This document shows, in pieces, positions 1 through 64,000 of a stretch of DNA of 64,000 nt (positions are counted from its first letter, which is position 1; each line of letters opens with the position of its first letter). Made by a program: the position numbers and the translations under genes. This DNA is from a virus (Duplodnaviria > Caudoviricetes). The notes under the pieces were generated by a model. The model was not told the origin of the DNA. It was given only the letters and a program-made list of their open reading frames with translations, and ran no database searches. The stretch covers positions 63,066-127,065 of IMG/VR virus record IMGVR_UViG_651703017_000001, one strand, 5' to 3'.

Positions 1-468
1 AAAGAGCACACTTATGTTGCTCTTGGAAAAGGTAAAACGGCTTGGAACGACGATAAAAACCCGCCAGCAGAAGTATCTAGTACGACTGACCTTAGCGAGA
101 TTATAGGAATGAAGAAATGCTCCACAGTATCTTTATGCAGACGCTTAGGCGTTGCCGAAGAAACCGCACGAGAAGTTATTACGTATAAAGGTGAGAAATG
201 GGTAGTTGTGCCTGAGAATTTGGCGTATGATGAGAATGCTCACTTTTTGTACTTACGAGCAACAATTGAAGGAACCGAGATTCCTTTAGGATTTTACCGA
301 CAAGTAGGTATCTACACAGGTACATCGCTTAAATCTGGCGTAACATCCACAGGTGTCGCACCGGGAGACATTAAAGCTAAAGGTACCCTACAGTTCTATG
401 AGAATAGACAACCGCAAAATAGAACAGCAAGCGTAACAACAATTGAAAGTTTCATGATAGAGTTATAA
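1..468 (+). CDS. Baseplate protein (5' partial; reading frame open from base 1)
   Basis: Frame 1 open from position 1 (KEHTYVALGKGKTAWNDDKNPP) into the 109..468 ORF; directly upstream of the large virion protein, as in Twort/SPO1-like tail modules. Confidence 0.7.
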   Translation, partial: KEHTYVALGKGKTAWNDDKNPPAEVSSTTDLSEIIGMKKCSTVSLCRRLGVAEETAREVITYKGEKWVVVPENLAYDENAHFLYLRATIEGTEIPLGFYRQVGIYTGTSLKSGVTSTGVAPGDIKAKGTLQFYENRQPQNRTASVTTIESFMIEL

Positions 469-487
469 GAGAGGAGCAAACCAACAA

Positions 488-3400
488 ATGGCAGTTAATC
501 AATCAACACGACCGTATTACGATAGGTTCAATGCAGATAAAAACTACACAAAGATTCTGTTTAACCCAGATAGACCTTTGCAAAACTCGGAATTAAACGA
601 GTTACAATCAACTATTGATTACTACATGCAAACAATGGGCGACGCTATCCTCAAAGATGGCGACATCATTTCAGGACTTGATTTTGACATCACAACACAC
701 TCAGACAAAACACGCACTATTAATGTTCAATCAGGGTTGCTTTATGTTTCCGGAAAGGTGCGACAATATAACGGGGGTAAGGTCACAATTAAAGCTAAAG
801 GCGAGGAGACATTGAACGTTTCTATTGCCCAAACAGCCGTTACTGCTGAGTCTGACCCTACACTACTAGACCCTTCTATTGGCTCTCCTTCGGAGAAAGC
901 AAAAGGCGCCGATAGGTTAAAAGACGAGGTACGGTTACTAGCTAATGACGCAAGCAACCCAGCAGTGTATGAGTTTCTTAACGGGCAGTTACTTGTAACT
1001 CCGAATACAGATAGTACTCTGATGAATATTTTAGCAGAGCGTACATTTGATGAATCAGGTTCGTACACCGTAAAAGGGTATGAGTTGCAAATAGATACGT
1101 CAGGCACTATGGACACAGACGATACATTGTCACTTGTAATTAAAGCAGGTAGAGCATACATTAGGGGTTATAAGGTAGATAAACCTCATGATGAGCGAGT
1201 AAGTATTCGCAAATCTAAGGATGTCCGCACAGCTAATAGTGAGCCGAAAACGTACACAGATGCGTCACGTAGGTTACTGCTCTCTAACAGCCCAGTATCG
1301 AACGTAACTCAAGTAATGGGTTCTGTGAGCTACACAGAGGCGGTTGCACGTACAGCGACAACACTAGACCAGTTAGGTAAACAAAACGTCATAGCCATAA
1401 CATCTATTGTTTCTAGCAAGGGTACGGCTATCCAAGGGGTTGACTTTAACCTAACCAACAACCAATACATCCAATGGGTTACCGGTTCTAACAAGATTCC
1501 TGTCACAGGGACAACATACACAGTAGTGTATACTTATACATTGGTATTTACTAAAGGTGTTGACTATAGTGTTAAAGTTGATAAGACTGCTAAAGACAGT
1601 TATGGATTCCCTATCAGCTACGTTGACTTTAACGGACACTCAGGAAGTAAACCGATTAACAACTCTACAGTGTACATCACTTACGATTTTTACTTAGCTC
1701 GTAAGGATTTAGTAGTGTTGGACCCTAATGGACGTTTCACAGTTATTGAAGGTCAACCGGATGCAATCAACGTCGTTGATGCACCGACACAAAGCGATAA
1801 CTACACACTAAGAATCGGTACGGTAACAGCTTACCCAGATAGCAAACTAGCATCTGTTAACTCATATACAGTCAAAAACATGCCTTTCGAGGAGTTGCAA
1901 AAGTTAAAAGCAAGGGTAATGACAGCAGAAGCAAACATCACAGCGATGTCTGCGGATATATCATCTACACTTGGTTATGACGCTACATCTTTACGAGGCG
2001 TGTTCTCGGATAACTTTACCACAATTGACAGGGTTGATTATGGGTTCAAAGGGATGAAAGAGAATGGGAAACCTATCATCTACGTAGCTAACAGCTTCGA
2101 GGATGGCGAGTTAACAACTGCATATGCAGAGCAAAATTCGCAAACGGCTTCAATCATCAACTCAACAACATCAAAAGGGTTCCAAGGTATGAACACTTGG
2201 GGAAGGGTAGTAACTGCCCCATACAAACGTATCCCAATAATCTCTCAATTACTTGCAACAGAGACGAAGAACGTCAACCCTTACATGGTATTCGCTACTC
2301 AGGTAGGGGCGTTGAAACTTAAACCGTCAGCCGACAACTGGATTGATACAGAGACAATCACAGTTAACAATACTAAGATTGAGACTAAAAAGGTCAATCG
2401 TTGGTGGGCACATGGTGGAGATACATGGAACTCAGATTCTCAGTTTATCAAGGAGAACGAGAACGCTATCAACTGGGAGGGTGGCGCAAAAGAGATTAAC
2501 AAGCACAACTCATGGACACACGATAGGAGCAACCCTTTAACAGGTACTCTTGTTACCAACGGTGGTAAGAACACCATCGAAACTGCGATTGAGTATATGC
2601 GAGTACGAGAGATTACAATCGCATCGTCAGGTTTACGCCCATACGCAGAAAATGTCTATCTCGTGTTTAACGGTATCCGATGCGCAATTACACCGACAGG
2701 CTCAACTACCGCAGGTTCTAAACCGGGAACGGTTAAGGCGACAGGTGCGGGTAAGGTTACAGGTAAGTTTACTATCCCTAGTGGACAAACTTGTGGTACA
2801 GTAGAGGTAACCTTATCTAACGAAGAAACCGCACCTAACTCAAATGAGGTATCTATCGCTTCTGCATCATACTCAGCACACGGTACGAAGAAAACAACAG
2901 AGAAGATAATCAATACGACTCATATCACTGTCAATCTTTATGACCCGTTAGCTCAGTCTTTCCAAGTCCCAGAAGACCGTATCTTATCCGGTGTAGGCGT
3001 CTACTTCTCATCTAAAGATGCAGGAAACGTTCCTGTAGTTATCCAGATTCGTGGTATGAGCGACGGCGGACAGCCCAACTCAACGGTGTATGCGGAACGA
3101 GTACTTTACCCAGCGGACATCACAACATCTAAGGATGGTAACGTAGAGACACCAGTTTACTTTGATGACCCACTTATGGTATCAGCAGGTCAGTCTTACT
3201 CACTAGTAGTATTGACAAACAGTGCCAAATACAATATGTACATTGCGACAATGGGTTCTACAATTATCGGAAAAGGGAACACTAAGTTACAAACTCAAGC
3301 GTATACTAAGGGTGTACTTTTCAGCTCTTCAAACGCCCAAACTTGGACAGCTCACCAAACAAGTGATATGAAATTCCAAGTTTATGGTACAGAGTTTAAG

Positions 3401-4063
3401 CAAGGTAACGCTACTATCCTATTCGATACTATCAAAGACATCCAAGTAGATAAGCTCTTGTTGACAGCAAGTTACTTGACACCTAAAAACACTGGGTGTA
3501 AGTGGGAGCTACGCTTCTTACTAAACAGTGACAGTGGGGACATGAGCATAGAAAGTAAACCATGGTTACCAGTAGGTAACTACTCAGATGTGGACCCTAA
3601 TGAGGTTGTACGTATTGCACAGCTAAGAGCTACATTCAAAGCTAACCAGTACATGTCACCTGTATTCGCATTAGATGACTTTTCACTTATGAGCTTTGTG
3701 ACTGAGGTACGAGGTTCTTACTTTGGTAAGACAGTTAGTATGGGAGACGCACCATTTAACACTATCTACATATCCTACAAACAGTACCTACCTAGCCCAC
3801 AATGTAAAGTACTTCCGAAGTTCTACACTGGAGAAAAAGCAGACAACGGATTAGGAATGCTATTCCAGAAACCAGAGGACTTTAGCTCGGTACCTGTAAT
3901 AAGCCAACCAGATGTTAACGGTTTTGTCAACGTTTCCTACACGGTGAGCTTAGGTTCACTCAAAACGAAGAAACTATTTAAGGTTAGGATGGACTTAGAG
4001 TCACCGTCAGGAGTCCTACGCCCACGTGTTTCTAATTTGCGAGTAACATTAACAGACGAGTAA
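488..4063 (+). CDS. Large baseplate/adsorption virion protein (DUF4815-like)
   Basis: 1191 aa; N-terminal PYYDRF..KNY.KILFNPDRPLQ.SELNELQ and LAERTFDESGSY motifs, YDPLAQSF; RBS GAGGAG. Confidence 0.8.
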   Translation: MAVNQSTRPYYDRFNADKNYTKILFNPDRPLQNSELNELQSTIDYYMQTMGDAILKDGDIISGLDFDITTHSDKTRTINVQSGLLYVSGKVRQYNGGKVTIKAKGEETLNVSIAQTAVTAESDPTLLDPSIGSPSEKAKGADRLKDEVRLLANDASNPAVYEFLNGQLLVTPNTDSTLMNILAERTFDESGSYTVKGYELQIDTSGTMDTDDTLSLVIKAGRAYIRGYKVDKPHDERVSIRKSKDVRTANSEPKTYTDASRRLLLSNSPVSNVTQVMGSVSYTEAVARTATTLDQLGKQNVIAITSIVSSKGTAIQGVDFNLTNNQYIQWVTGSNKIPVTGTTYTVVYTYTLVFTKGVDYSVKVDKTAKDSYGFPISYVDFNGHSGSKPINNSTVYITYDFYLARKDLVVLDPNGRFTVIEGQPDAINVVDAPTQSDNYTLRIGTVTAYPDSKLASVNSYTVKNMPFEELQKLKARVMTAEANITAMSADISSTLGYDATSLRGVFSDNFTTIDRVDYGFKGMKENGKPIIYVANSFEDGELTTAYAEQNSQTASIINSTTSKGFQGMNTWGRVVTAPYKRIPIISQLLATETKNVNPYMVFATQVGALKLKPSADNWIDTETITVNNTKIETKKVNRWWAHGGDTWNSDSQFIKENENAINWEGGAKEINKHNSWTHDRSNPLTGTLVTNGGKNTIETAIEYMRVREITIASSGLRPYAENVYLVFNGIRCAITPTGSTTAGSKPGTVKATGAGKVTGKFTIPSGQTCGTVEVTLSNEETAPNSNEVSIASASYSAHGTKKTTEKIINTTHITVNLYDPLAQSFQVPEDRILSGVGVYFSSKDAGNVPVVIQIRGMSDGGQPNSTVYAERVLYPADITTSKDGNVETPVYFDDPLMVSAGQSYSLVVLTNSAKYNMYIATMGSTIIGKGNTKLQTQAYTKGVLFSSSNAQTWTAHQTSDMKFQVYGTEFKQGNATILFDTIKDIQVDKLLLTASYLTPKNTGCKWELRFLLNSDSGDMSIESKPWLPVGNYSDVDPNEVVRIAQLRATFKANQYMSPVFALDDFSLMSFVTEVRGSYFGKTVSMGDAPFNTIYISYKQYLPSPQCKVLPKFYTGEKADNGLGMLFQKPEDFSSVPVISQPDVNGFVNVSYTVSLGSLKTKKLFKVRMDLESPSGVLRPRVSNLRVTLTDE

Positions 4064-4069
4064 CCCGAA

Positions 4070-4100
4070 GAAGGGCATAGACTAAGCTCTATGCCCTTTT
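4070..4100 (+). terminator. Intrinsic terminator
   Basis: AAGGGCATAG..CTATGCCCTT stem followed by a T run. Confidence 0.8.
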
Positions 4101-4133
4101 ATTATTAAATTTACTAGAAGGAGAGCGGACGAT

Positions 4134-4325
4134 ATGCCAATAGGTAAAGTAGACCCAGAATCAGGAGCAACAATTTATTACCCAACACCACAGGATAGAA
4201 CAAACAAAAGTCTCAGACGAGAGATTAGGGAGATATCCCAAAAAGTGGACAGCATCATCCTAGAAGTAAGGCAACTAAGAGCCCTTGTAGTAGGCAACAC
4301 AGAGAACGAGAGGAGCACTAAATAA
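4134..4325 (+). CDS. Small conserved tail-module protein
   Basis: 63 aa, RBS AAGGAG; stop overlaps next ATG (TAATG). Confidence 0.7.
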   Translation: MPIGKVDPESGATIYYPTPQDRTNKSLRREIREISQKVDSIILEVRQLRALVVGNTENERSTK

Positions 4326-5776
4326 TGCCATATAACAAAAAAGAGATACTACCGACGCAACAAGTAAAAGATATAACAGCGTTGTTTAACGAGATTAGCG
4401 CTTTCATGTCAAACCATGTGCAACAAACAAAGTTAACAACGGATACAGGGTTAGCTAACGCAACAACCAACATAAACACAACAACTAAGACAGGTATTTA
4501 TAGTGGGACATCGCAGACAATAGGTATTCCTGTAGCTAAGAACGGCGTCCAACCAACACTATACTTCGTACAAGAAACAAAAACAGAAGGTACATCCGTA
4601 CAGTTAGGTTTTGCAGTGGGTTCTAAACGCACTGACACGCCCTTGTGGTTCCGTTCGGTGTCTAAAGGTGTTGCAGATGCATGGACTACCTACGCAACGT
4701 CTAAGGAGCTAGTAGACGAGATTAAGAAAGTGGAAGCCAACACAACAGCGTTATCTGAGATGATTGCGAATGTTTACCTGCCTAAAAAGGAAACTAACAA
4801 TTGGCAAAAGGTGGCTACGACTACTGCTAATGGGGGTACTATCATATATGGTGATGTTAGTAGTAAACACGTGTCCGCACTTCCATTTGGAACCCGTGTT
4901 ATCACGGGCATGAAGACATCCAACGGCTACCCTGCAAACTGGTCAGAGGCGGTTACTGCAACGGTAACGCAAGTAACTACTACAGGCGTTAGGCAGGTGT
5001 GTATCGAGCTACAAGATAATACACGTTACTACGCAACAATTAACGCACAAAACTCAGTAGGTGCTTGGAGAAAGTCAGCTACTAATATAGATATCGCACA
5101 TAATCAACAAGAGCTCCTCCAAGCAGTAAACAACATAGATAGGAACTACCAACAGCCTAAGATAACAACGAACGTAGGTAACCCTATCTTGGAGATTAAC
5201 GCCAAGGAAGATGTAGTAGCGAAGCTTAAGGAGTTAGCCAAAGGTTTCAGTTACGTCGTCATCCAAAGAGGCGCAGTGAACGGACCTCCATTTTACTTCC
5301 GAGGTACTGCAATGGTAGGGACAGCGGGAGCAAACCTAGCCGTATCGGGAGTGGGCACAGACGGTATAGGTTACTCGATGATACTAGAAAAAGGGGTTAC
5401 TTCTGGATGGAAAAACTCATCTGACATAGAGTTATACTCAGGTGTAGCTGACGTTATGAATAGGAAGTACACCATGACACAGGACATTACACAGTTCTCT
5501 TCTCTCACTATCTATTACAGATGGGAAGGCTCATCAGGTAAGTCACAGTTAAATCAAGTCAGAGGTAACAACTTCGATGTGGTTATTAACGAGACTAACA
5601 TACCAGATGACCCTAAAAGTAAAACAGGTGCCGTTCATCAGGAGTGGGCAGTCAACTTTACAAATAACGTTTTCACTATCAACAGGTCTATACAGGCAAT
5701 CCTAATGATGAATGGCTCCGTACGCAAACAGGTAAATGCACCTATAACGATTGTAAAAATCGTAGCAAACTATTAG
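4325..5776 (+). CDS. Putative receptor-binding/tail fibre protein
   Basis: 483 aa, Thr/Gly-rich, repeated N(W/Y)Q..(K)..TT.(N/V)G segments; last large gene of the tail module. Confidence 0.65.
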   Translation: MPYNKKEILPTQQVKDITALFNEISAFMSNHVQQTKLTTDTGLANATTNINTTTKTGIYSGTSQTIGIPVAKNGVQPTLYFVQETKTEGTSVQLGFAVGSKRTDTPLWFRSVSKGVADAWTTYATSKELVDEIKKVEANTTALSEMIANVYLPKKETNNWQKVATTTANGGTIIYGDVSSKHVSALPFGTRVITGMKTSNGYPANWSEAVTATVTQVTTTGVRQVCIELQDNTRYYATINAQNSVGAWRKSATNIDIAHNQQELLQAVNNIDRNYQQPKITTNVGNPILEINAKEDVVAKLKELAKGFSYVVIQRGAVNGPPFYFRGTAMVGTAGANLAVSGVGTDGIGYSMILEKGVTSGWKNSSDIELYSGVADVMNRKYTMTQDITQFSSLTIYYRWEGSSGKSQLNQVRGNNFDVVINETNIPDDPKSKTGAVHQEWAVNFTNNVFTINRSIQAILMMNGSVRKQVNAPITIVKIVANY

Positions 5777-5791
5777 AGAGGACCTGATACA

Positions 5792-6175
5792 ATGGCAACG
5801 TTTAGAGTAGCTTCTGGCGGTAAGGAAAGAGTGTCCATAAAGAGAGGGGACACTCATTCTAGCATCGTTTTTGACTTGGTAAGTGTAGGAGAGGACACTC
5901 CTATGATAGGGGCGGACGACACTATATATGCACTTATAGGTAAAAACCCCAAAGAGAAAAACATAATAGATATACCCTGCACTGCTAGGATAGGTAACAA
6001 AGTGGAGCTAATATTCACAAAAAAAGCACACGAAGTTCTGAAAGCAGGTACGTACAGCCTAGAAATAGCTGTACACTACCACGATGATAGAGGTATTGGT
6101 ATCTACCCATCATACGGTTACATTGAGTTAGAGATACTAGACAGCATGCTTAGCAATGACAGCCCTCTTAAGTAG
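5792..6175 (+). CDS. BppU N-terminal-like (upper baseplate/fibre accessory) protein
   Basis: 127 aa; IKRGDT, GTY.LEI.V and IYPS.GY motifs. Confidence 0.55.
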   Translation: MATFRVASGGKERVSIKRGDTHSSIVFDLVSVGEDTPMIGADDTIYALIGKNPKEKNIIDIPCTARIGNKVELIFTKKAHEVLKAGTYSLEIAVHYHDDRGIGIYPSYGYIELEILDSMLSNDSPLK

Positions 6176-6189
6176 GGGCTGTTTTTTTT
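6159..6189 (+). terminator. Intrinsic terminator closing the structural module
   Basis: ACAGCCCT..GGGGCTGT stem (one G-U) followed by a T run. Confidence 0.75.
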
Positions 6190-6191
6190 AC

Positions 6192-6220
6192 TTGCAATAA
6201 CTTAAAATATATGTTATAGT
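6192..6220 (+). promoter_or_regulatory. SigmaA-type promoter
   Basis: TTGCAA-17-TATAGT with extended TG. Confidence 0.75.
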
Positions 6221-6244
6221 GTAATTAATAAGGAGAGTGATAAT

Positions 6245-7993
6245 GTGAAAGTGGTTAGAGAGGTGGCGGTGTCACGAATTGAGTACACCGAAGAAACCCC
6301 TAAACAGAAAAAGGCATTACAAGAAAACATACACAGAAAACTTGGAGTACGGGAAAAAGGGTACCAATACGCCCCGTTGTATAAACGAGGGATATGGGAT
6401 GGTGTTACACCTATGTATAACCCCCACCTCAACACATTCGGAACAGGGCTAATACCCCAAGTTATACAAGTAATAAGGGAGTACCAAGAGATAGACCCAT
6501 CTTTGCAAATGGAATACGTTGATAACTACCCGGAACCTTTCCTAGATGAGGAGGACCTTCCAAAAGAGTTTGTCCTTAAGGATGAAAAGTTAGGTAGCAT
6601 TACTCTTCGAGATTACCAAGACAGAGGTGTTAGGTCAGCTCTTATGGCACAGTACGGCATCTTACAATACGCAACTAATGCAGGTAAGAGTGAGATTGGG
6701 GCTAGTATCATCGAGCAACTGTTACCACAGTTAAAGAAGAAGGAACGTATCGTGTTTTTTGTTCCTGCTAAGGAGATTTTTTATGGTTTGATTGATAGGC
6801 TTGAAATGCGGTTAGGTTGTAAGATTGGTTATATGGGGGACGGAAAGAAAGATATACGCCAGATTAACGTCGTATTGATGCCTAGTCTTTCGAGTGCACT
6901 TAAAGACCCTTCTAATAAGTTGAAGCTTTCAGTAGGAGAGAGAGCACTCCAGATAATGGTACAAGATATAATCCCGCTGTTTGATAAGAAAGTTAACCTA
7001 GCATCGTTAGTGAGAGGGTACCTACAGAACTTCGAGATAAAACAGAAAGCGCATGTGGATGTAGCAGAGATGCTGACGCATGTGTCTACGTTATCGGATG
7101 CTAAGGTTCGTCTAGAGTTTAACAAGATTAACGTGGCATATCAGAACGTGATTAAGAAGAAGAACGGTGCCAAGCATAAGAAGTGGCAAGATGCGAAAGA
7201 CCTTGTAGACAGCGCTGTAGTTCTTATTTGTGATGAGGCACATCGTAGTAAAGCAGACACATGGTATAACACCATTCAAATGTTCACAAATGCACAGTAT
7301 CGTATCGGTTTAACAGGCTCTATTGACACTAAGGACTTGTTGTTGATGCAAAGGTTAACAGCTATGTTTGGTACTGTTATAGAACGTGTGCGTAACGAAG
7401 AGCTTATAGGAAGAGACTTTAGTGCTAAGCCCTTTATAAAGTTGTTTAATGTTAAGGAACCTAAAGACTACTTGAACGCTCGTAACTATCAAACGGTGTA
7501 CGACAAGTGTATTGTTACTAATGATTTCCGCAATGACCTTATCTCTATGATAGCAATGTCCAGCTATAAGGTAGGAAAAACGACACTAATAACAACAAAT
7601 AGACTAGAGCAAGGCGAGTACATCCTTAATAAGATAAATGAGTTAGCAGGCACTACCATAGCGGAGTTTATTAACGGTGAACTCGCCACGGAGGATAGGC
7701 AACGGCAACTTGCAGACGTGAAGTCTGGAAAACTTAAGGTTCTTGTGGCAACAACTGTCCTAGACGAAGGTGTGGATATTAGCGGAATACATACCTTGAT
7801 ACTGGGTGGTGGAGGGAAGTCGCTACGACAAGTACTCCAAAGAGTAGGGCGAGTGTTACGTAAAAAAGAAGGAGACAACACGACTGTTGTATTTGACTTT
7901 GTAGATAAAACAAATAATTATATGTTATCTCACTCAAAAGAACGTATCAAAGTGTACGAGGAAGAAGGGTTTGACATCACGTACCTTGCATAG
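6245..7993 (+). CDS. Superfamily 2 (DEAH) DNA helicase
   Basis: LRDYQ, ATNAGKS, CDEAH, GLTGS, DEGVD, QRVGRVLR motifs. Confidence 0.92.
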   Translation: MKVVREVAVSRIEYTEETPKQKKALQENIHRKLGVREKGYQYAPLYKRGIWDGVTPMYNPHLNTFGTGLIPQVIQVIREYQEIDPSLQMEYVDNYPEPFLDEEDLPKEFVLKDEKLGSITLRDYQDRGVRSALMAQYGILQYATNAGKSEIGASIIEQLLPQLKKKERIVFFVPAKEIFYGLIDRLEMRLGCKIGYMGDGKKDIRQINVVLMPSLSSALKDPSNKLKLSVGERALQIMVQDIIPLFDKKVNLASLVRGYLQNFEIKQKAHVDVAEMLTHVSTLSDAKVRLEFNKINVAYQNVIKKKNGAKHKKWQDAKDLVDSAVVLICDEAHRSKADTWYNTIQMFTNAQYRIGLTGSIDTKDLLLMQRLTAMFGTVIERVRNEELIGRDFSAKPFIKLFNVKEPKDYLNARNYQTVYDKCIVTNDFRNDLISMIAMSSYKVGKTTLITTNRLEQGEYILNKINELAGTTIAEFINGELATEDRQRQLADVKSGKLKVLVATTVLDEGVDISGIHTLILGGGGKSLRQVLQRVGRVLRKKEGDNTTVVFDFVDKTNNYMLSHSKERIKVYEEEGFDITYLA

Positions 7994-8029
7994 CGCAACC
8001 ACTGAAAACATAGACTTTGCAATTTACAC

Positions 8030-8058
8030 TTGCACGGCTATGTTTTTTGTGTTATACT
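8030..8058 (+). promoter_or_regulatory. SigmaA-type promoter
   Basis: TTGCAC-17-TATACT with TG. Confidence 0.7.
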
Positions 8059-8111
8059 AGAGAAGAAGAAACAACACATACACTAAAAAAAAGAAAGATG
8101 AGGGGTTATTT

Positions 8112-9824
8112 ATGGAATGGACAGCACAAAGTAAGTTAACAAACGCATCAGAAAACATGTTAGACGCACTAGCAGAGTTTGTAGAGATTTTTGAGGGGTT
8201 TGCTATTGTAAGAAGCACACGTTCAACACTAGCAAACATGGTAGGTAAAACTAATAAAACGATTACACGCACTTTACAGCGAATGGAGAAAGAGGGTTTA
8301 TTAGTAATGGAGTCCCGTGCTGGTCGCTGTGGAGGTATCGTTGTTAAGTTTGAGCCGGGGGTATTGCAGTTTGAGAAAGTGCCTAATATTTGGGTATCTC
8401 CTACAGAGGAAGATAAGAAAATATTAGAACAAGCATTGCCAATCCAAAACAACGGCAAGAGAAAACCTAAAGGAAAGCGAAGAACAAAAGCAGAGATGAT
8501 GCAGGCAAGGGCAGACATACTAGCAGGCGATACAAAGAACGCACAACTTAACAAGTCAATGGAACTTTTTGGTATCCAAAAATTAACATGGGATATGCTA
8601 AAAGAGACGGATAACCCTGACGAATCATTGGACGCATTGTTGTTAGCGTTAATGTACGACCAATTCCGCTTAGCGTACTATGAATACTACCGTATTAAAA
8701 AGATTGTCCACTTTGGAAGAAGAGTCCCTCCACCAGTACTACCAAAGAAGTTCTTCGGGTCACGTCAATGGGCATTGTGCCTTAAGCTATCTCGCTTATT
8801 AGCAGATGAGAACCTAGACGCAGATAACTACCTTGGTTTTGTATTTGACCGTTTTCGTTATCGTCATGAAGAGGGAGGAAGTAAGCAAGGCTTCCCTTCA
8901 TTGGAGCATATCGTATCAGATATTTACGTTAAGGCGTACAGAGAATCTAAGAAAAACCTCGGCGCTGTTGTTGAGGGGTTGACAATGTTACCCTCCAACC
9001 GAATGGGGAACCCAAACATCACGGCGATTGCAAAACTACGCAGGACAAATGAGCTTTTAGAGTCTAAAGGTCTTGTTAAGGAAGCACACCCTATCCACTT
9101 ACTTGATAAAACTTTCGGTAATGACCGTAACGTTACGAAGCAAAAGAAGCAAGTACAAGCGTATCACGATGAATTACGAGCAGAGGTTGACCCACAACTA
9201 ACAGAGAGAGAGAAAGAGGTGTTATATAGTTTCTTGGAAGACAACTATACATTCTTATCTGGTCGTAGCACGTGGGCGACACATATCAACCCTAGCATCG
9301 CTGTCTCTATGCCAAGCGTAGCGAGAAGTGTGGATAAAGAACTAACAAAACGTTTAGGTAATCAAGGAGAGATAACAATTGAGCGGTACCGCCAATCACG
9401 AGGTTACGCCTCTGCAAAAGAAGTTGGTATGGATGTTAAATTAGGAATTAATGCAACAGAAGACGATGAAACAGAGTTCCTCGTGACTAATGGTATGCTT
9501 ATCGGTACGTTTGTTACACCTGAGACGGTGTTTCATTTAATGGTAGCCGGACGTATATGCTTGGAGAGAGCAGGAAAACACTACTCACTTGAGGAGACGA
9601 AAGAAGTATTGCAAAAAGTACAAGATGCAGTACCATTAAACAAGTATGGTTACCTAGACTTACCTAAGATTTACGATAAATACCCAGATGTTAAGTGCGG
9701 TGACATAAACGTACTAAACAACCTTGAGATAAGAGACGTAGAATCTCCATATGTTAAAGAGAAAGGTCCTACTATCTCAGCAGAGGAAGCTATACGCCTT
9801 GTCAATTTAGCTCTTGACATCTAA
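8112..9824 (+). CDS. Putative Rep/DNA-binding protein with N-terminal winged HTH
   Basis: TRSTLANMVGKTNKTITRTLQRMEKEG..GRCGG wHTH pattern; conserved position between the two helicases in Twort-like phages. Confidence 0.65.
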   Translation: MEWTAQSKLTNASENMLDALAEFVEIFEGFAIVRSTRSTLANMVGKTNKTITRTLQRMEKEGLLVMESRAGRCGGIVVKFEPGVLQFEKVPNIWVSPTEEDKKILEQALPIQNNGKRKPKGKRRTKAEMMQARADILAGDTKNAQLNKSMELFGIQKLTWDMLKETDNPDESLDALLLALMYDQFRLAYYEYYRIKKIVHFGRRVPPPVLPKKFFGSRQWALCLKLSRLLADENLDADNYLGFVFDRFRYRHEEGGSKQGFPSLEHIVSDIYVKAYRESKKNLGAVVEGLTMLPSNRMGNPNITAIAKLRRTNELLESKGLVKEAHPIHLLDKTFGNDRNVTKQKKQVQAYHDELRAEVDPQLTEREKEVLYSFLEDNYTFLSGRSTWATHINPSIAVSMPSVARSVDKELTKRLGNQGEITIERYRQSRGYASAKEVGMDVKLGINATEDDETEFLVTNGMLIGTFVTPETVFHLMVAGRICLERAGKHYSLEETKEVLQKVQDAVPLNKYGYLDLPKIYDKYPDVKCGDINVLNNLEIRDVESPYVKEKGPTISAEEAIRLVNLALDI

Positions 9825-9873
9825 GAGGTAGTTACGGTATACTGATTAAGAATATAACATAAAAGGGGATTGA

Positions 9874-11391
9874 TTGATAATGACAGAACAAGGCACGCAA
9901 GATGTGCTCGGAGTACAGCGCAGAATATTAGCACGAGAGGTTTTTAACCCAGAGTTTGCAAAAAAAGCTATTAACGTATCTTCCGATTTATTTGAAGGGC
10001 AACCATCACACCAACATCTTCATAGTGCGATAAGAGAGTACTACGCACAAGATACAAAATCTCCAAGTAAATCGGTGTTAAGTGTATTCGTGGACCAAAA
10101 GCTTGATAGGTTAAATGCAAGTCCAGAGATGCGTGCGCAAGTGCACTTAGCATTGGGGGAAGCATACGAACTTCCAAGCGCAACAGAAAAGGCTTTTGAT
10201 AGTGGCATTGAGGATTACATGCTCACTACTCGAATGACAGATGAGCTTAAGAAAACTATCGCTAGAGGCATTACTCCCGACGCAGTGCGTGACCTTATTG
10301 AGGCTACTGGGCGATTGGCACAGGAAACTAGTGTGTCCTCAGTCGTAGGACCGGTTAACTTTATGGATAAGAGCCAACGACAAGCACAGGCAGACAAGCT
10401 TCGAGCACTAAACACAAACATAATGAGCACTGGTTCGCCTGTATGGGATAGAATGACCGGGGGCGGGTTAGCAAAAGGAGAGCTTGGCGCTATCGGTGCC
10501 AGTTCAGGTCACGGTAAAACGATGCACATGGTTTCCTTGGCGGTTGCCTACATATTATCAGGACGAAACATTGCATATATCGCTTTGGAGGAGCTGGACT
10601 CTCGTATGTTCTTACGATTCTTCCGAGTGGTTATTGGTAAATTAGCAGACGCAGGTCACATTGACAAATCAGCAGTAGAGCACATCGTATCTATTGACGC
10701 TTTACCTGATGTGGTTGACTCAGGGTCATTCGATAAGATACTCGATACTTACACGAATAAAGGGCATAAAACAGGGTCATTATATTTCTCTCGTTACGCA
10801 CCACATGAGCTAACAGTAGACGCACTTGGCGCTTTAATGAGAGGGCTAACGGTGACAGATGGTGTGGAGTTGGATGTTATGTTCGTGGATTACCCCGACT
10901 TGCTTTCTTACGGAGAGAATAAGGAGTCCGCAGAACGAGGACGATTGCTATATGAACACTTGCGAGCAATTGCACAAGCTAACAACGTTGTTGGTTGGGT
11001 AGCAACCCAATTAAACCGTACATCACACATGACCTCTTTAAAGACCGAAGCTCATGTAGAGGGTTCTTACAGTAAGCAAAACTCCCTTGAGTTCTTAGGG
11101 ATAGTTAACTCAAGCCCAGAAGAGTACTCACATGGTTTTTCTCGTATGTATATAGCCAAAGCACGTAACACAAAAAACAAAGGTTCAGTCCATGTGCTTA
11201 AGGTGGATAGTACGACCTCTGCTGTAGTTGAACCTACACCTCACGACCTACTTAAACATGGTACCTTGTCCTTAGAGCTAGCTCCCGATGATACCGCAGG
11301 AGCAACTAAACGTAAACCTCGAACAGAGGACAACAAAGCATCACTTGATTACATCCAAACCACATTCAACCAACAAGAGGAGGCTAAGTAA
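9874..11391 (+). CDS. dnaB: DnaB-like replicative helicase
   Basis: GGLAKGEL, Walker A ASSGHGKT, YIALEE, FVDYPD, ATQLNR; upstream promoter TTGACA(9814)-18-TATACT; start may be ATG 9880. Confidence 0.88.
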   Translation: MIMTEQGTQDVLGVQRRILAREVFNPEFAKKAINVSSDLFEGQPSHQHLHSAIREYYAQDTKSPSKSVLSVFVDQKLDRLNASPEMRAQVHLALGEAYELPSATEKAFDSGIEDYMLTTRMTDELKKTIARGITPDAVRDLIEATGRLAQETSVSSVVGPVNFMDKSQRQAQADKLRALNTNIMSTGSPVWDRMTGGGLAKGELGAIGASSGHGKTMHMVSLAVAYILSGRNIAYIALEELDSRMFLRFFRVVIGKLADAGHIDKSAVEHIVSIDALPDVVDSGSFDKILDTYTNKGHKTGSLYFSRYAPHELTVDALGALMRGLTVTDGVELDVMFVDYPDLLSYGENKESAERGRLLYEHLRAIAQANNVVGWVATQLNRTSHMTSLKTEAHVEGSYSKQNSLEFLGIVNSSPEEYSHGFSRMYIAKARNTKNKGSVHVLKVDSTTSAVVEPTPHDLLKHGTLSLELAPDDTAGATKRKPRTEDNKASLDYIQTTFNQQEEAK

Positions 11392-12419
11392 TGAAATTCG
11401 TTGTATTTTCAGACTTTCACGCACATAGGTTTACAGAGTTCGCTCAACCCACAGAGACAGGCATTAACACCCGGGTCCAAGCAATGCTTACTACTCTTGA
11501 AAAGGTTTACCAGATTGCAGAGGAAAAAGGTGCCGACGTCCTATTTGCAGGTGACCTTTTCCATAAACGAGGTGCAGTTGACACATCTATTTTTAACTTG
11601 GTATTTAATATTATTGCTAAGCAGACAGTGCAGACTGTGCTACTTAGAGGTAACCACGATAGTGTTAATAATAGTCTATATTCTGACAGTTCACTTGTGC
11701 CCTTCTCAGCACTACCTAATGTAACGGTTGTAGAGAAACCTTCTGTAGTGAGTGTGTACGATGCTAAGATTGTATGTGTGCCTTACGGAGACGAAATTGC
11801 AGAGATGAAAACGTTTATTAAAGAGAACGACGGAGATATCTTACTAGCGCATATTGGAGTAGACGGTTCCACTACTGGACGATATTCACACACACTAGAA
11901 GGGGCGTTCTCAGTAAACGACTTACGACCTAAAGACTTTAAGTACGTGGCGCTCGGTCACTACCATAAACGACAATTTCTAGGACCAACTCGAAACGTAT
12001 TTTATGTAGGTAATACAGTCCAAACATCCTTCTCAGACGAAGGTCAAGACAAAGGTGTTATGTTCATTGATACAGATATTGGAGGCGAACCTGAGTTTAT
12101 CCCAATCGCTAACCCAGCTTTCATGACGCTAACAGAAGACAACCTACCAGAAAATATAGAAGAGGTACTTGCCAACAACTTTGTACGATTACAAGCATCA
12201 GCGGAGACAGTAGCACAACTGACTACTTCAAGTTCCGATAGTGAGGACTTTAATCTACGTGTGGAGATACAAAAAGACTTTACATCCACCGCACGATTAG
12301 ATATTGACGTTAATACTGAACCCAAAGATATTACAAAGGAGTGGGCACAGGAGTACCAACCAGAAAACACAAAAGACCTGCTGGGTTATGTGTCCAAAGC
12401 AGAGCAAGCACTAGCTTAG
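11391..12419 (+). CDS. sbcD: SbcD/Mre11-like nuclease
   Basis: SDFH, GDLFH, GNHD, LAH, LGHYH metallophosphoesterase motifs. Confidence 0.9.
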   Translation: MKFVVFSDFHAHRFTEFAQPTETGINTRVQAMLTTLEKVYQIAEEKGADVLFAGDLFHKRGAVDTSIFNLVFNIIAKQTVQTVLLRGNHDSVNNSLYSDSSLVPFSALPNVTVVEKPSVVSVYDAKIVCVPYGDEIAEMKTFIKENDGDILLAHIGVDGSTTGRYSHTLEGAFSVNDLRPKDFKYVALGHYHKRQFLGPTRNVFYVGNTVQTSFSDEGQDKGVMFIDTDIGGEPEFIPIANPAFMTLTEDNLPENIEEVLANNFVRLQASAETVAQLTTSSSDSEDFNLRVEIQKDFTSTARLDIDVNTEPKDITKEWAQEYQPENTKDLLGYVSKAEQALA

Positions 12420-12431
12420 TAAAACAAGCCC

Positions 12432-12460
12432 TTGACATTCTCAAGGGTTTTTGTTATACT
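12432..12460 (+). promoter_or_regulatory. SigmaA-type promoter overlapping a terminator-like hairpin
   Basis: TTGACA-17-TATACT; CCCTTGA..TCAAGGG stem followed by Ts. Confidence 0.75.
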
Positions 12461-12489
12461 TAAGTTAACAATAAAAGGAGGGGTTATTT

Positions 12490-14445
12490 TTGAAGCTACA
12501 AACAATCACAGTTAAAAACTTTCTGTCAATTGGAGAGGCGACACTTAAGTTAGCTGACCGAGGGTTAATTTTAATTGATGGGAAGAATACAACAAACACA
12601 GAGTTCCAATCAAACGGTTCTGCTAAAAGCTCTATGCTTGAGGCAGTTACTTACGCACTATACGGTAAAACGACTACAGGTATGACAGCAGACGACGTCA
12701 TCAACCGAAAAGTAGGGAAGAAGACCGAAGTAGTGTTAACTTTTACGTCTAACGATAAGGAGTACACAATCACACGAGGGCGTAAAAAGAATAAAGTACA
12801 CCTACACCAAGGGGAAAACGACTTAACAGGCGCAACAACAAAGGTAACAGATGCGACGATTGAGGAAATCGTAGGTATCCCTTATAACATCTACGTTAAT
12901 GCTCTATTTTTTGGGCAAGGGAACGTAAAACCTATTTCCACACTTACAGATAAAGAACTAAAAGAACTATTAGAGAGCCTTGTAGATTTAGAGGTGTACA
13001 CACGAGCTCATGAAATTATAAAAGAGGATATCTCAGAAGCTACTCAGATGGTTACAAGCACAGAGGCACGCCTATCTGGTGTCAAACAGGCGTTAGTGTA
13101 TGCACAAGAACAACAGCAGGCACAGAAACAACAACAAGAAGCTAAACGTGAACAAAAGAAAAGCCTAGAGCTAGCAATAGTAGACGCACAGGCACTAAAA
13201 GACTCAGCACTAAATGTAGTTACTGAAAGCCAATCTGCAACAGCCGAAATCACACAACAAGCCACTGGGGCTATCGAGGAAATCAACCAGAAGCTAAATA
13301 CGACGTCTAGTGCGTCTGTAGCGGACGAGTACCAGTCACGTGAGCAAACATACCAAAACAACCTTAGGATGGCTACACAAGCTCACACGGAAGCCGTACG
13401 CCTAATAGAGAGCCTAACAACCACATTGTTAGCATATCAAGCAGAGTACAACGCCTGTGACACTTCTGACGTGTGTGTAACATGTGGGAGTGTGTGGGAT
13501 GCAGAACACAAGGAAGAAGAGAAAGCACGTATCACAGCCTTACTTACAGAAACAGCCACAGGGCTTATTGCTAGTAAAAATGAGCTACCTGTTTTACAAC
13601 AGGCACAAGTAACTGCTAATGAGCACCACCAAGAGGCATTGCGACAGTTACAAGAGGAGCGACAAAAAGCGAGCGAAGTCAATAGCCAATACCAAGCATT
13701 AGTGAACGAGAGAGCACAGCTACAGCACAACATTCAACAAGCGGAGTTTAGCACGCAAACAGCTAAGCAACAGTTAGAGACCGCAGAACGTAATGTAGCG
13801 ACTTTAACTGCTAGGTTGCAAGAAGAGGACGTAGAGGCTCCTGCTATTGACTTGAGCGGTTTAACATCCGAGATAGCTGAGCTAGAAAAGACAATAACAG
13901 ACACTATCGCTAAGAAACAACGATTGACAGAAATGGCGGTTGCCTTTTCTAATGCAGGCATTAAATCACATGTTTTAGAACTCATTACTCCATTTTTAAA
14001 TGAGCAGGTTAATAAGTACCTCGCTAAACTGACAGGGTCATCTATCGAAGTGGTATTTGCAACACAAACAGAGAGCGCTAAAGGTAATGTATCTGAAAAG
14101 TTCAGTATGACCGTTAACAACTTGCAAGGTGGGTTAAAATACAACTCAAACTCCGCAGGAGAACGACGACGAGTAGACTTAGCAGTTTCTTTAGCTTTAC
14201 AAGATTTAGTAATGAAACGCTCTGACTTACAGGTTAACGCATTATTTTACGATGAAGTGTTTGACGGACTGGACTCAGTAGGGTGCGAGAATGTTGTGGA
14301 GTTATTACAAGAACGTTTGGGAGATGTTACATCTATCTTTGTAATAACACACAACGAAAACTTAAAACCATTGTTCAACAACACAATTACTATGATTAAA
14401 GAGGACGGTATTAGCCGACTAGAGGAGAGTAGAAATGAGAATTAG
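12490..14445 (+). CDS. sbcC: SbcC/Rad50-like ATPase
   Basis: KNFLS, SNGSAKSS, long coiled coil with CVTC zinc hook, SAGE signature, YDEVFDGLD, ITH. Confidence 0.9.
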   Translation: MKLQTITVKNFLSIGEATLKLADRGLILIDGKNTTNTEFQSNGSAKSSMLEAVTYALYGKTTTGMTADDVINRKVGKKTEVVLTFTSNDKEYTITRGRKKNKVHLHQGENDLTGATTKVTDATIEEIVGIPYNIYVNALFFGQGNVKPISTLTDKELKELLESLVDLEVYTRAHEIIKEDISEATQMVTSTEARLSGVKQALVYAQEQQQAQKQQQEAKREQKKSLELAIVDAQALKDSALNVVTESQSATAEITQQATGAIEEINQKLNTTSSASVADEYQSREQTYQNNLRMATQAHTEAVRLIESLTTTLLAYQAEYNACDTSDVCVTCGSVWDAEHKEEEKARITALLTETATGLIASKNELPVLQQAQVTANEHHQEALRQLQEERQKASEVNSQYQALVNERAQLQHNIQQAEFSTQTAKQQLETAERNVATLTARLQEEDVEAPAIDLSGLTSEIAELEKTITDTIAKKQRLTEMAVAFSNAGIKSHVLELITPFLNEQVNKYLAKLTGSSIEVVFATQTESAKGNVSEKFSMTVNNLQGGLKYNSNSAGERRRVDLAVSLALQDLVMKRSDLQVNALFYDEVFDGLDSVGCENVVELLQERLGDVTSIFVITHNENLKPLFNNTITMIKEDGISRLEESRNEN

Positions 14446-14965
14446 TGACGTATACGCAGGTGAGGTTGCCTTAGAGGTAGTGAGCACCTTTCCTTGTGCA
14501 CCCAATCAGATAAAAACAGAAATTATGTACATCCCTTCGTTGGACCCTATGCAGTGGTTTCCTGTTATTCCCGCATACCAATATGTGTTTGACCACAAAA
14601 CAAAAAACTTCAAGTTAATAAAGGAAGCAGGGTGGGACATTTACCCTCGAGCAGAGCTACCAACTGATGTATCATCGGTTGAGTACGGAGGACGCTCTAA
14701 GGCGATTAACGCATATAATGAGGCGTTGTTCGCTAAGCTATGCGCTACATTCCCCGCAATTAAGCACCCAGACTCGCTAGAAACTATAAGCGATGTTGAC
14801 ATAGCTATAGCTGAGCTGGTACAATTGATTACAGATGCGTTATCATTAAGTGAAATTACTCACTCCGATGATATCCCAACAGAACCGGAGATACACATGT
14901 ACGAATTAGGAGAGGCTTACTCAATGTACAGTATGAAACGTAAGCTTTTTAGGGAGTATAACTAA
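14435..14965 (+). CDS. Hypothetical protein (position of the gp67-type anti-sigma factor of Twort-like phages)
   Basis: 176 aa with RBS GAGGAG; between sbcC and primase; function inferred from synteny only. Confidence 0.5.
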   Translation: MRISDVYAGEVALEVVSTFPCAPNQIKTEIMYIPSLDPMQWFPVIPAYQYVFDHKTKNFKLIKEAGWDIYPRAELPTDVSSVEYGGRSKAINAYNEALFAKLCATFPAIKHPDSLETISDVDIAIAELVQLITDALSLSEITHSDDIPTEPEIHMYELGEAYSMYSMKRKLFREYN

Positions 14966-14980
14966 CGACAGGAGGTACTT

Positions 14981-16036
14981 ATGTTCTTAGACTTAGTACG
15001 AGAAGTAGCAGGCATAGAGACACAAGAAGGAACAGAGGCACGTTTTGCCTGTCCTTTTTGTGCTGACGATAAAAGAAGACTGTACCTAGACACTGAGTCA
15101 AACGTATGGCATTGTTTCCATTGCGATAAAGCAGGAAACTCCGTGTCATTTACAAAAGAGGTATTTGAGGTTAGCTACCGAGACGCCTTAGAGATACTAA
15201 AAACATTTGACTGTGAGCCCGGACGAGAGCACGTAGCTTACTTTTCTAAATACGGAGACTCGCTTACAGATGCAGAAAAGTTATTTTTGGCAATGCACGA
15301 GAACGACGAGGAGGAAGAGACGGTGGAGGTTGTAAAGACATGCCCCGCTTTCCCCGTAGGGTATAAACCTATCATCCCAAACTTTAACGAACCTGAGGCA
15401 CGACCATTTATAGAGTACCTAGCAAACCGTAACGTATCTTACGAAGATGTAGAGAGGCACATGATGTGTTACGTGGTAGAAGGCACAGTACAGCGGGTAG
15501 GTAAGACACCGCTTAACCTAAGGAACCATATCGTTTTCCCCACATTTAATGACGACGGCTCAGCTCGTTACTGGAACACTCGAAGCATTGAACCTGACGC
15601 ATATGTTAAAGCATACAACGCACCATCTGAACCACACGAGTATGGTAAGAGGGATTCTATCTTCAACATCAATCAAGCACAGTACACGGACAAGTTAATT
15701 ATCTGTGAAGGTGTTTTTGACGCTTTAACCTGCGGACCATCAGGGATAGCTACATTTGGTAAGCAGGTAACAGATGAGCAGGTGCTACTGATTGAACAGG
15801 CAATTGCTAAAAACCCCACCTTAAAGGTTTACATATTTTTAGATAGGGATGCAGTAGAACAAGGAGATAAGCTTGCTAAACAGCTACTCAACACTACGCA
15901 GAACGTTTACTTAGTTAACAACACTATGGGCGGGGATGCCAATGATTTAGGTAGCGAGTCGGTGACACAATTAATAGAACACGCTGAGGTTTATACACCA
16001 GCAAGTTCTTTGAAATATATGTTAGGTTTTAGTTGA
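14981..16036 (+). CDS. DNA primase
   Basis: CPFC..WHCFHC zinc finger; TOPRIM ICEGVFDAL, FLDRD, GDAND. Confidence 0.92.
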   Translation: MFLDLVREVAGIETQEGTEARFACPFCADDKRRLYLDTESNVWHCFHCDKAGNSVSFTKEVFEVSYRDALEILKTFDCEPGREHVAYFSKYGDSLTDAEKLFLAMHENDEEEETVEVVKTCPAFPVGYKPIIPNFNEPEARPFIEYLANRNVSYEDVERHMMCYVVEGTVQRVGKTPLNLRNHIVFPTFNDDGSARYWNTRSIEPDAYVKAYNAPSEPHEYGKRDSIFNINQAQYTDKLIICEGVFDALTCGPSGIATFGKQVTDEQVLLIEQAIAKNPTLKVYIFLDRDAVEQGDKLAKQLLNTTQNVYLVNNTMGGDANDLGSESVTQLIEHAEVYTPASSLKYMLGFS

Positions 16037-16098
16037 CAAAAGTAAAAACGTGTGTTATTCTTAAGAAGTAAAGTAGATAAAAGGAGGAGATTAGTAAG

Positions 16099-16599
16099 AT
16101 GAGTAAGTCATATGTAACGACAAGCGGGGTATTAATTTACCCGGGTGTTATTCCTAACACAAGCTTAAGGTTAGTTGAAGTAGGAGATACGAAAACAAGC
16201 ACAAGTACGCCAGAGTATACATCGGAGTTTCTAGCACTACCTATTGTACCTGTTAGTTTAGATTTAAAGGAGAGTGTAGTGACATTAAGAAACGTCGCTC
16301 AGATGGGACCACAGTTTACTACCCATGTATTAGCTACAGACGCACAAGGTGACGTTAACTTTATGCCCGTGTCTGATATCCCGCTAGCTGTCAAGGAGCA
16401 GTGGTTACAGCACTTCTCTAATGCGTCAGCCACATTGGGTATTGATATACCGACTGAGCCCTTAGAGCAAGAAGGAAAAACATTTAAACCATACATTGAT
16501 TTACTACCTAACGGAACAGTATACATTCCAAAGGGAGAGGCTATTTTGATTTCCCATCAAGAGGAGGACAAGGACAATGACACAGCGAGCAACCGCTAA
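16099..16599 (+). CDS. Hypothetical protein (possible degenerate dUTPase-like)
   Basis: Own promoter TTGACA(16033)-17-TATTCT and RBS AAGGAGG; C-terminal GTVYIPKGE. Confidence 0.55.
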   Translation: MSKSYVTTSGVLIYPGVIPNTSLRLVEVGDTKTSTSTPEYTSEFLALPIVPVSLDLKESVVTLRNVAQMGPQFTTHVLATDAQGDVNFMPVSDIPLAVKEQWLQHFSNASATLGIDIPTEPLEQEGKTFKPYIDLLPNGTVYIPKGEAILISHQEEDKDNDTASNR

Positions 16600-16912
16600 A
16601 GAGGTGGACTTAGCTATCGCTCTCTTAGTAGAAGACGTAGCTGACGAAACAATACCTGACTTGTTATCTAGCTTAAAAGGTAAACACGTAGAGCTACTGG
16701 ACATTTTAGACATACTAATGCCTTTACGGGCGTATAACACTCAGTACTCAACGGATGTACACTTAATGTTATCTTACCAATTAGGTACACTCTTTTCTAC
16801 CTTAGTAGATAAAAAGGTACTCAGTATACAGGACGTAGAGGAAATGGCAGAAAAAGCACAAGCAATGGCACAAACAACTAATACAGAGGAGGAAGAAAAC
16901 AATGACAAATAA
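16577..16912 (+). CDS. Hypothetical protein
   Basis: 111 aa, RBS, overlaps neighbours in operon. Confidence 0.65.
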   Translation: MTQRATAKEVDLAIALLVEDVADETIPDLLSSLKGKHVELLDILDILMPLRAYNTQYSTDVHLMLSYQLGTLFSTLVDKKVLSIQDVEEMAEKAQAMAQTTNTEEEENNDK

Positions 16913-17351
16913 CAATGAAGAAACAAACGAGGTATTTTTATCAACAAACACACCAGAGGAGAACAGTATCCTGTTAAGCTTGTTAAGTGGGGTAGGGGCA
17001 GAAGGTAAGAGTGATGAAGAGAAAGCGCAGTTAGACACATTACTGCACGCACCTGCAACTAACCATGACGTTCTAGCGTTATCGGAACGAGTAGCTACTA
17101 TGCACCTTGGCACTGTAGGACAAGTACTTACTGAGACGCTATCTCGAATGGAGATTATGAGCCGAGTGCTTGTTAAATTAGGTGCAACATCAGAAGTAAT
17201 CAACGAGGTTACTAAAGAGATGCAAGAAGAAGCAGAAGCACATCAGAAAGCGCAAGAGGAAGAGACAAAACCTAAACCCAAAAAAGGAAAAGGTAAGCCT
17301 AATTTGAAAGTTGTTTCTAATGAGACAGACGTAGACTTAAAGTTAAGATAG
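16902..17351 (+). CDS. Hypothetical protein
   Basis: 149 aa, RBS GAGGAGG. Confidence 0.65.
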   Translation: MTNNNEETNEVFLSTNTPEENSILLSLLSGVGAEGKSDEEKAQLDTLLHAPATNHDVLALSERVATMHLGTVGQVLTETLSRMEIMSRVLVKLGATSEVINEVTKEMQEEAEAHQKAQEEETKPKPKKGKGKPNLKVVSNETDVDLKLR

Positions 17352-17408
17352 AACATATAAGGGAGCTCTAACGAGTTCCTTTTAATGTATAATAAGGAGC
17401 GATACTTA

Positions 17409-17978
17409 ATGGCACATAGTAAGTCAAGGACAAAAGGGTCAAATTATGAGTTAAAGTTAGCAAAGGCATTATCAGCGTGGTGGGGGTACTCATTTCACAG
17501 GACACCAAACTCCGGCGCATGGTCATCTACACATGAGGGTACAGACTCGCAGGCAGGGGATATCACTACGCCACCAGAGGCAATGTTCCCTTTTGTAGTG
17601 GAAGCTAAGAACCACGAGGGCTGGACAATGGAATCATACTTTCTTACCCACGCAGACCCCATCAGTTGGTGGTCACAGGTAGTTGCGGATGCAGAACGAG
17701 TTAAGAAGGTACCTATGTTAATATCCCACAGGAACAGGTCAAAAAGCTTTGTATCTTTACCTTACTCCAAAGAAGTAGAGGAGATAGCAAGCGATGCTAA
17801 GATTCCATGGGGAGTGACAGAGTTAGCATACAAGCACAAGGTAACAGACGACGACCAGTTGTTTAGAATCATAACATTAGAACTAGACACGATGATAGCA
17901 ACATTTGACCCTGAGCACTTTAAAGGTAGCCATAAAACTATTTTTGAAGATTGGTACAAACATCTTGACTCTCTTTAA
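17409..17978 (+). CDS. Holliday junction resolvase (PD-(D/E)xK)
   Basis: SRTKGSNYEL, RTPNSGA, GDI, VEAK; start moved to ATG 17409 after RBS AAGGAG. Confidence 0.85.
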   Translation: MAHSKSRTKGSNYELKLAKALSAWWGYSFHRTPNSGAWSSTHEGTDSQAGDITTPPEAMFPFVVEAKNHEGWTMESYFLTHADPISWWSQVVADAERVKKVPMLISHRNRSKSFVSLPYSKEVEEIASDAKIPWGVTELAYKHKVTDDDQLFRIITLELDTMIATFDPEHFKGSHKTIFEDWYKHLDSL

Positions 17979-18013
17979 TAAAAGAGGTATGATGTACTTG
18001 AGGAGGGGAAAAG

Positions 18014-18526
18014 ATGTTAGATATTGTTTATTATAGCAAAGGTGGTAACATTAAGAACTTTTTAACAGAAAAACTTAGCTGGGGTAAAGATAAAGTACAT
18101 GAGGTTACGGAGGAGCAGGTCACATTTCCGGTGCCTGCTGACCCTTTTGTGCTTGTTGTCCCCTCGTACGAACCTGAGTGGTTAGAGGTGGTGTACGAGT
18201 TCATGGAGGAGCAGGGAGACAAATGTATAGGTGTTGCTTGCTCAGGTAATCGAGCGTTTGCATCACTATACCTATACTCTGGCATTGAGATTGCGGAGGA
18301 GTACGGTGTCCCTCTTATCTATGGCTTTGAGCTACGAGGTATGCCCGCAGATGCCTACGACTTTGAGGCGATACTAGAAAACGTTGAGTTAGGCTTACCT
18401 GTCTTTACCGGTCAGCCATACATCGAGAAAGAGTTATCACACGCACAAGATAGTTACAAAAATCATAAATTGAGGAGTGGTTTTACTTGGAACAACCCGT
18501 TAAACAAAAACAAACAGAACAACTAG
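18014..18526 (+). CDS. nrdI: Class Ib RNR flavodoxin NrdI
   Basis: IVYYSKGGN, VPSY, SGNRAF, FELRG motifs; upstream of nrdE. Confidence 0.9.
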   Translation: MLDIVYYSKGGNIKNFLTEKLSWGKDKVHEVTEEQVTFPVPADPFVLVVPSYEPEWLEVVYEFMEEQGDKCIGVACSGNRAFASLYLYSGIEIAEEYGVPLIYGFELRGMPADAYDFEAILENVELGLPVFTGQPYIEKELSHAQDSYKNHKLRSGFTWNNPLNKNKQNN

Positions 18527-21500
18527 CTACCTACTATAGGCTTAATGCAGAGATGGGTATCCCGGTTGACGGTAGAATACAGCTAGAGAAAGATAAAGAA
18601 GCAGTACGTGCATACTTCTTGGAGCATATTAACCCGAATACGGTCTACTTCACAGACCTTAAAGAGAAGATGGACTATCTCCTAGAGAATAACTACTTAG
18701 ATAAAGAGAAAGTGAATAAATATACACACGACGAGGTTAAGGAGTTGTACAAGCAAGCACATGCTTACAAGTTTAGGTTCCAGACTTTTATGGGGGCACA
18801 CAAGTTCTTCGTGCAATACTCATTAAAAACAAATGACGGAGGACGTTACCTAGGTCGCTTTGAGGACCACCAAGTATGGCAAGCGATGTACTTTGCGGAT
18901 GGGGACTTTGAGTTAGCATCTAAGTTCGTGGACTTACTGATTAAACAAGAATACGTACCTGCAACACCGACGATGATGAACGCTTTAAGAGCCCGAGCAG
19001 GTGAAATGGTGTCATGCTACCTGATTGATGTAAACGACGACATGTTAAGCATCAGCCGAGCAGTTAACTCATCGTTACAGTTAAGCCGTCTTGGAGGCGG
19101 AGTCGGTGAAATGAATTGCCGACTATAAATCTTGTGAACTCATGTAAAAGAGGTGTACACATATAAGTGTGCTAACGGGCAAAGCTGAAACTACATAAAA
19201 ATAACCAACCTTCCTTGTGAAGGAGGAATAAGCTGATAAGAGAGCCTAAGTCCAAAAGGATAGAGGTAATCCCGTGCCAAGCCCCTCACTCCTAACTAAC
19301 GTAATGTTAGAGGTGATGGGAAGGTGTATCGACTATCGAAAGGGCAGGTAACTGCACTGAGTAGAGTACACTAGAGATTAACACTAGTGGAAGCGCAAGG
19401 CGACGAAGATATAGTCAGTGCCATACGAAAGTGTGGGTTAACACGGTTTCATTAAGTAACATTCGTGAGAGTGGCGCACCGATTAAAGGGTATGCTAACG
19501 CATCGTCAGGTGTTGTCCCTGTCATGAAGATATTAGAGGACAGTTTTAGTTACTCTAACCAACTCGGTTAAAACTGGCTGAGTATAAAGCTGGAAAATTG
19601 CGGGAACGTATCCTGAGAGCCTACATCACTAACCTAGCATGGAAACATAGTTAGGGGCGGAGGGTAATGCCTTCGGTATAGTAAAAGCATGTAGGATTGG
19701 ACAATCTAACTAAACGCATCCGAGCTCCTAAGCATATGTAAGGAGAAGGTTCAGAGACTAAGTGGTGTGTAGGGTAACTTACACATCTGCCCCAGCCCTG
19801 TGAAAACAGACAAAAGATATAGTCCGAACATCTGAGGAAATCTCAGAGAGGTAGGCAGAAATGACCTATCCCCTCTAAGGAGGAGTAACAAATTGCAGAG
19901 AAATGGTGCAGGAGCGGTATACCTAAACGTATTCCACCCAGATATTATTAACTTTTTAGCAACAAAGAAAGAGAACGCAGATGAAAAAGTACGCATCAAG
20001 ACATTGTCAATGGGCTTAATATTGCCTGATAAGTTTTACGAGCTAGTAGGAAACGATGACTATATGTACTTATTCAGCCCTTACGATGTTGAAAGAGAGT
20101 ATGGTAAGCCCTTCTCTTACATTAACATCACGGAAGAATACGATAACCTAGTAGAAAATAAGAGTATTACTAAGTCACGTATTAAGGCACGTCAATTAAA
20201 CGACGAGATATCTAAGCTACAGCAAGAAGCAGGCTATCCATATATCATTAACGAAGACACAGTCAACCTAGCTAACGCAGGTGACGGTAAGGTGATTATG
20301 AGCAACCTCTGCCTAACGGGAGACACACGTATAAATACCGATATTGGTTACCGAAAGCTTGAGGATTTGCATACTACGCAGGATGACTTTAATGTTGTCG
20401 TAGATAATAGAGCTAAAAACATGGACATTAACGATTACGGTGTGTCTTTAACAAGCTCAACCAAAGTTGTTAAGACAGCAGAGGATGCTGACGTTTACAA
20501 ACTAACAACGCAAAAAGGTAGAGAGATAAAAGGAACACTTTGGCACAAGTTTTATGTTGTAAGGAACAACGAGTTGCTAAAACTACCACTATCAGAGGTT
20601 CTTATAGGGGACAAGTTACTAACGCAGTCAGGAGAATCACATAGCTTTGGTTCTGGTTGCCACAAGGAGCTTGCGTTCTTAGTTGGCTCTTTTATCGCCG
20701 ACGGCAGTATCACCGCAGAAAGAGCACATGGGCGACCTAGCGCAAACATCTCTTTATACGGGGATAAGGAAAGTTACATTACTGAGTTAGAAACTAGCAT
20801 CGAGACCGTTATTGGTAGGTACCTTAGCGAGGATGTTACCGTACGAGGCTCCGCTAATACTAGCCCTAGGTTTAAAAAGGCTGTTGACGGAGGGGTAAGA
20901 TTGAACTCAACCCTTCTAGCACGTGTTTTTGAGATGTTTGGTTTCCATAATCAGACAAAGCTAACTGTTCCTGAGTTTATTTTTAGCAGTGACAAGGAAA
21001 CCCAGAAAGAGTTTCTACGTGGGTACCTTTCCTTTGATGGTTCTTTTAGCACTAACAACCAGAACACAACGGTGTTTAATATCACCTCCACAAGTACCCA
21101 GTTGCTAAGAGACGTTCAGATGCTTTTGGGAAATATGGGTATCACCCCTGCTATATCTGTTGTTAACGAACATAAAGACACTATAAAAGTAAACGGCGAG
21201 TCTTGGACGAGAAACCCAAGTGCCAGAATTTATGTAGGCGCTAAAGAAGAGGTGTATAAGCTCTCTCAATTATGGGAGTGGAAAGAGTCACATCAAGCCG
21301 TTATACGCAACTTTGTTGAGAGGTACAAGCTTAATAACAGAACATGTAAGAACACTTACCTAGACACTGTTACGAGTATTGACTTCCACTCTGTTGAGGA
21401 CGTCTATGATGTTAACGTTTCCGATGGTCACTCGGTAATTTTCAACGGCATTGCTACAGGGAATTGTTCCGAGATTTTGCAGGAGCATGTACCAAGTAAA

Positions 21501-22876
21501 CTTAATCGTGATTTATCCTACTCAGAGGTAGGGCAAGATATTAGCTGTAATTTAGGGTCCACTGTTATTTCAAATATGATGGACTCAGGTAAGGAGTTTG
21601 GCGATAAGGTAGAGCTAATGATGCGAGCACTTACAAAAGTGTCAATGAGCACATCTATTGAGGAAGTTCCTACAATTAAAAAAGGGAATGACTTAACACA
21701 CAGCGTCGGTTTAGGTGCTATGGGGTTACACTCTTATTTAGCAGATATGGAGATTATGTATGGCGATGAACAGTCTAAGGACTTCACGAACATGTACTTC
21801 TTATTGTTAAACTACTATTCACTTAAAGCATCTAACAAACTATCTAAAGAGGCAGGAAACAGCTACTACGGCTTCGAGAACTCCACTTACGCAAGTGGTG
21901 AATACTTTGACACCTATTTAGCTAATAATGACCTAGCGCCTCGCACAGAGCGTGTAGCGGAATTGTTTGAGGATATTCATATTCCGACTGTAGAAGATTG
22001 GCGACAATTGCAACAAGAAGTTCAAGCCTTTGGTTTGTTTAACAAATACCGAATGGCGTTAGCTCCTTACCGTTAGGGCGCCTACAGATTAATGTGGGTG
22101 AAACCTTTGAATTGCTGGAAAGACCTAAAGCCTTTTAGACTACAACATAGCAAGTGATTGCAAGTGTGAATGTCAGCGAAAGCTAGAAAAAACTAAAAGG
22201 ATGCCCTAAGCTGAAATAAAAGCCTCGTTACGAGGTGCTAAGGGGTTAACCGTAATGGCTACTCAGCATCTAAGCTACTTTATAAGTAGAAAGTTCAACG
22301 ACTATCCCGTAGCTGGGAGTACACTACAAGCGTAGTGGAAGTGGAGGTGGCATTCTAAGGAATGTCTGATATAGTCTACTCTCTATGGAAAGCATAGAGC
22401 AGTTCATAAGAGAACGGGGGTTGTGTAGCGAACAATCCCGAATACACAGGAATGGCTCAATCGGTTACGTAGCAGAAGCGTCACCAAGTATCCAACCGAT
22501 TATTCAACGAGTAGAAGAACGACAAGAAAAGAAAACAGGGAAGACTTACTACCCAGCACCTAAGTTATCAGATAGAACAATGCCGTACTATCGCTCAGCT
22601 TACGATATGAGCATGTTAGATATGATTGATGTTTACGCAGAGGCAACTAAGCATGTTGACCAAGGGATTTCTATGAGCGTTTACTTTGCTAAGCATATTA
22701 AAGCAGGTCTATATCCTTGGAAAACAGGCGACAACGAGTACAATACTCGTGATTTATCTTTAGTTAGAAGTTACGCTCACGCTAAGGGTATTAAATCAAT
22801 GTATTACACCCGCTCTTACTCAGAAGAAGAGGGTAGAGAGAACTCAATCAATACATGTGAGAGTTGCTCTATCTAA
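18487..22876 (+). CDS. nrdE: Class Ib ribonucleotide reductase alpha subunit, spliced join(18487..19107,19446..19568,19896..22067,22451..22876), with intein; about 728 aa mature
   Basis: Joined exons restore PATPT, SCY, GGGVG|VSLSNIR, NQLG|QRNGAG, SNL[intein]CSEI, LAP|NGSIGY, DQGIS, KSMYY and C-terminal CESC. Confidence 0.93.
19108..19445 (+). ncRNA. Group I intron 1 of nrdE (338 nt, ORF-less)
   Basis: P1 AGTCGGT/GCCGACT with U.G at the splice site; P10 AATGAA/TTCATT; P7 GACTA...AAGATATAGTC; terminal G 19445; removal restores frame. Confidence 0.92.
19569..19895 (+). ncRNA. Group I intron 2 of nrdE (327 nt, ORF-less)
   Basis: P1 ACTCGGT/GCTGAGT; AAATTGCGGGAA, TTCAGAGACTA and AAGATATAGTCC core motifs; terminal G 19895; restores NQLG|QRNG. 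Confidence 0.92.
20310..21464 (+). mobile_element. Intein (385 aa) with LAGLIDADG homing endonuclease in nrdE
   Basis: Begins CLTGDT after SNL; block B TLWHKF; LVGSFIADG and [10 protein letters not shown] endonuclease motifs; VYDVNV..H..NGIATGN then Cys+1 of CSEI. Confidence 0.95.
22068..22450 (+). ncRNA. Group I intron 3 of nrdE (383 nt, ORF-less)
   Basis: P1 GCTCCT/GGGCGC; P10 CCGTT/AATGG; GAATTGCTGGAAA, CTCAGCATC, TTCAACGACTA and GATATAGTC; terminal G 22450; restores LAP|NGS. Confidence 0.9.
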
Positions 22877-23292
22877 TGCGAGCTTACACAGATGGCAGTA
22901 ACATTAAGGATGAAGCTTATAGCTTCGCCTGTGTTATTGTTGACGAAGAGACGGACACTGTAGTGCATACTATGAGCGTTAAGTATGAAGATGAACACAA
23001 AGCATTACGAAACGTAGCAGGAGAGGTTAAGGGTGCTATTTATGCCCTTAGCTACGCCCTGTCAAATAACTACCCAGCAATCGAGATAAGACATGACTAC
23101 ACGGGTGTGTATCATTGGGCAGTCAAGGAGTGGCGAGCGAAACAACCACTACCAATTATGTACCAACAGATTTACGCAGGTGTGAGCGATAAACTAGAGG
23201 TAACATTCACGAAAGTAAAAGCACATGCAGGTGACAAGTATAATGAGATGGCAGACCAGTTGGCGAAAGAAGCACTGGGTCTGAAAAAATAG
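22876..23292 (+). CDS. rnhA: Ribonuclease HI
   Basis: AYTDGS, RNVAGE, HDY.G, KVKAH.GDKYNEMADQLAK; ATG overlaps nrdE stop (TAATG). Confidence 0.88.
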   Translation: MRAYTDGSNIKDEAYSFACVIVDEETDTVVHTMSVKYEDEHKALRNVAGEVKGAIYALSYALSNNYPAIEIRHDYTGVYHWAVKEWRAKQPLPIMYQQIYAGVSDKLEVTFTKVKAHAGDKYNEMADQLAKEALGLKK

Positions 23293-23301
23293 GAGGGTAT
23301 T

Positions 23302-24717
23302 ATGAACGAGACGGAACGAAGAGCAAAAGCAGGGGTATATAAAGCCATTAACTGGAACGAGATTGAAGATAACTACGATAAACAGACTTGGGAGAAGTTA
23401 AACTCACAGTTTTGGACAGCAACACGAGTACCTGTATCTAACGACTTAGATGATTGGCGTACACTAGACCCCGTGGCTAAGGACCTTTATGGTAAAGTAT
23501 TCGGGGGTCTTACGTTGCTAGACACTTTACAATCACAAGATGGTATGTTATCATTACTAAATAATGAGACACAATCACCTCATATGCGAGCAGTGCTTAG
23601 CAATATGCTCTTTATGGAGGCGATTCACGCACAAAGCTACTCAACTATCTTTAGTACCTTGATGACACCACAAGAGATAGCAAATGTATTTGATTTTACA
23701 CATACAAACGAGCACCTACAGAAAAAAGCCCATCTTATTAACGAGGTCTACCAAAACGGTACAGTACCTCAAAAGATGATTGCAAGTGTCTTCTTAGAAT
23801 CCGGACTGTTCTACTCAGGGTTCTACACGCCTCTATATTACTTAGGTAATGGAAAGATGGCGAACGTGGCAGAGGTTATCCGTTTGATTTTGAGAGACGA
23901 GTCGGTAAACTAATAAACACCTTGCTGACTTGAGGGAGACCTCTAGCGAAACCACACCCTAAACAGGGGAAAGCGTATGGCTAATCCTGTGTTAAACTAT
24001 AATATTGACGGTGGTACCCTTACCGTCAGTGCTATATAAAGACTCAACGACTATCGAAAGGCAACTTATTACTCTAGGGGTAATAAGCACAAACCAAGTA
24101 GAGTAGAGCCAAGTGGCAGGTTACTTACGTGATAATGGCGTAAGGATAATACCTTTAAATCGAAACGGGTTATAAAGTGGGGCGCCTCTAACACAGGCGC
24201 TAAGATATAGTCTCAGCTTCTAGGGAAAGCCTAGAGAAGTTCATAAGAGAACTGGCAGGTAGTAACGACACTTGTTGAAGATTACTGACATGGGACCTAC
24301 TTAGGACTAAAGTACCAGATGTTAACTAGAGAATACACGCAAAAACAGAGAGACGAGCTCCAAACATTTGCTATTGAATTGTTATACAAGCTTTATACAA
24401 ACGAGATGAAGTACACAGAGTACCTCTACGATGAGATTGGTTGGACAGCAGATGTAAAAGCGTTTGTACGATACAACCTAAATAAGGCACTAGCTAACTT
24501 AGGAATGGACGCTATCTACCCTGAGAGAGCCCAAGATGTTAACCCTATTGTAATGACTGGGCTATCTACCGAGTCAAGCAACCACGACTTTTTCTCTCAA
24601 GTAGGTAACTCATACATCATGGGTAAAGTTCAATCGGTGTCTACAGAGGACTACGATTTAGTAAACGCATTGGCAACACGACGAACACAAAACAAAACAG
24701 ATGATAGGAGCGAATAA
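23302..24717 (+). CDS. nrdF: Class Ib RNR beta subunit, spliced join(23302..23906,24288..24717), 344 aa
   Basis: LTLLDT, MEAIHAQSY, FLES.LFYSGF; splicing restores DESV|HG metal-ligand motif; NHDFFSQVG.SY tail. Confidence 0.93.
23907..24287 (+). ncRNA. Group I intron in nrdF (381 nt, ORF-less)
   Basis: P1 AGTCGGT/GCTGACT; CTCAACGACTA and AAGATATAGTC; terminal G 24287; GT|A CAT GGG restores V-H-G. Confidence 0.92.
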
Positions 24718-24719
24718 TA

Positions 24720-25082
24720 ATGACAGAGGCTATTGAGCACGTATATGACGTATTAGGAAGCAAGATTGAGAATGAGGTAGAGGCAGGTAAACGTTACTTC
24801 TTGAAATTAGAGAAGAACAACTGTGGACAGTGCTTGATGTTAGGTATGGCAATTGCTGAGTATGTTGAGGATGAAAAAAGCGTCAAGGTAATATCAGCTA
24901 ACATTGATGACCCTGCGTTCACAGGACCTACAGGTAACCGAGACTTATTTGACGCTGTACTAGCAGACGATATTCGAGCGTTCCCTACCTTGCTGTTAAT
25001 GGAAGGTGAGACAGTACTCTCACGTCATACAGGTGTGCTCACAGAAGACGACCTCCATGACATTGCAAAAGGGGACATTTAA
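24720..25082 (+). CDS. Thioredoxin-like protein
   Basis: CGQC motif, IRAFPTL cis-Pro loop; follows nrdF. Confidence 0.8.
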   Translation: MTEAIEHVYDVLGSKIENEVEAGKRYFLKLEKNNCGQCLMLGMAIAEYVEDEKSVKVISANIDDPAFTGPTGNRDLFDAVLADDIRAFPTLLLMEGETVLSRHTGVLTEDDLHDIAKGDI

Positions 25083-25083
25083 C

Positions 25084-25290
25084 ATGACTCGCCCTACATG
25101 GGAGGTTCACGTTGAGGATGCAGGAACGTTAGATATGAACAGCGAGGACCTAGACGTTTCTGTAGTAGACGGGGCAATAACAAGTATTAAATTCCACAAG
25201 CCTCTAACCCCAAGTAAAGTGTCCGAGGCTATCGTATCAGTAAGACGAGAGGTAGCAAAAAGTCGTAAACTTTCGGATATGTTTGATTAG
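25084..25290 (+). CDS. Hypothetical protein
   Basis: ATG 25084 preceded by AAGGGG. Confidence 0.55.
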   Translation: MTRPTWEVHVEDAGTLDMNSEDLDVSVVDGAITSIKFHKPLTPSKVSEAIVSVRREVAKSRKLSDMFD

Positions 25291-25365
25291 CGACCTCCTT
25301 TTTACCCTTTAAATGTGGTATAATATAGGAGTAAGGGAGAAACAAGCACCCAAGGAGATAGTAAG

Positions 25366-26112
25366 ATGGCAACACGTAAGAGAAGACTTAATATACATAA
25401 CACGGATAGGGCATTTAACCTTCATTTTATCGATGAGAAGTCCTTAAACTACGTAGAGGTAACAGACAAAACAGCGTCTAAGGTTAGAGCTAGTCTGAAC
25501 ATAGACGGCGATGAGCTATTGTTCGTTAGGGACAACACACAGTATATCTGTTACTTAGATAAGATAACTGATTTAAGTATAGTTAAGGACCTATTGAGCT
25601 ATGGAGGTTATACTGTTATAAAAACAGATACGATTATTCCTTCCGAGATAATTGAGTTACTCAGCACATATAGAAAGACAAGTAGAGCAGTATACACATT
25701 TAGGGAAAACTTTACATTGGATGAGATTGAAAACATGCACTCATGCAGTATGGCATCAAAAGTCGTGGTGGACTTGCCAGTAACGCATAGTGAGGTAGCG
25801 GTAAGTGTCTATAACATATTAACTGCATTACATCCACTACGTTATCGTGTAGATAGCGTAGATGTATCGTTTAACAGAGCAACGAAAAGCTACTTGGCTC
25901 AAAACCCTAAAGAGGCAACACACTACGAAAAGCAAGGTAACAGCTACATAGTCACAGCGCAGAGTAAGTATGATATAACAAACAGTTTACGAGACGCACT
26001 TAGCTCGTGGAAGATGAACCTACATGTTATTTATAACAGCGAAGAAGACCTTCGCAAACTTGAGGAACTAAAACAAGCTGACGCACAGATTAGAATGGGC
26101 GTGGTCGTATGA
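25366..26112 (+). CDS. Conserved hypothetical protein
   Basis: 248 aa, RBS AAGGAG, upstream TGGTATAAT -10. Confidence 0.7.
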   Translation: MATRKRRLNIHNTDRAFNLHFIDEKSLNYVEVTDKTASKVRASLNIDGDELLFVRDNTQYICYLDKITDLSIVKDLLSYGGYTVIKTDTIIPSEIIELLSTYRKTSRAVYTFRENFTLDEIENMHSCSMASKVVVDLPVTHSEVAVSVYNILTALHPLRYRVDSVDVSFNRATKSYLAQNPKEATHYEKQGNSYIVTAQSKYDITNSLRDALSSWKMNLHVIYNSEEDLRKLEELKQADAQIRMGVVV

Positions 26113-26390
26113 TAGTTAACCACGAACATTTAGCACGGGATATCCGTAAGAAGCTTCCTCACCTCAATCAAAAAGACATTGTAGCAACAATACTCGCAAT
26201 GAACGACGTTATCGTAGAGCACTTAGAGGACGGTGACGACGTTAAGTTGCATAAGCTATTAAAGCTTACTAACGAAGTATCAAAAGAGCACAGGGCGTAT
26301 AACGGGCTCAGCAAAGAGTACTATATAAAGCCAGAAAAACCGGTAATAAAGATAAGCCCTTTAACAAAGATAACAAACATACACAAATAG
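26109..26390 (+). CDS. HU/IHF-like DNA-binding protein
   Basis: 93 aa, helix-helix then L..GDDVKL..L arm pattern; directly before DNA polymerase as in Twort-like phages. Confidence 0.75.
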   Translation: MIVNHEHLARDIRKKLPHLNQKDIVATILAMNDVIVEHLEDGDDVKLHKLLKLTNEVSKEHRAYNGLSKEYYIKPEKPVIKISPLTKITNIHK

Positions 26391-26394
26391 TAAG

Positions 26395-26420
26395 AGGCTA
26401 CCTATTGGTAGCTTTTTTTT
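26395..26420 (+). terminator. Intrinsic terminator
   Basis: GCTACC-TATT-GGTAGC followed by T8. Confidence 0.8.
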
Positions 26421-26424
26421 GTGC

Positions 26425-26453
26425 TTGCAAAAGTAAAACAGATATGTTATAGT
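26425..26453 (+). promoter_or_regulatory. SigmaA-type promoter of DNA polymerase
   Basis: TTGCAA-17-TATAGT with TG. Confidence 0.75.
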
Positions 26454-26485
26454 TAAGGTATAAATCATAGGAGGTATTAAGTAAA

Positions 26486-29400
26486 ATGAAAGTAATGTTT
26501 ATATTAGACTATCAAAAAGCACACTACGTGGTGGAACAACCGAAAGGTAGCGGGAAGTTCATCAGTAATTATCAGAATACCAAAGAAGGTATGACCCTTT
26601 TACAGGTTATTAATGACGGGTTGAACAGCGAAACTAAAAGACTGCGAGGGGAAGGCGATACTAATATACTAAATAAGGACGATATAGACTTCGAGGTAGA
26701 CTATGCGTACAACAAAATACCTAAGATATTGAAAGCTAATCGAGATATCACTCGGACATCTTACAAACCCCCTACAGCAGGGGAGCTTAAACCTGAGTAC
26801 CAAAACCTACGACAACGTATTAATGCCTACAAACCAGATATCATCATCCCTATGGGGGGTTCAGGATGTAAAGCGTTGCTAGGAAAGAACACTATTACGG
26901 CATTACGAGGGCGACCAGTGCTTAAAGACGTGGTTACGGAAGAGGGCGAGACACATACATGTTATATACTACCTACCTTCTCAATCTCACATATGCTAGC
27001 TTCTCCTTCGGTGTCACGACATGTAAAGACTGACTTTAGGTTAGCATCTCACTTTATGCTAAAAGGAGCTGACGCCTTCTCAGTAGCTAAGACAACATAC
27101 ACTGATACATTCAATGACATAGGCAAGATACGAGAAGCTTTTGCTACAGTAGAAAAAAGAGGCTACAACCCTATGGACGCTATCGGGTGGGATTATGAAA
27201 CAAACACCCTTCGAGGAGAGATGAAGGGTTCCAAAATACTAACAATCTCTTTGTCTTGGGAAGAAGGGAGAGCAGTCACTATACCTGTAGAGCACCCAGA
27301 GTACCCACACACACCAGAGAACCTTAAAGAAGTTAAGAGCTTGATTGGTAAGTTCTTAATAGCTAACACATATAAGGTAGCGCACAACGGGCAGTTTGAT
27401 ATGCGTATATCTAAGCAACTAATTGACCAAAAGTTAACCGTGGCTAACAGCCTAGACACCCAAGTAGGTTACTACTTAACAGTGTCACAAAAAACAGAGG
27501 ACGCTTTTGGGCTTAAAACAATCGTTTATCAATACACAGACATGGGAGGGTATGAAGACCCGTTAGATGAGTACAAAGAGTGGTTCCTTAAAAAGCTACT
27601 TAAGAAGACTGCTCGTATTCGTGACATTCTAGCACGACCGGTAGAGAAACGCACACCAACCATGCTTCGTAACCTTGAGGCGGACAGCGACTTCGAGTAC
27701 CCTGAGTTTATGAATGACAGTGACAAGAATATTGCACATAAATGGGCGAGTCAACTCTTATCCAACAATACACTCAAGTACACGCAAGTGCGTAATGAGC
27801 AAGACGGAGGAAACTTTGATTACACTTGGATTCCTTACCGATTGCTATCTATGTACGCAGGGGGCGACGTGGATGCCTGCCGTAGAATAAACCGTAAGAT
27901 GCTCTCTGACGCCTTAGCAAATAACGATAAGCTCTATGACCTATATGTTAACCACTACCCTGTGTTAACAGATACGTTAGCAGATATCGAAGTAGATGGT
28001 ATGTACGTTAATAAAGAACGGTTAATAGAAATTAAAGACGCCTTTGACAAACAGATTAAGGCGCTCCGAGCATTCCTATCAAAAGAGCCTATTATTCAAA
28101 AGGTAGAGAAACAAAAAGAGAAACTCTATGCGCTAGGTCTTAAAGAGAAAGCGAAACCACCAAAAGAGCGTGACCCTGACTTGTTTAAATTTGCAGGTAA
28201 GTTCGGTAAGGAGGGTGCGCTAGAGTTTAAACCATCAGGTGACGATTTACAGATGGCACTATACGGGGAAACTGGCTACACATTGCCAATTGAAAAAGCA
28301 TATCTCAAAGAGAGTGCATTTAAGAACCTCAAGGATGGTATTATATCTAAAGAGGACATTAGCTGGATGCACTATGGGACGAACGCTGACTGTTTATCGA
28401 GACTTAAAGAGGAATACCCTAATGCTACGTTTATTTCCTTAATCGAGCAGTACAAAAAACTCGAGAAGCTAGTGTCAACGTATACACAATCAATCTACGA
28501 CATTTTAGACGAGGAGTCAGTACTGCATGGTTGGTTGAAAGCAACAGGTACAGCAACATCACGACTAGCGTCAAGAGGTCCTAAATAATTGGGTCCTCTA
28601 TAAAAAATACCGTGAACTGCGGGGACAAACTTGACGATATCTTGGTACTAAACCTATAAAGAAACTTATAAGTGGCAAAGGGTAACTCCGGAGGTACAGT
28701 AACAATCCAAGGTTAGAGACAATCCGCATCCAAGACCCTGAAAGCGATGAAAGTATGGGTAAGGTTCAGAGACTAGAGGGTGAGCCTACGCAAGGCAATA
28801 TTCCCTCCACGAGTGCGGTAGCGTAGTGTCATTAGGCACTCAGATAATATAGTCCAATCGTAATAGGCAAGATAAAGAGCTTGCCACCCTAGGTAAGAGG
28901 TTGATTGAATTTACAAAACTTACCTCGTTCCATTTCAGACCCCACACGCTTTGATTATGCGTTCCCTATCAAGGATTATTTTGGACCTAACAAAGCACGT
29001 AACCATGACACACTCGTCTTCACCGATTATTCAGCACAAGAAGCAAGGTTAGCAGGGGTTCTCGCAGGAGATGAGCAGATGATTAACGCCTTCTTAGACC
29101 CGAGCCGAGACGTGCATACGGAGACAGCTTCTCTGGTATTCAAGGTTCCGGTAGAGGAAGTAACAAAGGATTTACGTACACGAGCAAAAGCAGTTACGTT
29201 TGGTTTGATGTACGGGGAAGACCCAAACTCATTCGCAGGTAAGAACAACATGCCAATAGAAGAGTCGGAACAGTTGTTTGAGGATTACTACGCCGGGAAG
29301 CCGAAGATTAAAGAGCTCATTGATATCGCTCAATCGTCAGCGACCCGAGATGGTTATATTGATGTTCCCGGTTCCGGGTTTAGACGTAATTTAGAAGATG

Positions 29401-29909
29401 TATGGTCTGCGGACTTTAAGACTAAGAACGGTGCGTTACGACAAGCGCTTAACACAATGGTTCAAGGTGGTTCTGCTTACCTTACACAAAAAGCACTCAT
29501 CACAATCAATCAGTATTTCCGTGCGTATGACATTGATGCGTATATTATGGTAACTGTACACGATAGTATTGTGTGCTCTACTAAACGAGAGTTAGTCCCT
29601 ACAGTAGCTACTATTATGCAGGTTGCAATGGAAAACGTAGAGGTAGACTATTTGAATATAGAGCATAATGGGAACCCTATTCGCTTCCCGATGGTAGCGG
29701 ACGTAGGAGTAGGGGTTACCTATAACAAAGAGTTCGAGTATGATAAAGATGATTTCCTTTCTTTTGCAAGCTCTGACGGGTTCTCTCAGTATTACACAGC
29801 GTTGAAAGAGCTTAAAGATAGATTAGAGGCTGACCTCATCAGCGAAGAGGACTATGAAACACAGTCTCAAGCAATCAAGGACAAAAAACAAGAGTACCAA
29901 GAAATATAA
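26486..29909 (+). CDS. polA: Family A DNA polymerase, spliced join(26486..28582,28908..29909), about 1032 aa, with N-terminal UDG-like domain and 3'-5' exonuclease
   Basis: Exo WDYET/AHNGQFD/YAGGD; TATSRLASRGP|NLQNLP; DYSAQEAR; R.RAKAVTFGLMYG; TVHDS. Confidence 0.93.
28583..28907 (+). ncRNA. Group I intron in DNA polymerase (325 nt, ORF-less)
   Basis: P1 AGAGGTCCT/GGGTCCTCT; GAACTGCGGGGA, CAATCCGCATC, TTCAGAGACTA and ATATAGTCC; terminal G 28907. Confidence 0.92.
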
Positions 29910-29977
29910 TAAACTTAAGGGTTGACTTCGGTCAGCCCTTTTGTTATTATAAAGGTATAGCAAAGGAGGAGAGCAAA

Positions 29978-30253
29978 ATGAAACATTATTATAGTAAGAT
30001 GTCGTCGTTAGAGAGGCGCAAGGTAAGAGAGCAAATGGTTAAGGACCAAGAACAGAAATGTTGGTATTGTGGAACACTTATACACTCTGCCCCTTTAGCG
30101 CACATAGCTAACTTTAAACACAACGAGAGATTGTTCCCACCGTCAATGCTAAAGAACCCAATACACCTACATCATGACCACGATACGGATGAGTGTTTAG
30201 GAGCAGTACACGCTAAGTGCAATGTGTACATGTGGGAAGTGGAAGGTAAGTAA
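29978..30253 (+). CDS. Small Endonuclease VII-like HNH protein
   Basis: Q..KCWYC...IHLHHDH.T..CLGAVHAKCN; own promoter TTGACT(29922)-17-TATTAT and RBS AAGGAGG. Confidence 0.75.
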   Translation: MKHYYSKMSSLERRKVREQMVKDQEQKCWYCGTLIHSAPLAHIANFKHNERLFPPSMLKNPIHLHHDHDTDECLGAVHAKCNVYMWEVEGK

Positions 30254-30336
30254 TAAAGACTTTTGTATAAAAGGTGTTGCAAATAGAAAAACAGTATGTT
30301 ATGATAAGTATATAGAAAAGGGGATGAAAAAAAAAT

Positions 30337-31209
30337 ATGATTACAGTAAATGGACATAAGTTAAGAGTAGTAACTTTCCCAAATGGGGAGCGCACAATTG
30401 CAGTACCAAAGGAAACAAAAATGTATAACACGGCAACAGTGTACTGGAAATACGAGAATGATGGAGAGTTCGTTTTGCTTAACCAACTAGCAGACGTACT
30501 ACAAAACCTAGGTGTTGAAAACGTGGCTTGCTTAGTTGCTTACATGCCGTACTCACGTATGGACCGCCGAATGGGAGGGCACCCATTTAGTTTAGCGGTG
30601 GTAGGAGCTATGTTACCAAGAACATCTTGGAGCTACTCGGTTTTAGAACCGCATTCAGACGCAACATTAAGAGCGTTACCCGAATATGCTAGCCCTCATT
30701 ATGTAACAGTAGATTTAGTTAATGACTTTATCAAGGAAAGTAGCAACAGCAAAAGAGTTGTAGTGTTTCCAGATAAGGGCGCACGAGAGCGATACAAAGG
30801 TAAACTTGACATGGGCACTGACGGGGATAGCTGGATGTTTTACGGAGAGAAACAGCGAGACGAGCAAGGGAACATCATCTCACTAGCCTTATTCGAGTCC
30901 AAGACAGATTCTAAAGTGACAGTAGAGGACCCAGACTTTCTCCGAGGGTACGACGTAATTATTGCAGACGACTTAACATCGTATGGCGGTACTTTTATCC
31001 GCTGTGCTAAGATATTAAAAGAACTAGGGGCTAAGGATATTACTTTAGTTGTTACACACGCAGAGAAGTCTGTCCTTGATGGTGACCTCTTTGAGCATAT
31101 TGAGCACTTAGTAACTACAGACAGTATCATTTCACAAGAGGACGTAGACGCATCACCGTACAAGGACCGTATCACGGTAAACCCAATTATAACAGGAGGT
31201 AACAGCTGA
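30337..31209 (+). CDS. PRPP synthetase-like enzyme (NARP1 ADPR-PP synthetase, Adps)
   Basis: FPNGE, YMPYSRMDR, EPHS, FPDKGA, IADDLTSYGGTF, VTH; promoter TTGCAA(30277)-17-TATGAT. Confidence 0.88.
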   Translation: MITVNGHKLRVVTFPNGERTIAVPKETKMYNTATVYWKYENDGEFVLLNQLADVLQNLGVENVACLVAYMPYSRMDRRMGGHPFSLAVVGAMLPRTSWSYSVLEPHSDATLRALPEYASPHYVTVDLVNDFIKESSNSKRVVVFPDKGARERYKGKLDMGTDGDSWMFYGEKQRDEQGNIISLALFESKTDSKVTVEDPDFLRGYDVIIADDLTSYGGTFIRCAKILKELGAKDITLVVTHAEKSVLDGDLFEHIEHLVTTDSIISQEDVDASPYKDRITVNPIITGGNS

Positions 31210-32753
31210 TGAAGATAACAAACACACCAATCAAAGAAATCAGTGTACTACTAAGTGATTGCTATAAATTCGGTCACCGTACATTATACCCAGAGGGCAC
31301 TACTTATGTATACAGTACTTTAACACCTCGAGAGAACTCATACTTCCCTTGGAGTAAGACAATGACTGCATTTGGCTACGAGATGTTCGTTCAGAAATGG
31401 TTAATTGAGCACTTTAACACTAACTTTTTTGACTTAGACGTGGAGTCTGTTATCGAGGACTATGAATATGTAGTAGGTTCAGTATTAGGCGAAGAGAATG
31501 CAAGCTCGGACCACATCCGTAAACTACACTCATTAGGTAACTTGCCTATTCGTATTAAAGCTTTACCGGAAGGCGTACAAGTACCAATGAAGGTACCGGT
31601 ACTTACCATTGAGAACACACACCCAGACTTTGCATGGTTGACTAACTTCTTAGAGACATTATTAATCTCTGAAACGTTCGTAACATCTACTGTATCGTCT
31701 ATGGCACGACAATTCCGCATCATTTGTGAGAAGTACGCAGAGAAGACAGCAGACGACAACGGTTACATCGCTTACCAATGCCACGATTTCTCAGAACGAG
31801 GACAGCATGGTAACTATGCGTCACAATTAAGTGGTATTTCCCACTTGACAAGCTTTGTTGGTTCTGATACAATTCAATCAGGTATCCTAGCACATAACTA
31901 TTACAACGCAGACTTAGCAGGGGGAAAGACATTAGCCTCAGTATTAGCAAGTGAGCACTCAGTTATGCAAGCTTTTGGTAAGGACGAGAAAAACACATTC
32001 TTAACTTTACTTAAGCGTCACCCTAACGGTATTTTATCTTTAGTAAGTGACACGTATGACTACTATGGTATCTTAACAAACGTATTAACTGACCCAGAAG
32101 TTAAAGAGGCGATTATGGCACGTGACGGTAAGTTAGTCTTACGACCAGACTCAGGTATCCCAACAGAAATTATCGCAGGAAGCCCTCACGTAGCGAACAT
32201 GAAACGTATGGGACTACCTACCGGCGAACTAACGCCAGAAGATAAAGGAACATTAGAGTTACTATGGGAAATCTTCGGAGGAACGATTAACTCTAAAGGG
32301 TACAAAGTTCTTGACTCACACATCGGTTTACTGTATGGTGAAGGTATCACAATTGACTCAGCCACAGAGATTTTTGATGCTATGGAAGAGAAAGGGTTCT
32401 CTGCGGAGAACATTGTGTTCGGTGTAGGCGCTTTCGTTTACTCTGTTAATGTATCACGTGACTCATTTGGACAGGCAGTTAAATCTCAAATGGTAACAAT
32501 TAACGGAGAGGATAAGATGATTTTCAAAGACCCTAAGACAGACACCGCCCATCTTAAACGCTCGTTAAAGGGTCATGTAGCCGTTTTCGATAAAGAGGGT
32601 ACACTTACGGCTGTTGATGGCTTACCGAAGGACTACGAGCACGCAGAGGACCTTTTAGAGGTAATCTTTGAGAATGGTGAGCGTAAACGATATACTGATT
32701 TTGAGGATATTCGAGAAGTTATTGAGCAATCAGTTTTTGAGGAGTGTGAGTAG
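31209..32753 (+). CDS. Nampt-like enzyme (NARP1 nicotinamide ADPR-transferase, Namat)
   Basis: SDCYK..H..LYPEG, WLTNFLET, HDFSERG, ASEHSV, VSDTYD, LRPDSG, LYGEGI, GVGAF; translationally coupled to the PRPP synthetase-like gene. Confidence 0.9.
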   Translation: MKITNTPIKEISVLLSDCYKFGHRTLYPEGTTYVYSTLTPRENSYFPWSKTMTAFGYEMFVQKWLIEHFNTNFFDLDVESVIEDYEYVVGSVLGEENASSDHIRKLHSLGNLPIRIKALPEGVQVPMKVPVLTIENTHPDFAWLTNFLETLLISETFVTSTVSSMARQFRIICEKYAEKTADDNGYIAYQCHDFSERGQHGNYASQLSGISHLTSFVGSDTIQSGILAHNYYNADLAGGKTLASVLASEHSVMQAFGKDEKNTFLTLLKRHPNGILSLVSDTYDYYGILTNVLTDPEVKEAIMARDGKLVLRPDSGIPTEIIAGSPHVANMKRMGLPTGELTPEDKGTLELLWEIFGGTINSKGYKVLDSHIGLLYGEGITIDSATEIFDAMEEKGFSAENIVFGVGAFVYSVNVSRDSFGQAVKSQMVTINGEDKMIFKDPKTDTAHLKRSLKGHVAVFDKEGTLTAVDGLPKDYEHAEDLLEVIFENGERKRYTDFEDIREVIEQSVFEECE

Positions 32754-32754
32754 A

Positions 32755-32898
32755 ATGGATAAACGAATAATAGTAACTATCTTAGGTTTTGTCGTACTGT
32801 TTATTGGGTTCCAGCTAGGGTTTAACCCGGACCTCAAATACTACGTGTTAGGGGCGTCATCTGGACTATTTATCTCCACGTGGATTCCAGAGGATTAA
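32755..32898 (+). CDS. Small membrane protein
   Basis: 47 aa, two hydrophobic stretches; RBS GAGGAG. Confidence 0.6.
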   Translation: MDKRIIVTILGFVVLFIGFQLGFNPDLKYYVLGASSGLFISTWIPED

Positions 32899-32919
32899 TA
32901 AAAAAAAGGGGGAAATACA

Positions 32920-35115
32920 TTGAAACAACTAATTATTCTACGAGGTGTTATGGGAGCAGGTAAGTCAACTTTCGTTAACAACCACGGACTAGAGCCTTAC
33001 ACGCTCTCAGCAGACACGATTAGGACAGCCTACGGAGCACCTGTAGGCAAGCCTAACGGTGGGTATGGTGTATTCGCAGGTAAAGATGGTGACGTATGGT
33101 CATTTTTACTTGAGCGCTTAGAGGAACGAATGGAACGAGGAGACTTCACTGTTATTGATGCTGTTCATGCGGACACTAAAGCCTTTACAGAATACAAAAA
33201 GTTAGCAAAGACTTACGGTTATCGTATTTTCGTAGTTGACTTTTCTCATATTAGTTTAGAGACGGCTTTAGAGCAGAACAAGAAACGACCAGAACATAAG
33301 CACGTACCTGAGTTTGTTATTAAAGGCGCTCATGCACGTATCCAACGAGCTAAACTAGCAAACAGCCTAACACAGATTAAACCGTTTGAGTTTGACGAGG
33401 TTGTTAAGTGGCGAGTAACTGACCTTACAGGGAAGTACGCTAACATTCAAGTGTTCGGTGATATCCACGGTTCACTACAAGTGCTAGAGGAAGCTATACC
33501 AGAGATTAAGGAAGACACAAAGTACATCTTCTGTGGTGACTGGTTAGACCGTGGGACAGACCACGTAGGGACGTTCCGTTTCTTACAAAGCATTGCAGGT
33601 AAACCGAACGTAACATTGTTGATGGGTAACCACGATAAACATTTGGTTAACGCCAGTCTAGGTAAAGAAGTACGCTCTAACACGTTTAACCAGACTACGT
33701 TTAAGGAGCTAACAGAAGCAGGTATTACACTATCAGAGATTAAGAGTGTGATGCGTACCTTCTCCCAAGCATTCTATTTTAGTTTCCACGGGACAGATTA
33801 CTTAGCAACACATGGTGGTGTTCATCCGAAACACTTAGCTAACCTCAACAAACTTAGTACCGACACGTTAATTAACGGTGTAGGCGATTATAGCACTAAC
33901 ATTGACGAAATCTGGGATGAGTACAGCAAGGAACATGGGTTAACAACCGTACAGTTACATGGTCACCGTAATATGTACCACTTGCCTATGGATGCTTACG
34001 AGCTCTCTATTAACTTGGAGGGGCGAGTAGAACATGGCGGGCATTTACGCTATGTTAATATTAACGAGGCAGGTATCACTAACCATGAGGTTAAGAACAC
34101 TGCCGTTGTATATCGTGAGGACACTTCTGACCGAGAGGACAAAGACCTCACAGTAGCTGAATACATGGAGTTAGTAGAGGGTAACAAGTTCATCAATGTT
34201 CACCCAGTAAACGACCGTATTGTCTCAGTTAACTTTACACGTACAGCTTTCCGAAAAGGTAAGTGGACCGACATGGTTACTAAAGCACGAGGGTTGTTTG
34301 TAGACATTGAGGATAACACTATTGTTGCACGTAGCTACGATAAGTTCTTTAATGACAATGAGCGTTCATTCACACGTCAGCACGCACTTGAGGGTACAAT
34401 GAAATTCCCGGTGCATATCTATGATAAAGAGAATGGGTTCTTAGGTATTATTAGCTATGACAAGAAAGCAGAAGACTTCTTCTACGCATCTAAGTCACGT
34501 GGAGCAGATGGTAATTCACCACATGCAGACAAGGTACGGGAGTTTGCGGATAAATACCTCACAGATGAAGCACGAGCGTTCATCAAGGAAAACCCCGACT
34601 ACTCATTCATTTTTGAAGTGGAGGACCCTGTATTTGACCCACATATTATCGAATACAAAGAAGAGCGACTAGTACTCTTAGACGTTGTGCATAACACTAC
34701 GAAACAAGAGCTCGAACCATATGCTTTATTACTTCATATAAGTAACACAAAGGGCTTTACAATTAAGAAGAAACGTGTTATATTTAATACATGGAGAGAG
34801 TACTATACGTGGTACGTTAACACAACTGACCCAAGTAATGATGAAGCAATCGAAGGATTCGTAGTGCAGGACGCTACAGGCTTCCAGTTCAAGATTAAAT
34901 CACCATATTACAATCTATGGAAGGGTTTACGTCCGCAGATTGCACCTCACCAGAAAATTGGTGTTGGTTTCCTTGAGAAACGTACACTTAAGCGATTCTC
35001 TCCACAAGCGTACGAGTTCCTATACTGGTTAAATGAGCAAGAACCTTTCGAGGAACAGAAAAATATTATAGAATTACGTAATTTGTATCACAAAAGTGTT
35101 GACACTGACAAATAA
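32920..35115 (+). CDS. Polynucleotide kinase-phosphoesterase-RNA ligase fusion (RNA repair)
   Basis: GVMGAGKST..S.D.IR kinase; GDIHG/GDWLDRG/GNHD/THGG phosphoesterase; ARGLF, YDKFFN, KENG, FE, EGFV, KIK Rnl1-type ligase. Confidence 0.88.
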   Translation: MKQLIILRGVMGAGKSTFVNNHGLEPYTLSADTIRTAYGAPVGKPNGGYGVFAGKDGDVWSFLLERLEERMERGDFTVIDAVHADTKAFTEYKKLAKTYGYRIFVVDFSHISLETALEQNKKRPEHKHVPEFVIKGAHARIQRAKLANSLTQIKPFEFDEVVKWRVTDLTGKYANIQVFGDIHGSLQVLEEAIPEIKEDTKYIFCGDWLDRGTDHVGTFRFLQSIAGKPNVTLLMGNHDKHLVNASLGKEVRSNTFNQTTFKELTEAGITLSEIKSVMRTFSQAFYFSFHGTDYLATHGGVHPKHLANLNKLSTDTLINGVGDYSTNIDEIWDEYSKEHGLTTVQLHGHRNMYHLPMDAYELSINLEGRVEHGGHLRYVNINEAGITNHEVKNTAVVYREDTSDREDKDLTVAEYMELVEGNKFINVHPVNDRIVSVNFTRTAFRKGKWTDMVTKARGLFVDIEDNTIVARSYDKFFNDNERSFTRQHALEGTMKFPVHIYDKENGFLGIISYDKKAEDFFYASKSRGADGNSPHADKVREFADKYLTDEARAFIKENPDYSFIFEVEDPVFDPHIIEYKEERLVLLDVVHNTTKQELEPYALLLHISNTKGFTIKKKRVIFNTWREYYTWYVNTTDPSNDEAIEGFVVQDATGFQFKIKSPYYNLWKGLRPQIAPHQKIGVGFLEKRTLKRFSPQAYEFLYWLNEQEPFEEQKNIIELRNLYHKSVDTDK

Positions 35116-35157
35116 GTGTGGTATACTTAGGTAGTAAAGTTGAGAGGGGGTGTTACT

Positions 35158-35622
35158 TTGGAAAAATTCCAAAGAGTATCGAAAAATGATGTCGTAACAA
35201 TGTCGTTCGTAGGTTATGACGGCGTAGAGTTCACAATGGATTTACGTATCGAGATGGCGATGAGTGAGCATACACTTAACCAGTGCTTGTTAGAGCAACC
35301 CGGTAAGTACGCTTGGTGGGCAACAGTCTACTCAGACGCAAAAGCAGTGCTAGAACAAGAAGAGTTCAACCTATCAATACTAGAAGCTGAGTTAGGAAAT
35401 GAAGCACGAGACGTAATTGAGTCACAAGGCGGTAAGGCAACAGTAGCCAACGTCAAAGATTATGTACTTGTACAACCTCAGTATAAAGAATTGAAAGGTA
35501 GCGTTATTTGGTGGAGAGGTCACGTGTCTAAACTTAAATACGTGGTAGGAGCTTTTGAACAACGCAGTAACTCTTTAGCACAATTAGGAGCACAACTACG
35601 AGCAGATAAAAAACAAGTATAA
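35158..35622 (+). CDS. Conserved helical protein (UvsY-like recombination mediator, tentative)
   Basis: EQPGKY.WW and AFEQR motifs; precedes SSB-like and RecA genes; promoter TTGACA(35099)-17-TATACT; TTG start after GAGAGGGGG. Confidence 0.6.
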   Translation: MEKFQRVSKNDVVTMSFVGYDGVEFTMDLRIEMAMSEHTLNQCLLEQPGKYAWWATVYSDAKAVLEQEEFNLSILEAELGNEARDVIESQGGKATVANVKDYVLVQPQYKELKGSVIWWRGHVSKLKYVVGAFEQRSNSLAQLGAQLRADKKQV

Positions 35623-35647
35623 AACAAAACTTAGGAGGAAACAAACA

Positions 35648-36856
35648 ATGAATTTATTAGACCGTTTAAAACAACAAGCACAGGTACTCGAGACTAGCTC
35701 AGGAGGCGACTTCGAGTCTTACCAAGATTTCCCAGCACCCCGAAACCCGTTAGTTAAGTTATCTGTCAATAAGGTACCTGAAATTATGGTACGTATCATC
35801 CCTGCTCGTGAGTTCTTGGCAGGTGAAGAGAGCTCTACATTAGTGGGCGCAGGCTACCGCAAGATGGTCATCAACTATCCTAAGGACGGTAACCCGCACT
35901 CTCAAGGAGACACAATGTTTTCAGAAATCCGAGTTGGGTTAGAGAACAACCCTAACAGCAAGTTAGAGCAAGCTGTAGCTCGATATGCAGACTCTAAACA
36001 GTTTGAAAACTACGGAAAGTATCCCGGACCACTTAAGTACCAGAACCGTTACTTGGTAAACTTTGTACGTGTAGTTGAGATTAACAATGTATACACTAAC
36101 AACGTAGACGCTAATGGTGCACCAATTGTTGAAGTTATGGACATTCCGCAAAGTGCTTATGGTGACTTGTTAACTGCCTTAACTGACAATCGAAATGTCC
36201 CATCAGGTGCGGACACAGGTGGTTTAGGTATGTTATCTATTGGTACAGGGTTCCCATTAAACATTCAAATGGTTAAGAATGGTAACTTTAGTGAGTATAA
36301 GATTAGTCCTTACGGTACTATCGCTTTACCACCGTTACCAGCAAACATGCTTGACTATGTGGAAGACGTGACTAAGCTAGCTTACCTCACAGAGGATGTA
36401 GCTCCTAACCGCACAGCTCGCTTAATTGAAGACTGTGATAGCATTTTGGCTAAGGCTGAGGGTGGCGGTCAAGTACACCAACCAGCACAGACACAATACC
36501 AAGCACCTGTTGCTAACACACAACCACAATACCAAGCACCTGTAGCCCACACGCAACCACCGGTTCAACCTGCGTACACACCGCCAGCACCGGTTCAACA
36601 ACAACAACAACCAGTTCAACAACAACCAGTTCAACAACAACAACCGGTTCAACAACAACAACAACAACCGGTTCAACAACAACAACAACAACCGGTTCAA
36701 CAACAACAACAACCAGTTCAACAACAACAACAACAACAACCGGTTCAACAACAACAACAACCGGTCCAACAACCAGCAACTAACAGCGTCCCATCTAACG
36801 TATCGGCTATGGAAGACTTAATTAACCAAGCGTTATCTGTCGGAAACTCAAACTAA
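35648..36856 (+). CDS. Putative single-stranded DNA-binding protein with Q/P-rich tail
   Basis: VRIIP N-terminal domain, low-complexity linker, short helical end; position before recA. Confidence 0.65.
   Translation: MNLLDRLKQQAQVLETSSGGDFESYQDFPAPRNPLVKLSVNKVPEIMVRIIPAREFLAGEESSTLVGAGYRKMVINYPKDGNPHSQGDTMFSEIRVGLENNPNSKLEQAVARYADSKQFENYGKYPGPLKYQNRYLVNFVRVVEINNVYTNNVDANGAPIVEVMDIPQSAYGDLLTALTDNRNVPSGADTGGLGMLSIGTGFPLNIQMVKNGNFSEYKISPYGTIALPPLPANMLDYVEDVTKLAYLTEDVAPNRTARLIEDCDSILAKAEGGGQVHQPAQTQYQAPVANTQPQYQAPVAHTQPPVQPAYTPPAPVQQQQQPVQQQPVQQQQPVQQQQQQPVQQQQQQPVQQQQQPVQQQQQQQPVQQQQQPVQQPATNSVPSNVSAMEDLINQALSVGNSN
36590..36772 (+). repeat. Coding VNTR CC(G/A)GTT(CAA)n encoding nine PV(Q)n units
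   Basis: Directly visible CAA runs. Confidence 0.95.
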
Positions 36857-36935
36857 GGTTGTAATAGAAAAGTAGTGTAGGAGAGGGCAACCTCTCTTAA
36901 ACTATATTAAAATACTAATAGGGAGCGATGTGTAT

Positions 36936-38114
36936 ATGGCAAGAAAGAAAACAGTAAAAGGTAAAGACGGGGCATTTGATTTACGAGGACTAACAGAGGG
37001 CTTAGAAGGGTTTTCTCTATTAGAGGACTCTACCTTTGCCACAGTAGAGGATGTATTACCGCTACTGCTACCTCAGATTGATTCACAACTTGCTGGGGGG
37101 TTCCCTTTTGGACGATTCAGTGAGCTATCAGCGAAAGATGGTGTGGGTAAGTCTATGACTGCCATTCAAGCCACTAAGATAGCGGTTCAAATGAACGCCG
37201 TTGTGGTGTGGATTGATGTAGAAGGAACAGCATCTAAAGAGCAGTTGTCACGTATGGGCATTCCAGTGGACCGTGTTATTGTACGCCAGCCAGACCCTAA
37301 GTCATCAGAGCCTTTAACAGTGGAGTCTGTAGGCGAGTCAATCGCTGACATGCTTGAGATGATTGCAGGACAGGACATCCCATTACTTATTATTTGGGAT
37401 AGTATCGGGCAAACACCCGGAGCCAAGACAATGGATAAGGACTTCGGTAATGAGCAACCCGGTATCCACGCTAAAGCAGTTACTAACGTTGTTCAAAAGT
37501 TAGCACCATTCATTACTACACAGAATGTATTGTTTATGGGTATTAACCAAGTCCGAGATAACATGGGAGCTACTATGTTCGGACCTAAGACCAGCACACC
37601 GGGTGGGCGAGGACTTAAGCATTATGCCTCTGTTCGCTTCGAGTTATCAGCGGTAGGACAACTGAAACGAAGTATCAAGGGTGAGCAGGTTTACTACGCT
37701 CACAAGGTTAGATACAAGCTTGCTAAATCCAAGGTGTCTATCCCTAACTCTCAAGGAGAGGCAGTTCTATTCGCAGGTGACGGGTTCAATGAGATTGTTA
37801 ACACATATTACACAGCACGAAATATCGGGCTATTAGGCACCAAGACCGGAGGAGCTACCTACACAACAGACGCAGGAGAAGAGCTCAGCATGGCAGAACA
37901 GGTGTTTATTGAGTACCTACTTGACCCAGAGAACTTCGAGATTACTAAAGAAATCCACCAGAAGCTTACAATGTGGTATTTCCCTCACTGGTACCCTGCT
38001 TTTGATAACGTGCATGCTAAGGTAGATGGTATCCCTCTTTTAGAGGGCTTAAGAGAGAAGTACGAAGCGTTAGGCTACACAGGAGCTAAGAACCAAAAAG
38101 GAGAGTACATGTAA
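36936..38114 (+). CDS. recA: RecA/UvsX-like recombinase
   Basis: GGFPFGR.SEL, AKDGVGKS, WIDVE, IWDSI, INQVR, TPGGRGLKHYASVR. Confidence 0.92.
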   Translation: MARKKTVKGKDGAFDLRGLTEGLEGFSLLEDSTFATVEDVLPLLLPQIDSQLAGGFPFGRFSELSAKDGVGKSMTAIQATKIAVQMNAVVVWIDVEGTASKEQLSRMGIPVDRVIVRQPDPKSSEPLTVESVGESIADMLEMIAGQDIPLLIIWDSIGQTPGAKTMDKDFGNEQPGIHAKAVTNVVQKLAPFITTQNVLFMGINQVRDNMGATMFGPKTSTPGGRGLKHYASVRFELSAVGQLKRSIKGEQVYYAHKVRYKLAKSKVSIPNSQGEAVLFAGDGFNEIVNTYYTARNIGLLGTKTGGATYTTDAGEELSMAEQVFIEYLLDPENFEITKEIHQKLTMWYFPHWYPAFDNVHAKVDGIPLLEGLREKYEALGYTGAKNQKGEYM

Positions 38115-38186
38115 GCCTACGGGCTTGTACTGGCGTTTAAAACAACCAAGAGGCTTAACCGCCTCTTTTATTATAAGGAGGAGCAC

Positions 38187-38501
38187 ATGACAGCACAAAC
38201 TAAGATACAAGTAAAAGATATTTTAAACGCACGCACTGTTGCTTTAAGTAATATGAGTGAGGCTGTTTACAATAAGGTAAAAGAAACACTCACACCGTTT
38301 GTAGGAAAAGTTGTCGTGGTTGATTACGCAGGGGAAACAGTAACCCAAGTCGTAAAACTTACTCACCTATACGAACGATGGGCTCGAGGTCATGTTAAGT
38401 GTATGACTATCGAAGGAATGCAGGAGATACCAGTCACAATCCACTACTCAGACGTAGTAACTAACTCTGTACGCTTGACGACAAGCAAGGGGGAGATTTA
38501 A
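38187..38501 (+). CDS. Conserved hypothetical protein
   Basis: 104 aa, RBS AAGGAGG, between recA and sigma factor. Confidence 0.7.
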   Translation: MTAQTKIQVKDILNARTVALSNMSEAVYNKVKETLTPFVGKVVVVDYAGETVTQVVKLTHLYERWARGHVKCMTIEGMQEIPVTIHYSDVVTNSVRLTTSKGEI

Positions 38502-39061
38502 TGGCTACTGTTGATATGGCAAGAGACCTCGATAGGTTATACGAGCAGTATCGCCCGTTAAGGCTAAGCCTAATCACTCAGTTCGCACCTGATTGTGTGG
38601 ACTCAGCTACTAAAGAGGAGCTTCCTTCTTACATAGACGAGCAATTTATCAGGTTAACATTAGAGTACGATGTGTCATCGCCTGTAGATTACCCCGGTTA
38701 TATCAAGATACTTCTTACGTTACGTACAAAGTACAGCTTTATTGATATTCGCAACAAGAAAGCGAATGCTGAAATCCTAGAGGACATCACAGACCCTATG
38801 ACAAGTAATATAGCTAATAAGGTCTATACGGACGGCGAACAAGAGGAGAGCCTAGCAGAGCTCCTAGAGGACATATACAGCCGTGTTCATCTTCCAGACT
38901 TAGAAACAATAATACTGGGTAGGCTTATCCGAGGTCACCGATTGTTTGACATTCGTAGGTACTTAAAGGAGAACCATAGTAAGTACAGTACAAAGGAAGT
39001 AACCTCAGCGATTAACAACATCAAGGAAATCTGTTTATTGGTACAAGGTACTCCACTTTAG
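38501..39061 (+). CDS. Phage RNA polymerase sigma factor
   Basis: LY.QY.PL, EEL.SYIDEQF..L..EYD....VDYPGYI region-2 pattern; synteny. Confidence 0.75.
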   Translation: MATVDMARDLDRLYEQYRPLRLSLITQFAPDCVDSATKEELPSYIDEQFIRLTLEYDVSSPVDYPGYIKILLTLRTKYSFIDIRNKKANAEILEDITDPMTSNIANKVYTDGEQEESLAELLEDIYSRVHLPDLETIILGRLIRGHRLFDIRRYLKENHSKYSTKEVTSAINNIKEICLLVQGTPL

Positions 39062-39062
39062 T

Positions 39063-39070
39063 TATATTAT
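39063..39070 (+). promoter_or_regulatory. Candidate phage-sigma (late) promoter element TATATTAT
   Basis: Upstream of holin; same motif precedes genes at 49488 and 52164 and the minus-strand cassette, none with a -35 box. Confidence 0.5.
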
Positions 39071-39097
39071 TAGTATCGAGCTAGAGGAGGACATATA

Positions 39098-39484
39098 ATG
39101 CCAATAAACAAAGACAAAATCAGTGAGAGCACAAAAACAATCGTTGAAACTGTAGGAGAAATCAATCAGACAGTAAGCGAAGCAAAACAAGAGTTTAAAG
39201 ACAACGAAGGACAAAAGGTTGTAGTGGAGGTACCTAACGTACCCGCTACTGTATCGCCAGCACTAATTGGTAAGCTAATAGCCTACGTAGTTATTTTAGT
39301 AAACGCAGTGTTAGCTATCTTAGGGTATGACCCTATCCATCTAGCAGACGACACAGTTTACCTTGTGAGCTCCGTAATTACCTTAGTAGGTGGTTTTGGT
39401 TATGCTACATGGAAAAACCATGACATCACCGAGAAAGCACGTAAGAAAGCAGAAGTAACTGAGCAAGTGAAAGACGAACTATAA
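39098..39484 (+). CDS. Holin (SPP1-like)
   Basis: Two TM helices, LVN.VL..LGY.PI, WKN.DIT.KA. Confidence 0.8.
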   Translation: MPINKDKISESTKTIVETVGEINQTVSEAKQEFKDNEGQKVVVEVPNVPATVSPALIGKLIAYVVILVNAVLAILGYDPIHLADDTVYLVSSVITLVGGFGYATWKNHDITEKARKKAEVTEQVKDEL

Positions 39485-39511
39485 ACCAACAATCAGAAGG
39501 AGTGACTAATA

Positions 39512-39937
39512 ATGGCAGAGTTAAAGAATTTACAAGATGTATTGAGTGCTAAAGAACTAGCGGTTCCGAAGTTCTTGGTCGTTAAGATTGAACAAGATGG
39601 CTACCACAGCATCCCGGGTGGACAAGAGGTTTACTCAGTAGAGAAAGGTAAAGCGATTCACAAGATGGAGCTTGCAGAAGACGGTAAGACTTACGAGTTA
39701 CCAAAACCAAGTGAAGTTGTATTAGCAGAGACAGGGCGAGTAAGTTACTTAAACAACGGTATTAAAGACCCTTACAACCGTAGAGGACCTGTTAGTGTCA
39801 ACATCTCAGAAGATGCAGATGTTAACCGTGCAATGTTAGAATTATTTATTGAGTTTACACGCACACGTAACGAGGTAGGCGTACTCGTACTCACAACAGC
39901 ACGATTGGCGGAATTGGAGCCCCCAAAGAGCGAGTAG
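39512..39937 (+). CDS. Virion (tail-associated) protein, short form
   Basis: 141 aa, RBS AAGGAG; follows holin. Confidence 0.7.
   Translation: MAELKNLQDVLSAKELAVPKFLVVKIEQDGYHSIPGGQEVYSVEKGKAIHKMELAEDGKTYELPKPSEVVLAETGRVSYLNNGIKDPYNRRGPVSVNISEDADVNRAMLELFIEFTRTRNEVGVLVLTTARLAELEPPKSE
39922..39928 (+). other. -1 programmed ribosomal frameshift heptamer C CCA AAG
   Basis: X XXY YYZ in the frame of 39512; the -1 frame is open into the Ig-domain ORF. Confidence 0.8.
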
Positions 39938-40467
39938 GTGTCAGCGAAGTAATCGTGACACCTAAGACCTTATCAGTGTACGTTGGCGAGACGAAGAAAG
40001 TTGTAGCAAAAGTATCACCAGAAAATGCAGACGATAAGACGGTTACATGGGATTCAGGGCACTCTAATCTCGTAAACGTAGTAGACGGAAGCGTTACAGG
40101 CGTTAAAGCAGGTAAAGTAAGCATCTCAGCGAAGGCAGATGGAAAATCTGATGTATGTGAGGTTACTATCTTAGAGCCTATCGTACACCCTAAAAGCGTC
40201 ACTGTAGCGCCAACAAGTGTTACAGTTGACGTTGGTAAAACACAAGCATTAACTGCTACTGTATTGCCTACTAACACAACAGACAAAAAAGTCAACTGGA
40301 AATCAGAAAACATAGCTATTGCAACAGTGTCACCTACCGGTGTAGTGGCAGGCGTAGCCGTACTTACCGAAGAAGAGCAAGCACAGACTTTCGTAGTAGG
40401 TACAACTCAAGCATCACCTAGTGTAACAGTACGAGTACCTGTAACAGTAAAAAAAGTAGTGGAATAA
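39928..40467 (+). CDS. Two Big_2 Ig-like domains, probably the C-terminal extension of 39512 via -1 frameshift (about 318 aa fusion)
   Basis: VGVSEVIVTP..VGE..A.V.P.NA.DK.V.W.S repeated twice; first strand lies upstream of the annotated GTG 39955. Confidence 0.8.
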   Translation, partial: ERVGVSEVIVTPKTLSVYVGETKKVVAKVSPENADDKTVTWDSGHSNLVNVVDGSVTGVKAGKVSISAKADGKSDVCEVTILEPIVHPKSVTVAPTSVTVDVGKTQALTATVLPTNTTDKKVNWKSENIAIATVSPTGVVAGVAVLTEEEQAQTFVVGTTQASPSVTVRVPVTVKKVVE

Positions 40468-40487
40468 GAGTAGTACCTTGAAAACTT

Positions 40488-40530
40488 AACCTAGAACGTC
40501 CCTAAAGATTGGGATATTCTAGGTTTTTTT
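40488..40530 (+). terminator. Intrinsic terminator
   Basis: AACCTAGAA..TTCTAGGTT stem followed by a T run. Confidence 0.8.
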
Positions 40531-40579
40531 GTTGCATTTTTTAACTATCCGTGCTAAGATAGAGACAAGGAGGGATTAT

Positions 40580-41533
40580 ATGAAAGTACAAGTACTTACA
40601 AGACCAAGCATGAACAGTGCGTTCTCTTGCCTACTCATACGAAATGTTACACAAGGCATTGGCGGGGAGTTTGCTTACAAAGAGTGTGCGAAGAGAGAGA
40701 TAGCGGACCTACTTGACCCCCAAGCAGACGTGGTTATCTTAATAGGGTTTAGTTATTACCAAGGCAGTTATTATGACGAGGAGCTAATGGAAAAACTAGA
40801 CTCAGACTGGGGATACCCTTTCAGCGAATGTTTATGGGTAAGCAACTACGGTGATGATGTAACGGCTAAAGCTGTAACACATCTGAGAGCACGTGAGGAC
40901 AAGCAGAGCCTCATTAGAATGTTGTTTAGTACACTGAACAAGCATCCGTTCTTTTCTTCTGCACTGGACAGCTACGGCATTATCGCACCTGTTCACGAAT
41001 ACTACACCACAGGACAAGGTAACGATGGGATTGTGTGCTGTGAGCTGTTCAACATGTATGGTATGAGCTTAGTTGATGAGCTTGCATACAAGACACTCCC
41101 ACAGATTACACAAGAACACTTACCCGTGTTACTTAACCAACTAAGAAACCGTACAACGTACCTCACTAAGAAAGTGCAATCAGCAGTTGTACGAACAGCC
41201 TTTCGTGAAAGTGAACCCCTTAACATTTATGTTATCGGAGCAGATAGGTACCATAATGAGATTGCACAACACCTACTAGATAAGCTAGAAGACACACCAG
41301 AACCAGTAATAATTGTGCTGATATCACGAGACGGAGAAAAAGAGCGCTATACTTTCCGCTCTCGTGGGGTTAACTGTTTAGAGATAGCCAAATTATTTGA
41401 TGAGAATGCTAAAGGGCAACCTTACGCTACGACTGTGTGGGTTAACACGGTCTCGGCAGAGTCACTTGTAGGGGACGTATTAGCAGAAACACTAGACAAA
41501 TTACCAAGTAAAGCGAATTTGTTGTCCGTTTAG
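40580..41533 (+). CDS. Hypothetical protein, remote DHH/DHHA1-like
   Basis: C-terminal YTFRSRGVNCLEIAKLF resembles DHHA1; ATG 40580 after AAGGAGG. Confidence 0.55.
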   Translation: MKVQVLTRPSMNSAFSCLLIRNVTQGIGGEFAYKECAKREIADLLDPQADVVILIGFSYYQGSYYDEELMEKLDSDWGYPFSECLWVSNYGDDVTAKAVTHLRAREDKQSLIRMLFSTLNKHPFFSSALDSYGIIAPVHEYYTTGQGNDGIVCCELFNMYGMSLVDELAYKTLPQITQEHLPVLLNQLRNRTTYLTKKVQSAVVRTAFRESEPLNIYVIGADRYHNEIAQHLLDKLEDTPEPVIIVLISRDGEKERYTFRSRGVNCLEIAKLFDENAKGQPYATTVWVNTVSAESLVGDVLAETLDKLPSKANLLSV

Positions 41534-41586
41534 CACCTTTGTGTGGTATAATAAGGACAGCACCAATTAGAGGAGGAGTATTAAAT

Positions 41587-42891
41587 ATGACGAAGCACTA
41601 CTCAGAGGAGCAAAAGTTAAAAGATATAAAGAGAATCAAGGAGTCTGACGATATTTACAGTATCTACGCCGTAATTTTCGGGGAGGTTGCACGAGCAACA
41701 GGTACTATCCCGTTAGTACGTGTTAACAAGGTACTTCGAGAGTTAGGGTATGAGCCTATGAAACGTGCAGACATCTCTTATGTCGTAGGGATGATTAAAG
41801 GCGACGAGGCGCTAAACCGCATATATGAACAGACGTGGGCTAGTGAACTTACAATCTCAATCGTTCCAAACGCAAGCGGTAAAGTAGGAGCAGTAAGTCC
41901 AAAAGAGATGTACGACATCGTGTCACCTACCTTTATAGACAACTACTCTGCACGAACAAGCATTAACGAGTTTAGACGATGGCAGAAACGTGGTGCCCAA
42001 CAAATCTTAATGAGTAATGGCGTGCAAGAGGCAATCCTTGAAGTGTTCTCAGACTACAAGCTACCGGAGGTTCCTAAAGCTAAAACTGAGTTAGGTAAAA
42101 ACACGTTAGTAGTTACTCCTTCTGATTGGCATGTAGGTGCCCTCATTAGAGGCGTAGAAGGTAACTCGTATAACTTCGATGTATTCAACGAGCGTATGCA
42201 GGAATACATTAGTGAAGTTCACGCAACAGCATTAGACCCATCAGCAGACATTGGCGAAATTGTATTGGTACACCTAGGTGACTTTATCGAGGGTGTGGAT
42301 ATGCGTAATGTTAACCAGTCGTTCGATGCAGAGTTCTCAGCAACTAAGCAAATTGCCCTAGCATTACGAGCGTACGTGGAGATGGTTCACACGTTATCTT
42401 ACCTAGGTATCCCTATGATAGTAGGCGCTATCGGTGGTAACCATGACCGATACACAGCTAACAAAAAAGAAGCCATCTACAATGATAACATTGCCTACAA
42501 TATTGTAGACACATTAATCCTATTGAGCGATACAGGCATGTTCGGCGAACACGTAACAGTAGTAGACAATAGAGAAGATGTGTATAGCTTGACAATCAAC
42601 TCCCGTAATAAGAATATCTTATTCCGTCACGGTGACTTTGAAGCTAAGAACGGTGTTAAGATAACTAAACACATTAAGACAGAGGTTATTGACTACTTAT
42701 TTTTAGGTCACTATCACTCAATCACGATTAACCAAGAGGATTATGCACGTTTTGCTATCACAGTAGGGTCTATCATGGGACATAACACGTATAGTAAGCA
42801 GTTGTCGTTACCATCAACCGAAGCCTCACAAATGATGACAGTGCTAACTGCGAAGTCTATGATACCTATTCCTGTATTCTTTGACATGTAA
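41587..42891 (+). CDS. Calcineurin-like metallophosphoesterase
   Basis: SDWHVG, LGDFIEG, GNHDR, RHGD, LGHYH. Confidence 0.85.
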   Translation: MTKHYSEEQKLKDIKRIKESDDIYSIYAVIFGEVARATGTIPLVRVNKVLRELGYEPMKRADISYVVGMIKGDEALNRIYEQTWASELTISIVPNASGKVGAVSPKEMYDIVSPTFIDNYSARTSINEFRRWQKRGAQQILMSNGVQEAILEVFSDYKLPEVPKAKTELGKNTLVVTPSDWHVGALIRGVEGNSYNFDVFNERMQEYISEVHATALDPSADIGEIVLVHLGDFIEGVDMRNVNQSFDAEFSATKQIALALRAYVEMVHTLSYLGIPMIVGAIGGNHDRYTANKKEAIYNDNIAYNIVDTLILLSDTGMFGEHVTVVDNREDVYSLTINSRNKNILFRHGDFEAKNGVKITKHIKTEVIDYLFLGHYHSITINQEDYARFAITVGSIMGHNTYSKQLSLPSTEASQMMTVLTAKSMIPIPVFFDM

Positions 42892-42904
42892 AGGAGGAGC
42901 AACA

Positions 42905-43270
42905 ATGAATTATATCGTATTAGGCATGCTGGTGGCTGTAGCCATCGGTTCCGCCTTAACCATATGGAAGACGCATACAAAGTGTGTGGCGTTACTCGCT
43001 AAAGAGGACTTTGGTAGCTTACCAGAGTCAGCAGAGGCTAAGGCGTTCTTCGCTAAAGTAGACAAGAAGCGCACGTGGCGTTCCTTATTAGCTGTTGTGC
43101 TTATCTACGGGGCAACGATTGCAGGTGTGGTTCTCATGCCAACACTACCTATCTTACATCAAATAGGGGTAGCTATTGTTGCTTATGTTGTTACAAGTGT
43201 GTTAAGCTACACAGTAGCGCTTGCTATTATTAAGCAAGCTCAGAAAGAGTTAAGTGGAGGTGAGGGTTAG
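42905..43270 (+). CDS. Membrane protein
   Basis: Three hydrophobic segments; RBS AAGGAGG. Confidence 0.7.
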   Translation: MNYIVLGMLVAVAIGSALTIWKTHTKCVALLAKEDFGSLPESAEAKAFFAKVDKKRTWRSLLAVVLIYGATIAGVVLMPTLPILHQIGVAIVAYVVTSVLSYTVALAIIKQAQKELSGGEG

Positions 43271-43836
43271 TGGTTAATCAGCTAACAGCCCAACAAGCAC
43301 AGCAGATAAGGTACCAACGAGACGGTGTGTTTTACACGCCTAACAGCATCGCAGGCGATAAGAAAGACCCAGAGCCATTGTATTATGTACGTACGTTGAT
43401 AGATGCTAACAGCACTCGGGTAGCTGTGTATAGCGTAGACCAAGAGACATACAGGAAATCTAAAGGGAAAACAGTAAGACCAGAGCAACAGCTAATACAA
43501 ACAAAGACCTTTAAACCCGGTACTACCCTTTCAGATAGCGCTAATGCTATTATATCTAAACGCCCTACAAAGAGTAAATACAAAGTAGCCCCACCCCTGT
43601 TTGTGACCTATACAAAAGAGGGTGTGTCTACTTGGACAGGTAAAGAGGGCGAGGGCTTTATGGAGTACACCTCTGACATCGTAGGTCATAACGGAAACTT
43701 AGTGAGTAGAGGAGACATCACAGGCGTATTCATTCTCTTATCAGAGGTGGAGTGGTTTAGTGAACCTACATTAGAATACTCATCAGTAGTTAGGGCGATA
43801 GGTGTTAGCCCTTCTCAACCATGGTACAACGTATGA
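43270..43836 (+). CDS. Conserved hypothetical protein
   Basis: 188 aa, coupled to neighbours. Confidence 0.65.
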   Translation: MVNQLTAQQAQQIRYQRDGVFYTPNSIAGDKKDPEPLYYVRTLIDANSTRVAVYSVDQETYRKSKGKTVRPEQQLIQTKTFKPGTTLSDSANAIISKRPTKSKYKVAPPLFVTYTKEGVSTWTGKEGEGFMEYTSDIVGHNGNLVSRGDITGVFILLSEVEWFSEPTLEYSSVVRAIGVSPSQPWYNV

Positions 43837-44537
43837 CAGAAAAGGATAAGAGTTACGAGATAGATATTAAAGGTCTTGTACTGGACCACCCACATCTGTT
43901 TGGCAACATTGGCTCCTCCGAGGTTGTGTTTGAGAAAGCTATTAGCAAGTACTCAGTGATTGCTGATTGCCTTATATTCTCAAGCAACCTTGGTGTTATA
44001 GGGGTGGAAATAAAGACAGGTAGGGATAGTACCCGTAGATTAAACAAGCAGTTATTTGCTTACGAGAAGATATGTGACTTTGTGTACGTCTTCTGCCATG
44101 AAACTAAAGTGGCAGGCGTAGAGAAAATATTAGATAACCACAACCACCCCGATGTAGGATTAATTACTTACGCTGAGTATAGCGGTGAAACACAATTCGG
44201 TAAGATAAGGGATTCAAACACGAGCACCCACTATGACGCACGAGAGTTACTCAATGTCTTGTGGAAGACTGAGCTATTGAGGATTGCAAGGAGCGCCTCA
44301 TTAACTACACACCAGTTAGCCAATATGGACAAGAGTTTAGTAGTATCTGTCCCTCGTCATGCTATGCAATACGTTCCACAGAGCTTAAGAGGGAACTTAT
44401 CTAAGCGAGCAATAATAGACTATATTATGGGCTTGTTTGGACCGCTAGGCGCAACACAGATAGTCGTAGACATGTATATCGAAGGTACACATGACCCAGC
44501 TAAACTCATAAAAACCTATCACATCGGAGGTGTTTAG
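43833..44537 (+). CDS. sce7726-family PD-(D/E)xK nuclease-like protein
   Basis: E..I....AD...GVEIKT.RDS..RL.KQL..Y...CD.VYV; ATGA overlap start. Confidence 0.7.
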   Translation: MTEKDKSYEIDIKGLVLDHPHLFGNIGSSEVVFEKAISKYSVIADCLIFSSNLGVIGVEIKTGRDSTRRLNKQLFAYEKICDFVYVFCHETKVAGVEKILDNHNHPDVGLITYAEYSGETQFGKIRDSNTSTHYDARELLNVLWKTELLRIARSASLTTHQLANMDKSLVVSVPRHAMQYVPQSLRGNLSKRAIIDYIMGLFGPLGATQIVVDMYIEGTHDPAKLIKTYHIGGV

Positions 44538-44539
44538 AT

Positions 44540-45010
44540 ATGGCAGGTGGCGGTAATTTAAACAGTGGGCGACTCCACTCAGATTATAAAGCAGGTTTAA
44601 AAGCCCAAAGAGAAGGTGTAAAAGGCAAGTACCGTGTTGCCTTTGTTCGCACCTTTGAGGGGCTAACCCCTTTGGAAATTGATATGAGAATGGATTACGC
44701 AAGGTCAATGATAGCAGAGCACATTAAATGTGATATACCTGCAATGATTAACTTTAGGAGACATAAGCTTTCTGAGAAAGTTAACTTGACAAGCAAGGAT
44801 GAAATGAGTTATGTTAAACAAGGGACTAAGACCATTGGCAAAGTCAACATACGTACTCAAAGAGGGTTCAAGGGTTATACATTAATCGTAGTATACCAAG
44901 AGAAGTACACACCGCCAACACAGTCACACCTTAAACTAGGTAGCTTGACAAAAATGTCACCAACTGAGCAGAAGATAAAGAACCGTAAAGCACGAACAAA
45001 ACGTAAGTAA
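44540..45010 (+). CDS. Basic hypothetical protein
   Basis: 156 aa, RBS GGAGGT. Confidence 0.7.
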   Translation: MAGGGNLNSGRLHSDYKAGLKAQREGVKGKYRVAFVRTFEGLTPLEIDMRMDYARSMIAEHIKCDIPAMINFRRHKLSEKVNLTSKDEMSYVKQGTKTIGKVNIRTQRGFKGYTLIVVYQEKYTPPTQSHLKLGSLTKMSPTEQKIKNRKARTKRK

Positions 45011-45027
45011 TTGAGGAGGATGTTAAA

Positions 45028-45792
45028 ATGGCAGTTAAATACACTAAAGCAACACCTGTACGTTTACGACGAGCAATTGAGAGTAAGGCACTTGTAGGGG
45101 TAAAGTTCTCAAGCAATTTCTTGTCACAGGATATCCCGTGTGCACCCTATCTAACAAACCTAGAGATGAAGAATGACTACTTCTCAGGTACGATTAAGCT
45201 TTTACCTCGTAATGAGGCACAAGAAACAATTGTAGACCTTATGCTTACTTACTTTGAGGGTACTAACCGAGGTTACTTAACCGAAGAAGAGGACAGCCAC
45301 AGTACTTTCAGATTACAGCTACCTGACTACTCAATTACAGTTGCAGAGAGTATCTTGGTAGGTGTTAAAACAACTACATTCGTTTTAGAGGCACCTGAGG
45401 AGGGCACAGAGAACGACAACTCACGCCAGAAGGTAACGTTAACCTTTCATGAGGAAGAGGGCTTGTACACGCTCTCACCGTACGTTAACAAGGTGCTTAC
45501 TACATCAACTCTCGCTAACTTACTACCTAAGATTGCAGATGCAACTTATGGTATGACAATCATTAATGCGTTTACTACCACACCAGATGCGGAGACAACA
45601 ATTATGCCTGAGGATTCTTGGGTAACATCTGACGATAAAGGGCATATCATGTCATTCTATTCTAAGTTCAACCAGCACACTATCCAGTTAGATGGTGCGC
45701 AAGGTAAGCTCTATGCAGGACCATCAGGTGTTATGTACCTAGACATAGATTTAGCAAGTAAAGGCACCATCACTCGAGTTACAATAGCTTAA
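45028..45792 (+). CDS. Hypothetical protein
   Basis: 254 aa, RBS GAGGAGG; followed by terminator 45796-45823. Confidence 0.7.
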   Translation: MAVKYTKATPVRLRRAIESKALVGVKFSSNFLSQDIPCAPYLTNLEMKNDYFSGTIKLLPRNEAQETIVDLMLTYFEGTNRGYLTEEEDSHSTFRLQLPDYSITVAESILVGVKTTTFVLEAPEEGTENDNSRQKVTLTFHEEEGLYTLSPYVNKVLTTSTLANLLPKIADATYGMTIINAFTTTPDAETTIMPEDSWVTSDDKGHIMSFYSKFNQHTIQLDGAQGKLYAGPSGVMYLDIDLASKGTITRVTIA

Positions 45793-45898
45793 CGTAAAGC
45801 CACCTTTAATTAGGTGGTTTTTTAATGTTGACAAACTTAACATACCATGTTAATCTAAGAGAGTAATACAAATAACTAATAAAGGGGATACGCTAAAA

Positions 45899-47656
45899 AT
45901 GTTAAAGGAAGAATATAGTAAAATGTTAGACAAACACGCAGATACAAACCTAGGAGTCCCAGAAGAGCCTTACTACGGGAAGGTAGTGACACGTGTACGA
46001 GTATACACAAAGACGAGCACGTCATTCTCGTTAATGGCAGAGGTAAAATCAGTAAGTTCAGGGGAATACAAATACTATGAGGTTATCATGGACTACTTAA
46101 AAGCGGAGCTTATCATTCTCTTAGACGAAAAAGTAGTGGCACCGTCAGCTCAATTACTCGGTATTTTGTTTATGTCACCCAATATTGATGATTTGATTTC
46201 TGTAGAAAGTAACAAAGGTTTATTTTCACATCTAGGGCACAGCCTAGGTAATATGTACGGCGAAAATGTTAAACACCCTATTGGGAGAGGCATTTACCGT
46301 TACCTTACGGAGTACCCTATTGCAGAGCCCTTGTGGCACGCTACTAAGTTAACGTATCCCGCACAAAGACTCGTGACCGCTCAGTTAATAGCTGATTACG
46401 TTGGTTCAACGAGTATTGCTAAGATATTAGGTCTGTCTCGTAAGCAGTGGTCAAAACAAGATGACATAGCTAAGGGTCATCTAGTAGAGTTAATATTATC
46501 TCGGAATAGCAAAGAGTGGGCAGTGTCATATACGTCTCGAGTTAGTTACAGTGGTAGTCGCCTTCTCTCGGTTCAAGAGGTTATAGCCTACGATAAAGAT
46601 AATCAGGACTATGACCGCTTATCCGAGGGTGTACGAACCTCTAAACTACCGAGATGGCGTTCATACGGAAGGTACAAGGACGACATTGAATCACGTATCT
46701 GGTTCTCCCGAAATAGAAAGCGTATTTTGGAAGGTTACCTACTAGACCCTGAGGAGTTTAAGGGCATAGATTACTCAGAAGGAGTGGTACTTGTTAACCA
46801 CACAACACAGCCTGTTATTGCACACAGCGAGAACGTGGCACTTTGGTTCATATACGCACTCAATCAATATGCGTCTACCAACCTCAAGGAGTTACGAGAT
46901 AGCGCAATAGAGCTTATAGACAGTGACATTGAACGAAGGGCAAACAGAAAACAGTTGGATGACATCCTTATCCCTCTGTCCGAGAAGTACCATTACGAGC
47001 TAGACGAGGGTCTCTACCTAGACATAGAAGACGCCCTCACACGGTACCCTTTGGACCGCCACGTTCGAGAGGGCAGACCTAAAGAGCTTATCTCGTATCT
47101 ATACCTTGCGTATCACCAGCAAGCGCTTAATTGCCGTACGACAGCATACGAGCTATGTGATTACTGGAATATGACAGAAGGTATTAAGGCTAAGAAGTAC
47201 CCTAATAGCCTAAGACTATCGCATGACCTAGCCCAACGAAACTACAAGATAATTGAAAACAAAGCGCTAAAAGAGAAACTACAGAAGCAGTATGACGAGA
47301 CCTATAAGCTGTTTCATTGGAAAGGGCGAGAACAGCTTAACGGTTGGGAGATAGTAGTACCAAAAGAGGCTCGTGATTTTGCCCAAGAAGGTGCTCAGAT
47401 GAATAACTGTGTTGCTTCTTACGCTAATCGTGTAGCTAATGGAGGCACCCTTATTCTGTTCCTACGGGTAACCAAAGGAGAGACCATGAAGTCTAGTGTT
47501 ACTATCGAGCTCTCTACAAAAACAAAAGGGGAAGACTACACTATTGTGCAGTGTCTAGGTAACTCTAATCGTAGACTAACACCTCAACAAGAAGAAGTAG
47601 TCTCAGCGTGGATACGCTCACGTAAACGAGAAGGGGTAACCATTGCTAGACGATAA
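45899..47656 (+). CDS. PcfJ-domain protein
   Basis: C-terminal DY..M, YP.SL.LSHD, EG.QMNNCVASY, ILFLR, TIEL, VQ..G..NR; promoter TTGACA(45828). Confidence 0.8.
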   Translation: MLKEEYSKMLDKHADTNLGVPEEPYYGKVVTRVRVYTKTSTSFSLMAEVKSVSSGEYKYYEVIMDYLKAELIILLDEKVVAPSAQLLGILFMSPNIDDLISVESNKGLFSHLGHSLGNMYGENVKHPIGRGIYRYLTEYPIAEPLWHATKLTYPAQRLVTAQLIADYVGSTSIAKILGLSRKQWSKQDDIAKGHLVELILSRNSKEWAVSYTSRVSYSGSRLLSVQEVIAYDKDNQDYDRLSEGVRTSKLPRWRSYGRYKDDIESRIWFSRNRKRILEGYLLDPEEFKGIDYSEGVVLVNHTTQPVIAHSENVALWFIYALNQYASTNLKELRDSAIELIDSDIERRANRKQLDDILIPLSEKYHYELDEGLYLDIEDALTRYPLDRHVREGRPKELISYLYLAYHQQALNCRTTAYELCDYWNMTEGIKAKKYPNSLRLSHDLAQRNYKIIENKALKEKLQKQYDETYKLFHWKGREQLNGWEIVVPKEARDFAQEGAQMNNCVASYANRVANGGTLILFLRVTKGETMKSSVTIELSTKTKGEDYTIVQCLGNSNRRLTPQQEEVVSAWIRSRKREGVTIARR

Positions 47657-47766
47657 ATACAGGGCATGACAAAAGAAACTTTAATTAGTTTCTTTTTGTT
47701 TGTTGACAAGTAAAAGTCTACATGGTATACTAAGGTTATCAAATGAGAGAAAGAGGAGAATATAAA

Positions 47767-48543
47767 ATGAAAACACGATTAACATTGGTAACATCATTAA
47801 ATGGAGCGTTAACAGATGAACAAGGAGCACCTCTGTTCAAGTCACGTTCAGCAGGAGACGTCCTAGTCATCCCTGAGGAGTACTACGGTACGTACAAAGA
47901 GACGGAAGACGTTACAGTCCTATGTGTTAAAAAAGAAAACAACAATAAGGAATGGCTAGAAGCATCCATAGGTACCTTTACATCTGAGGACTTAGTAAAT
48001 GTCATCCCTAACGTGGAGATGTATGAGGCGTTAATAGCATCAAATATTAAGTTTGACAATGTAGTTGTAGAGGTACGTCACGAAAACGTAGCAGAGTACA
48101 AGGGTTACCTACCAGTAGCTAGTATTGGACGTATGACACGTCAATACAAGGACTTACAGGCATATAAAGCAAACGCTAACCTAAGCGTGTTATCATTTAC
48201 TCATGGCGAAGCATTAGAAGATTACCAACCAGAAAAGTACGATTTCTCTGACTCTTCTTTAGGTGTAGTGGATGCGTTAAACTATGCGTTCATCTTAGAA
48301 GGCATTTCAGCAGTGTGTACACCAACTGTATCTGACCGAGTAGCCTTTATCAACGATTTAACAGCAGTTACTGTTCGTTATGTCGTACGAGGGCAGGACT
48401 TTAAGATTGTCAAGGGTACCGAGATTCTTTACAATTACGAACCGACTACGTACCCCTCATCAATCCCTACCGATGAGATTGTGGAGAAGGTCTTACAAGC
48501 TATTAACACAGAGTGGAAAACGAAACGAGGAGGAGTAAAATGA
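47767..48543 (+). CDS. Hypothetical protein, N-terminus weakly DHFR/RibD-like
   Basis: LTLVTSLNGAL start; coupled to thyA; promoter TTGACA(47703)-17-TATACT. Confidence 0.55.
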   Translation: MKTRLTLVTSLNGALTDEQGAPLFKSRSAGDVLVIPEEYYGTYKETEDVTVLCVKKENNNKEWLEASIGTFTSEDLVNVIPNVEMYEALIASNIKFDNVVVEVRHENVAEYKGYLPVASIGRMTRQYKDLQAYKANANLSVLSFTHGEALEDYQPEKYDFSDSSLGVVDALNYAFILEGISAVCTPTVSDRVAFINDLTAVTVRYVVRGQDFKIVKGTEILYNYEPTTYPSSIPTDEIVEKVLQAINTEWKTKRGGVK

Positions 48544-49454
48544 GTATCAATTCACAGTATTTAGACGGTTTATTCCGTATTTTCGATGAGGGACATGATG
48601 AACCTGCACGAGGACACTACCAAGACGGGACACAAGCACGACATTTAATTATCCCATCTATGGAAATCACCCTCAAAGCAGAGGAAACAGGGAGATTGTC
48701 CTTGAAACACGTAGGGGCTAAGGACCCAATTAAGGAGATGCTTTGGATTTATCAAAAAGCGTCATCCGATGTTACTGAGCTACAAGAGATGGGCTGTAAG
48801 GTTTGGAATAACACCGCATGGCACTCATCAGAAAACAATATTGCACCTGCATATGGGCATCAAATCGCTAAAATTACCCGAGTTAAGGGTAAAACTGAGC
48901 AAATTCTAGCATATCAGCAAGCAATGTATGGGGTACCTATCCACGACTCACTACTACCTAAGGCAATTAACACCTTTAAAATGAACCAGATGCACAGGGT
49001 TATCTGGGATTTAGTAAACGACCCTCACTCTAAGCGTATCGCAACAGAGCTATGGAACGTTTCCGACTTAGATGATATGGTCCTTCCCCCATGTGTTCAC
49101 CGTACAGAGTGGTCAGTTATCGGTGGTAAGCTACATCTTAAGGTGCTACAGCGTAGTGCGGACTATTGTGTAGGTGTACCTTACAACATCTATCAGTTTG
49201 ATGTGCTACGTCGTATGGTATCTGTAGCTACAGGCATTCCTTTAGGGGATTACGTGCATAATATGAGTAACGTGCACATCTATGACCGACATATTCCAGA
49301 TGCTTTCGAGATGGCTAAAACAGACGTAGACAGCATTCCTGAGACAAAGCCAGTCAGTATTAATAAAAAAGGGTTTGCTCGAATGAAGTTAGACGATATG
49401 TACCATGACCCAGCTTACGAAGCACCTAAGTACAAGTTCGAGATTGTAGAGTAG
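48540..49454 (+). CDS. thyA: Thymidylate synthase
   Basis: EMLWI, AYG.Q, P.SKRI, LPPCVH, QRSAD..GVPYN, HIYDRH. Confidence 0.9.
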   Translation: MSINSQYLDGLFRIFDEGHDEPARGHYQDGTQARHLIIPSMEITLKAEETGRLSLKHVGAKDPIKEMLWIYQKASSDVTELQEMGCKVWNNTAWHSSENNIAPAYGHQIAKITRVKGKTEQILAYQQAMYGVPIHDSLLPKAINTFKMNQMHRVIWDLVNDPHSKRIATELWNVSDLDDMVLPPCVHRTEWSVIGGKLHLKVLQRSADYCVGVPYNIYQFDVLRRMVSVATGIPLGDYVHNMSNVHIYDRHIPDAFEMAKTDVDSIPETKPVSINKKGFARMKLDDMYHDPAYEAPKYKFEIVE

Positions 49455-49487
49455 GCTATATTATAAAGAAAGGAGCTGACTGATATT

Positions 49488-49853
49488 ATGACATTATTAG
49501 AGATGACAGATACGAACCTATCAAGAGACTTGCGAGTGGCAATTGATTACGCTATTGCTGACGGGGTTGCTAAACGAGATACCGAGGCGCTACTTCTATT
49601 CCCTCCCTTGTTACAGAGAGAGATGCTTAATAAAGAGGTAGATGTAGTAAGTGCAATTGCTAAACTAGGTTATGAGGTAAAGTCAAACAACACAAACAAA
49701 GGTAAGTGGAACGGTTGGGCGTTAGGAAATGGGACATTAGACAACCCTATCCCAAGCAAGTACACAGGACGAGACGTTAACCGCACAGAAGTTGTAAAAA
49801 CAGAGGTTAATTCACTCAATTTCCGCCTTTGGGTGATACTTCCAAACACGTAA
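49488..49853 (+). CDS. Hypothetical protein
   Basis: 121 aa, RBS AAGGAG. Confidence 0.65.
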   Translation: MTLLEMTDTNLSRDLRVAIDYAIADGVAKRDTEALLLFPPLLQREMLNKEVDVVSAIAKLGYEVKSNNTNKGKWNGWALGNGTLDNPIPSKYTGRDVNRTEVVKTEVNSLNFRLWVILPNT

Positions 49854-49949
49854 ATATACACAGTTATGTATATTATTTCACTGTTAGTTTTTAGAACGTT
49901 GAAGAGACAGTAAAACGAGATGTATAAAACGTGCAAGATGTAGCCATAT

Positions 49950-50088
49950 TATACATGCAGAAAATACCTCACGAAACAGTTAGTGTTTTTGAGCGTATTT
50001 TTACTCCTTGAACGAGGACTGCATGTATTCATTATATTATATAATGAGAGCCTGATATGACGGGCTTTGTGAGCGTTCAACATGTATA
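49950..50088 (+). ncRNA. Candidate structured leader/non-coding RNA
   Basis: ATACATGCAG/CTGCATGTAT 10-bp stem enclosing two hairpins, plus further hairpins and alternative pairings. Confidence 0.4.
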
Positions 50089-50105
50089 TAGAGAGGAAGA
50101 GCAGA

Positions 50106-50804
50106 GTGACAAAAGACAATAAATCTAAGAAAAGTAAGTTACTAGAGCTATACGACAACAAATTGTTACGAGGCAAAGTAGACTTTATGATTGATGATGG
50201 GAAGTCCTTATCCTATCTCGTGCAGTTCTGTAGTACTCATGGTTTCAGTATCAGTACTGGCTCGATGAAAAACTACAAAGACAAGCGAGCAGAAGCAATT
50301 AAAACTAACGTACCTTTAGAACAGCTCCTAGATAGACGTGTAGCGGTAAAAGGAACAGTGGTAGACATTCGTTCTAAAGAGGTTAACGTAGCACCTGCTA
50401 ATGAGGGTGACGTTGATAGCAAAGAACCGGTAAGTGGGGAGAGACAGCTAAACAATATTATTCAACCACTAGAGGAATTAATAAAGACCGGTTGGGAAAC
50501 AATGGAACATATAAATGTCGTGGATATGCCTTTAATGTTGAAATCTATTGAACTATACGCTAAAATAACAGGTAATACAGGTGGTGGGGTTACAACAGCA
50601 GGGCTACACCAGATTAGACTACGCCAAGTTGCCATGGAGTCTGCATTAACAGAGGTTATACTATCCCACATCCCTGAGGAGAAACATGAACAGGTATTTG
50701 AGGAGATTGCAGAGAAAGCAGAAGCATTCTACGCTAACCTTGACCTTTCAGAAGAGGGTAAAGCGGTTAAAGAAACATTACAACGAGCAAACGTTAAACT
50801 ATAA
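50106..50804 (+). CDS. Conserved HTH protein (possibly small-terminase/DUF3486-like)
   Basis: GFSISTGSMKNY HTH-like segment; GTG 50106 after GAGAGG. Confidence 0.55.
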   Translation: MTKDNKSKKSKLLELYDNKLLRGKVDFMIDDGKSLSYLVQFCSTHGFSISTGSMKNYKDKRAEAIKTNVPLEQLLDRRVAVKGTVVDIRSKEVNVAPANEGDVDSKEPVSGERQLNNIIQPLEELIKTGWETMEHINVVDMPLMLKSIELYAKITGNTGGGVTTAGLHQIRLRQVAMESALTEVILSHIPEEKHEQVFEEIAEKAEAFYANLDLSEEGKAVKETLQRANVKL

Positions 50805-50818
50805 GGAGGAGCGTACCA

Positions 50819-51232
50819 ATGCCAACATACCAACCAATTACTAGGGATATATCAAAACGAGCAGTAGAGATGTATTTATCAGGAGACTTACGTGCAGATA
50901 TTGTAAGCGAGCTTAATATCAGTGTAGGCTCTTTATATCGTATCTTAACACGTCATAAGGTCCCTTTAAGAAAAAAACGAGCGTCGTCAACACAAGCTAT
51001 GCTAGACAAGTACACAGAAAGAGAACAGCGTGAGATAGCACGTAGATATGTAGAGGACGGCGTAAAGATAAGCGACCTAACATCAGGCTACGGGTTAACA
51101 CTGAGTACATTTCTTACTATTGTGGATATGTATGCACCTGACGGTGTTATCGTTGGTGGTACGGAAGTAGTCCCGGTGGACGAACTCACCACAGATAAAT
51201 TTATTCCTTTAGGGGAGATAGAGATTATTTAA
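50819..51232 (+). CDS. HTH DNA-binding protein
   Basis: AVEMYLSG..ADIVSELNISVGSLYRIL; second HTH-like repeat. Confidence 0.75.
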   Translation: MPTYQPITRDISKRAVEMYLSGDLRADIVSELNISVGSLYRILTRHKVPLRKKRASSTQAMLDKYTEREQREIARRYVEDGVKISDLTSGYGLTLSTFLTIVDMYAPDGVIVGGTEVVPVDELTTDKFIPLGEIEII

Positions 51233-51317
51233 AACAGAAGGCACTAATTAATTTTAGTGCTTTTTATGTTGCATTGAGTAATGAGGTGTGCTATAATAAA
51301 AACAAGAGGTGATAATG

Positions 51318-51449
51318 ATGAGTAAACGGAACCCAGAGAACAAAGATAACCACCGAGGAACGTGGGGTATCAGCCCAGTAACTAAGGTAAAGCAAAGTAA
51401 AAAAGTATATGACCGAAAGAAAGAGAAAATTAAAGTAAAAGACTATTGA
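51318..51449 (+). CDS. Small basic protein (43 aa), BrfA/ArfA-like ribosome-rescue candidate; absent from the ORF track
   Basis: Promoter TTGCAT(51269)-17-TATAAT, RBS GAGGTGA; MSKRNPENKDNHRGTWGISPVTKVKQSKKVYDRKKEKIKVKDY. Confidence 0.65.
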   Translation: MSKRNPENKDNHRGTWGISPVTKVKQSKKVYDRKKEKIKVKDY

Positions 51450-51511
51450 CATTCAATGGTAAGTAAGGTATAGTAAGAGTACATACTAAATAGATAAAGG
51501 GGATTAATAAA

Positions 51512-52132
51512 ATGAAACCATCACATATGACTGAAACAACAATAAAGGAAGTATTCCAACGAGCAACACCAGAGAGAGCAAAGAAGATTGCTGAGCGAGC
51601 ATTCGCAGTAAAAGGTTTAACAGCTCAACTACAATACGAGCTGTCAATTTTAATGGCAAATAACACAGAACTACGAGCAACACTGAAAGAGGAAGCATTA
51701 GCACAGGCTAAAGTAGGCATGCCTACTCAAGTAGAGCGTAAAACAATCAAACAAGGAGATATTGTAGATGTAAACTTCGGGTTCAACTCCGGTACGTTAT
51801 CCGGACGTAGACCTGCTGTTGTTATTAGCGGGGACAATTACAATAGAATCACGACAAACCTAATGGTAGCTCCGTTATCTCACCGTACAGCACGTAAGGA
51901 TAGATTCTACAACGTCCCTTACCATGCACGTAATCTTGTGGGTAAAAAAGAAACAATTGATAATGAGTTGCAAGTTTTGGGTAGCGTTTGTGTGGACCAA
52001 GCACGCTGTGTCCCTCAGGCTCAGGTGGCACTGACAACTGTACGTCTCGAAGGGGAGAACGTACTAGGGGACGTATCAGACATGTTATTTATGGATGCGG
52101 TGTTAGACGCATACAAGAGAGTACTCATCTAA
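51512..52132 (+). CDS. MazF/PemK-family endoribonuclease with N-terminal extension
   Basis: KQGDIVDVNF, GRRPAVVIS..YN, VAPLS, VCVDQAR; promoter TTGACA(51446)-17-TATAGT. Confidence 0.82.
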   Translation: MKPSHMTETTIKEVFQRATPERAKKIAERAFAVKGLTAQLQYELSILMANNTELRATLKEEALAQAKVGMPTQVERKTIKQGDIVDVNFGFNSGTLSGRRPAVVISGDNYNRITTNLMVAPLSHRTARKDRFYNVPYHARNLVGKKETIDNELQVLGSVCVDQARCVPQAQVALTTVRLEGENVLGDVSDMLFMDAVLDAYKRVLI

Positions 52133-52163
52133 CTCTATATTATTAATAGGAGGTGAGGATGAC

Positions 52164-52673
52164 ATGACACTCTGGGTTAAACGGTTATGTGGGGTGATGC
52201 TGACAGGGTCAATCATCTTGTCAAGTATTCTCGCAGGAGCAACGTGGTTCATTAGCGAGACCAAACAAGTGAAAGGAGAGGTTGTGCATAAGAGTGTTGC
52301 GGACAGAGGGATACAAGAGAGAATGATGCGATTTCCACCTAACACCAAGAGCATGTATAACAAAAGTGTGTCCATGGACGGAGTAAAGTTAGCCTACTCT
52401 GATAGACCCATATCAAATACATTGGCTATCCATATACCAATAGGGGAGGGTGGAAAAGAGTACTTTGACCAGAATTACCTAGACAGACCCTACTACGTTT
52501 TTGTGTACAGTGGTGAGCTAGCAAAAAAGGATACGGATGAAAGGTACTTACTTGACATCCAAGACAAACTAGGCGGTTATGTAGAGCTCAGTGTATCAAA
52601 GGAGCAGTACGGCAGAGTAGATGTGGGTGATTATGTTACAATTAGTGGAGACACAATAAGAGTGTTTAAATAA
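52164..52673 (+). CDS. Membrane-anchored protein
   Basis: N-terminal TM helix; RBS GGAGGTGA. Confidence 0.65.
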   Translation: MTLWVKRLCGVMLTGSIILSSILAGATWFISETKQVKGEVVHKSVADRGIQERMMRFPPNTKSMYNKSVSMDGVKLAYSDRPISNTLAIHIPIGEGGKEYFDQNYLDRPYYVFVYSGELAKKDTDERYLLDIQDKLGGYVELSVSKEQYGRVDVGDYVTISGDTIRVFK

Positions 52674-52686
52674 GAGGAGGAAAACA

Positions 52687-52956
52687 ATGATTTATACAAC
52701 AGCAAACGAACTTCATGAGGTTATTAAGAAAGAGCAAGACACAGATGAACCAAGCAAGTATATTCTATTCAGTTATGGAGAGGCTAGAACAATTATCCCT
52801 CTTAAAACATTTGTTCCATGTGAAACAGGTAACAAGGACGATATTTTCTTAACGGTTTTCACATACATGAATGAGGTAGCCCACGTACCCTTATCTCGTT
52901 TACATGACGAGGCACCTCTGATTGTTGATTTTGTGAAATCAATGGTCTTTAAGTAA
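52687..52956 (+). CDS. Hypothetical protein
   Basis: 89 aa, RBS GAGGAGG. Confidence 0.65.
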   Translation: MIYTTANELHEVIKKEQDTDEPSKYILFSYGEARTIIPLKTFVPCETGNKDDIFLTVFTYMNEVAHVPLSRLHDEAPLIVDFVKSMVFK

Positions 52957-52957
52957 C

Positions 52958-52998
52958 AAAAAAGAGAGCACCCTTAATTGGATGTTCTCTTTTTATTT
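52958..52998. terminator. Bidirectional terminator between convergent genes
   Basis: A run-GAGAGCA..TGTTCTC-T run. Confidence 0.7.
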
Positions 52999-53180
52999 GC
53001 TCTTATACCTTGGTACTCAAAGTAAGTAACAACAGCAAATATAGGTATAGGGACTCCGAAGGCTAACAGTAAGACAATAACCATCTTCCCGAACACGGAA
53101 ATAAGTAGAATAGAAAAGACAGGTAGGAATACTGAAACAAGGAGACAGATAAGTAGACAAGCTAAATCTTTACATGTCAT
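52974..53180 (-). CDS. Small membrane protein
   Basis: 68 aa, two TM segments, RBS GGGGGGTG, ATGA coupling with upstream minus-strand ORF. Confidence 0.7.
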   Translation of the reverse strand: MTCKDLACLLICLLVSVFLPVFSILLISVFGKMVIVLLLAFGVPIPIFAVVTYFEYQGIRANKKRTSN

Positions 53181-53344
53181 GAGAATGCACCCCCCATAAT
53201 AAATCTTACAACTAATGTGACAGCCCCTACTATAAGTAGCCCTGCGATAGCGAATATAAGAACAGGCTCTAGTGTGTTCATACGTAGTGCGTAAGCGAGT
53301 AGTAAGACAAGCACCGACTCACAAACTATTAACAAATTTGTCAT
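53177..53344 (-). CDS. Small membrane protein (55 aa; not in ORF track)
   Basis: RBS AGAGGTGA; MTNLLIVCESVLVLLLAYALRMNTLEPVLIFAIAGLLIVGAVTLVVRFIMGGAFS. Confidence 0.7.
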   Translation of the reverse strand: MTNLLIVCESVLVLLLAYALRMNTLEPVLIFAIAGLLIVGAVTLVVRFIMGGAFS

Positions 53345-53445
53345 GTAAAATCACCTCTTATAAATAATATAAACTTTAGTGTTGACTTACACTTCAAGAA
53401 GAGGTATACTATGTTTATAGACAAGAGAAAAGGGGAGAGTTATTA

Positions 53446-54036
53446 ATGAAAACACAAAAAACAGCAATAGAGGTAGTACGAGAGATTGCAGTAACTACCG
53501 CAGAACTAGAACAAAGAAAAGAATATCTTCAAAAGGAACTGGAAAAATTGAAAAATGAACTAACTGCTACTTCGCATAAAGCGAACACAGGCAACCAAAC
53601 ATACCAAAACAAGATAGTGGAACTAGGTAAACGTTTCATTGAGCTAGAAAGAATCATCACAGACCTGTATCACCTTATCCACGTAGGTAAAGGGTGGACA
53701 GTAGCTGATAAGGTACTTATTTTCGATACGTTAGACGAGGTATTGCAAGAGCGTTCAGAGATTAAGATAGTAATACAAGCGTCAGTTAAAGAAGAGGACA
53801 GCAAAGAGTTCTTCGCTACCCGAGAAATACGAGTGCTACAGCTTGCAAAAGCTAATGGTCAGTTAGGCGAGATACTAGACCGTGACCGAGTGTACACTTG
53901 TAGAAGCACAACATCAAGTAGCACAGTCTTACGAATGCTAGACCGTGTCAAACAACTAGACAAGAAGATACCAAGCGTGGTGCTACAGCCAAAGAAAGAC
54001 ATGTTAAATGTACTAAGAGGTAAATTTAGAAAATAG
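53446..54036 (+). CDS. Coiled-coil hypothetical protein
   Basis: Promoter TTGACT(53382)-17-TATACT, RBS. Confidence 0.7.
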   Translation: MKTQKTAIEVVREIAVTTAELEQRKEYLQKELEKLKNELTATSHKANTGNQTYQNKIVELGKRFIELERIITDLYHLIHVGKGWTVADKVLIFDTLDEVLQERSEIKIVIQASVKEEDSKEFFATREIRVLQLAKANGQLGEILDRDRVYTCRSTTSSSTVLRMLDRVKQLDKKIPSVVLQPKKDMLNVLRGKFRK

Positions 54037-54103
54037 TGTTGACAGTCAACTAGAAACATGTTAAACTAAGGTAGAAGATAACTTAAAAGGAGGAAGATAA
54101 GAG

Positions 54104-54757
54104 ATGACACCAGTACAAGGAAACGTTTTAGAGCATGAAGGAAAGTATTATGAACAGGTATCCGCAGTTGACTTACAAGAAGGGGACTTCGTAGTTACAA
54201 ACGACATTAACCTAGAAGAGGTAGTTGATGTGAGGGATGATTACTTCTTAGTATGGGATAAGCACGTAGAGGAACATGACTACATCGGTCGTTACGGCGT
54301 GTACACTGCTTATCGTGAGGTTAGTGCTGAGCGAGGAGCAGACGCACTTATTACATTAATTGAGGCGTGGGCAGTCGCTCGTAATCTCCACACAGCTAAC
54401 CCGAACAAACAGATGCTCAAATTGTATGAGGAAGCAGGAGAGATTTCAGCATCAATGGCTAGAGGAAACATTGAAGGTATCAAAGACGGTATTGGGGACG
54501 TGGTAGTTGTACTTACTATCCTAAGCCAACAAATGGGATTCACTATCACTGAGTGTATCGAGATGGCGTACGAGGAGATTAAGGACCGTAAAGGTAGAAT
54601 GATTGATGGGGTATTTGTTAAGGAAGCAGACTTACACATCTATGCTGAGGACGAGCCAGTTAACCATACAAAGAGTACCGAAGTAACACCAGAAAGCTAT
54701 GTCTCACAAGGTGACAGTCCGTTAAGTACGGTACACAAAGAAAAAGGAGGAGAGTAA
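54104..54757 (+). CDS. MazG-like nucleotide pyrophosphohydrolase with N-terminal extension
   Basis: WA..RNL, Q.LKL.EE.GE, DGIGD..V, AY.EIKDRKG.M.DG.FVKE.DL; promoter at 54039. Confidence 0.85.
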   Translation: MTPVQGNVLEHEGKYYEQVSAVDLQEGDFVVTNDINLEEVVDVRDDYFLVWDKHVEEHDYIGRYGVYTAYREVSAERGADALITLIEAWAVARNLHTANPNKQMLKLYEEAGEISASMARGNIEGIKDGIGDVVVVLTILSQQMGFTITECIEMAYEEIKDRKGRMIDGVFVKEADLHIYAEDEPVNHTKSTEVTPESYVSQGDSPLSTVHKEKGGE

Positions 54758-54759
54758 TT

Positions 54760-55080
54760 ATGAGCATTGAGTTTATTATAATTTTTGTTGTCGGATTTAT
54801 CCTGTTCCGTTCTTCCCTTAAGAAAAAGCAAGTACCTCAGGGCTTTGGTGGTCAGACTGATACTATCCACACAGTAGACTACGAGGTTACTACTTTTAGC
54901 TACACAACGGATGCACAGAAGAACAAGTTCTTCAATGCTATCGAGCGTCGTGGTATTCTCATTCACTGTTTTGGGTTTGACTCTCCATCAGGTGAGACTA
55001 CTATGGTTGTCTTTTACTCACCAAGCGATGAGGTAGAAGAGGAAGATGCACCAGAGGAAGGCGCACCAGAAGATGATTAG
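54760..55080 (+). CDS. Membrane-anchored protein
   Basis: N-terminal TM helix, RBS AAGGAGG. Confidence 0.65.
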   Translation: MSIEFIIIFVVGFILFRSSLKKKQVPQGFGGQTDTIHTVDYEVTTFSYTTDAQKNKFFNAIERRGILIHCFGFDSPSGETTMVVFYSPSDEVEEEDAPEEGAPEDD

Positions 55081-55195
55081 GTGGTTAGCTATCTATATCA
55101 CCGCTTATTGGATGCTTGTACTATTAGTGGTAGGTGCTTCTATTATGTTGCCTCTATTCATTATGTGCTTGCTTATGCTATGGAAAGTATGCTAG
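55073..55195 (+). CDS. Small hydrophobic protein (40 aa; not in ORF track)
   Basis: MIRWLAIYITAYWMLVLLVVGASIMLPLFIMCLLMLWKVC fills the gap between two genes. Confidence 0.5.
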   Translation: MIRWLAIYITAYWMLVLLVVGASIMLPLFIMCLLMLWKVC

Positions 55196-55205
55196 GAGGA
55201 GAGAT

Positions 55206-55520
55206 ATGTTACCATTGATTGTAGGAATTGTCTCCTTCATTACAGGGAGACGTAATTACAACCCGACGTGGGCGTTGTCAATTGCAGGGTTTTTAACAAG
55301 CGTTTTTATCTCTTGGGCGTTACTCGTTGTTGTGTTTGGTTTTTTCCTTACACCGAACAAACCCGGAGAGGTTACAACGTGGCGAGGAGATAACGGAGCA
55401 AAAATAACAAGGATTCAGCAGTTTAATCCTGTTATGCAGGTATTAACGGATTTTGGGGTTGTATCCTCGAAGATTTATCAAATTAAAACAGATAATTTAG
55501 GAGGCGTAGGGAATGAGTAA
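55206..55520 (+). CDS. Membrane protein
   Basis: ATG 55206 after AGGAGG; hydrophobic segments. Confidence 0.6.
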   Translation: MLPLIVGIVSFITGRRNYNPTWALSIAGFLTSVFISWALLVVVFGFFLTPNKPGEVTTWRGDNGAKITRIQQFNPVMQVLTDFGVVSSKIYQIKTDNLGGVGNE

Positions 55521-56445
55521 TACCGGATTAGACGCTATGTTGAATAACGTGAAAGAACATTTTAAGGCTTTATTAGAAAATCAAAAAGGTATAGGGACCG
55601 TGCGTCGGATAACTACAAGTAAAGACGGTGACCTAATAGCGTGTTACTTTTATGATGACAATGAGACATGTGTAGCACTACACTTGCGCTTAAAGGACGG
55701 CATTCCTCTTGTGGAGGAGGCTACATGGCGTAACATCTCCGGAGAAGGGGCAGGACATATTAGCGAGTTTGACTTTAGAAAGCGTATGCTTATCTGTTCT
55801 TTAGGAGAGTCAACAGACCACAATATAGCTATCAGTAGGCACCTAGAGGGTTACACTGAGAAGCTAGATGTTTTCGGTGTAGGGCTCGCACTTAACACTG
55901 CTACAGTTAACGGGGAGGTCATTTCCTCATGGGAAAACGCTATGAGGTTTAAAGGGTACAACGATGACCGTCTTGCTTTTGATATCGCAGTTAACACACC
56001 TGTGGACTACAATGCTAGCACACAAAGGAAAGTTGTACATCACGACAAAGCGACCTTTAAAGTAGTTTACGATATTGTAGGTGCGTTTAAGGGTATTTCC
56101 GAGGATAACTTCATAGAGACATTTAAGTGGGGGTACTCCTCACCCGACACATCTACTAAGCTTGTTGTTGGTAGCTCTGAGGACAGTAAACCAAAGAAAA
56201 ATGACGTGATTAACCCAAGCTACTACGACCAAGGCATCCCTACGATTGACTACATTGACCAAGTGGCAGGTGTTTGGGACAGCAAGTACGTACCAAGTGT
56301 TAGCAACATCATTAAGTACATCAGCCGAGCACCACTTAAAAATGGCTTAGAGGATGTTAGGAAGATAGTTTGGTACCTTAACCATCTTATTGAACAGATG
56401 GAGAAAGATGAAAAGGTCAAGCAGGCAGGTGAGAAAGATAAGTAG
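55513..56445 (+). CDS. Protein with C-terminal DUF3310 (T7 gp1.7-like) domain
   Basis: D.INPSYY, IDYI, NIIKYISRA..KNGLEDV.K..WYL..LIE. Confidence 0.78.
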   Translation: MSNTGLDAMLNNVKEHFKALLENQKGIGTVRRITTSKDGDLIACYFYDDNETCVALHLRLKDGIPLVEEATWRNISGEGAGHISEFDFRKRMLICSLGESTDHNIAISRHLEGYTEKLDVFGVGLALNTATVNGEVISSWENAMRFKGYNDDRLAFDIAVNTPVDYNASTQRKVVHHDKATFKVVYDIVGAFKGISEDNFIETFKWGYSSPDTSTKLVVGSSEDSKPKKNDVINPSYYDQGIPTIDYIDQVAGVWDSKYVPSVSNIIKYISRAPLKNGLEDVRKIVWYLNHLIEQMEKDEKVKQAGEKDK

Positions 56446-56541
56446 TTTACTATTAATTTTTGTTAAAGTGTGGGCAGTGTGTGCGGTAACCTTAGGGGCT
56501 ATCACTCTGTATAACAATAATAAAAGAAAGTAGGTGTAGTT

Positions 56542-56748
56542 ATGTCAAGTGAAGAAACTACAGGAATGAAAGAGATTGCACTCACAGTGTTAGGGCATAC
56601 TAACTTCAATTACTCTTACCATGGCTCGTTAGACTCTTACGTTATCAGTGACCCTGATAGTGGGAAGATTATCCTAGCAGTTGCACGTGAGCGTGTACTC
56701 GATATCGAAAAGGATATTCGTGCTCGGAGATATCATTTTGAGTTATAA
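56542..56748 (+). CDS. Hypothetical protein
   Basis: 68 aa, followed by terminator 56754-56780. Confidence 0.6.
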   Translation: MSSEETTGMKEIALTVLGHTNFNYSYHGSLDSYVISDPDSGKIILAVARERVLDIEKDIRARRYHFEL

Positions 56749-56839
56749 CAACTAAGAGACCTTCGGGTTTCTTTTTTTTTGTTGTTGACATTGTAGAAGG
56801 CATGTGTTATAGTTAGGTTATAGACAAAGGAGGGGTCGC

Positions 56840-57091
56840 ATGTACACTAGTAGAGAAGATAGCACTGTAGCTGTTAAAACCGTTTATGGGATTATGGGTA
56901 ATACATCCGAAGAGGTACTGGTAAACTATATTTGTAAGCTGAGAGAGTCTTTGATGGAGAGGTTTGATACCTTAGGCTTACAAGACTCACTCGAAGTACT
57001 TCATAAATTTAGGGCTATTAAGAAAATAAGATATGCCAAAGCAGAGAAAAATAAATATTTAGGAGATGCTTATCTATGGGAGAACGTGTAA
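56840..57091 (+). CDS. Hypothetical protein
   Basis: Promoter TTGACA(56785)-17-TATAGT, RBS AAGGAGG. Confidence 0.65.
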   Translation: MYTSREDSTVAVKTVYGIMGNTSEEVLVNYICKLRESLMERFDTLGLQDSLEVLHKFRAIKKIRYAKAEKNKYLGDAYLWENV

Positions 57092-57336
57092 AAGAAAACC
57101 AACAACAGTATGTGCACGCTGAAAGTCTACGTCTTAAAGGAGACGACGAGAAACCGGGAGTAGCTGTCATTAAGGAGTTCCTGTTAGAACGTCTTATGTT
57201 AGACATACGAAGCCATATTGACTTTACAGAGAATATAGACCCTGAGACAGGGGAAAATGTGTACAGATTGAGTGTTACCTTAATGGGAGAACCAGAAAGT
57301 AAAGAGATTAAAAATAATAAAGGGGGTAAGAAGTAA
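57076..57336 (+). CDS. Hypothetical protein
   Basis: RBS AGGAG. Confidence 0.65.
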   Translation: MGERVKENQQQYVHAESLRLKGDDEKPGVAVIKEFLLERLMLDIRSHIDFTENIDPETGENVYRLSVTLMGEPESKEIKNNKGGKK

Positions 57337-57560
57337 TGTTAACTACTATTATAGCTTTAGGCTTACTGGTGTTATTCCTACTGCACAACCTCGCAATTGC
57401 TGGGTTATCAGTTAGCAACCTAAACAAAGACAACGAAATAGCGATTCAGGTAGTACGAATGCTTGCTCTTAGGCTTAAGGAAACAGATGCCGTTGAGCAT
57501 GATGAGAAGCTAAATAAGCTAGTTACTCACCTTTTAGAACGAACGGATGAGAGTGAGTAG
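57336..57560 (+). CDS. Membrane-anchored protein
   Basis: N-terminal TM helix; TAATG coupling. Confidence 0.65.
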   Translation: MLTTIIALGLLVLFLLHNLAIAGLSVSNLNKDNEIAIQVVRMLALRLKETDAVEHDEKLNKLVTHLLERTDESE

Positions 57561-57714
57561 GGCGTTAACGAGAGAACCTTAACAGGGTTCTTTTTTTTAT
57601 GCTTTTATAGAGCCGTCACGACCTTACGACTCTTTAGAGGGTAAATACACCTCTCCTTCTTTAAAATGAGCGTACGGGTACCTCACGAGCCTTAGAAAGT
57701 ATTTTAAATAGTTG

Positions 57715-57874
57715 TTGACATTAAACTTCCCATGTATTATACTTTAGTCAAGGAGGTGAGCGAGAGTTACCTAATAGCGAAGTGCTAGGCATCATAAGAC
57801 AGGAAGGTGTTGAGCGAGCGGAAAAAGAAAAGAAGAAAATAGTTGTTGACAACAAGAAAAGTAAGTGATACACT
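57715..57874 (+). promoter_or_regulatory. Two tandem sigmaA-type promoters
   Basis: TTGACA(57715)-17-TATACT and TTGACA(57846)-17-TACACT, both preceded by AAATAGTTG. Confidence 0.75.
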
Positions 57875-57908
57875 ATTAGTATAAACAAATAAGAGGAGGA
57901 AATTAAAA

Positions 57909-58319
57909 ATGATTACAGTAACACATACAGAAAAGATGGAACAAGAGTTAACGGACATGATGGCGAAGTACCCATCATCAGAATTGGTATTTGAAGTGGA
58001 TGGTGTTCTTACACTAGAGGACCTCACTGGGGATATTCGAGAGGGCAAGAAAGGTAACCTATACGTCACAGGGCTAGAAGCTGATAGACTACTTGTTAAT
58101 GATACTATTGAAGGAGTTAACCTTTACTCTCGTCATAAACATAAGGTCATGGAAAAGCAGTCAGCTAAGGACAACTACATCTCATTAGCGTCAATCGATA
58201 AGTACACAGCTTTAGAACGTATTGTAGATGGCTTCCGTTGGGATGATATTATCTTAGTCAGCACAGTTAAAGAAGTAACACGTGACGGAGACGTACTTAC
58301 ACCTAAAGGAGGGTTCTAA
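57909..58319 (+). CDS. Hypothetical protein
   Basis: RBS GAGGAGG. Confidence 0.7.
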   Translation: MITVTHTEKMEQELTDMMAKYPSSELVFEVDGVLTLEDLTGDIREGKKGNLYVTGLEADRLLVNDTIEGVNLYSRHKHKVMEKQSAKDNYISLASIDKYTALERIVDGFRWDDIILVSTVKEVTRDGDVLTPKGGF

Positions 58320-58320
58320 T

Positions 58321-58881
58321 ATGCGAGAACCAATTGAAAAACTAAATAAAGACTATGTACCACCAAAAGAACACACCTTAGAGTTTAAGGAGACGGACCA
58401 CCCATCTTGTCCGCCTCAAGGAGGTAAGGTCTTCTTCAAGTCTTGGCAACACTTTAAAGAGTCTATTATTAGCCTGCCCTTTGACGACGATTACGCATTT
58501 GTTGTACGATTTGATATTATAGGACCGGACATTGAGGGCAAGGGGCTAGACCTAGTAGTAACAGCCGTAAGTAACTGCATATTAAGTTATGTCATCCCAC
58601 TGGAAGAGGAGGACATGTACGAAGTAGACCTTTGGTTAACTGCTCGATACAAACACATGAACCGTGTGTGGGAGGGCGTAACGCCACCTATGGCTGAGCG
58701 TAAGACCCATAAAGTGAACGGTGTTAGCATGGAGGAAACGCAACCCATTCAAGTGCTAGGGGCTCGAAGTGCATCAGGGTTCGGGACTTATGTGTACGGA
58801 CCGGACAAAGACGGGGATGTCTTAGTTTCTATCAACGGAAAGAATGAGTATATAAACGAGCACCACGTTAGCCCATTATAA
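58321..58881 (+). CDS. Hypothetical protein
   Basis: ATG 58321 after AAGGAGG. Confidence 0.7.
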   Translation: MREPIEKLNKDYVPPKEHTLEFKETDHPSCPPQGGKVFFKSWQHFKESIISLPFDDDYAFVVRFDIIGPDIEGKGLDLVVTAVSNCILSYVIPLEEEDMYEVDLWLTARYKHMNRVWEGVTPPMAERKTHKVNGVSMEETQPIQVLGARSASGFGTYVYGPDKDGDVLVSINGKNEYINEHHVSPL

Positions 58882-58894
58882 AGGAGGAATAGAG

Positions 58895-59686
58895 ATGAGA
58901 CAGGTAAAAGTATTCGCATTAGCTAAAAAAGATGCAGTAGGAACACAAAGAGTACACGCAGGGGACACGGTGAGGTATGTTGTAGAGCGCCCAGCACATC
59001 ATGCAGGAGAAACAGTAGGGTGTGAGATGGTCCTATCTGAAACCACAGTCGTAAAAAGCGCAACAATTAAAGCGGTCTTTGAGGAGACAGCTACCCACTG
59101 GTACGTATCTATTGATGAAGTTTCAGAAGCTCAACTGTGCCGTCCCCGAGTAGACGAACTCACTAAGAGCATAATTCGTCAAGAGGTGAGGAAAGGTATC
59201 AAAGAAGAGAGGGAACGTGTGGAGAAGGAAGCACTCGATGGTATGACGTTAAAAGCGCAGGCACGTGCGTTAGAGGACTGGAAGAAGCACCCACGTAACC
59301 GTTTATTCGCTGTTACTAATAGTGAGCTAGACGAACTTTTAAACGCTCTTGCTATTAAAGGACCAAGTGCCATTAAGACCACCCTTAGCAAGGTCCTCTT
59401 TGAGGCAGGTCGTAAAGGGGACTCATTTAACAAGCATGATTGTGGGTGGCGTGAGGGGGCTGACGTACCTCTGAGTGTCCTAGGGGCGAATACACGCACC
59501 TACACTGTTACCTTGAATGGGGAGGAGGGTCGTCGTAACGCTACAATCCTTATTCACATTAACCCGGACACCTTAACTGGTGTAGTAGAGCTCGAGATTG
59601 GTCCAATGTATCACTTTATTGAGACTCTTGAGTTTCGTAGTGACCCAATTGAAAGACTTAATGAGTGGGGTGGAGAAGATGAATAG
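58895..59686 (+). CDS. Hypothetical protein
   Basis: 263 aa, RBS AAGGAGG. Confidence 0.7.
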   Translation: MRQVKVFALAKKDAVGTQRVHAGDTVRYVVERPAHHAGETVGCEMVLSETTVVKSATIKAVFEETATHWYVSIDEVSEAQLCRPRVDELTKSIIRQEVRKGIKEERERVEKEALDGMTLKAQARALEDWKKHPRNRLFAVTNSELDELLNALAIKGPSAIKTTLSKVLFEAGRKGDSFNKHDCGWREGADVPLSVLGANTRTYTVTLNGEEGRRNATILIHINPDTLTGVVELEIGPMYHFIETLEFRSDPIERLNEWGGEDE

Positions 59687-60020
59687 GACAATAAAAAGAG
59701 CAGTAAAGAGAGTACTACGGAGCGTAAACGAAAAAGTCAACCCAGAGGATTACCACCTACCTCTCCCGGAACCTGTGCCACTAGTACGTACCACTACTCC
59801 TAAACAGGTACAGAAGATATATGCAAGGCAGGTTGTGAGTGCGCCTGCGTACGACAATTACGAGGAGTGGCAAAAAGAGGCAGTCAAGCGTAATGTTGTC
59901 CGAGCTATGCTCCCAGAGATAGAGGAAACTGTCCGGATTAATGTGATTTACAACCCTGAGCACGATGAGCAAGTAGTGAACGCTGTCTTAGAAGTGGTAT
60001 CTCCAATAATAGAAGAATAA
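59679..60020 (+). CDS. Hypothetical protein
   Basis: ATG 59679 after GGGGTGGAG. Confidence 0.65.
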   Translation: MNRTIKRAVKRVLRSVNEKVNPEDYHLPLPEPVPLVRTTTPKQVQKIYARQVVSAPAYDNYEEWQKEAVKRNVVRAMLPEIEETVRINVIYNPEHDEQVVNAVLEVVSPIIEE

Positions 60021-60112
60021 ACAAGGAGGGGAAAACACACCACAAATGAAACACATTGAGACATTATAAAGTACGTAACTAAGAATCTAAAGGGGCTCTT
60101 TTTGTTTTGTTG

Positions 60113-60142
60113 TTGACAGGTCAAATGGGGGTGTGTTACACT
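60113..60142 (+). promoter_or_regulatory. Phage-type sigmaA promoter driving tnpB
   Basis: TGTTGACA-18-TACACT (with TG) then AAG; promoter and leader closely resemble those at 54039. Confidence 0.7.
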
Positions 60143-60178
60143 AAGTTTAGAAAGTTAATTAAAAAGGAGGGAGATAAA

Positions 60179-61318
60179 ATGCTAAGATACAAAGCCTATA
60201 AGTTTAGAATCTATCCAAATGTAGAACAAGAGATACTTATTGCTAAAACAATTGGTTGCTCTCGTTTCATCTATAATCATTTTCTTGGCTTATGGAATGA
60301 AACATATACTCAAACTGGAAAAGGTTTAACATTTAACGCCTGTTGTGCGATGCTTCCTAAGATGAAAAAAGAAGAAGAAACAGAATGGCTAAAAGAAGTG
60401 GATAGCAGGGCTATTCAATCTTCGTTAAAACACTTGGCAGACGCTTATTCTCGTTTCTTTAAGAAACAAAATGCTAGACCTAAATTCAAGAGTAAAAAGA
60501 ACCCAGTTCAAAGTTATACTACTAAACGTACAAAGACTAATATTGCTATTGTTGATAAGAAATTGAAGTTACCTAAATTGGGACTTATTAAGTTTTCACA
60601 AAGTAAAGTTCTTAAAGGACGTATTATCAATGCTACTATTTCACGTAGACCAAGTGGTAAATACTTTGTTTCATTGCTATGTGAAGAAGAAATATATGAA
60701 CTACCTAAAGTAAATTCTTCAATAGGTATTGACTTAGGTATTGCTGATTTTGCTATCCTTTCGGATGGACAAAAAATTAACAATAATAAGTTTACTTCTA
60801 AAATGGAGCAGAAACTCAAACGTGAACAGCGTAAGTTATCAAGACGTGCATTAGTTGCCAAAAAGAATGGTATTCAACTATTTGAAGCCAGTAACTATCA
60901 AAAACAAAAATGTAAAGTCGCAAGACTTCATGAAAAAGTAATGAATCAACGTACTGATTTTCTCAATAAGTTGAGTACAGATATTATCAATAACCACGAT
61001 ATTATTTGTATTGAAAACTTAAATGTTAAAGGTATGTTGAAAAATCACAAATTATCTAAAAGTATTTCTGATGTGTCTTGGTCTGAATTTGTATCTAAAT
61101 TACAATACAAGGCTGATTGGTATGGTAAAGAGATAGTTAAGATTGATAGATGGTTTCCATCAAGTCAAATTTGTTCTGAATGTGGAAATAATGATGGAAA
61201 AAAAGGCTTACACATTCGTGAATGGACTTGTAGTCATTGTAACGCTAATCATGATAGAGATATTAATGCTAGTAAAAACATATTGACCGAAGGTCTAAGA
61301 TTACAAGTGTTAGCTTAG
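60179..61318 (+). CDS. tnpB: TnpB RNA-guided endonuclease (IS200/IS605/IS1341 family)
   Basis: KAYKFRIYP HTH; RuvC GIDLG, IENL, DRDINA all intact; CSEC..CSHC zinc finger; start ATG 60179. Confidence 0.95.
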   Translation: MLRYKAYKFRIYPNVEQEILIAKTIGCSRFIYNHFLGLWNETYTQTGKGLTFNACCAMLPKMKKEEETEWLKEVDSRAIQSSLKHLADAYSRFFKKQNARPKFKSKKNPVQSYTTKRTKTNIAIVDKKLKLPKLGLIKFSQSKVLKGRIINATISRRPSGKYFVSLLCEEEIYELPKVNSSIGIDLGIADFAILSDGQKINNNKFTSKMEQKLKREQRKLSRRALVAKKNGIQLFEASNYQKQKCKVARLHEKVMNQRTDFLNKLSTDIINNHDIICIENLNVKGMLKNHKLSKSISDVSWSEFVSKLQYKADWYGKEIVKIDRWFPSSQICSECGNNDGKKGLHIREWTCSHCNANHDRDINASKNILTEGLRLQVLA

Positions 61319-61448
61319 ATAAAATATAGAACCGCAGGGACTGCGGGGATAGCTTAGTAAATAAGAGAAACCTCTGTGAGTAAAGAAATACGCTTGCAAG
61401 TATGCTCTGTTCCTAAGAATCTCGTGACTTCAGTCATGAGAGGTTCAC
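60191..61448 (+). mobile_element. IS605-family-derived tnpB-only insert with right end (no tnpA, no recognisable left end)
   Basis: More AT-rich than flanks; right-end hairpin CTCGTGACT-TC-AGTCATGAG then AGGTTCAC; left boundary approximate. Confidence 0.8.
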
Positions 61449-61468
61449 AGAAAGAAACCAGAGGTAAT
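61328..61468 (+). ncRNA. Predicted omegaRNA scaffold plus guide (guide from 61449: AGAAAGAAACCAGAGG)
   Basis: CCGCAG-GGA-CTGCGG hairpin, internal stem and right-end hairpin; established TnpB architecture; 5' end uncertain. Confidence 0.7.
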
Positions 61469-61688
61469 TGACGTACTTCACTACGTAGACATTCCGATTG
61501 GAAAAGCAATAGGGTTCTGTAACGGGAAAGCACATATGACCGTTAGCGCTAACCTACTTGTAAGAACACCCGACCGAGTAGCTAGAGTACACGTAGGAGA
61601 TTATATAGTCAGACAGGAAGACGGTGTGTGTGACGTGTACAGCCCCGAGGAGTTCCATAAAATCTATGAAGTATTAAAGGAGGGTTAA
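61449..61688 (+). pseudogene. 3' part of a phage gene interrupted by the tnpB insert
   Basis: Start-less open frame RKKPEVIDVLHY...VGDYIV....DVYSPEEFHKIYEV, matching the common phage YRKKP.VIE..GDYI..F.KTYE family. Confidence 0.75.
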
Positions 61689-61690
61689 CG

Positions 61691-62332
61691 ATGATGTATA
61701 AAGACAAAGAGTACAAAGAGGTATTAGACGGCAGTGCGGAGGTGGGTGACTTAGTACATGTGACTAAACTAGATAACGTGTCTCTCGATTTCTATGCACT
61801 TATCACACGGTTCGATACAGAGGGAGACAAACGTTTAGACTCCTTACTACCAGATAACACCGATTTCCTTATAGACGATGACGATACTGATTTTAAAGTA
61901 TACAGGTACGTAAAAGAGGAGGAGGAGACGCTAACTGAGCATAACGTTAAAGTAGACGAATATTTTGTGATTACGGATAAAAATAACGGTAGTCAGTTCA
62001 AAATTGGCGAGGTTGTTAAAGTTTTAGCGTATTACTCATCTATAGCTTTTACGGCATCAAACACTGATAACACTGAGCATTGGCAAGTTAGATATACAGA
62101 CGTACGACGTGCTACTGAGGAGGAAATCTCAAGTACCACTAAAACAAAGGTAGAAGAGGCTAACACTATCTATACAGACGTGATGACAGAGTTAGAACTT
62201 ATAGCCAATAGTAGGGAAGACCAACAAAAACTTTTAAACGACCGCATCCAAGAGATTAAGGAAGAGCAGGAACAGCTAAGACATAGAAACGACCAGTTAG
62301 ACACCGTAAGACGAGTGTTAGAAGCACTATAG
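61691..62332 (+). CDS. Hypothetical protein with C-terminal coiled coil
   Basis: 213 aa, RBS AAGGAGG. Confidence 0.7.
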   Translation: MMYKDKEYKEVLDGSAEVGDLVHVTKLDNVSLDFYALITRFDTEGDKRLDSLLPDNTDFLIDDDDTDFKVYRYVKEEEETLTEHNVKVDEYFVITDKNNGSQFKIGEVVKVLAYYSSIAFTASNTDNTEHWQVRYTDVRRATEEEISSTTKTKVEEANTIYTDVMTELELIANSREDQQKLLNDRIQEIKEEQEQLRHRNDQLDTVRRVLEAL

Positions 62333-62360
62333 CACTAAACAATACAAAGGAGGAATAATA

Positions 62361-62663
62361 ATGGGATATGTAAAAGAAGCAGATATGGAAGAAGTTTGGG
62401 TAGTGGTAGCAGACACGTACAAGGGAGCAAGCATCCTAGACGAACAAATAAAGGGTACTAAGGAAGACGCACAGGAGTTTGTAAAGGCTAAAGGTAACAT
62501 AACTTTCCTAGAGGAACGTTCTACTCCTCTCCGAGAAGTCTATGAGCAAAAAGTAGAGGGCAGTACAAGAGAGTTCTATGTTGTGCCCATCTACCGTCAC
62601 CGAAGTTATAATAGTGAGGAGTCCCAACAAAGACGAAGTGGTCTGATTAAAGATACTCAGTAG
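62361..62663 (+). CDS. Hypothetical protein
   Basis: RBS AAGGAGG. Confidence 0.7.
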   Translation: MGYVKEADMEEVWVVVADTYKGASILDEQIKGTKEDAQEFVKAKGNITFLEERSTPLREVYEQKVEGSTREFYVVPIYRHRSYNSEESQQRRSGLIKDTQ

Positions 62664-62806
62664 TATACAAAGAAGAAGAAGCACAACAACACATCAAGAA
62701 GATTTAAAAAAGATACTAGTTAATATAGAAAAGATACCTAAACATAGAATAAAGAATTTAAAGCCTATATTAAAAAACAATCATCAGTATAAGAGGAGTT
62801 AATCCT

Positions 62807-63082
62807 ATGGTATTAAATATAGATAGTAGTATAGAAGATATTAAGAATTGGGTAACAGAAGAAGATATACTAAAGGTAATAAGTGCAATGGAATATATCA
62901 CAAAAGAAGACCTAACAAAAGAAGACCTAACAAAAGAAGACCTAACAAAAGAAGACCTAACAAAAGAAGACCTAACAAAAGAAGACCTAACAAAAGAAGA
63001 CCTAACAAAAGAAGACATAGATAGTATAAGAGAAACAGATAATAGTATAAACAAAACACTCAGTGATAGTAGTAGTAATTAA
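62807..63082 (+). CDS. Acidic protein with (TKEDL)n repeat
   Basis: RBS GAGGAG 8 nt before ATG; repeat is in frame. Confidence 0.55.
   Translation: MVLNIDSSIEDIKNWVTEEDILKVISAMEYITKEDLTKEDLTKEDLTKEDLTKEDLTKEDLTKEDLTKEDIDSIRETDNSINKTLSDSSSN
62900..63019 (+). repeat. 15-bp tandem repeat ACAAAAGAAGACCTA x8
   Basis: Seven perfect copies plus one with a single mismatch. Confidence 0.97.
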
Positions 63083-63099
63083 AGTATACAGAACATATA

Positions 63100-64000
63100 A
63101 GGTACACTAACAGAAGGTAATTAGCATAGTATCAGAAGTCGTAGTATACAGTATCAGAAGGCATAGCTGATTGATGAGGGTAAGGAGTAAGGGTAAACAA
63201 GTAGGTAGGTAAATAAGTAAACAAACAAGTAGACAAGTAAACAAACAAGTAAGTAAGCGAACGAGTAAATAAGTAAGTACACAGGTAAGTAAACAAGTAA
63301 ATGAACAGGTAAGTAAACGAATAAGCAAGTAAGTAAACGAACAGACAAGCAAGTAGGTAAGCAAACAAACCAACAAGTAAACAAGTAAGTAAACGAATAG
63401 GTAAGTAAGTAAACAGGTAAATAACTAAGTAAGTAAACAGACAGGTAAGTAACTAAGTAAATAAGTAAGTAAACGAACAAACAGACAGGTAAGTAAACAA
63501 ACGAACAGTATAGATAGTATACAGTATTAGAAGGTGTAGCTGATTGGTAAATAAGTAAGTAAGTAAGTAAGTAAACGAACAAACGAACGAACAGTATAGA
63601 CAGGTAAATAAGCGAACGACTAAGCAAGTAAACTAATAGGTAAGTAAATAAGTAAGTACATAAACGAATAAGTAAGTACACAGGTAAGTAACTAAGTAAA
63701 TAAGTAAGTACATAAACGAATAAGTAAGTACACAGGTAAGTAACTAATTAAACAAGTAAACGAACGAATAGACAGGTAAGTAAGTAAACTAATAGGTAAG
63801 TAAATAAGTATACAAACGAATAAGTAAGTAAGTAAGTAAGTAAACAAGTAAGTAAACAAACAAGTAAGTAAACAAACAAACAGACAAGTAAGTAAACGAA
63901 CAAACGAATAGTATAGAGAATGTATAAAGGGGTAGAGTAAATAGGAGGTACATTATCAGAAGGTATACTAACAGAAGGTATAGTATACAGTATCAGAAGG
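63100..64000. repeat. Non-coding strand-asymmetric low-complexity tract of 4-nt units, punctuated by a 20-bp motif; continues past the window end
   Basis: AAGT/AAAC/GAAC/AGGT/AAAT units; TAGTATACAGTAT(C/T)AGAAGG at 63142, 63515 and 63981; perfect 52-bp duplication 63641-63744. Confidence 0.9.

Follow-up and report, generated by a model that had tools for sequence, protein, structure and literature searches.

TnpB is the ancestor of Cas12, and its accepted role is in the retention of transposons. By an established rule, the guide of a TnpB is the sequence that lies 3' of the right end (RE) of its element. The closest described systems for the locus studied here are ISDra2 TnpB (PDB 8bf8, 8exa and 8h1j) and ISGst2 TnpB2, with which it shares the architecture, the catalytic residues, the omegaRNA at the tnpB 3' end and RE, and the guide 3' of the RE. 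In its bacterial copies, this element has the TAM TTTAT, as does ISGst2. Compared with the TnpB systems of IS200/IS605 elements, the phage-borne cassette has neither left end (LE) nor tnpA, is fused to a phage promoter and leader, and ends in an RE tip without its last base. Furthermore, the cassette-free alleles lack the canonical TAM, and substitutions occur at positions that read the TAM in ISDra2. Our literature search found no paper on the tnpB of this Brochothrix phage, and none in which a phage TnpB without LE was shown to home; the available text of a Brochothrix campestris phage paper (PMC12562394) mentions transposases solely in a genomic island.

Half of a Brochothrix element behind a phage promoter

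The window, i.e., the whole stretch of 64,000 nt that was analysed, comes from a 127-kb Klumppvirus-like lytic Brochothrix phage (127,065 bp), for which the sister phages ADU4 and BtpYZU04 served as the cassette-free reference. It contains the tnpB-omegaRNA-RE half of a Brochothrix element of the IS200/IS605 family, inserted between the start codon and codon 3 of a phage gene that is the first behind a sigma-A-type phage promoter. The base composition of the cassette is foreign, with a GC content of 30–33% versus 40–49% in the flanks. The features of the locus are as follows:

60113 to 60142, plus strand: phage promoter, TTGACA and TG-extended TACACT 18 nt apart (10 of 12 matches with TG in the scan)
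60166 to 60181, plus strand: phage Shine-Dalgarno sequence GGAGGG and ATG (60179 to 60181), the start codon being now common to tnpB
60179 to 61318, plus strand: tnpB, 379 aa, with intact RuvC triad (D185, E279, D361) and zinc finger
61285 to 61447, plus strand: omegaRNA scaffold predicted with RNAalifold, overlapping the 3' end of tnpB
61420 to 61447, plus strand: subterminal hairpin of the RE (CTCGTGAC TTCA GTCATGAG) and tip ..AGGTTCA, the next base being C61448
61448 to 61464, plus strand: presumed guide, about 16 nt 3' of the RE tip, (C)AGAAAGAAACCAGAGG, which is the 5' end of the decapitated phage gene
61446 to 61688, plus strand: remainder of the 82-aa phage gene, which lost ATG-TTG and the TA of codon 3

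In the alignments, sister-phage homology runs through the promoter and Shine-Dalgarno sequence to the ATG and ends at 60181 (ADU4) or 60186 (BtpYZU04), and the homology to the bacterial element begins at 60178, which places the left junction within AATG 60178–60181. The promoter is phage and not transposon sequence; it is conserved in both sister phages, in which other genes come first under its control, and tnpB takes the promoter, the Shine-Dalgarno sequence and the ATG from the phage. The sequence-only reading had noted the likeness of this promoter and leader to the phage's own at 54039, and indeed both are among the seven plus-strand sites in the window with TTGACA-N-TGnTAnAnT followed by a Shine-Dalgarno sequence and a start codon. 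The sigma-A-type promoter is what suggests early expression of tnpB; none of the RNA runs searched for the stretch contained it.

The source is represented by a locus of Brochothrix campestris DSM 4712 (L004) consisting of LE, tnpA (133 aa, Y1_Tnp), tnpB and RE. It is 95% identical at the nucleotide level over 60178–61447 of the window, and its omegaRNA is the same but for three substitutions. It differs in that it keeps TTTAT/LE, tnpA and the tip TTCAA, and in its TAM pocket, which reads H4, Y52, S56, I77 and QFTNN. No match to the TnpA of the source element was found in the 127-kb phage genome, nor did the 184-nt source LE match there, and the LE hairpin was absent from the window with up to 3 mismatches allowed. 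A 96-nt part of the same LE matched two genomes among 38, and an LE 30-mer search of the metagenome contigs gave one contig end. Comparison with the bacterial copies, which the sequence-only reading had proposed, thus shows that LE and tnpA are present there and lost in the phage. A mobilisable IS200/IS605 element requires an LE with a subterminal hairpin preceded by the TAM, which the phage lacks. With LE and tnpA both gone, the cassette cannot transpose, and the original description of a left-end-less, transposase-free tnpB captured by a phage expression cassette holds at the mapped junctions. We read it as an immobilised, phage-expressed tnpB-omegaRNA unit.

The same leader-tnpB fusion was present in contigs of two other metagenome studies: X10 record 11 covers 60139–61448 with no indel inside tnpB, X7 record 26 covers 60142–60513, and both bridge the leader-tnpB junction. 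The fusion is thus shown to circulate in wild phage populations. Among the matches listed, phage-borne tnpB contigs occur in X7 and X10 and not in X1 and X5, for which TAC-type empty alleles are listed, but non-coverage proves nothing. The viral contigs contained no match to either junction of the cassette or to the X10-type junction, and no relative of P0173; the conserved target 24-mer had 0 matches in the metagenome contigs. Three different right junctions were recovered, all right after ..GGTTCA and each in place of a phage ..YGTA:

Window: TTGTA/CAGAAAG
X10: ACGTA/CGAAAG
P0173: GTGTA/TATGCA, known from the protein alone

If the events were independent, the chance of GT recurring twice at the right junctions is about 0.004 by simple arithmetic. 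The cassette may have arrived by a canonical insertion at a TTTAT allele with a later deletion, by illegitimate recombination, or through RE-anchored deletions.

TnpB, its omegaRNA and the presumed guide

The TnpB sequence scored above the Pfam cut-offs for HTH_OrfB_IS605 (residues 1–48 on profile positions 1–47 of 47), OrfB_IS605 and Cas12f1-like_TNB. It aligns with ISDra2 TnpB over residues 1–373 (E 2.9e-93), with D185, E279 and D361 opposite D191, E278 and D361, and both CxxC pairs of the zinc finger are present (CSEC..CSHC), so that the catalytic and zinc-binding residues are intact as first claimed. The identity to the B. campestris copy is 94% at the amino acid and 95% at the nucleotide level. 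The dN/dS of tnpB against B. campestris is 0.19, and the 8 coding differences listed between the window and X10 divide into 4 non-synonymous and 4 synonymous; neither figure tells constraint acting in the phage from constraint that preceded capture. The N-terminus MLRY is TnpB's own, as the sequence-only reading had allowed in a caveat, since the bacterial copies have MLRH.

The predicted omegaRNA has stems at 61285–61295, 61332–61346, 61353–61417 and 61420–61441. The hairpins proposed earlier are kept in the RNAalifold consensus over 7 copies, which contains 35 pairs with compensatory changes in 8; the single-sequence fold has a z of -2.1. In Rfam, 61326–61442 gave a weak match to Ref70 'Enterococcus sRNA 70' (30 bits versus a gathering score of 115). 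The RE, ..GAGAGGTTCA, is present as stated before and terminates at 61447. The tip TTCAA occurs in 7 of 7 close bacterial copies, and in the filled/empty pair SPG24/BSP10 its final A is part of the element; the window has TTCA-C, i.e., the canonical terminal A is missing or replaced by C. Because TnpB guides sit 3' of the RE, the guide is placed at 61448–61464. It has one perfect match in its own genome, which is its own site, and there is no second target beyond 3-mismatch hits at the control count.

Cassette-free alleles, the TAM and the competing explanations

Phage homology resumes at 61446/61449 without a start codon, in agreement with the start-less gene described in the sequence-only reading, and the first in-frame start of the remainder is the ATG at 61536. 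The remainder is 94% identical to the genes of ADU4 and BtpYZU04, has no frameshift or stop, shows a dN/dS of ~0.14–0.20, and differs by one amino acid from the full-length allele P0162 (MLY..). Empty alleles were sought in related phages as proposed and found in ADU4 (MLH form) and BtpYZU04 (MLC form), where the breakpoints were mapped; filled and empty contigs also occur in food metagenomes, so the cassette shows presence and absence at one locus. The true empty alleles read ATG TTG CAC/TGC/TAC AGA AAG and encode ML(H/C/Y)RKKPEV in a protein of 82 aa. The 83-aa gene beginning MLRY-RKKPEV that had been proposed is therefore wrong, MLRY belonging to TnpB. Nor is the gene a member of a common phage family, with relatives in 3 of 50,697 phage records and 2 protein clusters among 5.8 billion proteins, and no Pfam match. 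The left junction has AATG microhomology and the right one CA/AC, in place of the ACA reported for both. Within the 82-aa protein, residue 3 alone is tri-allelic (Y7, H6 and C2 in the 15 alleles listed of 39). Codon 3 coincides with TAM positions -3 to -1; TAC to CAC alters -3, and TAC to TGC alters -2.

The TAM of the source element is TTTAT in 6 of 6 LE flanks, with the RE tip TTCAA, and the same TAM was seen in the SPG24/BSP10 pair of a relative. ISGst2 TnpB2, which shares this TAM, was experimentally very sensitive to TAM mutations according to a preprint (10.1101/2023.03.14.532601). TTTAT was found 5' of the guide match in none of the six empty-allele types, which carry TGCAC, TGTGC, TGTAC (three types) and TTTAC, the last being the closest; thus, all six have the guide match that a homing site needs and lack the canonical motif. 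The phage's own site, TTCAC, matches TTTAT at 3 of 5 positions and is as near to it as any common empty allele. The sequence-only reading had proposed that the nuclease targets the uninterrupted gene of co-infecting relatives, and had itself named absence of the TAM at empty alleles as the result that would speak against this; for the canonical enzyme the proposal fails on that ground. With an unchanged TTTAT preference there would be no target in any known relative and the cassette would be an inert passenger. Circumstantial evidence is consistent with targeting of relatives only if the preference has changed to YGTAY.

Part of this evidence concerns the TAM pocket. In ISDra2, Y52 and S56 read position -1, Q80 reads -2, K76 reads -3, F77 and T123 read -4 and N124 reads -5 (PMC10097598), and N4 stacks on the first heteroduplex pair, where aromatic residues are enriched (preprint 10.1101/2025.02.11.637750). 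The window TnpB has Y4, F52, C56, S76, R77, Q80, T118 and K119, and its lineage changes H4Y, Y52F and S56C, plus I77R and N119K, fall on the corresponding positions. All of the 120 best homologues retain Y52 and 119 of them S56; of the two phage-borne contigs, X10 shares F52 and C56 and X7 does not. Across the 16 closest sequences, variation affects 5 of the 7 positions that contact the TAM versus 32 of 372 others (Fisher p = 1.2e-4). The contact map predicts the TAM within the family, as K76 in Unity goes with a TTGAT flank and S76 with the TTTAT copies. We also considered all 11 changes on the phage branch as phage adaptations, which is partly ruled out: KRTKT, KRTNT and R77 belong to the standing variation of the closest IS population, and P0124, whose ORF continues from a TnpA C-terminus, has KRTKT as well, so that R77 and KRTKT are not phage-specific. 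Only Y4, F52 and C56 look lineage-specific, and the Y-to-F and S-to-C changes could equally be early decay.

We tentatively favour, at something short of an even chance, an active selfish RNA-guided nuclease cassette whose motif preference has drifted from TTTAT to YGTAY and which cuts TGTAC-type alleles. TnpB and omegaRNA would remain active as a selfish nuclease of the phage population, and as the preference moves towards YGTAY, cassette-free TGTAC alleles (gene start MLY..) would be cut, after which the cassette would be copied in or these alleles excluded. The CAC (H3) alleles, the TGC (C3) alleles and the phage's own site TTCAC would be spared. A fuller scheme, in which the TAM is re-specified to YGTAY in an arms race with the interrupted gene and joining of the RE tip re-aims the guide, seems rather unlikely as a whole. 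Here R77 would read G at -4, F52 and C56 together with Y4 would reshape the -1/+1 pocket, and K119 would relax -5. Cutting would hit MLY (TGTAC) alleles, which would then be converted or excluded, and escape variants would arise as CAC (H3, TAM -3), TGC (C3, TAM -2) and seed changes such as CGAAAG and AGAACG. Re-aiming would be site-specific and would have left its record in the three exact RE-tip junctions beside YGTA, the tip being joined to a new YGTA site, perhaps by a TnpA from the host that acts in trans and on the RE only. The variation at residue 3 of this small 82-aa protein may also be neutral.

The main rival to the drifted nuclease, and only a little less probable, is an inert passenger: a relic without LE and tnpA that stems from an IS605 insertion or from illegitimate recombination with a copy in the host, and whose ribonucleoprotein, if made, would still require TTTAT. 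It would be transcribed through its position in the phage operon and persist by hitch-hiking and ordinary recombination until decay. The six empty-allele types without TTTAT are what such a passenger predicts, and both junctions are non-canonical, the left one for its AATG microhomology and the right one for an RE tip without its A. Moreover, TnpB relatives are frequent phage cargo (430 of 50,697 phage records), relaxed constraint could account for the changes at Y52 and S56, which are otherwise invariant, and the guide has no other match in the phage genome. On the other hand, the window retains an intact tnpB ORF and omegaRNA, the X10 contig has no indel, the amino acid changes cluster on one functional pocket rather than being scattered, and three exact RE-tip junctions beside YGTA would be unexpected from random rearrangement.

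Exaptation for a job other than cutting rival alleles appears improbable. Examples would be fine control of the downstream early genes through omegaRNA processing or DNA binding, or a nuclease that works with omegaRNAs of host IS copies on the host chromosome. The cassette heads the operon, so any transcript that reaches 61691 and beyond includes the omegaRNA, and TnpB is reported to make omegaRNA out of its own mRNA (PMC10278001). TldRs are described as TnpB relatives domesticated as phage-encoded regulators (PMC10705468), and host genomes hold 92–95% related copies whose scaffolds would be compatible. However, the RuvC triad is intact, unlike in TldR, the phage genome has no guide match elsewhere, and nothing specific points to a regulatory target. 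Finally, an ordinary complete IS insertion with an overlooked LE upstream (with or without tnpA), which is the default for annotated phage 'transposase' genes and has canonical examples in Unity (tnpA and tnpB) and SPG24 (LE and tnpB), is contradicted by the alignments unless the window was misassembled, given the sister-phage homology continuous to the ATG and no match to LE hairpin, LE sequence or TnpA.

Comparison with known phage-borne nucleases

The Nitunavirus phages SPG24, BSP9, BSP18 and BSP21 (Herelleviridae) likewise carry a tnpB relative (61% aa identity) without tnpA, as a tnpB-only IS of the IS1341 type between the portal and protease genes. Their insertion differs in being canonical, TTTAT/LE (about 330 nt)...RE TTCAA/GAACAAAG. 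Since sisters of the BSP10 type keep both TTTAT and the target, the Nitunavirus insertion is a cleaner homing candidate than the cassette in the window.

Even if inert, the window cassette shows how a phage can acquire, out of its host genus, one half of an IS, the junctions lying at a start codon and at the RE tip. If the fuller scheme were true, it would exemplify in nature how an RNA-guided homing element of a lytic phage can change its TAM and have its guide re-aimed. The locus is unusually testable: it offers natural filled and empty alleles, three guide junctions, a few TAM-reading substitutions, and targets that differ at TAM positions.

TldRs resemble the phage TnpB as TnpB derivatives that occur, together with a guide RNA, in a phage and apart from any transposon. 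Their RuvC residues are described as lost, whereas D185, E279 and D361 are kept here, which rules out a TldR identity. The free-standing homing endonucleases Seg and Mob of T4, known for 'intronless homing' and marker exclusion, share with the cassette presence and absence at one locus, expression from phage signals and possibly cutting of the empty allele; an OMEGA review (PMC13565253) treats non-restorative homing of transposons between co-infecting phages as a theoretical possibility. In comparison with Seg and Mob, recognition by the phage cassette would be RNA-guided and depend on a short motif. An intact TnpB without element ends, with its guide and under a lytic-phage promoter, would be a step from transposon accessory to free-standing homing or exclusion nuclease.

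An immobilised tnpB module on a phage leader

The cassette belongs to a virus record of 127,065 bp, of which the window is the right half, and its nearest named relatives are ADU4 and BtpYZU04, both of them phages of Brochothrix (Herelleviridae, Klumppvirus). The whole genome holds only one copy of tnpB, with a GC content of 30-33% against 40-49% in the flanks. The closest bacterial copy, in Brochothrix campestris DSM 4712 (95% nucleotide and 94% amino acid identity), is part of a complete insertion sequence (IS).

Features of the phage cassette and, in order, of the complete B. campestris element
60113-60142, plus strand: promoter, TTGACA-18-TACACT, TG-extended, conserved in the sister phages
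60179-61318: tnpB, encoding a 379-aa TnpB (Pfam HTH_OrfB_IS605, OrfB_IS605, Cas12f1-like_TNB)
B. campestris: flank TTTAT
B. campestris: left-end (LE) hairpin CTCGCGAC-TTTA-GTCGTG
B. campestris: tnpA, 133 aa, Y1_Tnp, E 1.6e-41, its stop within the Shine-Dalgarno (SD) of tnpB
B. campestris: tnpB, between tnpA and the right end (RE)
B. campestris: RE hairpin CTCGTGAC-TTCA-GTCATGAG, tip ..GGTTCAA

Homology to the sister phages (BLAST and alignments with both) spans a terminator-like hairpin, the promoter and the SD and stops at the ATG, with its left limit at 60181 (ADU4) or 60186 (BtpYZU04); it restarts at 61446 (ADU4) or 61448 (BtpYZU04). The match to the nearest bacterial copy runs from 60178 to 61447, and these limits place the insert at 60182-61445/7. 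The start codon of tnpB is the phage gene's own ATG; the left junction lies inside AATG microhomology and the right one in CA/AC microhomology. No LE hairpin or sequence was found in the window or genome and no tnpA in the genome, which makes transposition impossible, as the sequence-only reading had held. The tnpB-omegaRNA-RE module is therefore immobilised, derived from a host-genus IS and fused at the ATG to promoter and leader sequences of the phage. This promoter and the site at 54039, to which it had been likened, do fall into one class of seven plus-strand sites in the window, each followed by an SD and a start codon.

In ADU4, the same leader precedes an 82-aa gene starting ATG TTG CAC AGA AAG AAA CCA, and in BtpYZU04 it precedes ORF106, also a small gene, behind which the 82-aa gene lies with a near-identical SD of its own. 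One promoter and leader are thus found with three first genes, tnpB being that of the window phage (loci compared: window 59676-60020; L001 2185-2345; L002 2120-2876). Because the two BtpYZU04 SD-ATG stretches are near-identical, ORF106 is possibly deletable by recombination. The 114-aa gene at 59676-60020 is absent from ADU4. Ahead of the promoter, the terminator-like hairpin (60079-60100) is weaker in the window, AGAATC..GGCTCT versus AGAGCC..GGCTCT in the sister phages and metagenome contigs, with substitutions at 60085/60086. The earlier joining of MLRY to RKKP as the restored phage protein was wrong, since bacterial copies start with MLRH and MLRY is the N-terminus of TnpB.

The catalytic triad and zinc finger are retained, as first proposed. 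HTH_OrfB_IS605 covers residues 1-48 (profile 1-47 of 47, Pfam), ISDra2 TnpB aligns across residues 1-373 (E 2.9e-93), D185, E279 and D361 stand opposite its catalytic D191, E278 and D361, and both CxxC pairs are kept in this alignment. The predicted omegaRNA scaffold consists of the tnpB 3' end and the following 130 nt, with 35 consensus pairs, eight of them with compensatory changes across seven copies. Positions 61326-61442 also weakly match Rfam Ref70 ('Enterococcus sRNA 70'; 30 bits, E 0.013); this curated family may itself represent a TnpB omegaRNA that belongs to IS copies of enterococci.

The B. campestris chromosome also carries two orphan relics (L085, L086) of this element, both ending in TTCAA: a ~155-nt omegaRNA/RE remnant (77% identical) and a 29-nt stretch that exactly matches the RE hairpin and tip. 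A gene-less mini-element in the Listeriaceae genome G034 (L092:1490-1545, minus strand) reads TTTAT, 16 nt, CTCGCGAC-TTTA-GTCGTG, AGAGGTTCAA; with its LE foot and RE tip around a single hairpin, it has the appearance of a PATE-like, non-autonomous offshoot of this IS family.

Right junctions in wild populations

At least half of the sampled words of the stretch occurred in 16 runs from nine studies, and four of these runs, from four studies and all made up of contigs, were compared with the window. Among the matches listed, two contigs bridge the leader-tnpB junction: one of set X10 (record 11; 1,376 nt, spanning 60139-61448, the only gap being a 3-nt leader insertion) and one of set X7 (record 26; 371 nt, spanning 60142-60513). 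The X10 contig then enters not the 82-aa gene but the final 33 nt of a gene of the ORF106 type (GAAAGATTGAATTAG..); the BtpYZU04 sequence before the matching ORF106 end is ..ACGTAC. P0173, a protein encoded on a 1,569-nt contig, begins with 24 residues translated from window 61376-61447 (RE) and continues with ORF106 from residue 5. Its junction, known from protein only, reads ..GGTTCA/TAT GCA versus ..AGT GTA/TAT GCA in BtpYZU04. These arrangements and that of the window give three right junctions, and the module circulates in related phages in at least three right-hand contexts.

All three junctions (P0173 from protein only) lie exactly after ..GGTTCA, which replaces phage ..YGTA (TGTA, CGTA, TGTA); as 5-nt sites they read TGTAC, CGTAC and TGTAT. 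Random rearrangement does not readily explain this exact placement. The RE tip is TTCAA in 7/7 close copies, and in the window it is TTCA-C, the canonical final A being absent. An allele TTT TAT, from which the observed TTT TAC differs by a single synonymous transition, would give a canonical TTTAT/AGAAAG site, from which an AATG-mediated deletion could later have taken out the LE and tnpA. However, neither the tip base nor either of the other junctions agrees with an ordinary canonical history. Further downstream, a perfect 15-nt tandem repeat (62900-63016, 7.8 copies) encodes (TKEDL)n within a 91-aa ORF, and ~700 nt of degenerate AAGT/AAAC-rich repeats (63193-63911) follow it up to the window end.

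The TAM, the empty alleles and the residues that read the TAM

In all six copies of the family seen (L004, L005, L006, L007, the hairpin-only mini-element L092 and the metagenome contig end L093), TTTAT precedes the LE hairpin by 15-17 nt. Both boundaries of the element are fixed by a filled/empty pair of Bacillus phages with a relative 61% identical: the empty BSP10 site is ..AAAATTTAT/GAACAAAG and the filled SPG24 site is TTTAT/LE...tnpB...GTAGTTCAA/GAACAAAG. The SPG24 element (L089 870-2405 vs L098 ~870 in BSP10) is a canonical tnpB-only IS between the portal and prohead-protease genes, and it is present in four Nitunavirus phages. In many sister phages (BSP10, phiNIT1, Grass, the SBSphiJ series) only 55-56% of the query matched at the locus, which suggests the empty state, with TAM and target read directly only in BSP10. 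For TnpB2 of ISGst2, the TAM was reported to be TTTAT by experiment, with high sensitivity to TAM mutations (10.1101/2023.03.14.532601).

Empty alleles of the 82-aa gene among the matches listed (slash, presumed start of the guide match)
TTG CAC/AGAAAG: ADU4; X1 joint
TTG TGC/AGAAAG: BtpYZU04; X7 joint
TTG TAC/AGAAAG: X1
TTG TAC/CGAAAG: X5
TTT TAC/AGAAAG: X5
TTG TAC/AGAACG: X1

The sequence-only reading had predicted homing on the uninterrupted gene, with the TAM 5' of the guide match. None of the six types has TTTAT, the closest being TTTAC, and in either guide register the phage's own site TTCAC (3/5) resembles the TAM no less than the common alleles do; thus, the prediction fails for an enzyme with the family preference. 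The decapitated gene is otherwise intact, with 14 nucleotide and five amino acid differences from ADU4 (dN/dS ~0.14); a single residue separates it from P0162 (MLY..), a full-length allele. In the 15 listed alleles (of 39), three states occur only at residue 3 (Y7/H6/C2); TAC to CAC alters TAM -3 and TAC to TGC alters TAM -2. Database searches found no member of this gene family outside Brochothrix phages.

In ISDra2, Y52 and S56 are reported to contact TAM -1, Q80 -2, K76 -3, F77 and T123 -4, and N124 -5, and alanine at these residues abolished or lowered cleavage (PMC10097598). Its N4 reportedly steadies the first heteroduplex pair, with aromatics enriched there in a mutational scan (10.1101/2025.02.11.637750). 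Judged from sequence, this contact map is transferable to the family of the window element. The TTTAT-flanked copies have S76, and the TnpB of Paenibacillus phage Unity has K76 with an LE flank of TTGAT at the same spacing, in agreement with ISDra2, in which K76 recognises a G at TAM -3. The Unity element (L087 520-2470; TnpB 73% identical) lies between the endolysin and antirepressor genes of a temperate phage.

The window pocket is Y4, F52, C56, S76, R77, Q80, T118 and K119. In the best 120 homologues, Y52 occurs in 120, S56 and N119 in 119 each, H4 in 116 and I77 in 102. Five residue differences separate the window protein from each of its nearest relatives (P0133 and P0001), in both cases including H4Y, Y52F and S56C. 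Of the two phage-borne contigs, that of X10 has F52, C56 and R77 as in the window, with H4 and N119, and that of X7 retains H4, Y52, S56 and I77. Barring recombination, F52 and C56 therefore postdate the capture.

Possible roles and comparison with known systems

We tentatively hypothesize that the module is a selfish nuclease, still active, with a TAM preference shifted from TTTAT to YGTAY. R77 might read G at TAM -4, and F52, C56 and Y4 would line the -1/+1 pocket. The shifted enzyme would cut TGTAC (MLY) alleles and spare CAC and TGC alleles, as well as its own site TTCAC, which differs at -4 and -3. The main rival, also quite possible, is an inert passenger that keeps the old TAM and has no target. 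The conservative Y-to-F and S-to-C changes could be drift, F52 also occurs in P0132, and R77 and KRTKT/KRTNT are standing variants, KRTKT being found in P0124, a copy with an upstream tnpA. Among the 16 closest sequences, 5/7 TAM-contact positions are variable versus 32/372 others (p = 1.2e-4). Exaptation for other roles seems improbable, and a normal IS with an overlooked LE is excluded.

Of 50,697 phage records, 430 carry a TnpB relative. A 2026 review (PMC13565253) counts homing between co-infecting phages among the forms of transposon homing; literature searches yielded no paper in which an LE-less phage TnpB is shown to home, and none on the tnpB of this phage. The natural filled and empty sites of SPG24 and BSP10 offer a cleaner case of possible TnpB homing from one lytic phage to another. 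Unity carries a complete tnpA and tnpB element and SPG24 a canonical tnpB-only insertion with its LE, whereas the window cassette lacks the LE and, unlike Unity, tnpA. The locus adds empty alleles that do not match the family TAM, changes clustered at TAM-reading residues, three RE-tip junctions beside YGTA (one protein-only) and an allele series at the TAM position.
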